Below are positions 1 to 64,000 of a stretch of 64,000 bases of DNA, one piece after another (the first letter of the stretch is position 1; every line of letters starts with the position of its first letter). The position numbers and the translations under genes were made by a program. The stretch comes from Acutalibacteraceae bacterium. GTDB lineage: Bacteria > Bacillota > Clostridia > Christensenellales > CAG-138. The stretch lies in the NCBI GenBank assembly GCA_963640685.1, contig CAVIAA010000002.1, forward strand, positions 9,079 through 73,078, written 5' to 3'. Below the pieces are notes generated by a model. That model worked only from the letters and a program-made list of their open reading frames with translations. It did not search any database and was not told the DNA's origin.

Positions 1-16
1 TGGGGTGATCAAAAGC

Positions 17-1594
17 ATGTACGAATACGTTATAAAAAACGCCAGAATAATCGACGGGAGCGGCCGGCCAGCTTTTAGCGGCAGCGTTGCGATAGAAAAC
101 GGGCGCATAGCCAAGGTCGGGTCGGAGCTCGCCGCGGCAGCGGTAATAGACGCCGAGGGCAGGACGCTTACGCCGGGCTTTATAGACATACACCGCCACG
201 GCGACGCGGCGGCGTTTCGCCGCGGCTTTGGCAGGCTGGAGCTTAGCCAGGGGCTGACGACGATAGTCAACGGCAACTGCGGCATGAGCGCCGCGCCTGT
301 GGACAGGGGCAATAAGGGGCTGCTGAATTATTTGCGCCCCGTGCTCGGCGATATACCGCCGGAGGCAGATACGGATACTATGGCGGCGTACCTTGGCTCA
401 CTCGGCAAAAGGCAGCTGCCGCTGAACGTTGGCACGCTGTCCGGCTGCGGCGTGATATGGTCGTCAGTTCTTTCGGGCGAGCATCCCTCGGATGAGGAAA
501 TAAAGCGCTTTAACAGGCTGCTGGAAAGGGAGCTCGGCTTTGGCGCGCTCGGCGTGTCTCTTGGCCTTGGCTATGCGCCGGAGTGCTTTTTGACAACGAG
601 GGAGCTTATACGCGGGCTTGCGCCGCTCAAAAACAGCAGCATACCCATAACGTTTCATATGCGGCAGGAGGGGGACGGCGTCTGCGATGCAGTCCGCGAG
701 GTTATCGAGATAGGCGAAGCACTGAACGCGCACGTTCATATAAGCCACCTGAAGACGATGGGCAGGAGAAACTGGGGCAGGAGGATACCCGAGGCGCTGG
801 GGCTCATGGCCGCGGCTAGGGAACGGGGACTAAATATAGGCTGCGATGTTTACCCGTATACGGCAGGCTCCACGCAGCTTATGCATATACTGCCGCCGGA
901 GTTTATCGAGGGCGGAGTCGGCGAGCTTATCCGCAGGCTTAAAAGCACAGATGAACGGAAAAAGCTGCGGGAGCTTATAGAGACCGGCTGCGACGGCTTT
1001 GACAATATTGCCGGCATGGTCGGCTGGGACAATATAATAATGTCCACCGTGAGCACGGAGCAAAACAAGCGCTTTGAGGGGATGACGGTAGAGGCTGCAG
1101 CTGTTGAGCGGGGAGAGGACCCCTTGGATTGCGTCTGCGATATGCTCATGGAGGAGAACGGCGCCATAACCATGATAGACTTTATCACCTGCGAGGAAGA
1201 TATAGCCCGCATACTTAACAGCGGCTTTGCAAGCGTGATATCAGATTCGATATACCCTGCATCCGGCAGGCCGCACCCAAGGCTTTACGGCACATATGCG
1301 AGGATAATACAGCGCTTTGTGCTGCAAAGAAAGGATATATCGCTTGAGGCGGCGGTTCGGGCAATGACGTCGCTTCCGGCAGGGGTCATGGGGCTTCCTA
1401 ATAAGGGGCTTATAGCCGAGGGCATGGATGCGGACATAAATCTGTTTTACCCGGAAAGGATCGCGGAGACCGGCAGCTACGGCGAACCCGATAAGTATGC
1501 CGAGGGCATGGACTACATGTTCGTGAACGGAAAACCGGCCATTGAGCAGGGAAAAATGGCAGCCAAGGGATCGGGACGGGTAATAATGAGATAG
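17..1594 (+). CDS. N-acyl-D-amino-acid deacylase (D-aminoacylase) family amidohydrolase
   Basis: Track ORF 5..1594. N-terminus MYEYVIKNARIIDGSG...GFIDIHRHGD plus a GNCG motif fit the metal-dependent D-aminoacylase/amidohydrolase fold. ATG at 17 is preferred over GTG at 5, which lies inside a GGGGTGA Shine-Dalgarno-like run. Confidence 0.8.
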   Translation: MYEYVIKNARIIDGSGRPAFSGSVAIENGRIAKVGSELAAAAVIDAEGRTLTPGFIDIHRHGDAAAFRRGFGRLELSQGLTTIVNGNCGMSAAPVDRGNKGLLNYLRPVLGDIPPEADTDTMAAYLGSLGKRQLPLNVGTLSGCGVIWSSVLSGEHPSDEEIKRFNRLLERELGFGALGVSLGLGYAPECFLTTRELIRGLAPLKNSSIPITFHMRQEGDGVCDAVREVIEIGEALNAHVHISHLKTMGRRNWGRRIPEALGLMAAARERGLNIGCDVYPYTAGSTQLMHILPPEFIEGGVGELIRRLKSTDERKKLRELIETGCDGFDNIAGMVGWDNIIMSTVSTEQNKRFEGMTVEAAAVERGEDPLDCVCDMLMEENGAITMIDFITCEEDIARILNSGFASVISDSIYPASGRPHPRLYGTYARIIQRFVLQRKDISLEAAVRAMTSLPAGVMGLPNKGLIAEGMDADINLFYPERIAETGSYGEPDKYAEGMDYMFVNGKPAIEQGKMAAKGSGRVIMR

Positions 1595-1662
1595 ATGCCT
1601 GCCGCGGCGAGCTGCCACATAAAAATATTTTGCGAAAACCTGAATAATTTTTAGGTTTTAGA

Positions 1663-1691
1663 TTGAAATTGCCATTGCGCCGTTATATAAT
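1663..1691 (+). promoter_or_regulatory. Sigma-A type promoter candidate upstream of ygeY
   Basis: TTGAAA (1663-1668), 17-nt spacer, TATAAT (1686-1691), read directly. It lies about 75 nt upstream of the ygeY start. Confidence 0.6.
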
Positions 1692-1767
1692 TATCAATAG
1701 AAAAAGCAGGACGCTCTCACGAGGCGTATATCGGCTAAATACACCACAGACGAATGAAAGGAAAGAC

Positions 1768-3141
1768 ATGATGGACTACGAAGGCGTAAAGAAGGCGGCA
1801 CAGGGCTATATACCCGACATGACCCGATTCCTCAGGGATCTTATTGCCATCCCCAGCGAGAGCTGCGAGGAAGAGGGCGTTGTAAAGCGCACCATAGAGG
1901 AAATGAAAAAGCTCGGCTTCGATAAGGCTGAGATCGACCCGCAGGGCAACGCTCTGGGCTGGATGGGTACTGGCGACAAGATCATAGCCTTTGACGGACA
2001 TATCGACACCGTAGGCATCGGCAACATCGAAAACTGGACGCACGATCCCTATAAGGGATACGAGACCGACGAGATAATCTACGGCCGCGGCGGCTCCGAT
2101 CAGGAGGGCGGCGTGGTATCCGCCGTATACGGCGCAAAGATAATGAAGGATATGGGGCTCATACCCGAGGGATACAAGATACTGGTGGTCGCCTCCGTTC
2201 AGGAGGAGGACTGCGACGGCCTCTGCTGGCAGTACATATACAACGAGGACAAGGTCGTTCCGGAGTTTGTGGTATCCACAGAGCCTACTGACGGCGGCGT
2301 ATACCGCGGCCATCGCGGACGCATGGAGATAAGGGTCGACGTAAAGGGCGTATCCTGCCACGGCTCCGCTCCTGAGCGCGGCGACAACGCCATATACAAG
2401 ATGGCCGACATACTCGAAAACGTTCGCGCACTGAACGAGAACGACGCCAATGAGGGCACCGAGATAAAGGGTCTTGTAAAGATGCTGGATCCCAAATACA
2501 ACCCCGAGCATTGGGAGGATGCCCGCTTCCTTGGCCGCGGCAGCATCACCGCATCCCAGATTTTCTATACCTCTCCCTCCCGCTGCGCCGTTGCGGATTC
2601 CTGCGCAGTGTCGCTTGACCGCCGCATGACCGCGGGCGAAACCTGGGATTCCTGCCTTGAGGAGATACGCAACCTGCCCGCCTGCAAGAAGTACGAGAAG
2701 GATGTCAAGGTCTCCATGTATATGTATGACCGTCCCGCTTGGACAGGGCTGGTATATGAGACCGAGTGCTACTTCCCAACTTGGATAAATAAGGAAACTG
2801 CAGCGCATGTTCAGGCCGTTGCGGATGCACACAAGGCGCTCTTTGGCGATGAGCGCATAGGCGCGCCATCCGCTATGGATAAGCGTCACCGCCCGCTGAT
2901 AGACAAATGGACCTTCTCCACAAACGGCGTATCCATACAGGGTCGCTACGGCATACCCTGTGTAGGCTTCGGCCCCGGCGCGGAGAGTCAGGCTCATGCC
3001 CCGAACGAGATCACCTGGAAGCAGGATCTTGCGACCTGCGCCGCGGTGTATGCCCTCACTCCCTCGATGTACAAGAGCGAGAACAAGACCGATGACGTTT
3101 GCCAGTTCCGCGCAGGCAAGACCAACAACAATATTCGCTAA
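1768..3141 (+). CDS. ygeY: YgeY-family M20 peptidase/hydrolase (selenium-metabolism-linked hydrolase family)
   Basis: [38 protein letters not shown]..., the GHIDTV motif and the M20 dimerisation region resemble YgeY. Start at ATG 1768 follows GAAAGGAAAG; the longer track ORF from 1663 overlaps the promoter. Confidence 0.85.
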
Positions 3142-3178
3142 GCCAAAATTTATTTAAAATATCACATGGAGGAAAAAG

Positions 3179-4375
3179 ATGAGCAACGTTAAGCAGTTTA
3201 CCGACAAGCTGGAAAAGCTGAACTACGAGAATATGTACAATGGTGACTTCTTCCTTACCTGGGAGAAGACGGACGATGAGATCCAGGCCGTATACGAGGT
3301 GGCCGACGCCCTCAGGCGCCTTCGCGAGAACAACGTTTCCACCAAAATATTTGACAGCGGCCTCGGAATAAGCCTGTTCAGGGACAATTCCACCCGTACC
3401 CGCTTCTCATTTGCTTCTGCCTGCAACCTGCTGGGTCTCGAGGTTCAGGATCTGGACGAGGGCAAGAGCCAGATAGCCCACGGCGAGACGGTTCGCGAGA
3501 CCGCGAACATGATCTCCTTCATGGCGGACGTTATCGGTATTCGCGACGATATGTACATCGGCAAGGGCAACACCTACATGCACAGCGTTGTCGATGCCGT
3601 AACTCAGGGCAACAAGGACGGCGTGCTTGAGCAGAAGCCAACCCTCGTAAACCTCCAGTGCGACATAGACCATCCCACTCAGATACTTGCGGACAGCCTC
3701 CATGTGATACATGAGTTGGGCGGCATAGAGAACCTCAAGGGCAAGAAGCTGGCCATGACCTGGGCATATTCCCCCAGCTACGGCAAACCCCTCTCCGTGC
3801 CTCAGGGCGCGATAGGCCTCTTTACCCGTCTCGGCATGGACGTTACCCTTGCTTACCCCGAGGGCTACGAGGTAATGGACGATGTAGTTGAGGTTGCCAA
3901 GAAGAACGCCGAGAAAGCCGGCAGCAAGTTCGAGATAACCAACGACATGAAGGAAGCCTTTAAGGATGCGGATGTCGTATACCCCAAGAGCTGGGCTCCC
4001 TTCAAGGCGATGGAGGAGCGCACCGAGCTTTACGGCAATGGCGATATGGACGGCATAAAGGCTCTTGAAAAGAGGCTGCTTGCGCAGAACGCCGAGCACA
4101 AGGACTGGGAATGCACCGAGGAAATGATGTCCCTGACCAAGGACGGCAAGGCGCTGTATCTGCACTGCCTGCCTGCCGATATCACCGATGTATCCTGCGA
4201 GCACGGCGAGGTAGCCGCTACGGTATTCGATCGCTATCGCGATCCGCTGTATAAGGAAGCCTCCTTCAAGCCCTATATCATCGCCGCTATGATATTCCTT
4301 GCAAAGGTAAAGAATCCCGTAGCCAAGCTGAAGGAGCTTGAGAACGCCGCCAAGAAGCGCCAGAACGTAGACTAA
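3179..4375 (+). CDS. ygeW: Knotted carbamoyltransferase YgeW
   Basis: 398 aa with the carbamoyl-phosphate motif SLFRDNSTRTRFSF and an HCLP motif (LYLHCLPA). The N-terminus FLTWEKTDDEI is typical of YgeW rather than OTC/ATC. RBS GGAGGA lies upstream. Confidence 0.85.
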   Translation: MSNVKQFTDKLEKLNYENMYNGDFFLTWEKTDDEIQAVYEVADALRRLRENNVSTKIFDSGLGISLFRDNSTRTRFSFASACNLLGLEVQDLDEGKSQIAHGETVRETANMISFMADVIGIRDDMYIGKGNTYMHSVVDAVTQGNKDGVLEQKPTLVNLQCDIDHPTQILADSLHVIHELGGIENLKGKKLAMTWAYSPSYGKPLSVPQGAIGLFTRLGMDVTLAYPEGYEVMDDVVEVAKKNAEKAGSKFEITNDMKEAFKDADVVYPKSWAPFKAMEERTELYGNGDMDGIKALEKRLLAQNAEHKDWECTEEMMSLTKDGKALYLHCLPADITDVSCEHGEVAATVFDRYRDPLYKEASFKPYIIAAMIFLAKVKNPVAKLKELENAAKKRQNVD

Positions 4376-4392
4376 ATATACTTGCTGATACA

Positions 4393-4428
4393 AAAGCGCG
4401 GGGAGCCGAGTGCCCACCCGCGCTTTTA
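4393..4428 (+). terminator. Rho-independent terminator after ygeW
   Basis: GCGCGGG (4396-4402) pairs with CCCGCGC (4417-4423), followed by TTTT. Confidence 0.7.
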
Positions 4429-4597
4429 GCTTGGCAATAATGCGTTAACGCCGAGACGTATGAAGGATATGCAGCTCTCAGATGAACGTTTGCGTTTTTG
4501 CTTCAAATCCTGTAAAATAATACAAATACACCAGACGCGAAAATGATCCGCGCGGGAGCGGCGCGAGGCTGATGTTCTATGGGAGGTGCAAGCTATT

Positions 4598-5152
4598 ATG
4601 TCACAGGTAACAAAGCGGGCGCTGGAGCAGTCGCTGAAGAATCTGCTGCTGAAAAAGCCGCTGACCAAAATTACCATAAATGACATCGCTGACGACTGCG
4701 GCATAAACCGCATGACCTTCTATTACCATTTCAAGGACATTTATGATCTGGTCGAATGGTCCTGTCTTGAAGATGCCAGAAAGGCGCTCGATGAAAAAAA
4801 GACCTGCGAAACGTGGCAGCAGGGGCTTTTGCAGATATTTGAAGCCGTGCAGGAGAACAAGCCGTTTATTCTGAACGTTTACCGCTGCGTTCATAAAGAG
4901 CAGGTCGAAAAATACCTGCAGCCGCTCGTCGATAGGCTTTTACTGGACGTCATCAACGAGGAAGCCGGCAAAATGAATGTTAGGGACGAGGACAAGCAGT
5001 TCATCGCACAGATTTATTCGTACATATTTATCGGGCTTATGTTGGACTGGATAAAGGACGATATGCGGGAGGATCCGCAGCAGATAGTGGACAGGCTTGC
5101 AAAGCTCATCAAGGGCTCTATGTCAGCGGCGCTCTCACGGTTCAAATTCTGA
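4598..5152 (+). CDS. TetR/AcrR family transcriptional regulator
   Basis: N-terminal HTH LTKITINDIADDCGINRMTFYYHFKDIYDLVEW is typical of the TetR (DhaS-like) family. ATG at 4598 follows GGGAGGTG. Confidence 0.85.
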   Translation: MSQVTKRALEQSLKNLLLKKPLTKITINDIADDCGINRMTFYYHFKDIYDLVEWSCLEDARKALDEKKTCETWQQGLLQIFEAVQENKPFILNVYRCVHKEQVEKYLQPLVDRLLLDVINEEAGKMNVRDEDKQFIAQIYSYIFIGLMLDWIKDDMREDPQQIVDRLAKLIKGSMSAALSRFKF

Positions 5153-5310
5153 TTTTATCATTCCGGCAGATTTGATAAAAATTTATACGCTTTTAGGCTC
5201 CGTGATAAGTCTTTTATCACGGGGCTTTGTGTGTTTATTGCGGGTCGAGCGGTAAACGCTATAATAAAAACATCAAGAGAAAATTACAAGAACAACAGGA
5301 GGTTTTTGTT

Positions 5311-7104
5311 ATGTATTATTCCGCTGGCACTTACGAATCCTTTGCCCACCCCGAAAAGCCGAAGGATGTCGATAAAAAATCGGCTTACATCATCGGCACC
5401 GGTCTTGCCGGCCTGACCGCCGCCTTCTATCTTGTCCGCGACGGACAGATGAAGGGCGAACATATACACCTGCTTGAAAAGCTGGAGCTGGCAGGCGGCA
5501 GCTGCGACGGCCGAAAGGATATCACCAAGGGCTTCTTTATGAGAGGCGGACGCGAGATGGACAACCATTTCGAGGTCATGTGGGATACCTTCCGCGACGT
5601 TCCCTCAATCGAGACCCCGGGCGTTTCCGTGCTGGATGAGTATTATTGGCTCAACAAGCACGACCCCAATTATTCTCTGTGCCGTGCGAGCGTGAACTGC
5701 GGCGAGGACGCCCATACCGATAAGCAGTTTAAGCTGGACAAGGATTCTGCAATGGCACTCTCAAAGCTGTTCCTGACCCCGGAAAAGGATCTTGAGGACA
5801 AAAAGATTTCCGATGTACTGCCGGAGTCCTTCTGGAGCACGAACTTCTGGCTTTACTGGCAGACCATGTTCGCTTTTCAGCGTTGGTCCAGCGCTCTGGA
5901 AATGAAGCGCTATCTCTGCCGCTATGTTCATCACATCGATGGTCTGCCGGATTTCAGCGCGCTGCGCTTCACCAAATATAACCAGTATGAGAGCATGATA
6001 CTCCCGCTGGTGAAATATCTGGAGGCTCATGGCGTGCGCATAGAGTACGGCATGGATGTCAAGAATGTCGTCATCAAGACCGAGGGCGACAAGAAGACTG
6101 CCAAGCAGATAGTCTATATAAAGGATGGCCAGGAGCAGACTATCGACCTTATCGAGGACGACCTGGTGTTCATCACAAACGGCTGCTGCACCGATACATC
6201 CTGCTACGGCGATCAGACGCATGCTCCAGACCTGTCAGGCGTAAAGAACGGCCGCGGCGAGTCGTGGGATATGTGGAAGGCCATCGCCGCTCAGGCGGAG
6301 CACGGCGAGTACGGCGATCCGGATAACTTCTGCTCCGATGTGGATGCCACCAACTGGATGAGCGCAACCGTGGCTACTTCAAACGAGGAGATAATCCAGT
6401 ATATTATGAATGTCTGCAAGCGTGATCCTCGCTCCGGCAAGGTAACGACCGGCGGCATAGTCACCGTCAAGGACAGCGTTGACAACTGGTATCTCTCTTG
6501 GACTATCAACCGTCAGCCTCAGTTCAAGTCGCAGGACAAGAACATGGTTCTCGTGTGGCTGTATTCGCTGAATACCAACAGGGAAGGCAACTATGTTAAG
6601 AAGGCCATGAGGGATTGCACAGGCGAGGAGGTCTGCCGTGAGTGGCTGTATCACATCGGCGTGCCGACCGACAGGATCGATGCTCTATCGCACGATGCCT
6701 GCAATACCACGACCTGCTTCATGCCGTATATCAACGCCTTCTTCCAGCCCCGCAAGGAATCCGATAGACCCAAGGTCGTGCCTGATGGTGCCGTAAACTT
6801 TGCCTTCATCGGTCAGTTTGCCGAGACTCCGCGCGATACCATATTTACCACCGAGTATTCCATGCGCACCGGCATGGAGTCGGTCTACACTCTGCTGAAC
6901 ATCGACCGCGGTGTGCCGGAGGTCTGGGGCAGCAAGTACGATGTGAGGGAGCTGCTGCGCGCCTGCTATTATGCCATCGACAAGAAGCCGATAAGTGAGG
7001 TCAAGCTCTCCTTTGCCGAAAAAGAGATGCTTAAGGTCGTTTTGAGGAAGGTAAAGGGCACGGATATCGAGATACTGCTGAAGGAAAGCGGACTTATCGA
7101 GTAA
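5311..7104 (+). CDS. ohyA: Oleate hydratase (MCRA family, FAD-dependent)
   Basis: MYYSAGTYESFAHPEKP...AYIIGTGLAGLTAAFYLVRDG (FAD GxGxxG) and the full-length MCRA-like sequence. ATG at 5311 is preceded by AGGAGG (5297-5302). Confidence 0.9.
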   Translation: MYYSAGTYESFAHPEKPKDVDKKSAYIIGTGLAGLTAAFYLVRDGQMKGEHIHLLEKLELAGGSCDGRKDITKGFFMRGGREMDNHFEVMWDTFRDVPSIETPGVSVLDEYYWLNKHDPNYSLCRASVNCGEDAHTDKQFKLDKDSAMALSKLFLTPEKDLEDKKISDVLPESFWSTNFWLYWQTMFAFQRWSSALEMKRYLCRYVHHIDGLPDFSALRFTKYNQYESMILPLVKYLEAHGVRIEYGMDVKNVVIKTEGDKKTAKQIVYIKDGQEQTIDLIEDDLVFITNGCCTDTSCYGDQTHAPDLSGVKNGRGESWDMWKAIAAQAEHGEYGDPDNFCSDVDATNWMSATVATSNEEIIQYIMNVCKRDPRSGKVTTGGIVTVKDSVDNWYLSWTINRQPQFKSQDKNMVLVWLYSLNTNREGNYVKKAMRDCTGEEVCREWLYHIGVPTDRIDALSHDACNTTTCFMPYINAFFQPRKESDRPKVVPDGAVNFAFIGQFAETPRDTIFTTEYSMRTGMESVYTLLNIDRGVPEVWGSKYDVRELLRACYYAIDKKPISEVKLSFAEKEMLKVVLRKVKGTDIEILLKESGLIE

Positions 7105-7131
7105 AAAATAAAAATTCAAATTCAGGATACG

Positions 7132-7172
7132 GATGCCGGTTCACAAGTTGTGCCGGCATCTGTTGTTATTTT
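7132..7172 (+). terminator. Rho-independent terminator after ohyA
   Basis: GATGCCGG (7132-7139) pairs with CCGGCATC (7153-7160), followed by a T-rich tract TGTTGTTATTTT. Confidence 0.6.
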
Positions 7173-7291
7173 CCAACAGGAAAAATCACCGCAAGGGCAA
7201 ATTCCGGGCAAAACAATAAATCCGAATAACCCTTTGTGTTTTTTTGCGCTCATTTGGGAACAATAAGGCAAAAAAGGAGCGTGATATACAA

Positions 7292-7843
7292 ATGAACCTG
7301 AACGGTAAGGGATATTATGCGGCTGCGGCAGCCGGGCTCGTTGTGCTTGCGGCGGGGCTGGGCTTCGGCTGCTTTACGGGAGATGGCTCGAACAGCAGAG
7401 AGAACCGAGCCGCAGAGGCGACAGAGCCGGAGGAGATGGCTGCCGCGGCTGAGGAAAGGTTCGGCGTGACGACGGTAAACATATTCTCATGCGGTCACAC
7501 GATAGAACAATATGAGGGCGAAAACGTGACAGCCGGCGAAGCCGAGGGAGAGATGAACAAATACGGCGGATACGATTATGAGCTCAAGGACGGCAGGATG
7601 ACTCTTTACCGTGAGCTTGACTACTGCTGCCCGGAGCACTACTTTACCGGGGAAAAGGACGGGAAGATAGCGGTATTCAAGACGAATGGCAATGGCTTCG
7701 AAAAAAACGAGGTCTGCCTGCTGAATGTGCCGGCAAGCGGGGAATATTCGGAGCTGGCACAGGGGATGAGCTTCAGCTCGCTGGAGGAGATAAACCTGTA
7801 CATTGAGGGAATAGAGGGCTGCTGGGGGGAAGCAGAGGAATAA
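7292..7843 (+). CDS. Membrane-anchored protein, BofC-like C-terminal domain (putative sporulation checkpoint protein)
   Basis: N-terminal TM/signal anchor YYAAAAAGLVVLAAGLGFGCF. The C-terminal CCPEHYFTGEKDGKIAVFK motif resembles clostridial BofC-domain proteins. Its position directly upstream of the ruv genes mirrors bofC-ruvA in Bacillus subtilis. Identification is tentative. Confidence 0.45.
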   Translation: MNLNGKGYYAAAAAGLVVLAAGLGFGCFTGDGSNSRENRAAEATEPEEMAAAAEERFGVTTVNIFSCGHTIEQYEGENVTAGEAEGEMNKYGGYDYELKDGRMTLYRELDYCCPEHYFTGEKDGKIAVFKTNGNGFEKNEVCLLNVPASGEYSELAQGMSFSSLEEINLYIEGIEGCWGEAEE

Positions 7844-7844
7844 G

Positions 7845-7873
7845 TTGTTAAAATCTGCCGCGCATGGTACAAT
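7845..7873 (+). promoter_or_regulatory. Sigma-A type promoter candidate for ruvCAB
   Basis: TTGTTA (7845-7850), 17-nt spacer, TACAAT (7868-7873). Confidence 0.55.
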
Positions 7874-7897
7874 ATACAACGATATATTGTATGTACG

Positions 7898-8410
7898 ATG
7901 GAGCGGCGGATTTTGATTATTTTGGGAATAGACCCGGGCTATGCGATACTGGGCTACGGCGTGCTGGAGGCGGACGGGCGGAAGCTGCGGCCGATAGACT
8001 ATGGCGTGGTAGAAACCAAGGTGAGGACGCCGTTTCCGCAGAGGCTGGATGTGCTGTATTCCGGCGTAAGGCAGCTGCTGGAGCTGCATAAGCCGGACTG
8101 TGCCGTGTTTGAGGAGCTGTTTTTCTACCATAACGCGACCACCGCAATACAGGTCGGCGCTGGCAGAGGGATCGCGATGCTGGCAGCACAGCAGGGCGGC
8201 ATACCGCTGTACGAATATACGCCTATGCAGATAAAGCTGGCGGTCACCGGCAACGGACATGCGGATAAAAAGCAGGTTCAGCAGATGGTAAAACTGCTGC
8301 TCGGCCTGAATAGCATACCTAAGCCGGACGATGCGGCGGATGCGCTGGGCGCAGCCATATGCCACGCGAACACAGCGGGTTTTTCGCGGGCTGAGTTTTT
8401 GATAAAGTAG
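7898..8410 (+). CDS. ruvC: Crossover junction endodeoxyribonuclease RuvC
   Basis: ILGIDPGYAILGYGVLE N-terminus and RNase H-like fold; adjacent to ruvA/ruvB. Confidence 0.9.
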   Translation: MERRILIILGIDPGYAILGYGVLEADGRKLRPIDYGVVETKVRTPFPQRLDVLYSGVRQLLELHKPDCAVFEELFFYHNATTAIQVGAGRGIAMLAAQQGGIPLYEYTPMQIKLAVTGNGHADKKQVQQMVKLLLGLNSIPKPDDAADALGAAICHANTAGFSRAEFLIK

Positions 8411-8434
8411 AGGCTATGGCAGGGGAAAAGAAAT

Positions 8435-9034
8435 ATGTACGCATACATAAAGGGCATAGTTGCCGAAAAAGGCATAGACAGGGCGGTGATAGAGGCTGCA
8501 GGGGTCGGCTATGAGCTTCTCTGCCCGGACAGCACGCTAAGGGAGATTGCAGCCGGCAGGGAGGCAAAGCTCTTTACGCACTTTAACGTTTCGCAGGACG
8601 GCGTAGCGCTCTACGGCTTTTATACGCCGGAGGAGCGGGCGATGTTCCGCAGGCTGATAGCCGTAAACCGCGTAGGACCCAAGCTGGCGCTCGGCATACT
8701 GAGCAGGCTCAGCCCGAACGACATAGCGATGGCCATAGTAACGGAGAACGCCGCGGCTTTCGATAAAATACCCGGCCTCGGCAAAAAGACCGCCGCAAGG
8801 CTGCTGCTGGAGCTGAAGGAGAAGGTATCCGAGAGCGACATGGTATCCGCCGGGCGGGGGGCGATTACCGCGGGCAACACCGATATGCGCGCGGAGGCAA
8901 TAGCCGCCCTGGTCGCCCTTGGCTATGACGGGGTGAGCGCCGGGCGCGCGGTCGCCGCCGTAGGCGAGTGCGGCAGGGTCGAGGATATGATAACCGGCGC
9001 GCTGAGGGAGATGGCAAAAAGGAGCGGCATTTAA
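8435..9034 (+). CDS. ruvA: Holliday junction branch migration complex subunit RuvA
   Basis: MYAYIKGIVAEK...GVGYELLC and the HhH region IPGLGKKTAARLLLELK. Confidence 0.95.
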   Translation: MYAYIKGIVAEKGIDRAVIEAAGVGYELLCPDSTLREIAAGREAKLFTHFNVSQDGVALYGFYTPEERAMFRRLIAVNRVGPKLALGILSRLSPNDIAMAIVTENAAAFDKIPGLGKKTAARLLLELKEKVSESDMVSAGRGAITAGNTDMRAEAIAALVALGYDGVSAGRAVAAVGECGRVEDMITGALREMAKRSGI

Positions 9035-10060
9035 ATGGACGAAAGACTTATAACCTCCTCTATGACGTTGGAGGACGAGCAGATAGAGTACAGTCTGCGC
9101 CCGCGCTTTTTGAATGAGTACATAGGCCAGACCAACGTAAAGGAGCATATGCGCATATACATAGAAGCGGCAAAGCACAGAGGAGAACCGCTGGATCATG
9201 CGCTGTTCTACGGCCCGCCGGGCCTTGGCAAAACGACCCTCGCTGCAATAGTTGCAAACGAGATGGGCGGCAACCTCAGGGTGACCTCCGGCCCCGCAAT
9301 ATCGCACGCCGGGGATCTTGCGGCGATAATAACCAACCTTGCTCCCGGGGACGTGCTGTTCATAGACGAGATACACAGACTCAACGCCAGCGTTGAGGAG
9401 GTGCTGTATCCGGCTATGGAGGATTACGCGATAGATATAATAATCGGCAAGGGACCCTCTGCCCATTCGGTGCGGATAGACCTTCCGAAGTTCACACTGA
9501 TAGGGGCGACGACGCGAATGGGGCTGCTTACCTCGCCGCTGAGGGACAGGTTCGGCATAAAGGAGCAGCTTGAGCTGTATGGCCCGGAGGATCTTAGGGA
9601 AATAATACAGCGCAGCGCGGATATACTTAACGTTAGGATAGACGACGACGGAGCGCTGGAGATAGCCTCCCGTTCAAGGGGAACACCGCGAATAGTCAAC
9701 CGGCTGCTGAAGCGGGTCAGGGATTACGCACAGGTGCGCGGAAACGGCGAAATAGACCTTGAAACGGCACGAGCCGGGCTGGATATGCTCTCGATAGACG
9801 AGGTGGGGCTGGATGCAGTGGACAGGCGTATGCTGACCACGATGATAGAGAAGTTCGGCGGGAGGCCGGTCGGGCTGGATACCATAGCCGCGGCGACCGG
9901 AGATGATGCAACCACGATAGAGGATGTATACGAGCCGTACCTGATACAGCTTGGGTTTATCGCAAGGACGCCGAGGGGCCGCGTGGTAATGCCGAGAGGG
10001 TATCAGCATATGGGCTACGCACCGCCTGCGGAGAGCGGGCAGCAGAAGATGAGCTTTTAA
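9035..10060 (+). CDS. ruvB: Holliday junction DNA helicase RuvB
   Basis: [12 protein letters not shown], Walker [12 protein letters not shown], Walker [10 protein letters not shown]. The start abuts the ruvA stop. Confidence 0.97.
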
Positions 10061-10098
10061 GACAACAACCTATAAAAATTCTTACGGAGGATCACGGT

Positions 10099-10767
10099 AT
10101 GTTCGGCAAAAAGGAGCTTCAGAAGGAACTTGAGCAGAAGGAACAGCAGATTCAGGAGCTGAGCCGCAAGCTCAAGGAGTATCAGGAAAAAAACGATGCT
10201 GTCGTCAGTGCGCTGACCGATGCCAAGTCCGCTGCAAACCGCATATTGGGCGCAGCAGAGGCAAGACGCGATGAGATAATCGCAGCGGCGATGAAGGAGA
10301 AGGCAGAGCTTGAGACGCAGCGGGACGGAGTACTGGATAAGGCCAAGGCAGAGGCCGCCGCAATGATCGCCGAGGCGGAAACAAGGGCAAAGGAATACGA
10401 GAAAAAGGTCGAGTGCTTTCAAAATTACATCAAAAGCACTGCGGATATGGTGCGAAAGCAGGCTGAAAATTACGCGGACTTCCTTGAAAACTACGAGCAT
10501 CTCGGCGCCGGCGCGACTGTGGAATCGGATGCTGCCCCGAGCGAATACAAAAACCCCGCGGAGCTCATAAAGAGCATATACAACATCGAGGGGCGTGACT
10601 TGCCCGTTGAGGCAAAGCAGCCGGAGAAGCAGGACGGCGGGGAGGAAAAGCTCTGGACTGTGGACGAGGTGGTAAGCGACGAAAAAGATGAGAAAGATGA
10701 AGCACCGGAAAACGGGCTGGATGCCGACCTTAATGACATACTCAACGATATAATGAAGCTGGATTGA
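10099..10767 (+). CDS. Coiled-coil protein of unknown function with acidic C-terminus
   Basis: 222-aa ORF with heptad-rich, Glu/Lys/Ala-rich sequence and RBS GGAGGA upstream. No family recognised with confidence. Confidence 0.6.
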   Translation: MFGKKELQKELEQKEQQIQELSRKLKEYQEKNDAVVSALTDAKSAANRILGAAEARRDEIIAAAMKEKAELETQRDGVLDKAKAEAAAMIAEAETRAKEYEKKVECFQNYIKSTADMVRKQAENYADFLENYEHLGAGATVESDAAPSEYKNPAELIKSIYNIEGRDLPVEAKQPEKQDGGEEKLWTVDEVVSDEKDEKDEAPENGLDADLNDILNDIMKLD

Positions 10768-10792
10768 CAGAACCGATATGCGGTGATATAAT
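10764..10792 (+). promoter_or_regulatory. Consensus sigma-A promoter driving the proS T-box leader
   Basis: TTGACA (10764-10769, overlapping the upstream stop codon), 17-nt spacer, TATAAT (10787-10792). Confidence 0.65.
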
Positions 10793-10799
10793 CTACGAT

Positions 10800-11020
10800 A
10801 TCTACGATAAAGGAGATTGCGGAAAGCCCGAGGCTTACGCGACCGCGGAAAGAGAGGCTGTCTCACCGGCTGAAAGGATGGCTGCGCGGCTTTGCATCGG
10901 TACCCGTTCCGTATTCCGCAGGGAGGAAATGCCCTGCCGCAGGAGAGCGTTAAAGCCAACCGAGAACCAATTAAGGTGGTACCGCGGATAAAAGCCGCCC
11001 TTATATTCAGGGCGGCTTTT
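10800..11020 (+). promoter_or_regulatory. T-box leader (tRNA-sensing riboswitch) upstream of proS
   Basis: Conserved T-box sequence AACCAATTAAGGTGGTACCGCGG (10966-10987). It is followed immediately by the terminator AAAGCCGCCC / GGGCGGCTTT (10991-11019) and T-run. A GAAAGAGAGG (AGAGA-like) element lies in the stem I region. Confidence 0.85.
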
Positions 11021-11059
11021 AATATGTAAAATCAATTTTACTGAAATATGGAGGAAATT

Positions 11060-12505
11060 ATGGCAAAGAAAGAAAACGAGTTCGTACAGGAGATCACCCC
11101 CCGCGATGTGGATTTTGCGAAGTGGTATACCGACATCGTCCTCAAGACCGATATGTGCGACTATACCGACGTTCGCGGCTGTATGGCGATAAAGCCTTAC
11201 GGCTATGCCATATGGGAGCTGATGCAGCACGAGATGGACTGGCGCTATAAGGAGACCGGCCACCAGAACGCATACTTCCCTCTGCTGATTCCCGAAAGCA
11301 TGCTGATGAAGGAAGCAGAGCATGTAGAAGGCTTCGCGCCTGAGGTAGCGTGGGTAACGCAGGGAGGCAGCGAGGTGCTTCAGGAGCGCCTTGCAATACG
11401 CCCAACCAGCGAAACCATAATCGGCACCATGTATTCCAAGTGGATACAGTCCTACCGTGATCTGCCGGTTCTTATGAACCAGTGGTGCAACGTAATGCGC
11501 TGGGAAAAGAGCACCCGCCCCTTCCTCCGCACATCGGAGTTCCTCTGGCAGGAGGGCCACACCGCCCACGCCACCCATGAGGAGGCGCAGGAGGAGACCA
11601 TCAAGATGCTTAACGTATACTACGACTGCATGACAAAGGCCCTAGCGATCCCCGTAATACGCGGGCAGAAGAGCGAGAGCGAACGTTTTGCGGGCGCTGA
11701 GGCGACTTACACCCTTGAGGCGCTCATGCACGACGGCAAGGCGCTGCAAATGGGCACCTCACACAACCTGTCCGATCACTTTGCGAGGAGCTATGATATC
11801 AAGTACCTGAGCAAGGAAGGCAAGCAGGAGTACTGCTTCACCACATCTTGGGGCACTTCTACACGTATGATCGGCGGCGTTATAATGGTTCACGGCGATG
11901 ACCGCGGCCTCAAGCTGCCCCCCAAGATAGCGCCCATTCAGGTAGTTATACTGCCAATAGCTATGCATAAGCCCGGCGTTATGGAAAAGGCCGATGAGCT
12001 GTTCAGGGAAATAAAGGCCGCAGGTCTTCGTGTAAAGCTGGACGACAGCGAGCAGAGCGCAGGCTGGAAGTTCAACCAGTGGGAGATGAAGGGCGTGCCC
12101 GCCCGCGTTGAGGTCGGCCCCCGCGATATCGAGAACGGCGTAGTGACCGTGGTTCGCCGCGATACACTTGAAAAGTTCACCATGCCCATAGAGGGGCTTG
12201 CGGATAACCTCGTCAAGCTCATGGACGACATACACGACACCATGTTCCAGATGGCGCTGGAGCACAGGCTTTCCCACACCACCCATGCGGAGAACTTCGG
12301 CGACTTCATGGACGGCGTGAAGAAGGGCTTTGTTAAGGCTCCTTGGTGCGGCGATCCCGATTGCGAGATGGAGATAAAGTGCGCTACCGGCGCTTCCACC
12401 CGCTGCAAGCCCATGGACGAGGACGTAAGCGTAAAGCCCGGCTGCAAGTGCGTGTTCTGCAACCGCGAGGCAAAGACCATGATGTACTTCGCAAGGGCAT
12501 ACTAA
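11060..12505 (+). CDS. proS: Proline--tRNA ligase, archaeal/eukaryotic-like type (no INS editing domain)
   Basis: 482 aa. N-terminus FAKWYTDIVLKTDMCDYTDVRGCMAIKPYGYAIWE, a C-terminal Cys cluster, and a terminal ...FARAY ending in Tyr, as in archaeal-type ProRS. ATG at 11060 follows GGAGGA. Confidence 0.95.
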   Translation: MAKKENEFVQEITPRDVDFAKWYTDIVLKTDMCDYTDVRGCMAIKPYGYAIWELMQHEMDWRYKETGHQNAYFPLLIPESMLMKEAEHVEGFAPEVAWVTQGGSEVLQERLAIRPTSETIIGTMYSKWIQSYRDLPVLMNQWCNVMRWEKSTRPFLRTSEFLWQEGHTAHATHEEAQEETIKMLNVYYDCMTKALAIPVIRGQKSESERFAGAEATYTLEALMHDGKALQMGTSHNLSDHFARSYDIKYLSKEGKQEYCFTTSWGTSTRMIGGVIMVHGDDRGLKLPPKIAPIQVVILPIAMHKPGVMEKADELFREIKAAGLRVKLDDSEQSAGWKFNQWEMKGVPARVEVGPRDIENGVVTVVRRDTLEKFTMPIEGLADNLVKLMDDIHDTMFQMALEHRLSHTTHAENFGDFMDGVKKGFVKAPWCGDPDCEMEIKCATGASTRCKPMDEDVSVKPGCKCVFCNREAKTMMYFARAY

Positions 12506-12533
12506 TACAAATACAAAAAAAGCTTAGAAATCG

Positions 12534-12570
12534 CAGGCTGCCGTGTTTTATCGGCAGCCTGTTTATATTT
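12534..12570 (+). terminator. Rho-independent terminator after proS
   Basis: CAGGCTGCCG (12534-12543) pairs with CGGCAGCCTG (12552-12561), followed by TTTATATTT. Confidence 0.75.
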
Positions 12571-12610
12571 GCCGCTTTACAGGAGTTGCTGGTGGTGGTA
12601 TCATATTAAA

Positions 12611-12624
12611 CGAACAAACGTTCG
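12611..12624. promoter_or_regulatory. LexA (DinR) SOS box upstream of dinB
   Basis: Perfect palindrome CGAACAAACGTTCG matches the Firmicute Cheo box GAAC-N4-GTTC. It lies 22 nt upstream of the dinB ATG. Confidence 0.75.
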
Positions 12625-12646
12625 TAAATGGCGCAGAGGGACGTAT

Positions 12647-13849
12647 ATGATACTTCACGTTGATATGAACTGCTTTTATGCAAGCTGCGCCATAGCGAAG
12701 AGCGAGGGAAAATATAACAGCTCAATGTCGCTGGCCGTGGCGGGTGACCCCGAAAGGCGGCACGGAATAATACTTGCGGCAACATACCCGGCAAAGGTCT
12801 TTGGAATACGCGCGGGTATGCCGCTTTGGGAAGCAAAGACGCGCTGCCCGGAGCTTATTGTGGTGCCGGCGGATTATAGGGCATATATGGATTATTCGGA
12901 CAGGTTTATGGCCATAATGTCCAGATATTCGCCGCTGATATCCCGCTTCGGCATAGATGAGGCATATATGGATTACGGCGGCTGCGAGGGGCTTTTCGGC
13001 TCACCGGAAAGGGCCGCGAATACGATACGGGAGCGGGTGAAGCGCGAGCTCGACCTTACGGTGTCCGTCGGCATAGGCCGCAACCCGCTCAGAGCCAAGA
13101 TGGGCTCGGATTACAAAAAACCGGACGCGGTGACCTACCTTGACGACGAAGCGTGGAAGAGGCTGATATGGCCCAAGCCGGTAGAGGAGCTCATGTACGT
13201 GGGCAGGGCAACAGGACGAAGACTCCGCGGCCTCGGCATATGCACCATAGAGCAGCTGGCTCATGCCTCGTCGGTAATGCTCATGGGAGTGTTCGGTTCC
13301 GTTGGGAGAGAGCTTTGGGAACACGCAAACGGCATCGATGAGAGAAAAATAACCGGCGTAACGCCGCCGCAAAAGTGCATCAGCCACTCGGCAACGCTGC
13401 CAAGGGATATATGGGAGCCTGCGGATATAGCCGGAGCGGTGCTCTACCAAACCGAGAGGGTCGCGTTTAAGCTGCGTGAAATGGGCCGCTTGGGCAGGGT
13501 GGTCGGGGTACATCTGAAATACAGCGACCTTTCAAACGAGGGCAGGCAGACGACGCTGGAGCGGCCTACGGATATAACCGATGAGCTCTACGGCGCGGCA
13601 AAGGGGCTTATTGCGGAGATGACGGCGAAAAAGCCGGTTCGTCAGGTTGGCGTAAGCGTGAGCGGGCTGACTGTGGGCCCGGAGCAGATCACTCTTTTTG
13701 ACGGAGCAAAGAGGCAAAAGCAGCACGCCATAGACGCTGCAGCGGACAGTATACGCAAGCGTTATGGCTCTCATAGCCTTATGCGGGCGAGAACTATGTG
13801 CTTTGATTACGATCCAAAGGAGGATTTCACCCCATTTACGCGGGGTTGA
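12647..13849 (+). CDS. dinB: DNA polymerase IV (Y-family translesion polymerase)
   Basis: MILHVDMNCFYASCA...FGIDEAYMD are typical UmuC/DinB catalytic motifs. ATG at 12647 is preferred over the longer track ORF because that ORF would run through the LexA box. Confidence 0.9.
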   Translation: MILHVDMNCFYASCAIAKSEGKYNSSMSLAVAGDPERRHGIILAATYPAKVFGIRAGMPLWEAKTRCPELIVVPADYRAYMDYSDRFMAIMSRYSPLISRFGIDEAYMDYGGCEGLFGSPERAANTIRERVKRELDLTVSVGIGRNPLRAKMGSDYKKPDAVTYLDDEAWKRLIWPKPVEELMYVGRATGRRLRGLGICTIEQLAHASSVMLMGVFGSVGRELWEHANGIDERKITGVTPPQKCISHSATLPRDIWEPADIAGAVLYQTERVAFKLREMGRLGRVVGVHLKYSDLSNEGRQTTLERPTDITDELYGAAKGLIAEMTAKKPVRQVGVSVSGLTVGPEQITLFDGAKRQKQHAIDAAADSIRKRYGSHSLMRARTMCFDYDPKEDFTPFTRG

Positions 13850-13993
13850 CGGTTATTGTTCACATTGACGGGCTTTATTTAGGGGGATTTTTGGAGTATA
13901 ATAAGTGAAGTGCCGAGAATGCGGCAGGGGCGTAAGCGCCTGTGCCGCGCTTTTAGCGCACGGCATAACCTGAAAAATCTGGAGGAACATAAT

Positions 13994-14965
13994 ATGGAGA
14001 ATCCAAGCAGGGTAGCCTTTACTCTGTTCGGTCACGATGTGTATTGGTACGGCGTACTTATGGCCGTGGGCATACTTGTAGGCGTTTGGCTTGCGCTCAA
14101 GGAAGGCAAGCGCAAGGGGCTGACGGAGGATGACATACTGGATATGTGCCTCGTCATCATTCCCTCCGGCGTTGTTGGCGCAAGGCTTTATTATGTCATA
14201 TTCGAATGGGCAAGCTATGCAGCCGACCCGATAAGGGCGCTGTATGTATGGGAAGGCGGGCTTGCGATATATGGCGCCGTAATAGGCGGCCTTTTGGGAA
14301 TGTTTATATACTCAAGGGTAAAGAAGCTGCGCTTCCTGAAGCTGGCGGACTGCATTGCCCCGGGTCTCGTGCTGGCGCAGTCGATAGGGCGCTGGGGAAA
14401 CTTCTTTAACCAGGAAGCGTTTGGGCTGCCGATAAATAACGGCGAGCTGACGTGGTTTCCCTTTGCAGTGTATATAGATCACGCGCATACCTTCAACGGG
14501 CAGGCCTGTTCCAATCCGTATCATATGGCTACGTTCTTTTATGAATCGGTATGGTGCCTGATAGTCTTTATAATACTCTGGAGCTGCCGCAAAAAGTTTA
14601 AGCACGACGGCGATGCGATATTTACATATGCGGGGCTGTATGGCTTTGAGCGCATGTTCGTTGAGCAGCTCAGGGGAGACAGCCTGTACATCATAAAACC
14701 GGGCAGCTTTATAGCCTCCGGCGTTAGGGTGTCCGAGGCGCTGAGCTTTATGGTCGTTATCGCGGTGGTGATATTCTTTGCCGTAAGGCGGGCGAAGGAG
14801 AAAAAGCTGGGCAGGCTGATATGGCCGGCGCCGGAGGAAGCGCTTGGCGATGCGCAGGAGACAGAGGGGACTGAAGACGCACCGGCCGGTGAAGCGGAGG
14901 CACCTGCGGACACGGCTGAAAAAGCGGCGGACGGCGCGGCGGAAAAGACTGAGGACGAGCAGTAG
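13994..14965 (+). CDS. lgt: Prolipoprotein diacylglyceryl transferase with acidic C-terminal tail
   Basis: Lgt signature GRWGNFFNQEAFG and a multi-TM profile. ATG at 13994 follows GGAGGA. About 45 aa of Glu/Ala-rich C-terminal extension. Confidence 0.92.
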   Translation: MENPSRVAFTLFGHDVYWYGVLMAVGILVGVWLALKEGKRKGLTEDDILDMCLVIIPSGVVGARLYYVIFEWASYAADPIRALYVWEGGLAIYGAVIGGLLGMFIYSRVKKLRFLKLADCIAPGLVLAQSIGRWGNFFNQEAFGLPINNGELTWFPFAVYIDHAHTFNGQACSNPYHMATFFYESVWCLIVFIILWSCRKKFKHDGDAIFTYAGLYGFERMFVEQLRGDSLYIIKPGSFIASGVRVSEALSFMVVIAVVIFFAVRRAKEKKLGRLIWPAPEEALGDAQETEGTEDAPAGEAEAPADTAEKAADGAAEKTEDEQ

Positions 14966-14991
14966 TATTTTAAACGTTGGGGGACTGAAAA

Positions 14992-16443
14992 ATGCGAAAT
15001 CTTACCATGATGACCGACCTTTACCAGCTCACCATGATGTACGGCTACCACAAATTCGGCATGGAAAAGAACCAGGCGGTATTCGATGTGTTCTTCAGAA
15101 CGAATATGCCGAACAGCGGCTATACCATAATGGCGGGGCTGGATACTGCGATGGAGTACATAAACGACCTGCACTTTTCGCCGGAGGATATAGAATATCT
15201 CCGCAGCCTGAAGCTCTTTGACGAGGATTTTCTTTCGGTGCTGCGCGATATGCACTTTACCGGAGAGATATATGCCATACCCGAGGGAACGCCGGTTTTT
15301 CCGTATGAGCCGCTGATAAGGGTAAAGGCGCCGATAATGGAGGCGCAGCTCATCGAAACTGCGCTGCTGAATATCATCAACCACCAGACGCTTATCGCTA
15401 CAAAGGCCAGCCGCGTGGTGTACGCCGCGGATGGCGGCGCCGTGCTGGAGTTTGGCTTGCGCCGCGCGCAGGGGCCGGATGCCGGCACATACGGTGCGAG
15501 GGCGGCGATAATAGGCGGCTGCAGCTCCACCAGCAACGTGCTGGCGGGTCAGCTTTACGATGTTGCAATAGCGGGCACACATGCGCACAGCTGGGTAATG
15601 AGCTTTCCGAGCGAGCTGGATGCCTTCAGGGCATATGCCGACATATTCCCGGATTCATGCATGCTGCTTGTGGATACCTACGATACGCTCAAGTCCGGCG
15701 TGCCGAATGCCATAAAGGTGTTTGACGAGCTGAAGGCAAAGGGGCATAAGCCGGTCGGCATAAGGCTGGATAGCGGCGATTTGGCCTATTTCTCCAAGGA
15801 AGCGAGAAAGATGCTGGATGCGGCGGGGCATGAGGATGCCCGAATATTCGCCTCAAGCGACCTCGACGAATACGTCATAAGGGAGCTCAAGGCTCAGGGT
15901 GCAAGGATAGACGTGTGGGGCGTCGGCACAAAGATGATCACGTCATATGACTGGCCGGCTCTCGGCGGCGTATACAAAATGTCTGCCGAGGTCGTGAATG
16001 GGGAAATGACGCCCAAAATAAAGATAAGCGAAAACCCCGCAAAGGTCACCAACCCGGGCTATAAGAAGATATTCAGGCTGTACGGCAGGCAGGACGGCAT
16101 GGCGCTTGCGGACATAATAGCGCTGGACGACGAAACGATAGACGAGACAAAGCCACTGAAGCTGTATAACCCCAACCACACCTACCAGACAAAGGTGCTA
16201 AGGGATTTCTATGCGCGAGAGCTGCTGGTGCCGGTGTTTATAGACGGCAAGCAGGTGTATCAGAGCCCGAGCGTGTGTGAAATAAGGGAATACAGCAAAA
16301 AGGAGCTTGCGGCCTTCTGGGAGGAATACCGCAGGATAATCAATCCGCATGCCTATAAGGTGGACATTTCGGATAGGCTGTATAACCTGAAAAAGGAGCT
16401 CATACACGCCAACAGGGAGGAATATGAGCAGGAGGATTGCTAA
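14992..16443 (+). CDS. pncB: Nicotinate phosphoribosyltransferase
   Basis: MMTDLYQLTMMYGYHKFG N-terminus and full-length NAPRTase-like sequence. Confidence 0.92.
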   Translation: MRNLTMMTDLYQLTMMYGYHKFGMEKNQAVFDVFFRTNMPNSGYTIMAGLDTAMEYINDLHFSPEDIEYLRSLKLFDEDFLSVLRDMHFTGEIYAIPEGTPVFPYEPLIRVKAPIMEAQLIETALLNIINHQTLIATKASRVVYAADGGAVLEFGLRRAQGPDAGTYGARAAIIGGCSSTSNVLAGQLYDVAIAGTHAHSWVMSFPSELDAFRAYADIFPDSCMLLVDTYDTLKSGVPNAIKVFDELKAKGHKPVGIRLDSGDLAYFSKEARKMLDAAGHEDARIFASSDLDEYVIRELKAQGARIDVWGVGTKMITSYDWPALGGVYKMSAEVVNGEMTPKIKISENPAKVTNPGYKKIFRLYGRQDGMALADIIALDDETIDETKPLKLYNPNHTYQTKVLRDFYARELLVPVFIDGKQVYQSPSVCEIREYSKKELAAFWEEYRRIINPHAYKVDISDRLYNLKKELIHANREEYEQEDC

Positions 16444-16957
16444 GCTGATAGCGGCGGCAGCAGCTTGCCTGCTGCTCTCGGGCTGCGTAGATACCGGTGC
16501 GAGGATAGACCCTTCTATTACGATACCGCCGGAGCCTACCGCTGTGCCGGAGGCAACGCCGGAGCCAACGCCAACGCCTGTGCCGATAGAGGAGATGGCC
16601 GACCTGAGCAGCGCATACGACAAAAACGGTGCGTTGATAGACGGGGAAGATCACTTTCAGCAGTATATCTCATTTAGAAATATTCAAGTGTACGAGCAGT
16701 GCGGCAGTACCTTTATGGACGCGATAGCGGTGAACGACTACCCGGATACGCTGGTGTGCGCGCTTAATATAGCCTTTTTGGATGAAGACGGAGAGACCGT
16801 TGTGACCGGCCGCGTGCAAACGAGGGACGGACAGTATGTGCTGCGGCTGGCTAACGGCGAAAATACGCTGTTTGCCCAGATAGATACAGATATGACGCTG
16901 ACTGATAAGGAATTCAGGCTTGAGTTCAGCCCGGAGCTGAACGTTTTGCCGGAATGA
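16424..16957 (+). CDS. Lipoprotein of unknown function
   Basis: Signal peptide plus lipobox LLLSGC, then a Pro/Thr/Glu linker. Overlaps the pncB 3' end by 20 nt. Confidence 0.6.
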   Translation: MSRRIAKLIAAAAACLLLSGCVDTGARIDPSITIPPEPTAVPEATPEPTPTPVPIEEMADLSSAYDKNGALIDGEDHFQQYISFRNIQVYEQCGSTFMDAIAVNDYPDTLVCALNIAFLDEDGETVVTGRVQTRDGQYVLRLANGENTLFAQIDTDMTLTDKEFRLEFSPELNVLPE

Positions 16958-17247
16958 CGGAAAGAGGACTGATGGATTACAAAAAAAGCCACAAAATACT
17001 GTGGATATGCCTTGTAGGGGCGCTTGTGCTCTCAATAGTTAACTGCGTGCTCGCGTATATAAACGAGAGCGCTGCCATATTCAGCATAGCCGTTGCCGTG
17101 CTCATAGCGGGGGGCGGGATAGTGCAGGCCATAAGGTTTTTCCGCTGCCCATACTGCGGCTGCAACCTTTACCTCTGGGGGCAGGGGCGTATGCCGGAGT
17201 TCTGCCCGGAGTGCGGCGGAAGGCTGAAGCAGCCCAAGGCGGAGTGA
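16954..17247 (+). CDS. Small two-TM membrane protein with C-terminal zinc-ribbon (CPYC...CPEC)
   Basis: 97 aa with two hydrophobic helices, then CPYCGCNLYLWGQGRMPEFCPECGG. ATGA overlap with the upstream lipoprotein gene. Confidence 0.55.
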   Translation: MTERGLMDYKKSHKILWICLVGALVLSIVNCVLAYINESAAIFSIAVAVLIAGGGIVQAIRFFRCPYCGCNLYLWGQGRMPEFCPECGGRLKQPKAE

Positions 17248-17275
17248 AAAGCCGAGAAGCGATGCTCTAAAGCCA

Positions 17276-17304
17276 TTGACACGGAAAATATCATTTGATA
17301 TAGT
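17276..17304 (+). promoter_or_regulatory. Consensus sigma-A promoter for the SCIFF precursor gene
   Basis: TTGACA (17276-17281), 17-nt spacer, TATAGT (17299-17304). Confidence 0.7.
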
Positions 17305-17352
17305 ATCTTAGAGCAGTAGTAAACCTAAACCTTACAGAATGGAGATAAAGCA

Positions 17353-17499
17353 ATGGAAAGAATCAAGACTATCGTTACCCGCGACCTGTGTGAGAGCGCC
17401 AAGAACGGCGGCTGCGGCGAGTGCCAGACCTCTTGCCAGTCCGCCTGCAAGACGAGCTGCGGCGTGGCCAACCAGAAGTGCGAGAATAAGAATAACTAA
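17353..17499 (+). CDS. SCIFF (six-cysteines-in-forty-five) ranthipeptide precursor peptide
   Basis: A 48-codon ORF that is not in the supplied track: MERIKTIVTRDLCESAKNGGCGECQTSCQSACKTSCGVANQKCENKNN. The GGCGECQTSCQSACKTSC core is the SCIFF family signature. RBS GGAGA lies 7 nt upstream, and the cognate radical SAM gene follows directly. Confidence 0.9.
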   Translation: MERIKTIVTRDLCESAKNGGCGECQTSCQSACKTSCGVANQKCENKNN

Positions 17500-17515
17500 A
17501 ATCGGCAGATAAGTT

Positions 17516-17544
17516 TGCCGCCTGTGCTCAGGCGGCAGTTTTTA
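17516..17544 (+). terminator. Intrinsic terminator/attenuator between precursor and maturase genes
   Basis: 9-bp GC-rich stem TGCCGCCTG (17516-17524) / CAGGCGGCA (17529-17537), 4-nt loop, then GTTTTTA. The maturase RBS AGGAG is at 17551. Confidence 0.7.
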
Positions 17545-17562
17545 TGTATAAGGAGATACAGA

Positions 17563-18939
17563 ATGGTTCATCAGTACAAGCTCAACGGTTATAACATAGT
17601 GCTGGATTCCTGCTCGGGCTCTATCCACTCGGTGGATGATGTGGCGTATGACGTAATAGCCATGTTTGAGGAGCACAGCTCGGAGGAGATCGCAGCGGCG
17701 ATATGCGACAAATATTCAGACCGGGACGACGTTACCCATGATGAAGTCTTAGCCTGCGTTGAGGATGTACGCGCCCTCAGGGATGCGGGCAAGCTGTTCA
17801 CGCCGGATACATTTTCAGAGCTTGCAGGAACATTCAAGGCGCGCTCCGGCAACGTCATAAAGGCGCTTTGCCTGCACGTTGCCCATACCTGCAACCTGAA
17901 CTGCGCCTATTGCTTTGCAAGCCAGGGCAAGTATCACGGTGAGCGTGCGCTGATGAGCCTTGAGGTCGGCAAGCGTGCGCTGGATTTTCTGATGGAAAAC
18001 TCCGGCAGCAGGAGAAACCTCGAAGTTGACTTCTTCGGCGGCGAGCCGCTGATGAACTGGGACGTAGTCAAGGAGCTCGTGAAATACGCAAGGAGCGTTG
18101 AAAAGGAGCGGGGCAAGAACTTCCGCTTTACGCTGACCACAAACGGGATGCTCATAGACGACGACGTTATAGATTTTGCGAACAAGGAAATGAGCAACGT
18201 CGTGCTTTCGTTGGATGGCCGCAAGGAGATAAACGATGCAACGCGGGTGGATTATGCGGGCAACGGCAGCTATGATCGCATAGTGCCAAAGTTTAAGCGG
18301 CTGGTGGAGGCTCGCGGCGGCAAGAATTATTATATGCGTGGCACGTTTACCCATGCCAATCCGGATTTCACAAACGATGTTTTCCATATGGCGGAGCTGG
18401 GCTTTACCGAGCTTAGTATGGAGCCTGTGATCTGCGCGCCGAGCGATCCCGCTGCCTTGACGACGGATGACCTTGAAACGGTAAAGGAGCAGTATGAGAT
18501 ACTCGCGCTGGATATGCTGCGGCGCAAAAAAGAGGGCAGGCCGATAACCTTCTATCACTATATGCTGGATCTTACCGGCGGCCCCTGCGTATATAAAAGG
18601 ATATCGGGCTGCGGCTCGGGTACCGAGTACATGGCGGTTACCCCTTGGGGCGATCTTTACCCCTGCCATCAGTTTGTCGGCGAGGAGAGCCTTAAGCTGG
18701 GGGATATATGGCACGGCGTTACCAACGAAGCGGTGCGAGATGAGTTCCGCTCCTGCAATGCCTATGCAAGAAAAGAGTGCGATAATTGCTGGGCGAGGCT
18801 GTATTGCTCCGGCGGCTGCGCGGCCAACGCCTACCACGCAACGGACAGCATACGCGGTATATACGAGGCGGGCTGCGAGCTTTTTAAAAAGCGCATAGAG
18901 TGTGCGATAATGATGAAGATCACGGAAGAAGATATGTGA
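17563..18939 (+). CDS. Radical SAM/SPASM thioether cross-link-forming SCIFF peptide maturase
   Basis: CNLNCAYC (CX3CX2C) radical SAM cluster, plus C-terminal SPASM cysteines (CGSGTEYMAVTPWGDLYPC, CDNCWARLYCSGGCAANA). N-terminus MVHQYKLNGYNIVLDSCSGSIHSVD is typical of SCIFF maturases. ATG at 17563 follows AGGAG. Confidence 0.9.
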   Translation: MVHQYKLNGYNIVLDSCSGSIHSVDDVAYDVIAMFEEHSSEEIAAAICDKYSDRDDVTHDEVLACVEDVRALRDAGKLFTPDTFSELAGTFKARSGNVIKALCLHVAHTCNLNCAYCFASQGKYHGERALMSLEVGKRALDFLMENSGSRRNLEVDFFGGEPLMNWDVVKELVKYARSVEKERGKNFRFTLTTNGMLIDDDVIDFANKEMSNVVLSLDGRKEINDATRVDYAGNGSYDRIVPKFKRLVEARGGKNYYMRGTFTHANPDFTNDVFHMAELGFTELSMEPVICAPSDPAALTTDDLETVKEQYEILALDMLRRKKEGRPITFYHYMLDLTGGPCVYKRISGCGSGTEYMAVTPWGDLYPCHQFVGEESLKLGDIWHGVTNEAVRDEFRSCNAYARKECDNCWARLYCSGGCAANAYHATDSIRGIYEAGCELFKKRIECAIMMKITEEDM

Positions 18940-20273
18940 TGGATACGCCGATACTGGATTTCGTAAGAAAATACGGCGACAGCGGCTTTACTCGGTTCCA
19001 TATGCCGGGGCACAAGGGCAGTGGAGAAATGGGCTGCGAAAGGTGGGACGTTACCGAAATACACGGCGCGGATTCGCTGTATGAGGCGGAGGGCATAATC
19101 GCAAAAAGCGAGGAAAACGCGGCGAGGCTTTTCGGCTCCCGGCGGACATGCTATTCTACCGAGGGCTCAAGCCAGTGCATAAGGGCGATGCTCTACCTTG
19201 CCCTGAGCAGCAGGCCGAAGGGCAGCTCAAGGAGGGTCATAACGGCGCGCAACGTACACAGGAGCTTCGTATACGCTGCGGCATTGCTGGATATCGAGCC
19301 GGTTTGGCTTTGGCCGAAAAGCTGCGGTTCGCTCTGTACCTGCCGCATAACGGCAGAGGAGCTGGAAAAGGCCATCGCATCGGAGAAGGAACTGCCCGCG
19401 GCTGTGTATATTACGAGCCCGGATTATCTGGGCGAAACGGCGGATATTGCCGCCATGGCCGATGCCTGCCATAAAAACGGAACGCTGCTGATCGTGGATA
19501 ATGCACACGGCGCGTATCTTAAATTTCTGCCGGAATCCGCTCACCCGCTCGACCTTGGCGCGGATATGTGCTGCGACTCGGCGCACAAAACGCTGCCTGT
19601 GCTGACCGGCGGGGCGTATCTGCACATAAGCAGCGGCTTGAATGAGAAATATGCGGAGCAGGCCAAGGCGGCGCTGGCGCTGTTTGGCTCAACCAGCCCA
19701 TCTTACCTTATATTAGCATCATTGGACGCCTGCAACAGCCTTCTCGCGGGAGAATACCGGAAAAGGCTTGGCGCGTGGGTAAAAGAAATAAACGGCCTTA
19801 AGGAACGGCTGAGAGCTGCCGGCTGGGGAATTGCCGAAAGCGACCCGTTGCGCTTGGTAATAAAGGCGACGAAGCGGCACAGCGGCACGGCGATAGCGGC
19901 CATGCTCAGAGCTAACTGCATCGAGTGCGAATATGCAGACTCTGATTTTGCGGTGCTTATGACTACGCCTGATAATACGGCAGAGGATATAAAAAGGCTG
20001 GAGGCGGCGCTCGGGCGCTGCGCTGAAGCCGTGGCCAAACAGGTGCCGCTGCCGCAGGTAAGGGCAGAGCAGGTTGTTTCGGTGAGGGAGGCCTTTTTCC
20101 TGCCGCATGAAAAAATACCGATAAACAAAGCGGAGGGCCGGATATGCGGGGCGCCCGCTGTATCCTGCCCTCCGGCAATACCCATCGCGGTATCCGGCGA
20201 AAGGATAGGCCGCGAAGCAATAGCGCTGTTTAAACGGTATGGAATAAAAAGTGTTGAGGTCGTCAAGCCTTAA
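18939..20273 (+). CDS. Orn/Lys/Arg decarboxylase-family PLP-dependent enzyme (YaaO-like)
   Basis: MDTPILDFVRKYGDSGFTRFHMPGHKG, a SAHKTLP lysine motif region, and a C-terminal OKR_DC_1_C-like domain. The ATG overlaps the maturase TGA (ATGTGATGG). Confidence 0.8.
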   Translation: MDTPILDFVRKYGDSGFTRFHMPGHKGSGEMGCERWDVTEIHGADSLYEAEGIIAKSEENAARLFGSRRTCYSTEGSSQCIRAMLYLALSSRPKGSSRRVITARNVHRSFVYAAALLDIEPVWLWPKSCGSLCTCRITAEELEKAIASEKELPAAVYITSPDYLGETADIAAMADACHKNGTLLIVDNAHGAYLKFLPESAHPLDLGADMCCDSAHKTLPVLTGGAYLHISSGLNEKYAEQAKAALALFGSTSPSYLILASLDACNSLLAGEYRKRLGAWVKEINGLKERLRAAGWGIAESDPLRLVIKATKRHSGTAIAAMLRANCIECEYADSDFAVLMTTPDNTAEDIKRLEAALGRCAEAVAKQVPLPQVRAEQVVSVREAFFLPHEKIPINKAEGRICGAPAVSCPPAIPIAVSGERIGREAIALFKRYGIKSVEVVKP

Positions 20274-21618
20274 CAGGCTTGGCGGCGTGGATAGCGAGGC
20301 CTATTGCAAGCCCCAAAATGGCGGGCAGCAGCCAGCTGAGGCCGAGCTGAGCGAGCGGCAGGTGAAGGGTTATTGCGTTTACGGCATCCGTCAGCCTGAG
20401 TGCATCCAGCAGGCCGGAGGGAAGGCTGCGCACCAGATCGACCACGGCAAAGGGAAGGGTGAAGCCAATCGTCCAGCGGAACACCCGCCTGTCATAGCCA
20501 AAGAACCGCCCGAAGAGGGACAGCAGTATTATCGCTACCGCAAGGGGATACAGGAACATCAGCACAGGTATTGCGTAGGCAATTATCGCGCTAAGGCCAA
20601 CGTTCGCAAACAGGAAAGACGCGAAGCTGAATATTATCGCCCAAAGCTTGTAGTCAGGCCCATTCGGGAAGAGGGCGGAGAAGGTCTCGGCGCAGCTTGT
20701 AATAAGCCCTATCGCGGTCTTCAAGCAGGCAAGCGTAACGGTTATCGCCATTATTATGAGGCCGAGCCTGCCAAGAAAATGCTCCGCCGTATATGCAAGG
20801 GCGGTGCCGCCGTTGTCCGCAGCCTCCATTATGTTGCGGCTATCTGCGCCAACGAGGGTCACAAGCAGATATATGACCGCCATGAGCAGGCAACTGAATA
20901 TGCCAGAGCGGACGGTATTAGTGGCAATGTCCTCGGGTTCGTTTATCCCGAGACCCTTTATGACGTTAATTACGACTATGCCGAAGGCAAGGCTCGCCAG
21001 CGCGTCCATCGTATTGTAGCCCTCAAGAAAGCCGGTGAAGAAGGGCTGCGTTGCGTATGCACCCAGCGGTTCGATCTCGGAAATGCTTCCCTTTGAGCTG
21101 AACAGCACAACGACCGTGAGTATGCCCAAGAAGAGCAGGAAGAAGGGGTTGAGCAGCTTGCCTATCCAGACGAGTATTTTGCCGGGGCGGAGAACAAAGA
21201 ACAGCGCCGCAGCAAAGAACAGCAGCGAGAATATGAAAAGATAAATGCGGCTATCCGAAGGGAGAAGCTGTTCAAGGCCGACAGTGTAGGACACCGTTGC
21301 GCAGCGGGGAATGGCAAAGAAGGGGCCTATCGTAAGGTACAGCAGGCAGGTGAAGAACAGGCCGTATGGGCGGCTTACTCTGCTGCTGAGGTCGTATAGC
21401 CCGGTGCTGCGGCTTATGCCGAGGGCGGCCACGCCGAGCAGCGGAAGGCCAACGCCGGTAACTATAAAGCCTATGAGTGCGGGCCAGAGGTTGTAGCCGG
21501 CCTGCTGCCCCATGAACACGGGAAATATGAGGTTACCCGCGCCGAAGAACATTCCGAAGAGCATACTGGCAACGTAAACACTCTCCTTAAAGCTTAGCCT
21601 TTTCTTCATTTTTTTCAT
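20263..21618 (-). CDS. brnQ: Branched-chain amino acid transport system II carrier protein
   Basis: FGMFFGAGNLIFPVFMGQQAG N-terminal motif and a 12-TM LIVCS-family profile. Confidence 0.92.
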   Translation of the reverse strand: MKKMKKRLSFKESVYVASMLFGMFFGAGNLIFPVFMGQQAGYNLWPALIGFIVTGVGLPLLGVAALGISRSTGLYDLSSRVSRPYGLFFTCLLYLTIGPFFAIPRCATVSYTVGLEQLLPSDSRIYLFIFSLLFFAAALFFVLRPGKILVWIGKLLNPFFLLFLGILTVVVLFSSKGSISEIEPLGAYATQPFFTGFLEGYNTMDALASLAFGIVVINVIKGLGINEPEDIATNTVRSGIFSCLLMAVIYLLVTLVGADSRNIMEAADNGGTALAYTAEHFLGRLGLIIMAITVTLACLKTAIGLITSCAETFSALFPNGPDYKLWAIIFSFASFLFANVGLSAIIAYAIPVLMFLYPLAVAIILLSLFGRFFGYDRRVFRWTIGFTLPFAVVDLVRSLPSGLLDALRLTDAVNAITLHLPLAQLGLSWLLPAILGLAIGLAIHAAKPVKA

Positions 21619-21730
21619 CGCTCCTTTGTAAAACCGCCGATGGCGGAAAAATTAGTCGGACAAAGATATAATAAGAGACATGATATCACAATGAATACAA
21701 AAAAACAAGATATTGTTCGCCGAGCGCCAC

Positions 21731-21760
21731 TTGACAAAAAAGACGGGGTGCGGCTATACT
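21731..21760 (+). promoter_or_regulatory. Sigma-A type promoter candidate for the proline iminopeptidase gene
   Basis: TTGACA (21731-21736), 18-nt spacer, TATACT (21755-21760). Confidence 0.55.
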
Positions 21761-21841
21761 TTTTGTATGCTGAGATCGGTCAGCTGTCTAATCGCGTGAT
21801 GAATTATATATATTTCAGGTCGAAGAACGGAGCAGGGAAAA

Positions 21842-22723
21842 ATGAAGATAACAGAAGGCTATATGCCGTTTATGGGCAGGGAGACGTATTATAGGACTGT
21901 CGGCGAAAGAACGGAAAAGGCGCCGCTCATACTGCTGCACGGCGGCCCAGGGTCTACCCATAATTATTTTGAGGTGCTGGATGGGCTTGCCGAGGAGGAC
22001 GGGCGCATGCTGGTCATGTACGACCAGATAGGCTGCGGCAATTCATACCTTGATGGACACCCGGAGCTTTGGCGGGCGGAGACGTGGGTAAACGAGCTTG
22101 TTGCCCTGCGTGAGCATTTAGAGCTGGATACCTGCCATCTCCTCGGTCAGTCGTGGGGCGGTATGCTGCTGCTGACTTATATATGCGATCACGCTCACAG
22201 CGGGGTAAAGAGCTGCATACTTTCCAGCACACTGCCCGCGAGCAGCATGTGGGGCATAGAGCAGGCAAGGATGATAAGGGAGCTGCCCGAGGAATACCAG
22301 AATGCCATAAAAAAGGCTACCGAAACCGGCGATTATTCCGACGAGCTTTATCAGCGGGCGGAGGACGAGTATATGCTGCGCCACGCCGCAGGTGTGCCGA
22401 ACGAGAGCAGCCCGGAGTGCCTGAAAAGAAAAAAACGCTCCGGCCGCGAAAGCTACATAACAGCCTGGGGACCGAACGAATACACACCGACCGGAACGCT
22501 CAAGGACTACGACGTTACAGAAAAGCTGAAGGATATAAAGGAGCCATGCCTCGTCATAAACGGCGGCAACGACCTATGCACACCATATATAGCGAAATTT
22601 ATGTACGATAGGATACCTGATTCCAAATGGGAGCTTTTCAGGGATTGCAGGCATATGTGCTTTGCGGAGGATACGGAGCACTACAAGGCACTTATTAAGG
22701 ACTGGATGAACAAAAGGGATTAA
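21842..22723 (+). CDS. Proline iminopeptidase (alpha/beta hydrolase)
   Basis: LILLHGGPGSTHNYF and the nucleophile elbow GQSWGG are typical of proline-specific aminopeptidases. Confidence 0.85.
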   Translation: MKITEGYMPFMGRETYYRTVGERTEKAPLILLHGGPGSTHNYFEVLDGLAEEDGRMLVMYDQIGCGNSYLDGHPELWRAETWVNELVALREHLELDTCHLLGQSWGGMLLLTYICDHAHSGVKSCILSSTLPASSMWGIEQARMIRELPEEYQNAIKKATETGDYSDELYQRAEDEYMLRHAAGVPNESSPECLKRKKRSGRESYITAWGPNEYTPTGTLKDYDVTEKLKDIKEPCLVINGGNDLCTPYIAKFMYDRIPDSKWELFRDCRHMCFAEDTEHYKALIKDWMNKRD

Positions 22724-22827
22724 CCCCGTAAGAATTTGCACAAAGTGATGATAAAATCGTATTGTTAGGCCGGGCGCATTCCACTAAAATTTATATAATA
22801 TCAATGTATAAGCAGGGGGATTTTGCC

Positions 22828-23820
22828 ATGAAGACAATATTGGTGCTGGGCGGCGCCGGCTATATCGGCAGCCATACTGTGTATGAGCTTATGGACAACG
22901 GCTACGACGTAGCGGTTGTGGATAATCTTGAAACCGGATTTATAGAGGCGATACACCCCAAGGCAAGGTTTTACAAGGGAGATATAAGGGATAAAGGCTT
23001 TATAGACTCGGTATTCGAGCGGGAGCAGGTGGATGCCGTTATACACTTTGCCGCCAACTCTCAGGTCGGCGAGAGCATGGTAAAGCCGCTGAAGTACTAC
23101 GATAACAACGTGGGCGGAACGCGAACCATGCTTCAGTCCATGATAGAGCACGGGGTAAAGAATATAGTGTTTTCATCAACTGCGGCGACCTACGGCGAGC
23201 CGGAGCGGGTGCCGATAATGGAAAACGACAGCACAAAGCCCACAAATTGCTACGGCGAAACGAAGCTCGCTATGGAGCATATGTTCCATTGGGCGTCCGT
23301 TGCGCACGAGCTGCACTTTGTTGCCCTGCGCTATTTTAATGCCTGCGGGGCGCATCCAAACGGGCATATAGGCGAGGCACACGACCCGGAGACCCACCTG
23401 ATACCCATAGTGCTTCAGGTGCCTAACGGGCAGCGCGAATATGTCGGCGTATTCGGCGATGACTACGAAACGCGGGACGGCACCTGCGTAAGGGATTATA
23501 TCCATGTGAGCGACCTGGCCTCGGCCCATGTGCTTGCGGCGGAGTACCTGGTGTCCGGCGGGAAAAACGATGTTTTCAACCTCGGCAACGGCGTAGGCTT
23601 TACCGTAAAGGAGATAGTCGACGCGGCGGAAAAGGTTGTGGGCAGGCCGATACCGAGAAAGGTGATCCCAAGACGGGCAGGCGACCCCGCGCAGCTCGTA
23701 GCTTCCAGCGAAAAAGCAAAGAGGGTGCTCGGCTGGAAGCCGAAATACGACGATATAGATACCATAATTTCAACGGCATGGAGATGGCACAGCACTCATC
23801 CCCACGGATATAAGGCATAA
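22828..23820 (+). CDS. galE: UDP-glucose 4-epimerase
   Basis: MKTILVLGGAGYIGSH Rossmann motif, a YGETK catalytic motif, and the full-length GalE-like sequence. Confidence 0.92.
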   Translation: MKTILVLGGAGYIGSHTVYELMDNGYDVAVVDNLETGFIEAIHPKARFYKGDIRDKGFIDSVFEREQVDAVIHFAANSQVGESMVKPLKYYDNNVGGTRTMLQSMIEHGVKNIVFSSTAATYGEPERVPIMENDSTKPTNCYGETKLAMEHMFHWASVAHELHFVALRYFNACGAHPNGHIGEAHDPETHLIPIVLQVPNGQREYVGVFGDDYETRDGTCVRDYIHVSDLASAHVLAAEYLVSGGKNDVFNLGNGVGFTVKEIVDAAEKVVGRPIPRKVIPRRAGDPAQLVASSEKAKRVLGWKPKYDDIDTIISTAWRWHSTHPHGYKA

Positions 23821-23831
23821 GGGGTACATTT

Positions 23832-24953
23832 ATGGAAAGCAGCGAGATGATATATCACTTTTCCGCCCCGGGGAGGGTGGAAATAGGCGGCAACCATACC
23901 GACCACCAGCACGGAATGGTGCTTGCGGCGGCGGTAGACCTGACTACGAATGCATCGGTGCAAAAAAACGACGATGGCATTATAAGGGTATTATCGGAGG
24001 GCTATGATCCCGTTGAGGTGTATATATATGACCTTGAGCTGCATGAGGAAGAGCGAAACACTATGGCTGCCCTCGTGCGGGGCGTTGCGGCGGCGTTTGT
24101 GCAGCGCGGCTGCTGCCTGGGCGGCTTTGATGCTAAGGTAAATTCGACCGTGCTTACAGGCTCCGGCCTTTCCAGCTCCGCTGCCTTTGAGGTGCTTATG
24201 GGGCGTATAATCAACGGGCTGTTTTTTGAAAACAGGCTTTCACCGGTGGAAATAGCCCAAATAGGCCAGTATGCGGAGAACGTGTACTTCGGCAAGCCCT
24301 GCGGCCTGATGGATCAGACCGCTTCCAGCGTTGGCGGAATGGTGCTTATAGACTTTAAGGATACCTCCGCTCCGCAGGTGGAACGCATAGAATACGACTT
24401 TGGCGGCTGCGGGTATACCCTCTGCATTGTGGACAGCGGGGCGGATCACGCCGGCTTGACCGAGGAATACGCGGCGATACCAGAGGAGCTGCGTAAGGTA
24501 TCCGCCGTTTTCGGCAGGGAATACCTGCGGGATGTGGATGAGATGGAGTTTTATGCGAGGCTGCCGGAGGTAAGGGCTGCGGCGGGGGACAGAGCCGTCC
24601 TTCGGGCAATACACATTTTTGACGACGACCGGCGGGTAATGCAGCAGGCGGAGGCGCTCCGGTGCGGCCGCTTTGACAGCTTTCTTCGGCTGGTGAGTGA
24701 ATCTGGTGATTCCTCGTGGAAATACCTTCAAAACGTCGTGCTTTCCGGCGCAAGCGAGCATCAGAGCATGGCGTTTACAATAGCCCTCTGCAAAAAGCTG
24801 CTAAACGGCAGCGGCGCAGTAAGGGTGCACGGCGGCGGCTTTGCGGGCACGGTGCTTTGCTTCGTGCCAAACGGCGAGCTGGAGGCATTTAATACCGAGT
24901 TGGAGAAGACGCTCGGCAAGGGCTGCTGCCACCGGCTGAGCATAGCTGGATAA
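23832..24953 (+). CDS. galK: Galactokinase-family GHMP sugar kinase
   Basis: SAPGRVEIGGNHTDHQHG (a variant of the galactokinase signature) and the GHMP motif GSGLSSSAAFEV; adjacent to galE. Substrate is inferred from context. Confidence 0.75.
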   Translation: MESSEMIYHFSAPGRVEIGGNHTDHQHGMVLAAAVDLTTNASVQKNDDGIIRVLSEGYDPVEVYIYDLELHEEERNTMAALVRGVAAAFVQRGCCLGGFDAKVNSTVLTGSGLSSSAAFEVLMGRIINGLFFENRLSPVEIAQIGQYAENVYFGKPCGLMDQTASSVGGMVLIDFKDTSAPQVERIEYDFGGCGYTLCIVDSGADHAGLTEEYAAIPEELRKVSAVFGREYLRDVDEMEFYARLPEVRAAAGDRAVLRAIHIFDDDRRVMQQAEALRCGRFDSFLRLVSESGDSSWKYLQNVVLSGASEHQSMAFTIALCKKLLNGSGAVRVHGGGFAGTVLCFVPNGELEAFNTELEKTLGKGCCHRLSIAG

Positions 24954-24969
24954 GCACATTATAAACACA

Positions 24970-24996
24970 AAAAAGCCCGGGTTTCCCGGGCTTTTA
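24970..24996. terminator. Bidirectional rho-independent terminator between galK and mglC
   Basis: AAAAAA-GCCCGGG-TTT-CCCGGGC-TTTT, with A-run and T-run flanks, between convergent genes. Confidence 0.8.
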
Positions 24997-25011
24997 GCTT
25001 GTGCTGATTTT

Positions 25012-26088
25012 TTACTTTTTAACGAGGTACTTGCGCATATCCAGTGAGCAGGCGGCGAGGATTATCACGCCCTTTATGATGTACTGCAGGCTTGGGTCTA
25101 TGCCGAGCATTGAGAGCGCAACGAAGATTATACGCAGAACGAACACGCCAAGCACTATGCCGCTTATCTTGCCGGTGCCGCCGACGAAGGACACGCCGCC
25201 GATAACGCAGGCTGCGATCGCGTCACATTCGTAGTTGAGGCCGGCGCCCTGAGTTATGGAGCTTATGCGCGCGCCTTCAACAAAACCGGTAAAGCCGTAC
25301 ATCGCGCCCGCAAGGGTATGCACGAGTATGGTGGTCATGAATACGTTCACGCCCGATACCCTTGCAGCCTCTGCGTTGGAGCCGACGGCGAACATATTCT
25401 TGCCGAAGGTGGTCTTGTTCCATATGAACCACATGAGCACGACAAGAAGTATCGCATACAGCACATAGAACGGGAAGCTCATGTCGCCTATTTTGAGGAA
25501 GGGTGCGGAGACCACGCTCTTGTACTCATCGGACAGGCCGGAAACAGGCTGTCCGTTGTTGCCGTTCATCATGAAGAATATGAGGATAAGGCCGTAGGTT
25601 ATGAGCTGAGTGGCCAGCGTAACGATGAATGGATGCAGGCTGAACTTTGCAACAAAGAAGCCGTTCACAAAGCCGATTATCGCGCCGACGAGGACTACCA
25701 TGAGTATAACGGCGAGTATCCAGCCCGGTGTGACCTCAGGCAGGCTTTCAAACATCTTCCTTGCAAGGCCGGATTTTTGCAGCATTGCGCCGGCAATGGC
25801 GGCGGTCAAGCCAACGACGCGGCCGCCGGAAAGGTCGGTACCGGTGAGAACTATACAGCCTGCAATGCCGAGCGCCATGGGCAGCGAAGCCGCAGCAAGG
25901 GAGATTATGTTGGCTATTGAGCCGGGGCTTACAAAGTTCTTATTCTTTATTGCGGTATATATGATGAATATGAACATCAGTATATACAGCGCGTTGTTCA
26001 GAAAGCCGTCGATAAGAGCGCGGCGCCTGTCTGCAGCGTCCAGCGGCCTGCTGTTCTGAATGTTTGTGCTTTTAAATAGGTTCTTCAT
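25012..26088 (-). CDS. mglC: Galactose/methyl-galactoside-type sugar ABC transporter permease
   Basis: 358-aa BPD_transp_2-type permease (GTDLSGGRVVGL, VSFVGGTGKISG). Last gene of the mglBAC-like operon. Confidence 0.85.
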   Translation of the reverse strand: MKNLFKSTNIQNSRPLDAADRRRALIDGFLNNALYILMFIFIIYTAIKNKNFVSPGSIANIISLAAASLPMALGIAGCIVLTGTDLSGGRVVGLTAAIAGAMLQKSGLARKMFESLPEVTPGWILAVILMVVLVGAIIGFVNGFFVAKFSLHPFIVTLATQLITYGLILIFFMMNGNNGQPVSGLSDEYKSVVSAPFLKIGDMSFPFYVLYAILLVVLMWFIWNKTTFGKNMFAVGSNAEAARVSGVNVFMTTILVHTLAGAMYGFTGFVEGARISSITQGAGLNYECDAIAACVIGGVSFVGGTGKISGIVLGVFVLRIIFVALSMLGIDPSLQYIIKGVIILAACSLDMRKYLVKK

Positions 26089-26100
26089 GCTGCTGCCTCC

Positions 26101-27603
26101 TTATACATATTTAGCCGCCAGAGTCATTATCTCGTCCTGCGTTGCGGTTGCGGCATCCACCTCGCCCGCGAGGCGGCCGCCGGACATAACCAGTATCCTG
26201 TCGCATATGCCAAGCAGTTCAGGCATTTCTGAGGATACCATAAGCACGGTTTTGCCCTTGTTTGCAAGATCCAGAATGAGCTGGTATATCTCGTATTTCG
26301 CGCCGACATCGATGCCTCGCGTGGGCTCGTCCAGCAGCAGCACCTCAGGCTCTGTGAGCAGCCAGCGACCGATTATGACCTTCTGCTGGTTGCCGCCGGA
26401 AAGAGAGCGTATCTTTGTCTCCTGCGAGGGAGCCTTGGTGTGCATCGCGTCTATCGACCACTGGGTGTCCTTGCGCATCGATGCGCTGCTCAGGTAAATA
26501 CCGGCGCGAAGGTGCTTTTTAAGGCTGGAAATGACGGTGTTTTCCCGTATGTTGAGCACGGGGAATATGCCCGTTGCCCTGCGCTCCTCGGTAAGGAGGG
26601 AGAAGCCGTTTTTGATGGATTCCCGCGGGCTGCGGTTCAAACAGGGCTTGTTGTTCAGCGTTATGGTTCCGGATTTTCTCGTTGCGCTGCCGAATATGTT
26701 TTCAAGCGTCTCGGTCCTGCCGCTGCCGTCCAGCCCGGCAAAACCGACTATTTCGCCCTTTCGCGCCTCGAACGATACGTCGTTGAGCAGAGAATACTGC
26801 GCGGTGAGGTGCTCGACCTTGAGGAAAGGCTCGCCGGGCTTGTTGGTCTTTGGCGGGAACTGGTTGCTCAGCTCACGGCCTACCATCAGGCGGATTATGT
26901 CGTTTACCTCGAGCTTGTCTGCGGGCTGTGTGGTTATCAGTGCGCCGTCGCGCATTACCGTTATAACGTCGGATATGCGCTTGATCTCTGCCATCTTATG
27001 TGAAATATATATGATGCCGATGCCTCTGTCGCGAAGCATGTTTATTATCTTGAAAAGGTGCTCAACCTCTTCCTCGGTCAAGGAGGAGGTAGGCTCGTCA
27101 AAAACTATGACCTTGGAATTGTACGACACCGCCTTGGCTATTTCAACCATCTGGCGCTGTGAAACCGGCATTGTGCTCATTATCCTGCGCGGATCAACGT
27201 CAATGCCGAGCTCGTTAAATACCGCCATTGTGTCGCGGTACATCTTCTTTTCGTCAACCATCAGGCCGCCCATAACGGTTGGGTAGCGGCCCAGCCATAT
27301 GTTGTCCATTACCGAGCGCTTCAGCGCCTGGTTGAGTTCCTGATGAACCATGGCGACGCCGTTGTTCAGCGCCTCCTTGCTGCTTTTAAAGTCGACCTCT
27401 TTGCCTTCAAGGTAAATATGACCGCTGTCCTTGCTGTAAATACCGAAGAGGCATTTCATCAGCGTGGATTTTCCGGCGCCGTTTTCCCCCATCAGGGCAT
27501 GAACGGTGCCCCTGTCCAGTTCCAGAGAAACGTGGTCCAGAGCTCTTACGCCGGGAAACGTCTTGGTGATATCCGTCATTTTAAGCAGGACATCTTTTTC
27601 CAT
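26101..27603 (-). CDS. mglA: Sugar ABC transporter ATP-binding protein (duplicated ATPase)
   Basis: Two ABC cassettes: GENGAGKSTLMKCLFG in the first, and LSGGNQQKV, LLLDEPTRGID in the second. 500 aa, like MglA/RbsA. Confidence 0.9.
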   Translation of the reverse strand: MEKDVLLKMTDITKTFPGVRALDHVSLELDRGTVHALMGENGAGKSTLMKCLFGIYSKDSGHIYLEGKEVDFKSSKEALNNGVAMVHQELNQALKRSVMDNIWLGRYPTVMGGLMVDEKKMYRDTMAVFNELGIDVDPRRIMSTMPVSQRQMVEIAKAVSYNSKVIVFDEPTSSLTEEEVEHLFKIINMLRDRGIGIIYISHKMAEIKRISDVITVMRDGALITTQPADKLEVNDIIRLMVGRELSNQFPPKTNKPGEPFLKVEHLTAQYSLLNDVSFEARKGEIVGFAGLDGSGRTETLENIFGSATRKSGTITLNNKPCLNRSPRESIKNGFSLLTEERRATGIFPVLNIRENTVISSLKKHLRAGIYLSSASMRKDTQWSIDAMHTKAPSQETKIRSLSGGNQQKVIIGRWLLTEPEVLLLDEPTRGIDVGAKYEIYQLILDLANKGKTVLMVSSEMPELLGICDRILVMSGGRLAGEVDAATATQDEIMTLAAKYV

Positions 27604-27630
27604 AGCTTTCCCCTCCCGTGATATCGATTT

Positions 27631-27652
27631 AAGGGGGCATTGCTGCCCCCTT
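27631..27652 (-). other. Intercistronic GC-rich stem-loop between mglB and mglA
   Basis: 9-bp stem AAGGGGGCA / TGCCCCCTT with a 4-nt loop. On the coding (minus) strand it lacks a 3' U-run, so it is more likely a processing/stability hairpin than a full terminator. Confidence 0.5.
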
Positions 27653-27672
27653 ATTTTTGCCTGTTTATCGGA

Positions 27673-28845
27673 TTATTCTGCGGTGTAGGGCGCATAAGCT
27701 ACGAACAGCTTGTTGGCGATGCCCTCAGCGATGGTGTACATATCGGCGGAGCCTGCTACTGCGGACAGAGCGTCTGCCATAGCGGTGCCTGCGCCGGCGG
27801 CCTCAACGGTGGAGGCGATAGCGTTGGCCATGCCCTCGGCATCCTGCTTTACGGTACCGGTCATCTTGCCGGCGCCGATGAGCTCCTTGGCTGCGTCGGT
27901 GGCGTCTACGCCGAATACGGGGATGGTCTTTGCACCCTCAGCGCCGGTGTTGTAGCCAGCGGTCTCAAGAGCGGAGATGCAGCCCTCGGCCATGTTGTCG
28001 TTGTTGCAGATGATGAGCTCGATCATGTTGCCGTTGGCCTCGTTGAACTGGGACAGGTTGGTGTTCATGTAGTCCAGAGCGGCCTGAGCGGACCAGGCGC
28101 CGTTGAGGTCGACCTGATAGCCGGCGGTGTTCTTCTCGTCGAAGTACTTGAGGGCGGGCTTGCCGGCGGCCTCGAGAACCGCGTTGGCATCCTCTACGCC
28201 GTACTGAGTGCGATAGATGGCCTCTACGTTGGCCTCGTCGCCCTTAAACATTGCATAGGAGATAACGCCGTCGCCGTTGAGGTCGACTGCATCATAGTTT
28301 GCAAGGAGGTATTCGCCTACCATCTTGCCCTGCAGATGGCCTGCCTCGGGTGCATCGGTGCCGATGAAGCAGATGCTGGCGTTCTCGTTGAGAACGGAGC
28401 CCTCTTCGCCGTCAGCCTCGATAGCGCGGTTGAAGAATACTACGGGTACATCGCCCGCGATGGAGATGATCTCCTTGGCAACGTCAGAGGAGCCGGAGGT
28501 GACCATATTTACGACCAGCAGATTGTAGCCGTCGGTGATAGCGGTCTGGATCTGCTCGTTCTGGGTGGTCTGGTTGTTGTTGCCGTCAAAGTCCTGGTAG
28601 GTAACGCCCTTGGCATCAAGAGCGGAATCCAGAGCGGTACGGACGGAAGAAATGTAGGTATCGCTGTAGGTGTAGTAGAACACGCCAACCTTCAGAGCGG
28701 AAGCGGCAGCGGTCTCTTCGGCTGCGGTCTCCTCGGTTGCGGTTTCTTCCGCTGCGGGTTCTTCGGTGGTAGCTGCGGGGGTGCTGCAGGCGCAAAGAGC
28801 AAATGCCATAGTCAGTACCATGAGCAGCGCGATGATTTTCTTCAT
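27673..28845 (-). CDS. mglB: Galactose/glucose-type periplasmic binding lipoprotein
   Basis: Lipobox AFALCAC, a Glu/Thr/Ala linker, and a PBP1 fold (KVGVFYYTYSDTYISSVR, VVFFNR). ATG at 28845 follows GGAGGA and is preferred over the track start at 28860. Confidence 0.85.
   Translation of the reverse strand: MKKIIALLMVLTMAFALCACSTPAATTEEPAAEETATEETAAEETAAASALKVGVFYYTYSDTYISSVRTALDSALDAKGVTYQDFDGNNNQTTQNEQIQTAITDGYNLLVVNMVTSGSSDVAKEIISIAGDVPVVFFNRAIEADGEEGSVLNENASICFIGTDAPEAGHLQGKMVGEYLLANYDAVDLNGDGVISYAMFKGDEANVEAIYRTQYGVEDANAVLEAAGKPALKYFDEKNTAGYQVDLNGAWSAQAALDYMNTNLSQFNEANGNMIELIICNNDNMAEGCISALETAGYNTGAEGAKTIPVFGVDATDAAKELIGAGKMTGTVKQDAEGMANAIASTVEAAGAGTAMADALSAVAGSADMYTIAEGIANKLFVAYAPYTAE
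28709..28768. repeat. Four imperfect 15-bp tandem repeats inside mglB (linker-coding)
   Basis: Units are GCGGTCTCTTCGGCT, GCGGTCTCCTCGGTT, GCGGTTTCTTCCGCT and GCGGGTTCTTCGGTG. They encode the repeated (A/T)AEET linker of the lipoprotein. Confidence 0.7.
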
Positions 28846-29042
28846 TGTGTTATCCTCCATTGAGTTTTTATTGGCGATCAGCCTGTGAGTTGCATTGAGT
28901 ATTTGTTTGTGCAGGCATCACGCCTGAATTTATTTTATCACAGCGAACCGGAAAAACAATGCGTTTATTTATGAAAAATGTTAGATATTTTATTTTTTCA
29001 TGCCGCCATCGACACGGAAACGGGCGGGTATGGGCTGATCTC

Positions 29043-30005
29043 CTAGGAAAAAGGGAACAGCGCCTTCTGGCTCTCCGGCGTAAACATATTTTCACGGGTT
29101 ATTGTTACGGTGGATGTATCGATAAGCTCATCCGGCGAGTAGCTCTCGCCCTCAAGCAGCCGCCAGGCCGTCTCCAGCCCGAGGTAGCCCATGGCGTAAG
29201 GGTTTTGGGCTATGAGCGCTGTAACTGCGCCGGTCTGCATGAGGTCTACACAAATAACGTTCGTGTCGAAGCCGACCATGCGGATCCTTCCCCCAAGGCC
29301 AAGCTCATCTACCGCCTGAGCGACGCCGACGGTGAGCGGCTCGTTAAAGGCGACTATGATGTTTATCTCGGGGTGCTCCTTAAGCAGGCTTATTGCGCCG
29401 CTCTTTGCGGCGGCGGCCGTTGTGAGCACGTTTATGGTGTATATATCGCGTGTCCTCCCGTCCTCGGCGAGGGCGGCGCGGAAGCCCTGTTCTCTTTCCT
29501 GCCCGTTGCGGCTGCCGAGATCGTAGTTCACTATTCCCACTACAAATTCGGTTTTGTCGCTGTCCAGCGCCGCTGCCGCAGCCATGCGCCCCGCAAGCAC
29601 GTTATCGGTGCCTATTCTGGCGCTTACATGCTCGGAGCCCACGTCACTGTCTATAACGACGACCTTAAGCCCGCTTTTTGCAGCACTGTCTATGGCGGCC
29701 GCGTTTTCGGTGTAGCTTATCGAGGAGAATATGAGCGCATCCGCCCCGCTTTCAACGGCCTCTGCAATATAGCCGTTCTGCGTTTCGTAGTCCTCCTCGG
29801 TATTTGGACCGCATATCGTAAGCTCGGTGTTATATTCGGATTTTGCGGCGTTTGCGCCGGCAAAGGCAGCCTTCCAAAATTCGGTATCCGTGCTCTTTGC
29901 AATGAACCAGATGTTATACGGTTCGCCCGCGGCGGAGCTGCCGGAACAGCCGCAGAGCAGCGCACAAATGCATAGCAGCAGGACGATGAGTTTAACGGTT
30001 TTCAT
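29043..30005 (-). CDS. Periplasmic sugar-binding lipoprotein, sensor-associated (XylFII-like, no cognate permease)
   Basis: Lipobox LLCGCSGS and a PBP1 sugar-binding fold. Its start overlaps the 3' end of the histidine kinase gene by 14 nt. Confidence 0.75.
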   Translation of the reverse strand: MKTVKLIVLLLCICALLCGCSGSSAAGEPYNIWFIAKSTDTEFWKAAFAGANAAKSEYNTELTICGPNTEEDYETQNGYIAEAVESGADALIFSSISYTENAAAIDSAAKSGLKVVVIDSDVGSEHVSARIGTDNVLAGRMAAAAALDSDKTEFVVGIVNYDLGSRNGQEREQGFRAALAEDGRTRDIYTINVLTTAAAAKSGAISLLKEHPEINIIVAFNEPLTVGVAQAVDELGLGGRIRMVGFDTNVICVDLMQTGAVTALIAQNPYAMGYLGLETAWRLLEGESYSPDELIDTSTVTITRENMFTPESQKALFPFS

Positions 30006-31686
30006 ATTCTGCCTCCTTGTGGATGGCCGGCATACGGATGGTCACCTTGGTGCCCTCGTCCTGTATGCTGTGTATCTCTATGCCGTACTTGGAGCCGAAG
30101 TATATCTTCAGCCTGTCGTTTACGTTTTTTATGCCGATGCCGGTGTGGTCGCTGCGCTCCTTGCTCATTATGGCGGCTACCTGTGCATCGTCCATGCCTG
30201 CACCGTTGTCCTCTACCGTGAACACTATGTCGCCGCCCTCGGGCTTTACGGATATTTTTATGCAGCCCTGATCAACGAGGCCGTTTATGCCGTGATATAT
30301 GGCGTTTTCAATTATCGGCTGAAGGGTGATCTTGTTGCAGAGAAAGTCCAGGCAGCTTTCGTCCACATCAAAGGAATAGACAAACTGATCCTTATATCTG
30401 TATGATTGTATCTGCAAGTAGCTTTCGGCGTGCTGGAGCTCTCTGCGTATTGGTATGAGCTCATGCCCCCTGCTTATGCTTATCCTGAAAAGCCGGGCGA
30501 GAGCGTTGACCATATGCACTGCCTCGGCGTTCTTTCCCCTTTCGCACATCCACGATATCGAATCCAGCGTATTGTAGAGAAAGTGAGGGTTTATCTGAGC
30601 CTGCAGGGCGCGCAGCTCGGTTTTTCTCAGGTTTATCTCTTCGCTGCGCACAGTTGCCATAAGCCGCTGTATCTGCAGCACCATATGACCGAAGGATTCC
30701 GAGAGCGCCCGAACCTCCATTGCGCCGCCCACGGGCTTATAGCTGAAGCTGTCCGCGTCCTGCTCGAATTGCTTCATTGCAGCTGCGAGGCCGCCGAGCG
30801 GGCGGGAAAGCACGGAGGAAAGCACCGTGCTTATCACAAGTGTTGCCGACAGTATGAGCACCGCGGATATGACGAGTATGTGGGCTACCTCACCCATGCT
30901 TTCGCTGATGACCTCCTGAACAAAGCTTATGCCCACAACGCGCCAGCGGCCGTTTTCCAGCGTCTGTAGCGTGTATATTACGTTGTTTTCCTGGTAATTG
31001 CCGTCCGGCAGGGAGGATATGAGCTCGGTATTCTCGCTTTTCAGCCCGTAATATATCAGCTGCTGCTGCGGATGGTATACTATGTTGCCGTCGGTATCCA
31101 TCAGAAAGCAGTAGCCGCGCTGGCCTATGCCAACGTCGTTTATATATGAAGAAATATTGGAGCAGCTTATATCTATTGCGGCATAGCGCCCGCCGTATAT
31201 TCCGTCCAGCCTTGATACTATTGTGACCGCCCATGGGTAATAGCCCTCGAATATGCTCACAACGTGCGGGGAGGATATATAGCGCTTGCCGTATTTTGGC
31301 ATGAGCTCCGGGTTGAACGAGAGGTTTTCGCGTATGTCGCTGCGGGCCTCGTGACCGAGGCAGTAGCAATCGGTAAGGTTCCCATCGGAGTTGTATATCG
31401 TGACGGCGACGACATCCGGCCTCGTCTTCAAGAATACGTCAAAAAAACCCTCAAGGTCGCCGCCGCCATTTTCCAGTACTGTTTCGAGGTATTCCATTAT
31501 GCCGTCCATGCTGCTAAGATAGTCGTTCACCGTGCTGCTTACCTGAGCAATGCTGCGGCGCCCGGTGATCTTGGCGTTGCGTATAAGGGACTGCTGGTAG
31601 GCGTGTAAAAATACCAGCATCGCAAAGGAAAGCACCAGAACAACGGTGCCTATTATCGAGAGCAGCACCACGGTATTAAGACGCAT
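29992..31686 (-). CDS. LytS/YesM-type sensor histidine kinase (Cache-like sensor, HAMP, His_kinase, HATPase)
   Basis: QINPHFLYNTLDSI (PF06580-type H box) and HATPase motifs (ENAIYHG, DNGAGM, GIGIKNV), with two TM segments flanking an extracytoplasmic domain. ATG at 31686 follows GGAGGG. Confidence 0.9.
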   Translation of the reverse strand: MRLNTVVLLSIIGTVVLVLSFAMLVFLHAYQQSLIRNAKITGRRSIAQVSSTVNDYLSSMDGIMEYLETVLENGGGDLEGFFDVFLKTRPDVVAVTIYNSDGNLTDCYCLGHEARSDIRENLSFNPELMPKYGKRYISSPHVVSIFEGYYPWAVTIVSRLDGIYGGRYAAIDISCSNISSYINDVGIGQRGYCFLMDTDGNIVYHPQQQLIYYGLKSENTELISSLPDGNYQENNVIYTLQTLENGRWRVVGISFVQEVISESMGEVAHILVISAVLILSATLVISTVLSSVLSRPLGGLAAAMKQFEQDADSFSYKPVGGAMEVRALSESFGHMVLQIQRLMATVRSEEINLRKTELRALQAQINPHFLYNTLDSISWMCERGKNAEAVHMVNALARLFRISISRGHELIPIRRELQHAESYLQIQSYRYKDQFVYSFDVDESCLDFLCNKITLQPIIENAIYHGINGLVDQGCIKISVKPEGGDIVFTVEDNGAGMDDAQVAAIMSKERSDHTGIGIKNVNDRLKIYFGSKYGIEIHSIQDEGTKVTIRMPAIHKEAEYENR

Positions 31687-31715
31687 ACCCTTGCTTTTCA
31701 CACCGTGCCCTCCGT

Positions 31716-32918
31716 TTATTCGCCGTGGCGTATTTTCATTGGGGAAACGCCGTAGTATTTTTTGAAGCAAAAGCTAAAATAGTGCTGGTCGCTGTAGCCG
31801 CAGCGGCGCGCGACCTCCGCTATTTTCAATGTACCCGAGGAAAGCAGGCTGTGTGCTGCCTCCATGCGTTTTTTTATGAGCAGGTTTATAAAAGTGTCGC
31901 CTGCATGCTTTTTCATATTTGCGCTCAGGTAATTCGGGCTCACGTGCAGCCGCTCGCTGACGGAGCTCAGGGATATGGCCTCGTCCATGTATTCCTGCTC
32001 GATGATGTGCAGCGCCTTGTTGCAGAGCAGACTTACCCCTTCCTTGTCGCTTATCCTGTGTATGCCGGTATCGCCCGCAGAACGCTGGGCTTCAACTGCT
32101 TCCCGGCAGGCGGAATGGCAATCCGAAAGGGAGGAAAACGGCCTGCTTATGCCGATGGTGCAGGAACAGCCGTATAGCCTGCGGAAGGCCTGCTGAAGCT
32201 CCGCAAGCGCAGACGAGAGGGCATCGAAGCCGTTGTCTGAGCAGATGAGGCTGAGTATGCGCTCCGATGAAGGGATGCTGCAGCTGCTGCATCGCTTTTT
32301 TAGTATGTTGTCTACCGTATGCAGAGATTTCATGGGTGCGGGTCCGGAAGGATCTATGCTTGTTGAAAGCACCAAAAACTGAGATGAGGGAGAAATGCTG
32401 AGGCCGAGCTGCGAAAGCTCATCCAAGGTTTTCTCCGATATGGGTCCGCCGAAGCTATCCAGCAGCAGCCCGGAAACAAACAGCTGAAGCGCGCTGCCGG
32501 TGTCCGTCCCCACCGAAAAGGAGCGAAACCTTGCCTCCATTTTTTCATGTATGGACTGCAGAGCCTTCGTGAGCTCCTCCGTGCTTATCGGCTTCAAAAG
32601 GTAGGAGATCACCTCGTAATCTATTGCGAGCTTTGCATATTTAAAGTCGTCATAGCCGCTGAGAAAGGCCACCTGTATAAGTGGCTGCAGCTGCCGAACC
32701 TGCTTTGCGAGGCTTGTGCCGCTTATAAACGGCATATGAATATCCGTAAGCAGCAGGTCGGGCTGTATCTGCTCTGTAAGCTGGAGCGCGTCCAGCCCGT
32801 TGCTGGCGCTGCCAACGAGCTTAAAGCCGATGCTTTCCCACGGAATTAGGCTGCATACGGCTTCGCGGAGCTCGTCCTCATCGTCTGCGACTATTACAGT
32901 GAAAAGCTCGTCCTTCAA
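31716..32918 (-). CDS. YesN-type response regulator (REC + AraC HTH)
   Basis: N-terminus (TTG)KDELFTVIVADDEDELREAV...DLLLTDIHMPFISG is a REC domain. The C-terminal AraC HTH reads GYSDQHYFSFCFKKYYGVSP. TTG start at 32918 has GGAGG 11 nt upstream; the longer track ORF would overlap the upstream gene. Confidence 0.9.
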   Translation of the reverse strand: MKDELFTVIVADDEDELREAVCSLIPWESIGFKLVGSASNGLDALQLTEQIQPDLLLTDIHMPFISGTSLAKQVRQLQPLIQVAFLSGYDDFKYAKLAIDYEVISYLLKPISTEELTKALQSIHEKMEARFRSFSVGTDTGSALQLFVSGLLLDSFGGPISEKTLDELSQLGLSISPSSQFLVLSTSIDPSGPAPMKSLHTVDNILKKRCSSCSIPSSERILSLICSDNGFDALSSALAELQQAFRRLYGCSCTIGISRPFSSLSDCHSACREAVEAQRSAGDTGIHRISDKEGVSLLCNKALHIIEQEYMDEAISLSSVSERLHVSPNYLSANMKKHAGDTFINLLIKKRMEAAHSLLSSGTLKIAEVARRCGYSDQHYFSFCFKKYYGVSPMKIRHGE

Positions 32919-32920
32919 TG

Positions 32921-33868
32921 CTATCTCAACCTCCAGCGCTTTCTGCTGTTTTTGCGCATACCCACGGCGGCGGCTGCAATGGCGGCAGCTGCTATGAGTG
33001 CGATGAGTATTATTTTGCCTTTGCCGGAGGGCTGGTATTCTACGCTGCGGAGCACCGTGCGGCCGCATACGGCACAAACGCCCTCCTCCTCGCCGCCAAG
33101 CTCCTTTGTGGCCTCGCGCTTAACGATCCATTCCGTCACAGCGTGGCTGCCGACGTTGGTCTTCTCGCCGCATTCGCATTCCTGCCAGTGGAGGCTTTCG
33201 TCGCTTTTCCATTCAGAGGAAAAGGAATGAAGGTGCGGGGCAGGGGTAACGAGGGGTGTAGGCTCGGCCGTTTGAAGCGGGGCGCTTTGTGCCGCCGTAG
33301 CCTTTGGGGCGCGGGTGGACTTTGGCGCGTCGGCAACCGTGAGCTTTGCCCGGTTAGTCGCTATCGAGCCGGACGGGCCGCGATAGACACAGTACACGCT
33401 CCAGCCGTTCATGTCCTTGGTAAAGCCGGTTAAGGTCAGGCTGTCGGTCGTGCTGCCCTCGGAGGTCACGCCGGAAAAATGCTCGGATATATTCTCCGCA
33501 TCGATGGTCGTGCTGCCGTCCGTAAGCTGCCATTTGCGGGATGTAGCGTTTCTTGCCTCGGCGGAGAACGTTGCGGAAGCGCCGGGCTTTACCGAAACGC
33601 TCTGCGGGCTCTGCGTTATCTCAAGCTCGCCGAGGGTCGCCGATGGTTCGGGGGTCGGTGAAGGAGATGACGACGGGGACGGCTCGGGAGAGACCAACGG
33701 CGCAGCAGAAGGGAGCGGCGCCGACGTTATGACCGGCGTAGCAGCGGGCGCCGGGGCAGGGGAAGAAGCCGGAGAAGGGCTCCCCTCTGCAAACGCCGCA
33801 GAATAGGCCGCTATTACAAGTGCCGCAGCACAGAGTATTCTTTTTAGCTTGCTTTTCATGTTGTGCAT
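32921..33868 (-). CDS. Secreted, C-terminally membrane-anchored protein with Pro/Ser/Thr linker, Ig-like domain and Cys/His-rich module
   Basis: Signal peptide KRILCAAALVIAAYSAAFA, then a PSPT-rich linker. An Ig-like segment follows (ITQSPQSVSVKPGASATFSAEA...WSVYCVY...AKLTV), then HWQECECGEKTNVGSH...CAVCGRTV, and a C-terminal TM helix with a basic tail. Its stop lies 2 nt before the regulator start. Confidence 0.6.
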   Translation of the reverse strand: MHNMKSKLKRILCAAALVIAAYSAAFAEGSPSPASSPAPAPAATPVITSAPLPSAAPLVSPEPSPSSSPSPTPEPSATLGELEITQSPQSVSVKPGASATFSAEARNATSRKWQLTDGSTTIDAENISEHFSGVTSEGSTTDSLTLTGFTKDMNGWSVYCVYRGPSGSIATNRAKLTVADAPKSTRAPKATAAQSAPLQTAEPTPLVTPAPHLHSFSSEWKSDESLHWQECECGEKTNVGSHAVTEWIVKREATKELGGEEEGVCAVCGRTVLRSVEYQPSGKGKIILIALIAAAAIAAAAVGMRKNSRKRWRLR

Positions 33869-34019
33869 AATACCGCCTCTTTACAGCTAATGCAGAAAAA
33901 TCAAAATGAGCATATAAATGAGTATATGTATGAAATTTCTACCATTATAGTATAACACATATCGGCGGCCTTGCCCATAGCTTAATCAAATGCAACGCGG
34001 CATTGAGGCGAATTTGGCC

Positions 34020-34047
34020 GAAAAAAACGGGCTCCTTGCGGAGCCCA
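34020..34047 (-). terminator. Rho-independent terminator after the SNF transporter gene
   Basis: On the minus strand: GGGCTCC-GCAA-GGAGCCC followed by GTTTTTTT. Confidence 0.75.
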
Positions 34048-34059
34048 TCGTTGTCAGGT

Positions 34060-35397
34060 TTATTTCCAGCTGAATGTAACAAGACCATATATATAGATCA
34101 CAAGTATCGCTGCGGGAACAAAGTACTGAAATACGGGGCGCATCCAGTTTTTGACCTTTATGCCGCTGCCGCTGTTTGCCTCGGCCATGAACGCCTCCCA
34201 GCCCCAGCCTCTTTTGCCGCAGCAGAAAACGGCGAACACGAGCGAACCGAGCGGCAGCAGATTTGTGCTTACTATGAAATCCCAGAAATCGAGGAAGGCC
34301 GAGCCTTCCGCAAAGGGCTGAAAGCCGGAAAGAAGGCTATACCCAAGGGCGGTCGTAAGCGAGAGCAGAAATATTCCGGCGCCGCAAATGAGGGCGCCCT
34401 TGCGGCGGCTCCAGCCGGTCATTTCGCGAACGCAGGCCAGAATGTTCTCAAACACCGCAAGCACGGTAGACATGGCGGCAAACACCATAAACAGGAAGAA
34501 GAGACTGCCCCACCAGCGCCCACCGGCCATGTTGTTGAATACGGTTGCCATAGTGTCAAAGAGCAGGCTGGGGCCGGAGTTCACCTCAACGCCGAAGGTA
34601 AAGCAGGCGGGGAATATGATGAGTCCTGCCATCACGGCGACCGAGGTATCCAGCACGATGACGTTTATGGATTCGCCCATCAGCGCCCTGTCCTTGTCTA
34701 TGTAGCTGCCGAATATCGCCATTGCTCCTATGCCGAGGCTGAGCGTAAAGAAGGATTGATTCATGGCTCCAACCATTACCTCGCCGTTTATCTTGGAAAA
34801 ATCAGGCACAAGGTAAAAGGCGAGCCCCTCCTTTGCCCCGGGCAGCAGGCAGCTGTGAACGGTGAGTATCACCATAAGCCCAAGCAGCATCACCATCATG
34901 TATTTTGTGACCCGCTCAAGACCGCCCTGCAGGTTAAAGCAGAGCGTACCGAAGCCGAGCACGACGGTTATCGTCATATACATAACGTTAAGACCGGGGT
35001 TGGTTATCATATCCACAAAGCCGGCATTCTGGGACTGACCGGATACGAACAGCACAAAATAGTATATGAGCCAGCCGGTGACCACGGTGTAAAAGGCCAT
35101 GAGCGCAATGTTGCCTATAAGGGCAAGGTAGCCGTGTATGTGCCACTTTGAGCCGGGTTTTTCCAGCTTATAGTACATCCTTACGGGGCTCGCCTGAGCG
35201 GCACGTCCCATTGCAAATTCCATGGTCATAACGGGGAGGCCGAGCAGAATAAGACATATGAGGTAGATGGCAAGAAAGCCACCTCCGCCGTATTTGCCGC
35301 ACATCCAGGGGAATTTCCATACATTGCCGCAGCCGATGGCGCAGCCTGCCGAGAGCAGAATGAAGCCCAAACGGGAGCCGAGTCTTTCGCGTTCCAA
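34060..35397 (-). CDS. Sodium-dependent transporter, neurotransmitter:sodium symporter (SNF) family
   Basis: LGFILLSAGCAIGCGNVWKFPWMCGKYGGG N-terminal NSS signature and a 12-TM profile. Confidence 0.9.
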   Translation of the reverse strand: MERERLGSRLGFILLSAGCAIGCGNVWKFPWMCGKYGGGGFLAIYLICLILLGLPVMTMEFAMGRAAQASPVRMYYKLEKPGSKWHIHGYLALIGNIALMAFYTVVTGWLIYYFVLFVSGQSQNAGFVDMITNPGLNVMYMTITVVLGFGTLCFNLQGGLERVTKYMMVMLLGLMVILTVHSCLLPGAKEGLAFYLVPDFSKINGEVMVGAMNQSFFTLSLGIGAMAIFGSYIDKDRALMGESINVIVLDTSVAVMAGLIIFPACFTFGVEVNSGPSLLFDTMATVFNNMAGGRWWGSLFFLFMVFAAMSTVLAVFENILACVREMTGWSRRKGALICGAGIFLLSLTTALGYSLLSGFQPFAEGSAFLDFWDFIVSTNLLPLGSLVFAVFCCGKRGWGWEAFMAEANSGSGIKVKNWMRPVFQYFVPAAILVIYIYGLVTFSWK

Positions 35398-35474
35398 GAG
35401 AGTTCTCCTTTACTGAGTAAAATAATATATAATATACGAGAACGGATTATATCAAATTGCCGTTAAGGAGTCAA

Positions 35475-35501
35475 GAAAAAAATAAAGGCGGCATAGCCGC
35501 C
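35475..35501 (-). terminator. Rho-independent terminator after the thioesterase gene
   Basis: On the minus strand: GGCGGC-TAT-GCCGCC followed by TTTATTTTTTT. Confidence 0.6.
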
Positions 35502-35519
35502 ATGCCGTCGCAGCGCGCG

Positions 35520-35909
35520 TCATTCGCCGCGCTTGCCGTCGGTCTTTTGCATAAAACGCTGTGCGTCTATTATGCAGCGCTCGTGTGTGCCTTCGCCAAT
35601 GATACCCTTTTCATCGTATGCGGTGACCTTGAATGCAAGCCTGCGGCCGTCTATCGCGGTCAGCTCGCTCTCACACCATACCTTTAGCCCTACGGGGGTA
35701 GCGCTGACGTGAGATACGTTGAGCATGGTGCCCACGGTGGTTTTGCCGGGCTCCATATACGGCTCAACGCCAAAGCAGGCACATTTTTCCATCAGGCTGA
35801 TCATCTGCGGCGTTGCAAAAACCTCAAGCGTGCCGCTGCCGACAGCCTTTGCGGTGTTTTCTTCCTTTACCTCGATATCGATGCGGTTCTTTAAGCCGAC
35901 TTCCAGCAT
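35520..35909 (-). CDS. Hotdog-fold thioesterase (FlK/YbgC-like family)
   Basis: 129 aa. VGSGTLEVFATPQMISLMEKCA and the overall pattern fit fluoroacetyl-CoA-thioesterase-like hotdog proteins. Confidence 0.8.
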   Translation of the reverse strand: MLEVGLKNRIDIEVKEENTAKAVGSGTLEVFATPQMISLMEKCACFGVEPYMEPGKTTVGTMLNVSHVSATPVGLKVWCESELTAIDGRRLAFKVTAYDEKGIIGEGTHERCIIDAQRFMQKTDGKRGE

Positions 35910-36129
35910 ATGATTCCTCCAAAGAAAAAATATAAGTGGATTATAGCATACCGTTTGCCGTGCGGCAATTGAAAAACCGCTGTGCAGTCATAAATGCATC
36001 AGTATATCGGGGCGAAATCGCAATATTAGATTACTGGCGAGCTGTAATCAGTTGTTTGAATTTAACGGAATGCGGTCTGTGTGCTATTATGATGACAACC
36101 CAATATAATCTATTTTTCGGAGGTTTCTC

Positions 36130-36543
36130 ATGTCTATTTCACTGGATTACGCACTTGAACATAAGAACGACCCAGCAGTGCTCTGCTGCCGTGCAGAGGG
36201 CGGCACTGTGCTTTCCGAGCACAACCTTGAGGATCCTGTCATATTTGACGATCTGGTAGATTCCGGCCTGCTCGACCTTACCGGCGCGCTCAAAATAGGT
36301 CAGGTGCTGGGCGCTACTCTGAAGGAAACTTGCGATTCGCTTACCGCCCTCACTCCGGACAAGGTAGAAGGTGCTAAGGAAGGTGCGGACGAGCCCGCGG
36401 CCGAGGCGGCGGAGCCTGCTGCGAGCGTTTCTGCTCCGAGCATTGGCGGAAGCGTTGAGGGCGCACAGGTCACCATTTCAGGCGGCATACTTATTCTGGA
36501 TATAAAAGAGGGCAAGGGCATTCATATAGAGCTGCCGGTATAA
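36130..36543 (+). CDS. Hypothetical acidic protein
   Basis: 137-aa ORF with RBS GGAGG 7 nt upstream, an extended -10-like TGCTATTAT upstream, and its own terminator. No family recognised. Confidence 0.5.
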   Translation: MSISLDYALEHKNDPAVLCCRAEGGTVLSEHNLEDPVIFDDLVDSGLLDLTGALKIGQVLGATLKETCDSLTALTPDKVEGAKEGADEPAAEAAEPAASVSAPSIGGSVEGAQVTISGGILILDIKEGKGIHIELPV

Positions 36544-36565
36544 GGCTGACGAAACCAAAGCTACG

Positions 36566-36598
36566 GAGGACGGCGAAAAACCGTCCTCTTTTGCTTTT
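36566..36598 (+). terminator. Rho-independent terminator after the hypothetical gene
   Basis: GAGGACGG (36566-36573) pairs with CCGTCCTC (36581-36588), followed by TTTTGCTTTT. Confidence 0.7.
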
Positions 36599-36729
36599 GC
36601 GAAAACCGCTGCATTGCCTTAGAAAAGCGTGGCCGGTAAATAAAACAAATATGGCTCTTGGCGGCAAGGAAAAAATAGAGTATGATAAATAAAAAGCACA
36701 TTGCATATTAGAGCGGAGGAAAAAAACCG

Positions 36730-38001
36730 ATGCATCCATTGACAAAGCTGATAAAAGATGACATGAAGCCGGCACTTGGCGTAACGGAGCCGGGAGCTAT
36801 CGCCTTTGCGGCGGCAAAGGCACGTTCGTATGTACAGGGTGAGATCGAGAGCATAACCGTCAGCATGAACAGCGGAATGTACAAAAACGCTTTCACCTGC
36901 GGAATACCCAACAGTACGCATGTCGGCGGGGCATACGCAGCGGCGCTCGGCGCAATAGCGGGAGACGCACAAAGAGGGCTTGAGGCTCTCGGCAGCATAA
37001 CCCGCGAGGACGACGCAGCGGCGGATGAGCTGATAAAAAACGGCAGAGTAAAGGCAGACGTCAGCGAGATAACCAGCCGCATATTCATCGACGTAACGGT
37101 ATGCTCTGCACAGGACGAGGCGGAGGTGACCATACGGGACAGCCATACCAACATAGTGCGCATACGACACAACGGCAAAACCGTGTTTGAAAAGCAGGAA
37201 ACGGCAGCAAGGACTGAAACGGAGGAGCTGCCCGATATACACCGACATACCCTCAAAGAGCTTTACGACTACGCCGTAAGCGTAGATGCGGAGGAGATAG
37301 CGTTTATTAACGAGGCGTTCAGCACCAATATGGCACTTTTTGATGAGGGGCTGGCGAGCGAGAGAACGGTATTTTTGCACAGGCTCCTCGATGAAAACGG
37401 CGGGCTGGTAATATCCGATGACGTGCAAAAGACCGCCTCGCTGCTATGCAACGGCGCGATAGAGGCTAGGGTGATAGGCCTGAGCAGGCCGGCAATGAGC
37501 ATAACCGGCTCCGGCGCGCACGGTATAATCGCTACAATGCCGCTGTATGCCGAGGCTAAGGTAAAGGGAATAGCAGATGAAGCGCTGCTGAGGGCAACGG
37601 CGCTGAGCTATCTCGTGTGCATGTACATAAAAGAATATTCGGGAAAGCTATCTGCATTCTGCGGCTGCGCAATAGCCGCGGGAACCGGTATGGCCTGCGG
37701 CCTTGCCCTGCTGCGCGGGGCGGAGGAAAGCGTACTGCCGGCGGTGATAAGGAACCTTGCCGCCAGCATAACCGGAATGATATGCGACGGAGGCAATCAG
37801 GGCTGCGCAATGAAGGGCATAGTGGCGGTGGACGCGGCATACAGGGCGGTAGCGCTTGCAATGGGCGGCGCCGCCATAGCGCCGGTACACGGCATATGTG
37901 CCGACACGCCGGAGCAGACGATGAAAAACATGGGACTTATCGCCTCGCCCGGCATGGTTGGCACAGAAAAGACCATGATAGACATATTGCGGGAAAGATA
38001 A
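36730..38001 (+). CDS. L-cysteine desulfidase family protein (UPF0597 / YhaM-like, serine dehydratase alpha-like)
   Basis: N-terminus LIKDDMKPALGVTEPGAIAFAAAKA and the CDGGNQGCAMKG motif region are typical of the YhaM/CdsB family. Confidence 0.8.
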   Translation: MHPLTKLIKDDMKPALGVTEPGAIAFAAAKARSYVQGEIESITVSMNSGMYKNAFTCGIPNSTHVGGAYAAALGAIAGDAQRGLEALGSITREDDAAADELIKNGRVKADVSEITSRIFIDVTVCSAQDEAEVTIRDSHTNIVRIRHNGKTVFEKQETAARTETEELPDIHRHTLKELYDYAVSVDAEEIAFINEAFSTNMALFDEGLASERTVFLHRLLDENGGLVISDDVQKTASLLCNGAIEARVIGLSRPAMSITGSGAHGIIATMPLYAEAKVKGIADEALLRATALSYLVCMYIKEYSGKLSAFCGCAIAAGTGMACGLALLRGAEESVLPAVIRNLAASITGMICDGGNQGCAMKGIVAVDAAYRAVALAMGGAAIAPVHGICADTPEQTMKNMGLIASPGMVGTEKTMIDILRER

Positions 38002-38008
38002 GACGAAC

Positions 38009-38818
38009 TTAAGCAGCTTTTTGCCTGCCGTTAACGTCGATTATCGTATCGCCGTCCAGCTTCAGCTCGCTTACGGTAACGAACTCGTAGCCCTGATCCT
38101 GTGCCGCCTTTATCAGCGGCGGGAGGTATTGCTCTATGCCGTAGCCGTTGTTGTGGCATAGTACTACGCAGCCGGGCTCCAGCTTTGGTATAACCGATTC
38201 AAGTATGGTCTGCGGGCTGCGCTCCTCCTTCCAGTCAACGGTATCGATGCTCCACTGCCAAATCTCATACCCCAGCTCTCGCGCTGTGGTTATGACGGTG
38301 TCGTTGTATTCTCCGTATGGGCAGCGGAAGGCGGTTGTGCGCTTGCCGAGCAGCTTTTCTATCGTGTCGTCAAATTTTTCCAGCTCTTTGCGTATTTCTG
38401 CCGCGGTAAGCTGGCTCATGTGCGGATGGGTGGAGGAGTGGTTTCCAATCTCGTTGCCGCGGGCGGCGATCTCCTTTACCTTATCGGGGTACTTATCCGC
38501 CCAGAAGCCGCACAGGAAGAACGTGGCATGGATGCCGTATTTGTCCAGTGTATCCAGTATAAAGTCCGTCTTATCCGCTTCCCATGCAGCGTCGATGGTC
38601 AGGGCTATCTTCTTGTCGCTGCGCTCCACGCTGTATATGGGAAGCTCGTGCTTCCTGCCGGCAAGCACCTCCAGCTCGTATTCCTCCACGCGGCGGAGGC
38701 TCCCTGCTGCCGCGGCATCGGGCGAAAAGCTGAGGTAAACTATCACCGCTGCGGCTATAAGCGCAAGTATGACTGCGGCCGTGATAAGCGTGCGCTTTGT
38801 GATGACGAGTATTTTCAT
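38009..38818 (-). CDS. Polysaccharide deacetylase family protein (PdaB-like, sporulation-associated type)
   Basis: N-terminal TM anchor, then NodB motifs (TIDAAWE, HATFFLCG, IGNHSSTHPHM). Confidence 0.85.
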   Translation of the reverse strand: MKILVITKRTLITAAVILALIAAAVIVYLSFSPDAAAAGSLRRVEEYELEVLAGRKHELPIYSVERSDKKIALTIDAAWEADKTDFILDTLDKYGIHATFFLCGFWADKYPDKVKEIAARGNEIGNHSSTHPHMSQLTAAEIRKELEKFDDTIEKLLGKRTTAFRCPYGEYNDTVITTARELGYEIWQWSIDTVDWKEERSPQTILESVIPKLEPGCVVLCHNNGYGIEQYLPPLIKAAQDQGYEFVTVSELKLDGDTIIDVNGRQKAA

Positions 38819-38933
38819 TTATACACCTCCAGTTGGGTATGTTGGCCTTGCAGTTAAATATATGCTCCGATAGAGAAGAATTTGACGGCCGGCCGCAGCT
38901 GCTGGTACAATAGGTGCGAGGGGATGTGACGAT

Positions 38934-39554
38934 ATGCCGTTTTATGAGGATAAGCACGAGTTCCTCGTGATGAGGAACCTGTATGACGCGGCCGTAAGGC
39001 AGCTTACGCTCAAGTTTGAAATACTCAACAACGAATTTAGCGTACTTTATGCGCGCAATCCCATACACCACATAGAGGGCAGGGTAAAATCGCCCGAGAG
39101 CATTGAAGCAAAGCTGCTGAAGAAGGGTCTGCCGGTAACGATAGAGTCGGCGGTTAAAAATGTGAACGATATCGCCGGCGTAAGGGTCGTCTGTAATTAT
39201 ATCGACGACGTTTACCGCGTTGCAGGCATGATGGAGAGGCAGAAGGATCTCGATATAATCAAACGTCAGGATTACATAAAGACACCAAATTATAATGGTT
39301 ACAGGTCACTGCATCTGGATATTATGATGCCCGTGTACTTATCGGACAGAACAGAGCACGTCACCGCTGAAATACAGATACGGACCATAGCAATGGACTT
39401 TTGGGCAAGCCTTGAGCATGATATACGCTATAAGGCGGATAAATCAAGGCTGCCGCATGGAATAAACGAGGAAATGCTGGAGTGCGCGGGCAGAATAGCC
39501 GAAATAGACCTTAAGATGCAGGATATGTACAAACGGATCAAGGAAGCGGAATAG
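38934..39554 (+). CDS. Small alarmone synthetase (RelA/SpoT-domain GTP pyrophosphokinase, RelQ/YjbM type)
   Basis: 206 aa. HIEGRVKSPESIEAKLLKKG, DIAGVRVVC, GYRSLHL and EIQIRTIAMDFWASLEH are (p)ppGpp synthetase motifs. Confidence 0.88.
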   Translation: MPFYEDKHEFLVMRNLYDAAVRQLTLKFEILNNEFSVLYARNPIHHIEGRVKSPESIEAKLLKKGLPVTIESAVKNVNDIAGVRVVCNYIDDVYRVAGMMERQKDLDIIKRQDYIKTPNYNGYRSLHLDIMMPVYLSDRTEHVTAEIQIRTIAMDFWASLEHDIRYKADKSRLPHGINEEMLECAGRIAEIDLKMQDMYKRIKEAE

Positions 39555-39571
39555 CAAAAACAAAAAAAGCA

Positions 39572-39600
39572 GCGCTAAAGCTGCTTTTTATGTTAACCGA
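39572..39600. terminator. Bidirectional terminator between the alarmone synthetase gene and hup
   Basis: AAAAAAA-GCAGC-loop-GCTGC-TTTTT between convergent genes. Confidence 0.7.
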
Positions 39601-39609
39601 AATAACGGC

Positions 39610-39882
39610 TTAGTTGAGGGCTTCCTTGAGAGCCTTGCCGGCCTTGAAGGCAGGGGACTTAGTGGCGGCGATCTCGATCTCGGCGCCGGTCATGGGGTTG
39701 TGGCCCTTGTGAGCTGGGCGCTCGCGTACTTCAAAGCCGCCGAAGCCGACTATCTGCACCTTATCGCCGTTTACGAGAGCGTTGGTGATGGTTTCGAAGG
39801 TGGCGAGAACTACGCCCTCAGCTTCCTTTTTGGAGATGGAGCATTTGCTGGCTACGGCAGCGATGAGTTCAGTCTTATTCAT
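39610..39882 (-). CDS. hup: DNA-binding protein HU
   Basis: [11 protein letters not shown]...[20 protein letters not shown] is the canonical HU sequence. Confidence 0.95.
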
Positions 39883-39942
39883 TCTTAATATATCCTCCTA
39901 TTATGTTTGGCCTTAGTATGCCGCACAGCGCGGACCTCTACA

Positions 39943-39971
39943 ATTATACTCAGCTTGCGCTGTAAACGCAA
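39943..39971 (-). promoter_or_regulatory. Sigma-A type promoter candidate for hup
   Basis: On the minus strand: TTGCGT (39971-39966), 17-nt spacer, TATAAT (39948-39943). Confidence 0.6.
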
Positions 39972-40004
39972 GAAGAAAAATCAAAAAATGCCTGATTTTC
40001 TAAT

Positions 40005-41447
40005 TTATTTTAATACTTTCTTTGCGCTGTCCCAATACTTGTCCATTTCGCACAGGGACATGCCCTCAATTGAGAGCCCATCACTTAGTATAAGCTCCTC
40101 CATTACCCGGAAGCGATTCATAAATTTGTCAGTCGCAGAATTCAGCAGCATCTCGGGATCGCGCTTCAGCAGCCTTGCAACGTTCACCGCAGCAAAGAAT
40201 ACGTCGCCCAGCTCCTCGTCTATATGGCTGTCGTCGCATTCCGACATTGCCTCGGAAAGCTCGCTTAACTCCTCCGGGAGCTTATACATCGCCTCGTATG
40301 CATCGTCCCAATCAAAACCGGCATTCGCAGCCTTTTTTTGTATTTTTGCCGCGCGCATAAGGGCAGGGAAGGCTTTTGGAACCGCCTCCATCGTTGCATA
40401 GTAGCTATTCTGGTGCTTTTCCTGCTTTTTCAGCTTTTCCCAGTTGGAAAGCACCTGCTCCGGCGTGTCTGCGGTGGCTGTGCCGAAAACGTGTGGGTGG
40501 CGGTATATCATTTTGTTTATTATGCCGCTCGTAACGTCCCTCAACGTAAAGGAGGACTGCTCCTCCTCTATCAGGGTGTGCATACCGACGTGGAGCAGTA
40601 TATCCCCAAGCTCCTCGCATAGCGCAAACGGGTCGCCGCTGTCTATTGCGTCCAGCACCTCGTAGGCTTCCTCAATAAAGCTTGAACGCAGGGACTCGTG
40701 CGTCTGCTTCGCATCCCAAGGGCAGCCACCGGGGGCTCTCAGCCGCCGCAAAACCGCCATAAGTCCGTCCATGCTGCCGCGAGTCAGCACCTCCTGGCTT
40801 GGTGCCGGCGGAACTATACAGCAGGTGGAATCGCGATATTCGCCCTGCCTGTCCAGCTCATAGAGCGGTATGCTACTTGCGGCGTATGTACCGTCCGAGC
40901 TCATATCACAGATGTATACATGATATTCGTCGGGGTAGTATTCGAGCAGCGCCAGCTTTACGTCACCCGCGCAGAGCGCCGTGTCCATCTCCTCAATGCA
41001 GAGCGGAATAAACGGGTCGATGGGGCTCGGCAGTGAATTTGCGGCGCATATCACCCGCCTGTCCGGCAGGGTAAAGGGAAGCGCGGCTATTGCGCCATCG
41101 CAGTAGCCGATGCCGGGCAGCACATGCAGCGAAACGCCGGCTTCCTTTGCTGCGGAGCGTATGGCGGAGAGCTGTCCCTCGCCTATGCCCCTGCCGGATA
41201 CGGCGTATACCGCATCGCAGCCGCACATCAGCCTTTTTGCGATGGCCTCGTTCAGCTCGTCGTAATCAAGGCAGCAGTCGTAAAGGTCGTCCATCGAGGT
41301 ATGGCAAAGCCCCTGCTCGATTATCCATTCGGCACATGGCGCCTTTTCCGTCTGCAAAAACAGCTTTTGCGCTCTTAAAACCGCCTTTTTTGAAGCATCG
41401 GTGATACATCCCGGTATGGACAGCGGGGCAATCGTCAGCTTAGTCAT
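40005..41447 (-). CDS. Bifunctional tetrapyrrole-methylase-like / MazG nucleotide pyrophosphohydrolase (YabN)
   Basis: N-terminal TP_methylase-like domain plus a tandem MazG domain (CPWDAKQTHESL, EEAYEVLDAI, EELGDVFF). 480 aa, like B. subtilis YabN. Confidence 0.88.
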   Translation of the reverse strand: MTKLTIAPLSIPGCITDASKKAVLRAQKLFLQTEKAPCAEWIIEQGLCHTSMDDLYDCCLDYDELNEAIAKRLMCGCDAVYAVSGRGIGEGQLSAIRSAAKEAGVSLHVLPGIGYCDGAIAALPFTLPDRRVICAANSLPSPIDPFIPLCIEEMDTALCAGDVKLALLEYYPDEYHVYICDMSSDGTYAASSIPLYELDRQGEYRDSTCCIVPPAPSQEVLTRGSMDGLMAVLRRLRAPGGCPWDAKQTHESLRSSFIEEAYEVLDAIDSGDPFALCEELGDILLHVGMHTLIEEEQSSFTLRDVTSGIINKMIYRHPHVFGTATADTPEQVLSNWEKLKKQEKHQNSYYATMEAVPKAFPALMRAAKIQKKAANAGFDWDDAYEAMYKLPEELSELSEAMSECDDSHIDEELGDVFFAAVNVARLLKRDPEMLLNSATDKFMNRFRVMEELILSDGLSIEGMSLCEMDKYWDSAKKVLK

Positions 41448-41468
41448 TATAGTACGCTCCTTCTAAGG

Positions 41469-43064
41469 TCACTTGTTGTTGTAAATGAGCTTTTTCAGCT
41501 TCCCGCCGCCGGGTATGTAGCTCAGCTCGTCTACGCTGAACATCTTGAGGTATATCGCCAGCACGCCGTATACGCATACGCCGAGGGCAACGGAGAGCAA
41601 TACGCCTATGGTAACGTGTCCGAGCTTATCCATAAACGAGAAGCACATGTATACCATAACACCCATCACGGCGGAGGAAAGCACCGGCTTTAGTACTACA
41701 TCCCAAAGGTTTAGGGAGATGCGGGCGCGGCGGATGGCATATGCGGTGTCCGCAATGCCGGCAAATGCATAGCACATGACGGTGGAGACCGCGGCGCCCT
41801 GTATGTTTATCGATGGGATATTCGTAAGCACCAGCAGCGCTGCGACCTTGACTATAAACCCTATAAACAGGTTGAAGAGCGGAACGTTTGGCTTGCCGAG
41901 CCCCTGAATGACCCCTGTCATGGCCTGAACGAGCGACAGGAATATCACGCCGATAGAGGCGGTGTGCATAAGGTCGGCAGCGAGAGTCAGCTGCGCCTCG
42001 GTGAGCTTTGGGTAAAGCATAGCCAGTATGGGCCGCGCCAGCACAAAGAGACCGACGGCACAGGGCAGGCCGATTATGAGCGCAAGCTTCATACCGAGGC
42101 GGGCCACGGTCTGAGTGCTGAGCTTATCCCTTCGGGCACAGCTTGCAGATATCGCGGGCACGAGGCTCATGGCAAGCGCCATGGTCAGCACGCCGGGCAT
42201 GTTGGTGAGTGTTGTAACGTTGGAGCGCAGCAGGGAATACGCTGTCTGCGCCGTATCGCGCGAGTAGCCGAGATTCAGCAGTATGCTGATTATCATTGCG
42301 CTGTCCACAATGCCGGAGAGAGAGCTTATAGAAGCCCCGAGCGTTATGGGCACGGCCAGCAGTATCAGGTTCTTTGTTATCGGCGCCGGTGCGTACGGCA
42401 TGCTCTGCTCCATGCGCCGCTTTATTGTGGGACGGTAGCGGTTGTATACCAGCACTATGGTTATAAGCGCCATAAGCTCGGATATCGTAACGCCTATGAG
42501 CGCGCCCATTGCGGCATATTCGGGTCCCTTGGGGAGCAGCTTTATTGCGAGGGTAAGCCCTATGCCGAGCTTGCCTATCTGCTCAACTATCTGCGAGAGG
42601 GCGGTGCCGGTCATGCGCTGCATACCCTGAAGGTAGCCCCTGTATGCGCACATTATCGAAACCAGCAGCAGCGCGGGAGAAAGCACCTTAAAGGAAAGGT
42701 GCGCCTCGGGCTGTGAGGAGAGGGCGGAAAGACTGTCCGAGCCGAAGAACATCAGCAGCCCCGTAAAGAGGCCGAGGAACACGAGCAGCCTGAGCGCGGT
42801 TTTGAATACCCTGTGTGCGCCGCGGTAATCCCCTGCGGTGACCCGCTCAGATACCATCTTTGATATCGCGGTCGGCAGTCCGGATGAGGATATCACAAGC
42901 AGGCCGGAGTAGTAGGGGTATACCACTTCGTAGTAGCTCATGCCTATTGGGCCTATGGCGTTGTTGAGCGGGATGCGGAACACCGCGCCAATTATCTTGA
43001 CCAGTATTCCGGCTATGCCGAGCACGGCCGCGCCCCGCACGAAGGAGGTCTTTTTCGTTTCCAT
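41469..43064 (-). CDS. MOP-superfamily flippase (SpoVB/YabM-like polysaccharide biosynthesis protein)
   Basis: 531 aa, about 14 TM segments, N-terminus RGAAVLGIAGILVKIIGAVFRIPL. Sits upstream of yabN, as in the Bacillus yabM-yabN arrangement. Confidence 0.8.
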   Translation of the reverse strand: METKKTSFVRGAAVLGIAGILVKIIGAVFRIPLNNAIGPIGMSYYEVVYPYYSGLLVISSSGLPTAISKMVSERVTAGDYRGAHRVFKTALRLLVFLGLFTGLLMFFGSDSLSALSSQPEAHLSFKVLSPALLLVSIMCAYRGYLQGMQRMTGTALSQIVEQIGKLGIGLTLAIKLLPKGPEYAAMGALIGVTISELMALITIVLVYNRYRPTIKRRMEQSMPYAPAPITKNLILLAVPITLGASISSLSGIVDSAMIISILLNLGYSRDTAQTAYSLLRSNVTTLTNMPGVLTMALAMSLVPAISASCARRDKLSTQTVARLGMKLALIIGLPCAVGLFVLARPILAMLYPKLTEAQLTLAADLMHTASIGVIFLSLVQAMTGVIQGLGKPNVPLFNLFIGFIVKVAALLVLTNIPSINIQGAAVSTVMCYAFAGIADTAYAIRRARISLNLWDVVLKPVLSSAVMGVMVYMCFSFMDKLGHVTIGVLLSVALGVCVYGVLAIYLKMFSVDELSYIPGGGKLKKLIYNNK

Positions 43065-43279
43065 ATATTAAGCAGCAATTCTCCGTCTGTTTTTCTCCGG
43101 GGCAAACGACGGCCCCGGCACATGTTTATTTATTATATCAGATTTACGGCTTTCTGCATGACAAAATGATGCTGAAACAAAAAGTTTTCAATCGGTGCGT
43201 GTTAATTGCCGGATAGATATAGTATAATTACACTCAAATGGGATATGGACTTTTTGATTAAAGATCGGAGGAATGCCTG

Positions 43280-44941
43280 ATGGAGCTTAATATAGACGGA
43301 AGAGTATGTGAACTGGAAAACGGCAAGCAGATACTCGATGCCATCAAAAAGGCTGGTATGGACAGCATAATGCTCTCCGAGAGGCCGCTTGCGGCTCAGA
43401 TAGGCGGTGAGGTCTTCAGCCTGCGATATGTTCCTAAAAAGGATGCCGAAATACACCTTCTTCGCTACGGCGAGGATATGGGCAGACGGGTATACGAGCG
43501 CACGCTGCAGTTTCTGTTTATATTGGCGATGAGAAGGGAGTTCCCGAAGGCCAGAGTATGCGTGAGGTTTTCTTTGGGCCCCGGGCTGTTTATAACGATA
43601 GAGGGGATGGAACAGCCCTTCAACGAGGAAGCCGTGCTGAGGGTGGAGAGCGACATGCGCCGCCTTGTTCGGCTAAAGCTGCCGCTTGAGCGCAAGCGCA
43701 TATCCATAAATGAAGCGCTGGAGTTCTATGAAAAGGACGGCCAGCAGGACAAGGCAGAGCTGCTCAAGTGGCGCAGGTTCATTTATTTTGACGTTTACCA
43801 GGCAAACGGTTATATGGACTACTTTTACGGCGAAATGGCGCCTGATACATCATATACCGACGTGTTCAGACTGAAGTACGTAAAGGACGGCGCCGTGGTT
43901 CTGCTCATGCCGCGCGGCGACGCGCCGGATGTCCCTTCGGACTACGTCAGCCTTCCAAAGCTGCAGGCCGTGTTTCAGCAGAGCGATGAATGGGGCAAGC
44001 TGATGGAATGTGCCACGATAAACGACCTCAATACCCATATACAAAATGGCAGCGTTCGGGAGCTTGTTCGAATAAACGAGGCGCTGCATGACAGAGGATA
44101 TGCCGATATAGCGGACAAAATACTGAGCCGCGGGGCAAAGGCGGTGCTGGTGGCGGGCCCTTCCTCCTCCGGCAAGACCACGTCAGCCCATAGGCTATCC
44201 ACTCAGCTGCGGCTCCACGGCTGTCATCCCGTGATGCTTTCGCTTGATGACTACTACATCGACAGGGATAAAATAGCCCGCGATGAAAACGGTGAGCTGG
44301 ACTTGGAAAACATAAACACGCTGGATATCCCGCGCTTCGGCAGCGACCTTGCGGCGCTTATGCGGGGCGAGGAGGTGGAGGTGCCGAGGTTTGATTTCAC
44401 GACCGGAAAGCGCGCCGCAGGCGGCAGGCTGCTTCGGCTCAACGATGACCAGCCGGTAATAATCGAAGGTATACACGGCCTGAACCCAATGCTGCTCACG
44501 CCGGATGTCGATGAAAGCAGGGTATTCAGGGTATACGTCAGCGCGCTGACTACGCTCAATCTGGATGATCACAACAGGATACGCACCACGGATATACGGA
44601 TACTCCGCCGGCTGGTGCGGGATTACATGACGAGAAACGCCTCGATGGAGCATACGCTCAGCATGTGGGCAAGCGTTCGCCGCGGCGAGGAAAAGTGGAT
44701 ATTCCCTTATCAGGAAAATGCCGATGCGATGTTCAACACAACGCTTTTGTACGAGGTCGCCGTGCTGAAAAAGTATGTTTATCCTCTCCTTGAGGAAGTA
44801 CCCAAGGACAGCAGGTATTACGCTATGGCGAGGGAGATAGTAAAGCTGCTGAACTATGTTCTGGATGCGGACATAGAGGACGAAATACCGCCTACATCGA
44901 TAGTGAGGGAGTTTATAGGCGGAAATACCTACTATAGATAA
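43280..44941 (+). CDS. TGS/ThrRS-SAD-like N-terminal domains fused to a uridine kinase/PRK-family P-loop kinase
   Basis: N-terminal beta-grasp-like segment MELNIDGRVCELENGKQILDAIKK. Walker A is VAGPSSSGKTT, and the C-terminal half is uridine-kinase-like (IIEGIHGLNP). Confidence 0.75.
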   Translation: MELNIDGRVCELENGKQILDAIKKAGMDSIMLSERPLAAQIGGEVFSLRYVPKKDAEIHLLRYGEDMGRRVYERTLQFLFILAMRREFPKARVCVRFSLGPGLFITIEGMEQPFNEEAVLRVESDMRRLVRLKLPLERKRISINEALEFYEKDGQQDKAELLKWRRFIYFDVYQANGYMDYFYGEMAPDTSYTDVFRLKYVKDGAVVLLMPRGDAPDVPSDYVSLPKLQAVFQQSDEWGKLMECATINDLNTHIQNGSVRELVRINEALHDRGYADIADKILSRGAKAVLVAGPSSSGKTTSAHRLSTQLRLHGCHPVMLSLDDYYIDRDKIARDENGELDLENINTLDIPRFGSDLAALMRGEEVEVPRFDFTTGKRAAGGRLLRLNDDQPVIIEGIHGLNPMLLTPDVDESRVFRVYVSALTTLNLDDHNRIRTTDIRILRRLVRDYMTRNASMEHTLSMWASVRRGEEKWIFPYQENADAMFNTTLLYEVAVLKKYVYPLLEEVPKDSRYYAMAREIVKLLNYVLDADIEDEIPPTSIVREFIGGNTYYR

Positions 44942-45002
44942 AGCGCGAAGCAGCTTGAACGCGTAGAGCAAAGGATGATCACAATAACGGAGAAGCGGGC
45001 AA

Positions 45003-46631
45003 ATGGCCAACAGGAAAGATAAGGACAATGAGCTCAAACTGCCGGGGTATATGAGCGGCAAGCCGAAGGCTGCGCCGCAGCCGAGGCGGCAGGCGGAGCA
45101 GAAAAATAATAAAAAAGTAAAGCGGGAGCGAACGCAGCCGGAGCAGAGGCAGGTGCAGAAGCAGAGCAGGCCTAAAAAGCGCGTAAACCTAAAGAGGCTG
45201 ATGACCATATCGGCGCTGTTTGTGCTCATTGCCGTGGGCGGCATCGCGTTGCTTAAAAACACCGGCGGTGAGCAGCTTGTAATAGGGCAGGAGCAGTATC
45301 TGCCGGAGGGCGTGTCCGTCATGGGCATAGATGTCGGCGGAATGTCGAGATCCGCAGCAAAGAGCGCGGTAGCAAAAAAAGCAGATGAAATAATGACGTC
45401 GGCCTGCGTTGTGCTCAAATGCGGCGGCGAGGAATACCGCATAACGGGCGAGGATATAAACCTCTCCTGTGATGTTGAAAGCGCAGTTCAGCGCGCGATG
45501 GCATATGTGCCGGATGAAAGCGGTGTGGTGGATGTTACCGCAAGCGGCGAGCCGGGGCAGATAAACGACATATTCACCTGGAACGAGACGACGCTCAAGA
45601 TGAAGCTGGAGGACATTGCAGACGAATTTAACGTTGAGCCGACTGAGGCGGAGGCATCTCCTATGCAAAACGCGGACGGAAGCATATCCGTGAGCTTTAA
45701 GGAGGGCAAAAACGGCCGGGAGCTGGACGTTCAGAAAAACCTGAGCAACATAGAAAAACAGTTTGCATCCGGCAGCTTTTCCTTTGATATGGATGTGGAG
45801 TACAGTACCGTTTCCCCGTCCCTTACGGCGGCGGACCTTCAGGGGGATTTCGGCAAACGCTCGGAATACACCACCGAGTATTATGTAAGCACTACCGACG
45901 AGGTGAACCAGAACCGCGTGTACAATATAGAAAGGGCGGCGGGGCTGATAAACGGCGTAACCGTTGCGGCGGGCGAGGAATGGAGCTTTAACGGCTTTGT
46001 CGGCCCGCGAACCTACGAAACCGGCTGGAAGGGCGCAAACGGCATTGCGGACGGCAAGGGGTACAGCATACAGGCCGGAGGCGGAATATGTCAGGTCAGC
46101 ACGACGCTTTATAATGCGCTGCTCTGCGGCAATATAACCATAACCGAGCGCCGCTCGCACAGCATACCCTCGTCATATGTGCCGAAGGGGTTGGATGCAA
46201 CGGTGGATTCCATAACAAATAAGGATCTGAAGTTTAGAAACGATACCGGCGGCCCGGTGTTTATATTTGCACATATCGGCGCCGGGTCCGATGAAAAGCA
46301 TAACGCGATCACCGTTGAGATATATGGGATACGGCTGGAGGAGGGCGTGACCTACTCGACCCGCAGCGAGATAATCGAGACCATACGCCGAAAAAACGTA
46401 AAGTATACCGACGACGACACCATACCGAGGGGCTATAAGATAGTCACTACCGAGCGGAGAGACGGGTACAAGGCGGAGGCGTATCAGGATAAGTATGTAA
46501 ACGGCGTGCTGGAGGAGAGCAAGCTGCTGTATACCGATACCTACAACGGCAACGACGAGGAGGCGCGCAGGGGAACGGCCAGCCCGAAGTATTACCAGCC
46601 GCCGGAGGGCGCAGTGAAGATAGAGGACTGA
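45003..46631 (+). CDS. VanW-family protein with N-terminal membrane anchor and C-terminal G5-like domain
   Basis: Basic N-terminus plus a TM helix. VanW core: GEEWSFNGFVGPRT...GGGICQVSTTLYNA. G5-like tail: IPRGYKIVTTERRDGYKAEAY. Confidence 0.8.
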   Translation: MANRKDKDNELKLPGYMSGKPKAAPQPRRQAEQKNNKKVKRERTQPEQRQVQKQSRPKKRVNLKRLMTISALFVLIAVGGIALLKNTGGEQLVIGQEQYLPEGVSVMGIDVGGMSRSAAKSAVAKKADEIMTSACVVLKCGGEEYRITGEDINLSCDVESAVQRAMAYVPDESGVVDVTASGEPGQINDIFTWNETTLKMKLEDIADEFNVEPTEAEASPMQNADGSISVSFKEGKNGRELDVQKNLSNIEKQFASGSFSFDMDVEYSTVSPSLTAADLQGDFGKRSEYTTEYYVSTTDEVNQNRVYNIERAAGLINGVTVAAGEEWSFNGFVGPRTYETGWKGANGIADGKGYSIQAGGGICQVSTTLYNALLCGNITITERRSHSIPSSYVPKGLDATVDSITNKDLKFRNDTGGPVFIFAHIGAGSDEKHNAITVEIYGIRLEEGVTYSTRSEIIETIRRKNVKYTDDDTIPRGYKIVTTERRDGYKAEAYQDKYVNGVLEESKLLYTDTYNGNDEEARRGTASPKYYQPPEGAVKIED

Positions 46632-46678
46632 TATTTACAGCCATAAACAACAAAGATAATTGCAGAGGAGAGAAAAGT

Positions 46679-46957
46679 ATGCTTATTTTAACGGTCAGCT
46701 ACAAGCTCAAGGATGGTAAACGGGATGAATTTATCGAGCGGCTGCTCAATGAAAAGATAGCGGAGCAGACCCAAGCGGAGGACGGCTGCATAAGGTACGA
46801 GTATTTTATGCCGGTAGGCAAGGAAGACGAGCTGTTTTTGCTTGAAGTATGGGAAAACAGAGAAAAGCAGCAGGCGCATCTGCAAAGCGGCCACATGAAA
46901 ACAATGCAGCAGTTTAAGGGCGATTACGTTCAAAGCACAGAGCTCTCGCAGCTCTGA
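46679..46957 (+). CDS. Antibiotic biosynthesis monooxygenase (ABM) domain protein
   Basis: 92 aa. The ferredoxin-like ABM pattern is C(I)RYEYF...ELFLLEVWENREKQQAHLQSGHM. Confidence 0.75.
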   Translation: MLILTVSYKLKDGKRDEFIERLLNEKIAEQTQAEDGCIRYEYFMPVGKEDELFLLEVWENREKQQAHLQSGHMKTMQQFKGDYVQSTELSQL

Positions 46958-47016
46958 AGCGGCACTTCTATGGCGGCAGGCACACGACCAGACTTTACCA
47001 CTTCGGAGGTATAAAA

Positions 47017-48006
47017 ATGAAAAAGCTGCATCTGATAGCGACAGGCGGTACGATAGCCTGCGTGCCGTCACAAAAGGGGCTCGTGCCGGGGCTCGGCGCA
47101 AGGGAGCTGCTTGAGTACCTGCCGGAGGGGGACGGGATGGAATATACCGACCTGTTCAATATGGACAGCTCAAACATTCAGCCGGAGGAATGGCAGCAGA
47201 TGGCTGAGGCGGTGGTGACAGCGAGGGAAGACTGCGCCGGAATAGTCATCACCCATGGCACGGATACCATGGCGTACACCGCATCGATGCTTTCGTTTAT
47301 GCTAAGGGACATCGACATACCGGTCGTGCTAACGGGCTCGCAGTATCCGATAGTCAGGCCGGATTCCGACGGGAGAAGGAACCTCCCAAACGCCGTCATA
47401 GCGGCGCGGGAGCTTACCGGCGGGGTGTATATAGCGTTCGGCGACGCGGTCATAAAGGGTTGCCGCGCAGTAAAGACCAGGACGACCTCACTGAACGCCT
47501 TTGAGTCGATAAATTATCCCTATGTAGGCGCTGTGGCGAACGGCAGCTTTATAAGCTTTGTGCGGCCGGAGCCGAGAAGAAGGTTTTCATGCTTTACGGA
47601 TATAGAGCTGAACGTGGCGCTGATAAAGCTGATACCGGGCACCAGCCCGGCGCTGCTCGAAAGCGTGGCGGGCTGCGGTATAAAGGGCGTCGTGGTGGAG
47701 GCCTTCGGGTTGGGCGGCGTGCATAACTTCAGGCGGGATCACGCCATGAGCCTGAAAAGGCTGATAGACAAGGACATACCCGTTGTGCTGACCTCGCAGT
47801 GCTTATATGAGGCGAGCTCGCCGGATATATACGAGGTGAGCCATACCTTAAGGGATTCCGGCGTGATATCTGCAGGGGACATGACGACAGAGGCGGCGGT
47901 GACAAAGCTTATGTGGGTACTCGGGCATACCGGGGAAATGGATGAGGTGCGGCGCATGATGGCAAAGGATTACTGCGGCGAAATAACCATCGGCGGGGCT
48001 GTATGA
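47017..48006 (+). CDS. ansA: L-asparaginase, type I
   Basis: MKKLHLIATGGTIAC (catalytic Thr motif), ITHGTDTMAYTA and VVLTGSQ. Confidence 0.9.
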   Translation: MKKLHLIATGGTIACVPSQKGLVPGLGARELLEYLPEGDGMEYTDLFNMDSSNIQPEEWQQMAEAVVTAREDCAGIVITHGTDTMAYTASMLSFMLRDIDIPVVLTGSQYPIVRPDSDGRRNLPNAVIAARELTGGVYIAFGDAVIKGCRAVKTRTTSLNAFESINYPYVGAVANGSFISFVRPEPRRRFSCFTDIELNVALIKLIPGTSPALLESVAGCGIKGVVVEAFGLGGVHNFRRDHAMSLKRLIDKDIPVVLTSQCLYEASSPDIYEVSHTLRDSGVISAGDMTTEAAVTKLMWVLGHTGEMDEVRRMMAKDYCGEITIGGAV

Positions 48007-49139
48007 GGCATACCGCAAAAAGAACAAGGACAGTCGGCATTGCAGTGCTCATGCTTTGTGCACTGCTGATTTCGGGCTGCAGCGCAGCAAAGACACAGGC
48101 TGCGGCGCAGGAGGTATATCCGGACGATATATATGAGTGTACCGAGGAGAATATAGCCCTTTGCCTTGAGGGCATGCTTCAAAGCGGAAGCGAAACGGAG
48201 CGGTATTTTTTCAAAAGCATGGGCTCGATTGAGGAATTTGACGAGTTCGTGTATGACGGCATGACGACTGCACGGGAAAAAAGCTATGACTGCGAGTACC
48301 TGACGAGCAGGGTCAGCTGGGTAATGAGGGACTACGGCGAGGTAACCGAGCTTGAGCTTACCGTGGAGTATGCCGAGGGAAAGACGCCAATAAGCGAAAT
48401 GCCTATCGCCGCTGACGAAAGGTCGCTCTATGAGGCGATGATCGCCGCCTGGTGCGCGGAGCCGGGCAGGGAGGCTGCGGTGCTGTATTGCGGCCGGGAG
48501 CTTACAAACGCCGAGCTGCTGGAAATACTCAATATGGCCTCGGTAAACTGCGTTGAGCTGCCCTGTGAGGCAAATAAGATGTGGTATAAGCAGTTCACAA
48601 GAGAAAACGGCAAGGGCATAATAGCCGGGAGGCTGGAGCTGCCGATACAGGGAGAGGAGCTTGAAGCGATATCGGATGAGCTTAAGGCAGACATAATAAA
48701 AAGGAGCGAAACCATATTGTCGAGGCATACCGAGCCGGAAAAGCTGTACAGAGCGGCATACCGGGAGGTCATATCGGCAGCCAGCTACGATGAGGACATG
48801 TCGGATGCTACGAAGGAAGAGAGTCTTACTACTGCAATGCGCATCGGCCGCTCTGCCTATGGTGCGCTGATAGATGGAAAAACCGTTTGTTCCGGTTACG
48901 CAATGGCGTATAAGGCACTTTGCGACCGGCTTGGGCTGGAGTGCTACGTCATAACCGGCGAGCAGGACGGCGAGAGCCACGCATGGAACCTGGTAAAGCT
49001 GAACGGCGAAAACAGGTATGTAGATTGCTCCTTTGCGGATACGGGAGGTGGAAGCAGATATTGCCTGTTTGACGAAGAAACGCTGGAAAGAAAGGGCTAT
49101 ACCGCCGATCCCGGCTTTGATTTGGCAAAGGAATGGTAA
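48003..49139 (+). CDS. Lipoprotein with C-terminal transglutaminase-like cysteine protease domain
   Basis: Lipobox LLISGCS. The transglutaminase core is CSGYAMAYKALCDRLGLECYVITG...SHAWNLVKL...YVDCSF. ATGA overlap with ansA. Confidence 0.7.
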   Translation: MRHTAKRTRTVGIAVLMLCALLISGCSAAKTQAAAQEVYPDDIYECTEENIALCLEGMLQSGSETERYFFKSMGSIEEFDEFVYDGMTTAREKSYDCEYLTSRVSWVMRDYGEVTELELTVEYAEGKTPISEMPIAADERSLYEAMIAAWCAEPGREAAVLYCGRELTNAELLEILNMASVNCVELPCEANKMWYKQFTRENGKGIIAGRLELPIQGEELEAISDELKADIIKRSETILSRHTEPEKLYRAAYREVISAASYDEDMSDATKEESLTTAMRIGRSAYGALIDGKTVCSGYAMAYKALCDRLGLECYVITGEQDGESHAWNLVKLNGENRYVDCSFADTGGGSRYCLFDEETLERKGYTADPGFDLAKEW

Positions 49140-49155
49140 AACGGAATAGAACAGA

Positions 49156-49194
49156 GCCGCCGCACGGGCAAAACAGCGGCGGCCTTGTTATTTA
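49156..49194 (+). terminator. Rho-independent terminator after the transglutaminase-like gene
   Basis: GCCGCCGC (49156-49163) pairs with GCGGCGGC (49176-49183), followed by CTTGTTATTT. Confidence 0.65.
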
Positions 49195-49237
49195 AGCGGG
49201 TGCTGCGGCATAGAATACCTTACGGGGGATTTATGCC

Positions 49238-49540
49238 TTGAAGAAGCGGCAGAAGTTAAAGAAAGAGAGAATTAAAAAGCTGCGCCTGCTGACCGGCGCC
49301 GTTATAGCTGCAGGGCTTCCGATGGAAACCGACGGCACGACGGTCAAAGTGACGATGCTCGGGCAGGGTCTGGTGCTGGTGGAAAACCACAGGGGCGTGT
49401 ACTCCTGCGCCGAGGACGGCATAACGCTTACGGGACCGGACGGGATGATAGGCATATGCGGAAGAGGGCTTGTTATAAGGGAACTGAACAGGGAACAGAT
49501 GCTGATAGTCGGCTGCATCACCGGCGTAAGCTATGAATAA
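49238..49540 (+). CDS. yqfC: Sporulation protein YqfC (YabP family)
   Basis: 100 aa. VKVTMLGQGLVLVENHRGVYSCAEDGITL...LVIRELNREQMLIVG matches the YqfC pattern. TTG start follows GGGGGA. Directly precedes yqfD. Confidence 0.8.
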   Translation: MKKRQKLKKERIKKLRLLTGAVIAAGLPMETDGTTVKVTMLGQGLVLVENHRGVYSCAEDGITLTGPDGMIGICGRGLVIRELNREQMLIVGCITGVSYE

Positions 49541-49590
49541 GTTAATAAAGTGTGAATTTAAGGGCATGGAGACCGGCAGGAGGGCGCTTC

Positions 49591-50574
49591 GTGGCGGCTG
49601 ATATCTGGAATTATATTGCGGGATATGTTATTATCAATATCGAAGGCGCATACCTTGAGCGGCTCGTCAACGATATGATAAAAAACGATATCGAGATATG
49701 GGACGTTTCCCGCGTGAGGGGCGGGCTGCAACTGAGCGTCGGCATAGGCGGCTTTTACAGGCTGAGAACAGTGCTGCGACGTTACCCCTGCCGCGTGCGC
49801 ATTGCGGAAAAGCACGGGCTCACAGTAGCCCTCTGCCATATGGGGCCGAGGTATGTGATGCCGTTTGGCTGGGCGGCGGCGCTTTTCGCGGTGTTGATAG
49901 CCTCGAGGTCGGTGTGGATAATAGATGTCGAGGGCTGCGGATATGTGAAGGAGGCCGACATAAGAAGGACCCTCGAGGATATGGGGGTAACGCCGGGGAC
50001 AGGCCGCGGGAAGCTGGATACGGCGGCCATAGCGGAGGGCGTAAAGGCCTCGGACGGGCGCATAGCCTGGGCGGGCGCGCAGCTTACCGGCGTCGTTCTG
50101 CAAATATCCGTTAAAGAGGCGAGGGAGAATGTAAGGGTATACGCAGAGGGCGAGCCTTGCAGCATATACGCCTCGGAAAGCGGCGTAATAACCTCAATCA
50201 CCGCCCTTTCGGGCAAGCCCTGCTTTAACGTTGGCGATGCCGTAAAAAAAGGCGAGCTGCTTATAAACGGCAGCCTTGGCGGCGGGCTCAGCACAGAGGC
50301 GAGGGGCAGCGTAACGGCGGAGGTAATGCACAGGTTTTTCTTTCATGCAGATCGGCCGAAGGGAGAAAATAGCACGATTGCCGCGGGCGAGGAGCTGAAG
50401 GCCGCGGCGCTTGCCGGGGCAGAAAGGCTTGCCGCAGCGGGAATACCGAAGGATGCCGCAATAATATCAAAAAAGGCCGCCTATGAAAGCGACGATGCAG
50501 GGATGACCTGCGTGCTTTACATAGTTGCGGAGCAAAATATATGTATCATCGGAGATGTAGCTGTTGATGAGTGA
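49591..50574 (+). CDS. yqfD: Sporulation protein YqfD
   Basis: IWNYIAGYVIINIEGAYLERLVNDM N-terminus and a central TM helix, typical of YqfD. GTG at 49591 follows AGGAGG (49579-49584). Confidence 0.8.
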   Translation: MAADIWNYIAGYVIINIEGAYLERLVNDMIKNDIEIWDVSRVRGGLQLSVGIGGFYRLRTVLRRYPCRVRIAEKHGLTVALCHMGPRYVMPFGWAAALFAVLIASRSVWIIDVEGCGYVKEADIRRTLEDMGVTPGTGRGKLDTAAIAEGVKASDGRIAWAGAQLTGVVLQISVKEARENVRVYAEGEPCSIYASESGVITSITALSGKPCFNVGDAVKKGELLINGSLGGGLSTEARGSVTAEVMHRFFFHADRPKGENSTIAAGEELKAAALAGAERLAAAGIPKDAAIISKKAAYESDDAGMTCVLYIVAEQNICIIGDVAVDE

Positions 50575-51562
50575 AAACGAACTGGAAATGACCCTGAACG
50601 AACACAAGCACAGCGTAGCTGTGGATAGCATGGATGAGATAATAGGCTTGTTCGGCGTTTTTGATGAAAACCTGAAGGTCATCGAGGAGGAGACGGGTGC
50701 GGCAATAAAGGCCGGCTCCGAAAGCATCGATATAAACGGGCCGGAGGAAGCGGCAGCGCTTGCACAAACCGTGCTGGACAAGCTGCTCACTATGCTCCGC
50801 AAAGGCGAAAAGATAGACAGGAGCCGTATACGCTACGCAATAGACCTCGCAAAGGAGGGCAATGCCGACCTTATACTCGAGCTTATAGACGACGTCGTGG
50901 CATTTACGAACAAGGGAAGAAAGATAAAATGCCGCACGCTGGGGCAAAAGAAATATATATCCGCACTCAAGCACAATACCGTGGTGTTTGGCGTCGGCCC
51001 TGCGGGAACAGGAAAGACCTACCTGGCCGTTGCAATGGCGGTGCTGGCGTATAAAAACAAAGAGGTCGAGAAGATAATCCTTACCCGACCGGCGGTCGAG
51101 GCAGGCGAAAAGCTGGGCTTTCTTCCGGGCGACCTTCAGAACAAGGTGGATCCGTATCTCAGGCCGCTTTACGATGCGCTTTATGATTTTCTCGGCAGCG
51201 AAAACTTTCATGCGCTCAGCGAGCGCGGCGTAATAGAGGTCGCTCCGCTTGCGTATATGCGCGGGCGAACGCTCAACGACGCATATATAATACTGGATGA
51301 GGCGCAGAACTGCACCGTTGAGCAGATGAAGATGTTCCTAACGCGGTTTGGCGAGGGCTCACGGGTCGTCGTAACGGGGGATATAACCCAAATAGACCTG
51401 CCGCGGGACAAAAAGAGCGGGCTCGTTCACGCGCTGGATGTGTTGGAGGGAGTTGACGGTATTGCCCGGGTATTCCTGACATATAAGGACGTCGTTCGGC
51501 ACGAAATGGTACAAAAGATAATAACTGCCTACGACAGGTATGAACGCAAAAGCAGGGACTGA
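50567..51562 (+). CDS. phoH: PhoH family ATPase
   Basis: Walker [13 protein letters not shown], plus ILDEAQN and the PhoH C-terminal motifs. Confidence 0.92.
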
Positions 51563-51610
51563 TACATATATAAATACGGTAATAGCTGTATAGCAAGGAG
51601 GCGAATTTAT

Positions 51611-53026
51611 TTGGCGCAGCGGGACAATAGAAACTCCTTTAGGCCGAAGCCGGAGGCACTCTCGGCCTTGGTGCTCTTTGCGGCGCTGGCTCTTTCCTGC
51701 GTCGGCGCGGCGGTCGCGGCGGGTGGAACAGAGGGCGTGTCCGGGCTTTCCAGGGCCGGCAGCATGATATATATCACGGTAGCTTATGTACTCTTTGCCG
51801 TGTATATGTCGCTGTACGCGAGGGATACATTTCGCAGCGCAAAGCTCATGACTATCGTCGGGATACAGCTTGCGCTCATGCCTTGGATACAAATACTCGG
51901 TAATATGCTTGAGCCGCACGTTACGCCGATGGTGATGGCGGCGCTGCTCATAGCCGAGCTTGTGGATCATAAGACAGCGCTGGGGGCAGCGGTGCTGCTT
52001 TGCATAGAGACGGCGGTGATCTCAGGCGGAGGGCTGTTTGACCAAACGGCCGCAGTAATGACCGCGGCAAACATAGCCGCCTGCTCCGCGTCGATATTTG
52101 CGCTCAGGCGAATAAACACACGCGGCGGCCTGATAGCGGCTTCTGCGATAGGCGGGGCGGCAGGTGCTGCGGCTGCTGCTGCGGCGTATATAGCGCTGGG
52201 CGCAACGCTGCGCGAAATACTCACCTACTCAGGCTGCGTGCTGTTTTCGGCGCTGTTCTCGGGTCTTTTTGTTACCGGATCGCTTACCATATGGGAGGAG
52301 CTCTTTGATATCGCGACCCCTGCAAGGCTGAACGAGCTGTTGAATACCGGCAACCCGCTGCTGAAGCAGCTCATGTACGATGCACCGGGGACTTATCAGC
52401 ACTGCATGAACGTTGCGGCTTTGGCCGAGGGCGCGGCGGAGAAGATCGGTGCCAATGCGCTGCTTGCAAAGGTCGGTGCTGCCTATCACGATGTAGGCAA
52501 GCTGAGGCGGCCGCAGTACTTTAAAGAAAACCAGCAGGGCGACAACATACACGACACGCTGTCCCCGCAGGAGAGCGCCTCGATAATAATCGCACACCAG
52601 AAGGACGGCGCGTCCATATTGAGCAAAAACAAGCTGCCCGGTGCCGTGGTTCGAATAGCGGCGGAGCATCACGGCAACTCCATGATGGTATATTTTTACC
52701 GCAAGGCGGCGGAGACCGACCCGGAGATCAACCCGAAGAGCTTCCGCTACCCCGGCAGCAAGCCGAGCACGAGGGAGGGCGCGATAGTCATGCTGGCGGA
52801 CTGCTGCGAGGCGGCGGTCAGGAGCCTTGGTGACTGCACCAGGGAGGCGCGGGAGGCCATGGTGCATAAGATAATATGGGGCAAGCTGACTGACGGCGAA
52901 AATCAGCTTTCGGAGGTGCCGCTGACGCTCATGGATATAAGCAGCATCGAAAAGAGCTTTCTGCGTACCTTTGGCGGGCTGATGCATGACAGAATAGAAT
53001 ATCCGGAGGAGAGCAAGAAGGAATAA
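51611..53026 (+). CDS. 7TM-HD (HDIG) membrane phosphohydrolase, PgpH/YqfF-like, short form
   Basis: Multi-TM N-terminal half, then the HD domain ([21 protein letters not shown]). TTG start at 51611 follows AAGGAGG. At 471 aa it lacks the long extracellular N-terminal domain of the 711-aa B. subtilis YqfF. Confidence 0.85.
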
Positions 53027-53463
53027 TGACGGATATAGAGATGGAAACTGCCGTGCCGGAGGGAACGGCGGAAACGATAGCGGCCGCGATAGAGGGTGCG
53101 CTTAAAAACCGCGGCAGGGCAGGAAGTGTTGCCGTAAGGGTCGTGGACGACGAGACTATACATGAGATAAATCGTGAATACAGGGGGGTCGACAGGCCGA
53201 CTGACGTCATCAGCTTCCCTGCGGAGGAGGGGGAGGAGATACTCGCCCCGCCGGATGGCTTTATTGGGGACATAGTGATATCCTATCCGCGGGCTGAGGA
53301 ACAGTCCGCGGAATATGGGCACTCGGTGCGGAGGGAACTCAGCTTCCTCGCAGTGCATGGCACGCTGCACCTGTTGGGCTACGACCACATGAAAGAGGAA
53401 GAGGCCGGCGAAATGTTTGCACTTCAGGATGAAATACTTGACGAGATGGGGATAAAAAGATGA
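53026..53463 (+). CDS. ybeY: rRNA maturation RNase YbeY
   Basis: Zinc motif [11 protein letters not shown]; 145 aa. Confidence 0.92.
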
Positions 53464-53873
53464 TAGAGATACACGACTACGAAGTGAAGAATATGATACG
53501 CATGGCGGATGAGGCGCGGGCAAGGGCCTATGTACCCTATTCCGGGTTTCATGTTGGTGCCTGCCTTAAGGCGATAAATGGGGCATATTACCTCGGCTGC
53601 AATATTGAAAATGCCGCATATTCGCCAACAAACTGCGCCGAACGCACTGCGATGTTCAAGGCGGTATATGAAGGTGAAAGGAGCTTCGAGGCGCTGGCCA
53701 TAATTTGGGACGGAGACGATTATGCCGTGCCATGCGGGGTATGTCGTCAGGTGCTTTCGGAGTTTTGCAGCCCAGATATGCCGGTCATATGCGCTAATAA
53801 GAGGGGCGAATATAAGCTGTTTGAGCTTAGGGCGCTGCTGCCGCAGGCGTTTACCGGGGAGAACATGAGATGA
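53460..53873 (+). CDS. cdd: Cytidine deaminase
   Basis: CAERTA and PCGVCRQ zinc-binding motifs. Confidence 0.92.
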
Positions 53874-54766
53874 CGGGTGGGCAGAGGTATCTTTCCGGCT
53901 TTATAACCATAATCGGCAGCCCAAACGTCGGCAAAAGCACGCTTATGAACCGGTTCGTGGGGCAGAAGGTATCCATAGTGTCCCAGCGGGCGCAGACGAC
54001 GCGGAACAGGATAATGGGCGTCGTGAGCCGAAAGGGGTATCAAATGGTGTTTTTGGATACTCCCGGTGTAACGCTGCCCAAAAACAAGCTGGGCGAGTAT
54101 ATGGTAAAGGTAGCCTACGATTCGCTCAACGAGGTCGAGGCGATACTTTTCATGACGGATGCGGTAAACGGCATTCGTGAGAAGGACGAGGCAATAATCG
54201 AAAAGCTCCGCAGCGCAAAGGCGCCGGTCATCGCTGCAATAAACAAGGCGGACGCGGCGACGCTGGACGGCATTGAGACCGCCCGCGAGCGGCTGGAAAA
54301 AGAGAGCTTTATAAAGCAGATAATAAAGATATCTGCGGCGGATGGGCGCGGGATGGACAAGCTGGAGGAGCTGCTTAAGGCCTGCCTTACAGAGGGACCG
54401 CAGTATTTCCCCGAGGACATGGTAACGGATCAGCCGGAGCGTGTCATATGCGGCGAGATAATACGCGAAAAGGCGCTGAACTTGCTAAAGGAGGAGGTGC
54501 CGCACGGCATTGGCGTCGGCGTGGACAAGATGGCGCTGCGCGACGATGGCATATATGACGTATGGGCTACCATATACTGCGAGCGCGAGGGGCACAAGGG
54601 CATAATAATAGGCCGTCAGGGCAGTATGCTTAAAAAAATAGGCAGCGAAGCAAGACAAGATATGGAGTGGCTGCTGGGAACAAGGGTCAACCTTCAGCTC
54701 TGGGTAAAGGTAAAGGACGACTGGCGAAACAGCGCCTCGGTAATGAAGGAGCTGGGCTACGAATAA
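53870..54766 (+). CDS. era: GTPase Era
   Basis: G1 GSPNVGKST, G3 DTPG, G4 NKAD, and a C-terminal KH domain. Confidence 0.95.
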   Translation: MTGGQRYLSGFITIIGSPNVGKSTLMNRFVGQKVSIVSQRAQTTRNRIMGVVSRKGYQMVFLDTPGVTLPKNKLGEYMVKVAYDSLNEVEAILFMTDAVNGIREKDEAIIEKLRSAKAPVIAAINKADAATLDGIETARERLEKESFIKQIIKISAADGRGMDKLEELLKACLTEGPQYFPEDMVTDQPERVICGEIIREKALNLLKEEVPHGIGVGVDKMALRDDGIYDVWATIYCEREGHKGIIIGRQGSMLKKIGSEARQDMEWLLGTRVNLQLWVKVKDDWRNSASVMKELGYE

Positions 54767-54811
54767 AACGCCGCTGTGCGGCCGGCAAAACCACGAAAGG
54801 AGCGGGCGAAT

Positions 54812-55552
54812 GTGCCATCTGTAAAGCTGCTGGGCGTAGTCACCCGCTACGCAAACTACCGGGACAACGACAGAATGCTCAATATAATGACGGATAACGG
54901 CATAATAGGAGCGGTGGCGAGGGGCTGCAGGCGGCAGAACAGCCCGCTCTTGGGTGCATCTGAGCTTTTCGTATACGGCGAGTTCGTTCTCTTTGAAAAG
55001 CAGGGTAAGTATACCGTTGATTCCTGCGAGGTTCGCGAGAGCTTTTACCCGCTGCGGCAGGATGTTGACAGGTTTGCCGCCGGTATGCATGCGCTGGAGC
55101 TTGTGAACGACCTTGCGCCGGAGGGCGAGAAAAGTGCGGGTCTGCTCAAGCTGCTGTATTACGGCTTGAGCTATATGGCCTATTCCGAAAGAGATCCTCT
55201 TGACCTTGCGATATGCTTTACGCTGAAGTGCTTTGCCCATTTGGGCTACGCGCCGGCCGTGACCTCCTGCGCCTGCTGCGGGCAGGATATACGCGGACAC
55301 GTTCGCATGGGCTTTGACCCGGAGGCGGGGGGAGCCGTATGCAGCGACTGCATGGTAGGCGAATCGAGGCGGATAAGCCCAATATCGCTCGAAGCGGTGC
55401 GCCGTATGCTGCTGCTGAAGGATGAGGAGATGAACAAGGTGGTGCTTCCTGAAAAGGTCAGACAGGAGCTTGAACGCGCTGTCGGAAGCTACGGAGAGCA
55501 CATATTAGAGCGGCAGATGAAGTCGTTTTATCAGATAGGCATGATGCGATAA
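54812..55552 (+). CDS. recO: DNA repair protein RecO
   Basis: OB-fold N-terminus KLLGVVTRYANYRDNDRML and a zinc finger CACCG...CSDC. GTG at 54812 follows AGGAG. The start is uncertain: the track ORF begins at 54776. Confidence 0.88.
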   Translation: MPSVKLLGVVTRYANYRDNDRMLNIMTDNGIIGAVARGCRRQNSPLLGASELFVYGEFVLFEKQGKYTVDSCEVRESFYPLRQDVDRFAAGMHALELVNDLAPEGEKSAGLLKLLYYGLSYMAYSERDPLDLAICFTLKCFAHLGYAPAVTSCACCGQDIRGHVRMGFDPEAGGAVCSDCMVGESRRISPISLEAVRRMLLLKDEEMNKVVLPEKVRQELERAVGSYGEHILERQMKSFYQIGMMR

Positions 55553-55628
55553 TGAAGGCCGGCTGGCAATCGTCTTGCAAATAACAATAAAAAATGCAGC
55601 ATTTCCGTCAAAATAGACATATTCATGG

Positions 55629-55657
55629 TTGCGTTCAAAAGAAATAAGGTGTATAAT
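55629..55657 (+). promoter_or_regulatory. Sigma-A type promoter candidate for ppdK
   Basis: TTGCGT (55629-55634), 17-nt spacer, TATAAT (55652-55657), in an AT-rich intergenic region. Confidence 0.6.
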
Positions 55658-55738
55658 TCTATCTTGCCTGAAATCATTAGGCTTTTGAGTTGTGCTTAAA
55701 ATAAATTTAAAATATATAAAAATTTACGGAGGAAAATG

Positions 55739-58369
<2,631 letters not shown>

Positions 58370-58388
58370 ACAACAACCGATTAACAAC

Positions 58389-58420
58389 AAAAAAGAAGGC
58401 TCTTAGAGCCTTCTTTTTTG
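58389..58420. terminator. Bidirectional terminator between ppdK and the HAD hydrolase gene
   Basis: AAAAAAG-AAGGCTC-TTA-GAGCCTT-CTTTTTT. Confidence 0.8.
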
Positions 58421-58428
58421 TTGCCGTA

Positions 58429-59268
58429 TTATAGCTGCGGTATTATGCTTTTGATTATGTACGCTATGGCATCGTGGTCGTTGCTCGGCGTTATGAAGCG
58501 CGCAGCGGCCTTTACGCCATCAGCGCCGTTTTCGGGGGCGCAGGCGATGTCTGCCTTCTGCAGCATCTCAAGGTCGTTCCAGTAGTCTCCAACGCATATT
58601 ATGCTGCGCCCGGCAACCGGAGACAGGGTTCTCAGCAGCTCTATGCCGCTGCCCTTATTTGTTGCGTGCGGCAAAAGCTCAAAGTATTTTGCCTCCGGAA
58701 GGATGTCGGTCGTGCCAAGAACTATGTCCAGCTTATCCTCAAGGCCGCGCTGTGCTATCAGGCTCTTTATCTGCTCAAGCTCGGCTCCGCCGTCCGGCCT
58801 GCTGCTGATGAGAACCGCCTTGAGCCATAGCTTATCCTCGATATCCTCTGCCCGGCAGAAGCTGCAGGGCATATGCATATCCACAAACGGCTGCCAGGCG
58901 TGCTCTCTCGGCGTAATGTAGCATATTTCCTCGTCGGTGTATATCTGTATATCCAGCCGGCGTTCGCCAGCCGCAAGCTCTTTTATGAAGCCCACCGCGG
59001 CCTTGTCGAGGCCGGCTTCGGCGAGGTAGCTTTTGCTCGCGTAGTCGTATACCGCCGCACCGTTGAAAACTATCGACGGAGCGTTTATTGGCACGCTGGA
59101 AAGATACTTGAGCGCGTTATACGATGCTCGGCCTGTGGCTACGCCGAAAAGTCCGCCTTGCGCGATATATTCCTTTATAGCCGCTATATTTGCTTCGGAT
59201 ACCCTGCCGCGGTGATCGAACAGCGTGCTGTCCAGGTCGGAAAACAGGGCGGTTTGCCGGTATTTCAT
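58429..59268 (-). CDS. Cof-type HAD-IIB family hydrolase (sugar phosphatase-like)
   Basis: MKYRQTALFSDLDSTL (DxDxT), GVATGR, and GDYWNDLEM. ATG at 59268 follows AAGGA. The upstream 171 codons of the track ORF have no family resemblance and overlap spoIIID in antisense. Confidence 0.85.
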   Translation of the reverse strand: MKYRQTALFSDLDSTLFDHRGRVSEANIAAIKEYIAQGGLFGVATGRASYNALKYLSSVPINAPSIVFNGAAVYDYASKSYLAEAGLDKAAVGFIKELAAGERRLDIQIYTDEEICYITPREHAWQPFVDMHMPCSFCRAEDIEDKLWLKAVLISSRPDGGAELEQIKSLIAQRGLEDKLDIVLGTTDILPEAKYFELLPHATNKGSGIELLRTLSPVAGRSIICVGDYWNDLEMLQKADIACAPENGADGVKAAARFITPSNDHDAIAYIIKSIIPQL

Positions 59269-59409
59269 TGCGTTATTTTCCTTCGCTTCTTTATCCAGCA
59301 TAGTATAGCAAAAACGCGGCGCAAAAGCAAAAATAAATGACCTGCGTTTGCTGCATACGGCTGTCCCGGTTGTCATATGCTTTACAAAGCATGATGGGGG
59401 TAAGGCTAA

Positions 59410-59709
59410 ATGTATGAATACATAGAGGACAGGGTGCTGGAGGTTGCCGAATATATAATAGAAAGCGGCGCGACCGTTCGTCAGGCTGCAAAGAAGTTTG
59501 GCATAAGCAAGTCCACCGTTCATAAGGATATGAGCGAGAGGCTGCAGTATATCGAGCCCGGCGCTGCGGCCCGGGTGCGCGAGGTTTTGCAAAAAAACAA
59601 GCAGGAGAGGCATATTCGCGGCGGCATGGCGACCTATATGAAGTACAAGGGGAGCCGCGGCGGGGGAACATTGACAGGCGGGAAAAAAGATGATAAAGTC
59701 CTGATGTAA
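59410..59709 (+). CDS. spoIIID: Sporulation transcriptional regulator SpoIIID
   Basis: MYEYIEDRVLEVAEYIIESGATVRQAAKKFGISKSTVHKDMSERL is near-canonical SpoIIID HTH sequence. Confidence 0.92.
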   Translation: MYEYIEDRVLEVAEYIIESGATVRQAAKKFGISKSTVHKDMSERLQYIEPGAAARVREVLQKNKQERHIRGGMATYMKYKGSRGGGTLTGGKKDDKVLM

Positions 59710-59731
59710 GATATAAGTAAGGTGAGGGAGC

Positions 59732-60202
59732 ATGGGCAGGCGACCCATGATACGAGGCATGAACATGGAAAAAATACTCAAGACCTTTCAAAAGCTCAGG
59801 CTTGAGTTTTACCGAAAGATATTTACCCGCGTTCGGGAGCGGGACGGCAGCCTGAGCGCTATGGAGGTCTTTTCACTGGAGATAATATATGCCCTCGGCA
59901 GGCCAACGATTGGCCGCTTTGCGAGGTTTATAGGCATTTCTCAGTCCAACGCGACATATAAAGTAAACTCCCTGATGAAAAAGGGATACCTTATCCGCCA
60001 GCCCTCTGCCGATGACGGGCGCGAATACAACCTTGAGCTTTCCGAAAAGTTCTACGGTTACAGCGATATGCTCGAGGAAAACGTCAGGGCGATCGCAAAA
60101 AGCGTGCTGGATAAGCTGACCACCGAGGAGCGCTCAGCCCTGAGCCGCGCCGCCGACCTGCTCAACGCCGAGCTCGATGCAAGGGCAGGGAGGATGGAAT
60201 AA
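59732..60202 (+). CDS. MarR family transcriptional regulator
   Basis: Winged-helix segment IGRFARFIGISQSNATYKVNSLMKKGYLIRQPSADDGREYNLELS. Start is either ATG 59732 (RBS AAGGTGAGG) or ATG 59765. Confidence 0.8.
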   Translation: MGRRPMIRGMNMEKILKTFQKLRLEFYRKIFTRVRERDGSLSAMEVFSLEIIYALGRPTIGRFARFIGISQSNATYKVNSLMKKGYLIRQPSADDGREYNLELSEKFYGYSDMLEENVRAIAKSVLDKLTTEERSALSRAADLLNAELDARAGRME

Positions 60203-60237
60203 AGTGACAGAAAAAAAGTAAACAGATGAAATAACAG

Positions 60238-60260
60238 AGCCGGTATTGCCGGCTTATTTT
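60238..60260 (+). terminator. Rho-independent terminator after the MarR gene
   Basis: AGCCGG-TATTG-CCGGCT followed by TATTTT. Confidence 0.6.
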
Positions 60261-60423
60261 GCGTGTAAAATAAGTGGCTGAATATCAAAAATGATAGATG
60301 ATGAACATATGTGCAAAATCGTACTGATATATTGTTAATTATGAAAATATGTGCTACCATGAGACCGAGTTAAGAGTTAGCCAATAGTAACAGTCAATCA
60401 CCAAACGAAACAGCAGGTGCAAT

Positions 60424-61236
60424 ATGAAATCACAGAAAAAGAAGCAGACCGACAATTGCCAAGATCTACTGACGAAAGTGGCCGCGATGTACTACCTTGA
60501 TTGCATGTCGCAGGAGGAGATTGCAAAAAGCTTGTTTCTTTCAAGATCTACAGTGTCGCGGATGCTCAAGCAGGCGAAGGACGAAAATGTTGTTTCAATA
60601 AAGATAAACTTTGCACCGGGCAGACACGGCTATTATGAAAACAAAATACAGCAGCTTTTTGACGTAGAGGCAATGGTAATCAATACCATCGGGATGCCGG
60701 AGACGGAAATTAAAACGAGCCTCTGCAAGTGCTGCGCCGTATGGATAGACGAAAAGGTAAAGGATAATTACATCATTGGCACAACGCGTGGGTCACTGCT
60801 GAGTACCGTTGCCGGGTATCTCACCCACGATGAGGGAAAGCACGTGTCGGTAGTGCAGCTAATGGGGTCGGAATCAAGAAGCGCTGCAAGTTTACTCAGC
60901 GCGCAGGATGTGGTGCGGCAGCTTGCGGCAAATTACGATGGGGTACCATACTTTATTGATGCACCGCTGGTGTTTTTTAACGAAAAGGCTAGGAACGAAT
61001 TGATGAAGGTATCATCGATACATACGACATTGACCCTTGCAAAGCAGGCAAACCTTGTGTTAACGACGCTTCCGCGGATAATACCGAACAATAGTGAGCA
61101 TATATGGAAGGGCTTCATTGATGAGGCGACGTACGATGAGGTAGTAAAGCTCGGCGCGGTGGGTTGTCTGTTCGGCAGGGCTTTTGATACTCCCGCAAAA
61201 AGTGGTTGTCTTGGGGAGTGCCGGAAGAGCGCATAA
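60424..61236 (+). pseudogene. SorC/DeoR-family sugar-binding transcriptional regulator, apparently 3'-truncated
   Basis: N-terminal HTH LLTKVAAMYYLDCMSQEEIAKSLFLSRSTVSRMLKQA and a sugar-binding domain run up to ...GAVGCLFGRAFD. Family resemblance then stops and 16 unrelated codons run to a stop. At 270 aa it is shorter than the roughly 310-340 aa usual for the family. Confidence 0.65.
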
Positions 61237-61499
61237 TAACGGTAAAGCCGGGCGATGTTGTCAAGATAAAGGACATCGAGCTGTATGTTGTAGATTCGTT
61301 TGACCGTACTGCGCTGATAACGGCGCCGCCGGAAGGAAGCATTGAGGGAAGATTCCCCGGTGACATGAACGAGAGGGCGGTAAACTACGTTGTAAAGACT
61401 CCAGGCGGAACCTTCTATCACAGCGGCGATTCACATTTCTCAAACTGGTACGGAGTGCATGGCAAGCAGTTTGATATAGATATTGCCATAGCTGCATAT
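61194..61499 (+). pseudogene. ulaG: Internal fragment of a UlaG-like L-ascorbate-6-phosphate lactonase (metallo-beta-lactamase) gene
   Basis: WGVPEERIITVKPGDVVKIKDIELYVVDSFDRTALIT...RAVNYVVKTPGGTFYHSGDSHFSNWY..FDIDIAIAAY matches roughly residues 160-260 of E. coli UlaG as recalled. Both the N- and C-terminal parts are missing. Confidence 0.7.
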
Positions 61500-62400
61500 G
61501 CTCAGCTTTCTCCAAATACAAAACCTGATGAAAAATATACCGTTCCTTGCCATAGTAGCAATAGGACAGGCATTTGCAATCATCTCCGGAGGCCTTGACC
61601 TTTCTGTCGCGGGAATAGTTACAAGCACCAATGTAATTTGCTGCCTCATAATGAGCGGGTCAAATTCTTTTAAAAGCACCGCACTGGCGGTATGTGTACC
61701 TCTGCTTTATGCAGTGTTCATAGGTGCTGTAAAAGGCATCGTTGTTGCAAAGCTGAAGATTATCCCGATGATCGCCACACTTTCAATTAACTATATTTTG
61801 CAGGGAGTGGCTCTGCTCCTGGTCAATGGTGTTTCCAAGGGGCGCACATCAAGGGAGTTTTCCGCCTTTGCGGAGGGTGCTGTGCTTGATGTAATACCGA
61901 ATACCTTTGTCGTTCTGATGATTTTGGTCGTACTGTTTGGCTTTATGCAGACCAGAATGAAGTTTGGCCATGCGTTTTTTGCTACCGGTTCAAACAGGCA
62001 GGCTGCTTATTACAGTGGCGTGAAGAGCGACATGATAATCGTATGGAGCTATATCATTTGTTCGGCTTGTGCTGCCGTGGCGGGGCTGCTGCTGACGTCG
62101 TATATTGAGCTGCCGAGCTTTGATTTAGGCGAACCGTATTCCATCAATTCGATTGCGGCCTGTGTGGTTGGCGGGGTTTCGATGGCGGGTGGCTCCGGCA
62201 CGGTAGTCGGCGCGGTAGGTGGGGCGGTATTCATAACCCTCCTGAACAGCCTCCTCAACGTACTGAAAATGCCGTCCGGCGTACAGAATATCGTTCGCGG
62301 TATGATAATCATAATAGGCCTACTGGGTTCCGAAAATATTAAAGATTATCTAAAAAACAGTACAAAAAAAGAAAAAATTACTGCCACTGGGCAGATATAA
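61498..62400 (+). CDS. Ribose-type sugar ABC transporter permease, N-terminally truncated (possibly non-functional)
   Basis: FLQIQNLMKNIPFLAIVAIGQAFAIISGGLDLSVAG aligns with RbsC-like permeases from about residue 35-40, so the first TM helix and any RBS are absent. The frame opens only at 61492. Confidence 0.7.
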   Translation: MLSFLQIQNLMKNIPFLAIVAIGQAFAIISGGLDLSVAGIVTSTNVICCLIMSGSNSFKSTALAVCVPLLYAVFIGAVKGIVVAKLKIIPMIATLSINYILQGVALLLVNGVSKGRTSREFSAFAEGAVLDVIPNTFVVLMILVVLFGFMQTRMKFGHAFFATGSNRQAAYYSGVKSDMIIVWSYIICSACAAVAGLLLTSYIELPSFDLGEPYSINSIAACVVGGVSMAGGSGTVVGAVGGAVFITLLNSLLNVLKMPSGVQNIVRGMIIIIGLLGSENIKDYLKNSTKKEKITATGQI

Positions 62401-62458
62401 CTGCAAGTTCTGCGTGCAGTAGGGTAGGTTTATCAAAAAAAGAAAGGAAAAGAATAAC

Positions 62459-63577
62459 ATGAAGAAAATTATGAGTATTTTATTAGCGATAGTTATGCTT
62501 TTCGGCATAACTGCCTGCAGCAGCGCGGCAACGAAGACTGATGCTGCTGAAGAAAACACCGAAGCAAAGGCAGAGGAGACCACCGCAACCGAGGCTCGCA
62601 AGCCCAAGAACGGCGACAAATGGAAAATCGGCCTCAGTATAAGCTTTACGGGTAATGCCTTCCGTTCCCTCTGCCTTGCTACGCTGGAGCAGGAGATTGA
62701 AAAGCGCGGCGACTGCGAGGTTACCATACTGGACGGTCAGAATGACATAAACAAGCAGGTGAGCGACCTTGAAAGCCTTATCGCTATGGATGTGGACGGC
62801 ATAATGCTGCTCCCCGGCTCATCTGAGGCGCTTGAACCCACACTGATCGAGGCGCGTAACCTTGGTATACCTGTCGGTGTCTTCGATAAGGAAATATTCA
62901 ACGACAATGCCTATGACTTTTATGTAGGAGCAAATACGGCGGCTCAGGCAGAAAAGCTTACCACCTGGCTTTTTGAGCAGATCGGCGGAGAGGGCAATAT
63001 TATTCAGCTCGGCGGCGCCCCCGGTAACTCCGGCACTGCTATTTTGCTGGATGTATGCAACGAGCTTATTGAAACGAAATACCCTAACATAAATATACTT
63101 GCGTACAAGGACACAAACTGGAAGGAAGACACCTCCAAGCAGACGACTACCGATCTGCTCCTTGCCTATCCCGATCAAATCGATGCGATTTGGTGCGATG
63201 GTACGCAGAGTGCTGCCGGTGCTATAAAGGCTTGTCTTGCAGCGGGCGTTGCTCCTGTTCCAACTATTGGAAATACCGCATATGCCGGCATGGTGCGTTT
63301 GTATGAGGAAAACAAGGATACATATCCCGATTGGGACGTGTGCCTTGGCTCCAAGCCTGCCTCGATTACTGCAGACTGCCTCAATTATCTTATTGACTTG
63401 CTGGAGGGCAAGGAACTGCCCGGCAAGGATATCTGCCCCGATCCCATACTGTATGATCTGAAGGAATGCGGCGCAGAACTTTTCAACCCCGATCTTCCCG
63501 ATTCCATGTATGTAGACCATACGCTGACTGAGGAGAATCTTAAGAAGCTGCTGGAAAACGACGTTTTTAATAAGTAG
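62459..63577 (+). CDS. Sugar ABC transporter substrate-binding lipoprotein
   Basis: Lipobox LFGITACS, an acidic linker, and a PBP1 fold (WKIGLSISFTGNAF...). RBS AGGAAAAG-like region upstream. Confidence 0.85.
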   Translation: MKKIMSILLAIVMLFGITACSSAATKTDAAEENTEAKAEETTATEARKPKNGDKWKIGLSISFTGNAFRSLCLATLEQEIEKRGDCEVTILDGQNDINKQVSDLESLIAMDVDGIMLLPGSSEALEPTLIEARNLGIPVGVFDKEIFNDNAYDFYVGANTAAQAEKLTTWLFEQIGGEGNIIQLGGAPGNSGTAILLDVCNELIETKYPNINILAYKDTNWKEDTSKQTTTDLLLAYPDQIDAIWCDGTQSAAGAIKACLAAGVAPVPTIGNTAYAGMVRLYEENKDTYPDWDVCLGSKPASITADCLNYLIDLLEGKELPGKDICPDPILYDLKECGAELFNPDLPDSMYVDHTLTEENLKKLLENDVFNK

Positions 63578-63589
63578 AACAAGGCGAGT

Positions 63590-63626
63590 ACGTCCTGCCG
63601 GAAAGGAGTATATGCCGGCAGGACGT
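63590..63626 (+). other. 12-bp perfect intercistronic stem-loop after the binding-protein gene
   Basis: ACGTCCTGCCGG (63590-63601) pairs with CCGGCAGGACGT (63615-63626) around a 13-nt loop. No U-run follows. Confidence 0.6.
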
Positions 63627-63670
63627 GTGCTTTGCAGGATGATACGCAAAGTTTGTGAGGTGCGCAGAGT

Positions 63671-64000
63671 ATGAAACAAATGCCATTTTTAGAGGCAGAA
63701 AATATATCTAAAAGCTTTTATGGCACAAAAGTTCTGAATGATGTTTCGGTAAATTTTTTTAAGGGAGAAATAGTCGGCGTAATAGGCGAAAACGGTGCCG
63801 GTAAGTCTACCCTGATGAAGATACTGGTCGGAGAATATAGCCGCGATGAGGGAGAGATATTTATCGAGGGGCAAAGGGTTGAAATACCCACGCCTGCGGA
63901 CGGACGCAAATTAGGCATAAGGATGGTGTATCAGGATACGCGGCTGATATCCGAACTGCCGGTGTACCAAAACGTATTTCTTGCGACTGAGATGATGTGC
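63671..64000 (+). CDS. Sugar ABC transporter ATP-binding protein (5' part; runs off the window)
   Basis: My own translation: MKQMPFLEAENISKSFYGTKVLNDVSVNFFKGEIVGVIGENGAGKSTLMKIL... (Walker A). RBS GAGGTG is 8 nt upstream. The frame stays open to the window end, so it is absent from the ORF track. Confidence 0.85.
   Translation, partial: MKQMPFLEAENISKSFYGTKVLNDVSVNFFKGEIVGVIGENGAGKSTLMKILVGEYSRDEGEIFIEGQRVEIPTPADGRKLGIRMVYQDTRLISELPVYQNVFLATEMMC

Follow-up and report, generated by a model that had tools for sequence, protein, structure and literature searches.

Two neighbouring genes on the forward strand of the 64-kb stretch of DNA analysed here (the window) raise three linked questions: whether a 48-codon ORF and the radical SAM gene behind it form a working operon, where that operon ends, and what its product does. 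Taken as a whole, the locus is very probably best explained as a functional scfA-scfB operon of an uncultured gut bacterium of the Oscillospiraceae type, producing a SCIFF ranthipeptide. Its features are as follows.

17276..17304, forward strand: sigma-70-type promoter of scfA, 11/12 matches plus an extended -10 TG (predicted function)
17341..17345, forward strand: scfA ribosome-binding site GGAGA, read from sequence, 7 nt before the ATG at 17353
17353..17499, forward strand: scfA, 48-aa SCIFF ranthipeptide precursor (TIGR03973, PF13165)
17515..17544, forward strand: predicted intrinsic terminator/attenuator, 10-bp G+C-rich stem, 4-nt loop, TTTTT
17550..17556, forward strand: scfB ribosome-binding site AAGGAGA, read from sequence, 6 nt before the ATG at 17563
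17563..18939, forward strand: scfB, 458-aa SCIFF maturase of the radical SAM/SPASM type, predicted to form thioethers and with a putative RRE-like domain at the N-terminus (TIGR03974, CteB alignment)
18939..20273, forward strand: gene for a 444-aa PLP-dependent Orn/Lys/Arg decarboxylase-family enzyme (PF01276)

The promoter, both ribosome-binding sites, the 48-codon ORF and the hairpin with its T-run all lie where the initial annotation had placed them, and the translation of the ORF agrees exactly with the one given there. That annotation had also taken the two genes for a SCIFF precursor and its maturase, and the model searches it proposed bear out both identities: ScfA scores 78 bits against TIGR03973 (cut-off 50), and ScfB 753 bits against TIGR03974 (cut-off 425). 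ScfA also scores 80.9 bits against PF13165 (cut-off 27) and matches 5,427 database clusters. One criterion in use for a SCIFF precursor is a gene within 500 bp of the ScfB maturase gene (PMC5300114); here the scfA stop (17499) and the scfB ATG (17563) are separated by a 63-nt spacer, well inside that distance. SCIFF genes are easily overlooked by annotation (PMC5300114). At 48 aa, the scfA ORF is too short for the ORF lister, which by default starts at 60 aa. The SCIFF name is already attached to 94%-identical peptides in NCBI records, and near-identical peptides are labelled in public MAGs. The scfAB cassette is a routine member of an already described family and is of little consequence in itself, since annotation pipelines already recognise SCIFF and ScfB by name as curated equivalog families.

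ScfA has seven cysteines (positions 13, 21, 24, 28, 32, 36 and 43), six of which (Cys21, 24, 28, 32, 36 and 43) show the family spacing C-x2-C-x3-C-x3-C-x3-C-x6-C. With the leader/core boundary set by the CteA definition quoted in PMC8326336, the leader comprises residues 1-18 and includes Cys13, and the core starts GGCGECQTSCQSACKTSC. The initial annotation counted the seven cysteines correctly and presented the extra one as peculiar to this copy, which it is not: Cys13 is found in 100/115 nearest clusters and is a trait of the clade, any role for it being putative.

ScfB can be aligned over its whole length with CteB, whose crystal structure is known (PDB 5WGG; E about 1e-164), and its closest species-level relative is 84% identical. 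The radical SAM motif CNLNCAYC supplies Cys110/114/117, and the SPASM cysteines (Cys342, 350, 368, 406, 409, 415, 419, 438 and 447) all match cysteines of CteB. The putative RRE-like domain scores 22.3 bits against the Pfam PqqD model PF05402, narrowly short of the cut-off of 23.4, and residues 1-100 correspond in the alignment to the part of CteB that contains the RRE. Against NF040492, an exception model for proteins that are not ScfB, the enzyme scores 548 bits, under the cut-off of 855. A longer scfB ORF starting at TTG-17515 was rejected because that codon lies inside the hairpin.

The candidate promoter combines a -35 element TTGACA (17276-17281), a 17-nt spacer and a -10 element TATAGT (17299-17304), with TG at 17296-17297. 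Weak promoter-like matches are about as frequent in the whole region as in shuffled sequence (3 found vs. 2.5 expected), and the match at 17276-17304 is by far the strongest. Upstream of scfA in 48/76 related loci we found TTGAC(T/A)-17-TAnnnT with at least 10/12 matches, accompanied by the TG in 47 of these. At a permissive threshold, Rfam gave no known RNA family between 16800 and 20400; a riboswitch ahead of scfA was rejected on the ground that the 5' UTR is too short.

The hairpin between the two genes (17515-17538) has 10 pairs, 7 of them G-C, and is followed by TTTTT at 17539-17543. The 69-nt spacer sequence folds with -21.8 kcal/mol (z = -3.2 vs. shuffles). Such a hairpin is present in 73/77 loci of the clade, where its median distance from the scfA stop is 15 nt, and RNAalifold recovers 11 stem pairs, 9 with compensatory double changes, together with a near-invariant T-run. 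It also occurs in 76/105 loci of a core-selected metagenome sample (56/80 Thr37-type, 20/25 Gly37-type; the types are defined below). Judged by sequence, the SCIFF terminator is conserved and covarying across the family. Only 18 nt, with no promoter-like site, separate its end from the scfB ATG; a separate promoter for scfB would not fit there, so scfB probably relies on read-through. The proposal of the initial annotation that a leaky terminator yields an excess of precursor mRNA thereby gains indirect support from the conserved hairpin, the covarying stem and the lack of room for an scfB promoter. With five T before an A, the T-run in the window is a short one, and the upstream A-tract of most relatives is missing from this copy, so the predicted termination could be weak or strong. 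Other RiPP operons, e.g., those for lantibiotics and subtilosin, also carry an attenuating terminator in the intergenic region that separates the precursor gene from the modification genes; these have the same arrangement, a hairpin and U-run right after the precursor gene and enzyme genes that need read-through. In the searchable papers, the SCIFF intergenic terminator has apparently never been singled out. Its conservation and covariation support the view that the system is designed to keep the precursor in a fixed excess over the enzyme.

Residue 37 of ScfA is glycine, a point overlooked in the initial annotation and a departure of more consequence than Cys13; the characterised SCIFFs have at this position Thr37, the acceptor mapped in vitro. 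Thr34 is present. Among relatives close to the query, Gly37 occurs in 247/248 homologues and Thr34 in 248/248. Protein searches list the best-scoring matches only, all of which belong to the query's own subtype, so they give no family-wide frequencies; metagenomes were therefore scanned instead with a degenerate DNA pattern anchored on the invariant core. Gly37 was found in 29/118 of the copies selected in this way (about a quarter); the pattern fixes Thr34, so the scan carries no information on the conservation of that residue. Tte1186 and CteB each form a single thioether from Cys32 (PMC8326336, PMC8172795). In vitro its acceptor was mapped to Thr37 in both of the characterised SCIFFs; in E. 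coli it was mapped, for CteA, to the C-gamma of Thr34. With glycine at position 37, a Cys32-Thr37 link is impossible in this copy. A thioether joining a Cys sulfur to the beta or gamma carbon of an acceptor residue is predicted for the peptide from homology to CteB, and its acceptor is most likely Thr34, on a point where the published mappings (Thr37 vs. Thr34) disagree. Natural Gly37/Thr34 SCIFFs thus provide comparative evidence on the acceptor dispute and a ready-made natural substrate for settling it.

The transcription unit runs past 18939. The initial annotation described a unit without transporter, protease or immunity gene, which is correct, and closed it after two genes at 18939, which is wrong because a third, coupled gene follows. 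Its ATG and the stop codon of scfB share bases (TGATG), and its product scores 128 bits against PF01276 (cut-off 27). No NCBIfam equivalog reaches its cut-off for this enzyme. The nearest structure, 2X3L (E 2e-28), is deposited under the family name only and comes from Staphylococcus aureus, a species that would not be expected to carry SCIFF. The PLP-lysine motif SxHKT (here SAHKT, Lys217) is retained in 72/77 linked homologues. The gene lies directly after scfB in 67/75 clade loci, and about 10% of clade loci are without it; at the scfB junction, the genes overlap in 46/70 loci and are separated by at most 25 nt in 20 more. In loci with room on both sides, the linkage was found in 7/7 of the Gly37 type and 0/24 of the Thr37 type, and a search of 89 Thr37-type contigs gave no hit to the enzyme. 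Among the loci sampled, linkage to scfAB is confined to the Gly37 type. Two gene orders are seen, one with the enzyme gene behind scfB and one with it ahead of scfA, and the enzymes are only 25-34% identical to each other.

The locus would then work as follows. The strong sigma-70 promoter at 17276-17304 would drive the 48-codon precursor gene, and the conserved intrinsic terminator, 15 nt past the scfA stop, would halt most transcripts and leave a plentiful short precursor mRNA. Read-through transcripts would include scfB and the translationally coupled PLP-enzyme gene. The precursor leader would be bound by the N-terminal RRE-like domain of ScfB; SAM would be cleaved at the [4Fe-4S] cluster of Cys110/114/117 and a hydrogen taken from the acceptor side chain in the core. 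The acceptor carbon would then bond to the sulfur of a Cys bound at an auxiliary cluster of the SPASM domain, giving a thioether. In the Gly37 subtype this would proceed without the Cys32-Thr37 link, with Thr34, invariant among close relatives, as the most likely acceptor.

What the third gene does in such an operon admits several readings. We give somewhat better than even chances to the one in which it encodes a housekeeping amino-acid decarboxylase (e.g., for polyamine synthesis) that shares the scfAB transcript in this lineage, SCIFF proper consisting of two genes as in other Clostridia. The PLP active-site motif is intact and ordinary, and 75% of sampled SCIFF loci are without the gene, being flanked instead by a TIGR04086 membrane protein and SecDF. 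The family curators likewise hold that each SCIFF precursor requires ScfB alone (PMC5300114), which favours the same reading. Against it, passive hitch-hiking poorly explains a linkage that persists through two gene orders and across more than 60 species-level genomes while all other neighbours are replaced. A variant in which the PLP gene opens a conserved housekeeping operon was rejected, as nothing downstream is conserved.

The eight other flanking genes of the window are kept in 0-1 clade loci; on this ground Lgt, nicotinate phosphoribosyltransferase, the lipoprotein and the zinc-ribbon membrane protein were rejected as parts of the system, as were DinB, BrnQ, the proline iminopeptidase-like hydrolase and GalE. 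Thr37-type loci have a TIGR04086 gene upstream in 29 cases and secDF directly downstream of scfB in 34, and no homologue of TIGR04086, SecDF, RecJ or Tgt was found within the 64-kb window, so that the canonical TIGR04086-scfA-scfB-SecDF neighbourhood is not matched by this locus. It is possible, though we hold it to be the wrong reading of this locus more probably than the right one, that the mature peptide is secreted and serves as a quorum-sensing signal, as has been reported for SCIFF peptides of solventogenic clostridia, and is not the intracellular factor that the initial annotation suggested. A quorum-sensing role of SCIFF peptides is attributed to Chen et al. 2020 in two reviews (PMC8326336, PMC11169845), and the secDF genes that directly follow scfB in those 34 Thr37-type loci are protein-export genes. 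The operon described here, by contrast, is without an exporter, leader peptidase, receptor kinase or SecDF, the last of these being absent from the entire window. SCIFF is found almost universally in Clostridia, which has served as an argument against an antimicrobial role, though one not directed at signalling in particular (PMC8326336).

Unlikely is a reading in which the PLP enzyme is part of the Gly37 system, acting on the SCIFF peptide as a tailoring enzyme or else taking the cross-linked peptide as its small subunit or as a regulator. The specificity of the linkage for Gly37-type loci, across two gene orders and with divergent enzymes, argues for it, as do the conservation of no other neighbour, the translational coupling and the kept catalytic lysine motif. 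A further point in its favour is that outside the RiPPs the nearest relative of ScfB is QhpD, whose substrate is the small subunit of quinohemoprotein amine dehydrogenase; QhpD introduces cross-links into it, and a role of this kind for the SCIFF peptide would be a parallel. On the other side, its support consists purely of an association in genomes, one taxonomic order could simply be marked by both the Gly37 type and the linkage, some clade loci (the tenth mentioned above) are without the gene, and the enzyme family is widespread without SCIFF. We know of no RiPP pathway that uses the Orn/Lys/Arg decarboxylase family. Among papers mentioning both subjects, none was found by title and abstract to describe a SCIFF-decarboxylase linkage. 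Also unlikely is the general form of the idea, that the Gly37 SCIFFs of Oscillospiraceae and relatives may constitute a distinct three-component system with the PLP enzyme functionally tied to the cross-linked peptide by tailoring, or with that peptide as small subunit or regulator. Were it true, these peptides, which occur throughout Clostridia, would for the first time have a concrete partner in biochemical terms. The consistent linkage of the Gly37 subtype to the PLP enzyme, in two gene orders, is in any case a testable lead to the function of this near-universal peptide.

Short ORFs and weak promoter-like matches are generally common, but the idea that the small ORF and hairpin arose by chance beside an orphan maturase has a negligible probability and is refuted by the HMM scores (peptide E-value ~1e-22; enzyme below the cut-off of the 'not ScfB' orphan model) and by recurrence of the same ORF ahead of scfB in 76/80 related loci.

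Two SCIFF systems are biochemically characterised, CteA/CteB (thermocellin, Clostridium thermocellum) and Tte1186a/Tte1186 (Caldanaerobacter subterraneus). Their precursors share with the window ScfA the family, the core GGCGECQTSCQSACKTSC...NQxC and six cysteines at identical spacing, and in both, as here, the gene for the precursor sits directly ahead of the one for the maturase. The correspondence of CteB with the window ScfB extends to all Fe-S cysteines. The window ScfA differs from CteA and Tte1186a in having Gly37 in place of Thr37 and the extra leader Cys13. By residue, CteA and Tte1186a are of the Thr37 type; in the sample analysed, Thr37-type loci have TIGR04086/SecDF neighbours, whereas the window has the coupled PLP enzyme.

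Two further systems are more distant. ScfB scores 267 bits against the QhpD model TIGR03906, far under the cut-off of 453. QhpD puts Cys-to-Asp/Glu thioethers into a small Cys-rich polypeptide (PMC8326336). In contrast to QhpD/QhpC, dehydrogenase subunits are missing here, and the maturase would act on a SCIFF peptide of 48 aa, not on a subunit of an enzyme; a parallel between the QhpD substrate and a peptide serving the linked PLP enzyme is no more than an idea. PapB (freyrasin, Paenibacillus polymyxa) belongs to the same broad group of radical SAM/SPASM ranthipeptide maturases, ScfB scoring 269 bits against NF047865, under the cut-off of 340. The links of freyrasin (PapA) are six of the Cys-X3-Asp type; repeats of this kind are absent from the SCIFF core in the window.

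The 48-aa ORF scfA and the radical SAM/SPASM gene scfB encode a precursor and maturase whose membership of the SCIFF ranthipeptide family is essentially certain. The initial annotation had ended this unit at 18939, as two genes; a third gene, for a PLP-dependent enzyme, overlaps the scfB stop. The features of the region are:

16954-17247, directly 5' of the scfA promoter: 97-aa ORF with hydrophobic segments and a CPYC...CPEC zinc-ribbon-like motif
17276-17304, + strand: scfA promoter, TTGACA (17276-17281), 17-nt spacer, TATAGT (17299-17304), TG-extended -10
7 nt 5' of ATG 17353, + strand: scfA ribosome-binding site, GGAGA
17353-17499, + strand: scfA, 48-codon ORF, translation MERIKTIVTRDLCESAKNGGCGECQTSCQSACKTSCGVANQKCENKNN
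17515-17538, + strand: hairpin then TTTTT, 10-bp G+C-rich stem, between scfA and scfB
6 nt 5' of ATG 17563, + strand: scfB ribosome-binding site, AAGGAGA
ATG 17563 to 18939, + strand: scfB, 458 codons, radical SAM/SPASM enzyme
18939-20273, + strand: PLP-dependent enzyme gene, 444 aa, ATG overlapping the scfB stop (TGATG)

The promoter, ribosome-binding site and small ORF read from the sequence as first described, and both genes pass the family models that had been proposed as a check: the peptide exceeds the cut-offs of TIGR03973 (78 bits; cut-off 50) and PF13165 (80.9 bits; cut-off 27), and ScfB, already taken for a SCIFF-type enzyme, scores 753 bits against the equivalog TIGR03974 (cut-off 425) but, at 548, stays short of the 855 required by the ScfB-like orphan exception model. 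CteB, the SCIFF maturase of Clostridium thermocellum whose crystal structure is known (5WGG; E ~1e-164), can be aligned with ScfB from end to end; the radical SAM Cys110/114/117 and nine SPASM-region cysteines of ScfB all fall opposite CteB cysteines. Searching the protein collection with the peptide gave 5,427 matching clusters, and the closest named ones (94% identity; Eubacteriales and Oscillospiraceae MAGs) are already labelled ‘six-cysteine ranthipeptide SCIFF’. Given these scores, the CteB alignment and the labelled relatives, the pair is a new but routine member of a known, curated family, and the finding as first stated is ordinary. SCIFF peptides are easily overlooked in annotation, according to the family's curators (PMC5300114), and scfA lies below the 60-aa default minimum of the ORF lister. 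The lister's longest version of scfB begins within the hairpin, at TTG 17515, which would add 16 spurious residues and hide the terminator; this start was rejected because the matches to the family model and to CteB alike set in at residue 1-2 of the protein read from ATG 17563. Five predicted database proteins (P0001, P0121, P0122, P0227, P0241) carry two SCIFF-like stretches per ORF (in P0001, ...GGCGECQTSCQTINKQNLKESAVKGGCGEGQASCQSACKTSCGIANQKC...), which may reflect fusion or duplication of precursors, or chimeric assembly.

An exact look-up of the ScfB sequence gave no match. Among one-genome-per-species representatives, the best ScfB match is 84% identical, and the best 80 related loci all come from gut or rumen MAGs or isolates, whose labels are mostly Oscillospiraceae, Oscillibacter, Dysosmobacter or Faecousia, with Clostridiales or Lachnospiraceae as looser alternatives. 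The source is thus probably an uncultured gut bacterium of Oscillospiraceae type. The same precursor ORF lies 5' of scfB in 76/80 of these loci, and the terminator-like hairpin noted earlier recurs in 73/77, at a median of 15 nt past the scfA stop. Folding of the window's spacer gives -21.8 kcal/mol (z = -3.2 vs. shuffles), and an alignment of 66 hairpins yields an 11-pair consensus stem with compensatory double changes at 9 pairs, followed by a near-invariant T-run. The consensus promoter likewise has equivalents: TTGAC(T/A)-17-TAnnnT, matched at at least 10 of 12 positions, precedes scfA in 48/76 loci, 47 of them with the extended -10 TG. In the core-selected sample (metagenome loci found by a degenerate-DNA scan on the invariant core), a fairly strict rule recovers the hairpin in 56/80 loci whose precursor has Thr at residue 37 and 20/25 with Gly, as in the window; the predicted terminator thus extends beyond the window's clade. 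In the window the scfB ATG lies just 18 nt past the terminator end, a stretch in which no promoter-like site was found, so scfB expression must come by read-through. The model in which a leaky terminator would set a high precursor-to-enzyme ratio is well supported by this conservation. Rfam matched no other RNA element at the scfAB region. Three metagenome Thr37-type ORFs with >2.5 kb of downstream sequence (L135, L177, L194) have no ScfB homologue within 900 nt, and may be orphan precursors or reflect a different gene order.

The seventh cysteine, Cys13, does lie in the leader as CteA defines it (residues 1-18; PMC8326336), as the initial annotation presumed, but it is a clade trait rather than special to this copy, occurring in 100/115 of the nearest 90%-identity clusters and, among the best matches listed, in 89/131 50%-identity representatives. 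Full-length precursors of the core-selected sample have a leader Cys in 8/29 Gly37-type vs. 4/80 Thr37-type cases. Seven-Cys peptides make up 16/109 of that sample, partly via an additional C-terminal Cys (...CEKCK, ...CEQCK, ...CEKCLSEK; e.g., L084, L086, L100, L134, L140); the latter occurs in both types, so the seventh Cys has more than one origin. In two loci, both without an adjacent PLP enzyme gene, residue 16 rather than 13 is the leader Cys (RDLKKSCAAGG; L070, 4725-4871; L073, 4709-4855). The recurrence of Cys13 and its shift in these two loci hint at selection.

The PLP enzyme belongs to the Orn/Lys/Arg decarboxylase family (PF01276, 128 bits; nearest structure 2X3L, E 2e-28), with no NCBIfam equivalog at or above cut-off. 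A homologue lies 3' of scfB in 67/75 related loci with room, overlapping it in 46/70 and separated by ≤25 nt in 20 more, and 72/77 linked homologues retain the PLP-lysine motif SxHKT. Eight other window flanking genes are each kept in at most one related locus, the 97-aa ORF matches no Pfam or NCBIfam model and adjoins scfA in 0/71, and unsupervised clustering of all flanking ORFs in the related loci gave no further conserved neighbour. The PLP gene converges with a BrnQ-type branched-chain amino-acid transporter gene (20263-21618, - strand); their 11-nt overlap leaves no space for either gene's terminator.

Within the core-selected sample the PLP enzyme adjoins scfAB in Gly37-type loci only (7/7 vs. 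0/24 Thr37 loci, counting those with enough flanking sequence at both ends), and the 89 Thr37 contigs gave no match at all. It occurs in two orders, 3' of scfB as here or 5' of scfA; the 5' enzymes are full-length, with the same motifs, and 25-34% identical to the window enzyme. On balance we regard the gene as slightly more likely than not a co-transcribed housekeeping decarboxylase. A functional tie to SCIFF seems unlikely. The linkage pattern exceeds simple inherited synteny, but it is an association, in which subtype and linkage may each be markers of a single taxonomic order, and ~10% of clade loci have no PLP gene. A coherent subtype emerges, marked by Gly37, a coupled PLP enzyme and, in most cases, a leader Cys. 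It appears not to have been described before. Judged by title and abstract, no paper of the searched library that names SCIFF together with decarboxylase deals with this linkage, and related terms brought up nothing relevant there. The subtype makes two open SCIFF questions directly testable.

The standard SCIFF mechanism is most likely for this operon: scfA would be transcribed from the strong promoter, with partial termination past it; the RRE-like N-terminus of ScfB would recognise the leader; and a SAM-derived radical would abstract hydrogen, allowing a thioether to form between a core Cys (probably Cys32) and the presumed acceptor Thr34. The product may act outside or inside the cell. As first observed, the operon has no exporter or peptidase, which speaks against action outside, while the quorum-sensing role that SCIFFs reportedly have in solventogenic clostridia (Chen 2020, as cited in PMC8326336, PMC11169845) and the adjacency of secDF to scfB in the canonical subtype speak for it.

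Two reviews, PMC8326336 and PMC8172795, give the same account of the chemistry: Tte1186 (Caldanaerobacter subterraneus) and CteB form a single Cys32-Thr37 thioether in vitro (Bruender 2016; Grove 2017), whereas co-expression in E. coli linked Cys32 to the Thr34 gamma carbon with CteB (Hudson 2019); the two sets of results disagree on the acceptor. The window peptide reads K33-T34-S35-C36-G37; Gly37 occurs in 247/248 close homologues and Thr34 in 248/248, an invariance that holds among the query's relatives only, as the metagenome pattern fixed Thr34. With 89 Thr37 and 29 Gly37 copies in the core-selected sample, a quarter of the family (29 of 118) cannot form the in-vitro link. Thr34 is favoured as the native acceptor; a different bond in the Gly37 subtype is less favoured. 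Thr37-type loci of that sample have a TIGR04086 membrane protein upstream in 29 cases and SecDF directly downstream in 34, with RecJ and Tgt further out; all four are absent from the entire 64-kb window. The window carries ruvA and ruvB (8435-10060; judged by sequence, without model scoring) ~7 kb upstream of scfA. Canonical Thr37-type loci keep Tgt on the upstream side, with SecDF and RecJ on the other, and the nearness of ruvAB may be a remnant of such an ancestral neighbourhood. The window system differs from the two characterised SCIFFs in having Gly where Tte1186a and CteA present the in-vitro Thr acceptor, and from the sampled Thr37-type loci in having a coupled PLP gene in place of housekeeping neighbours.
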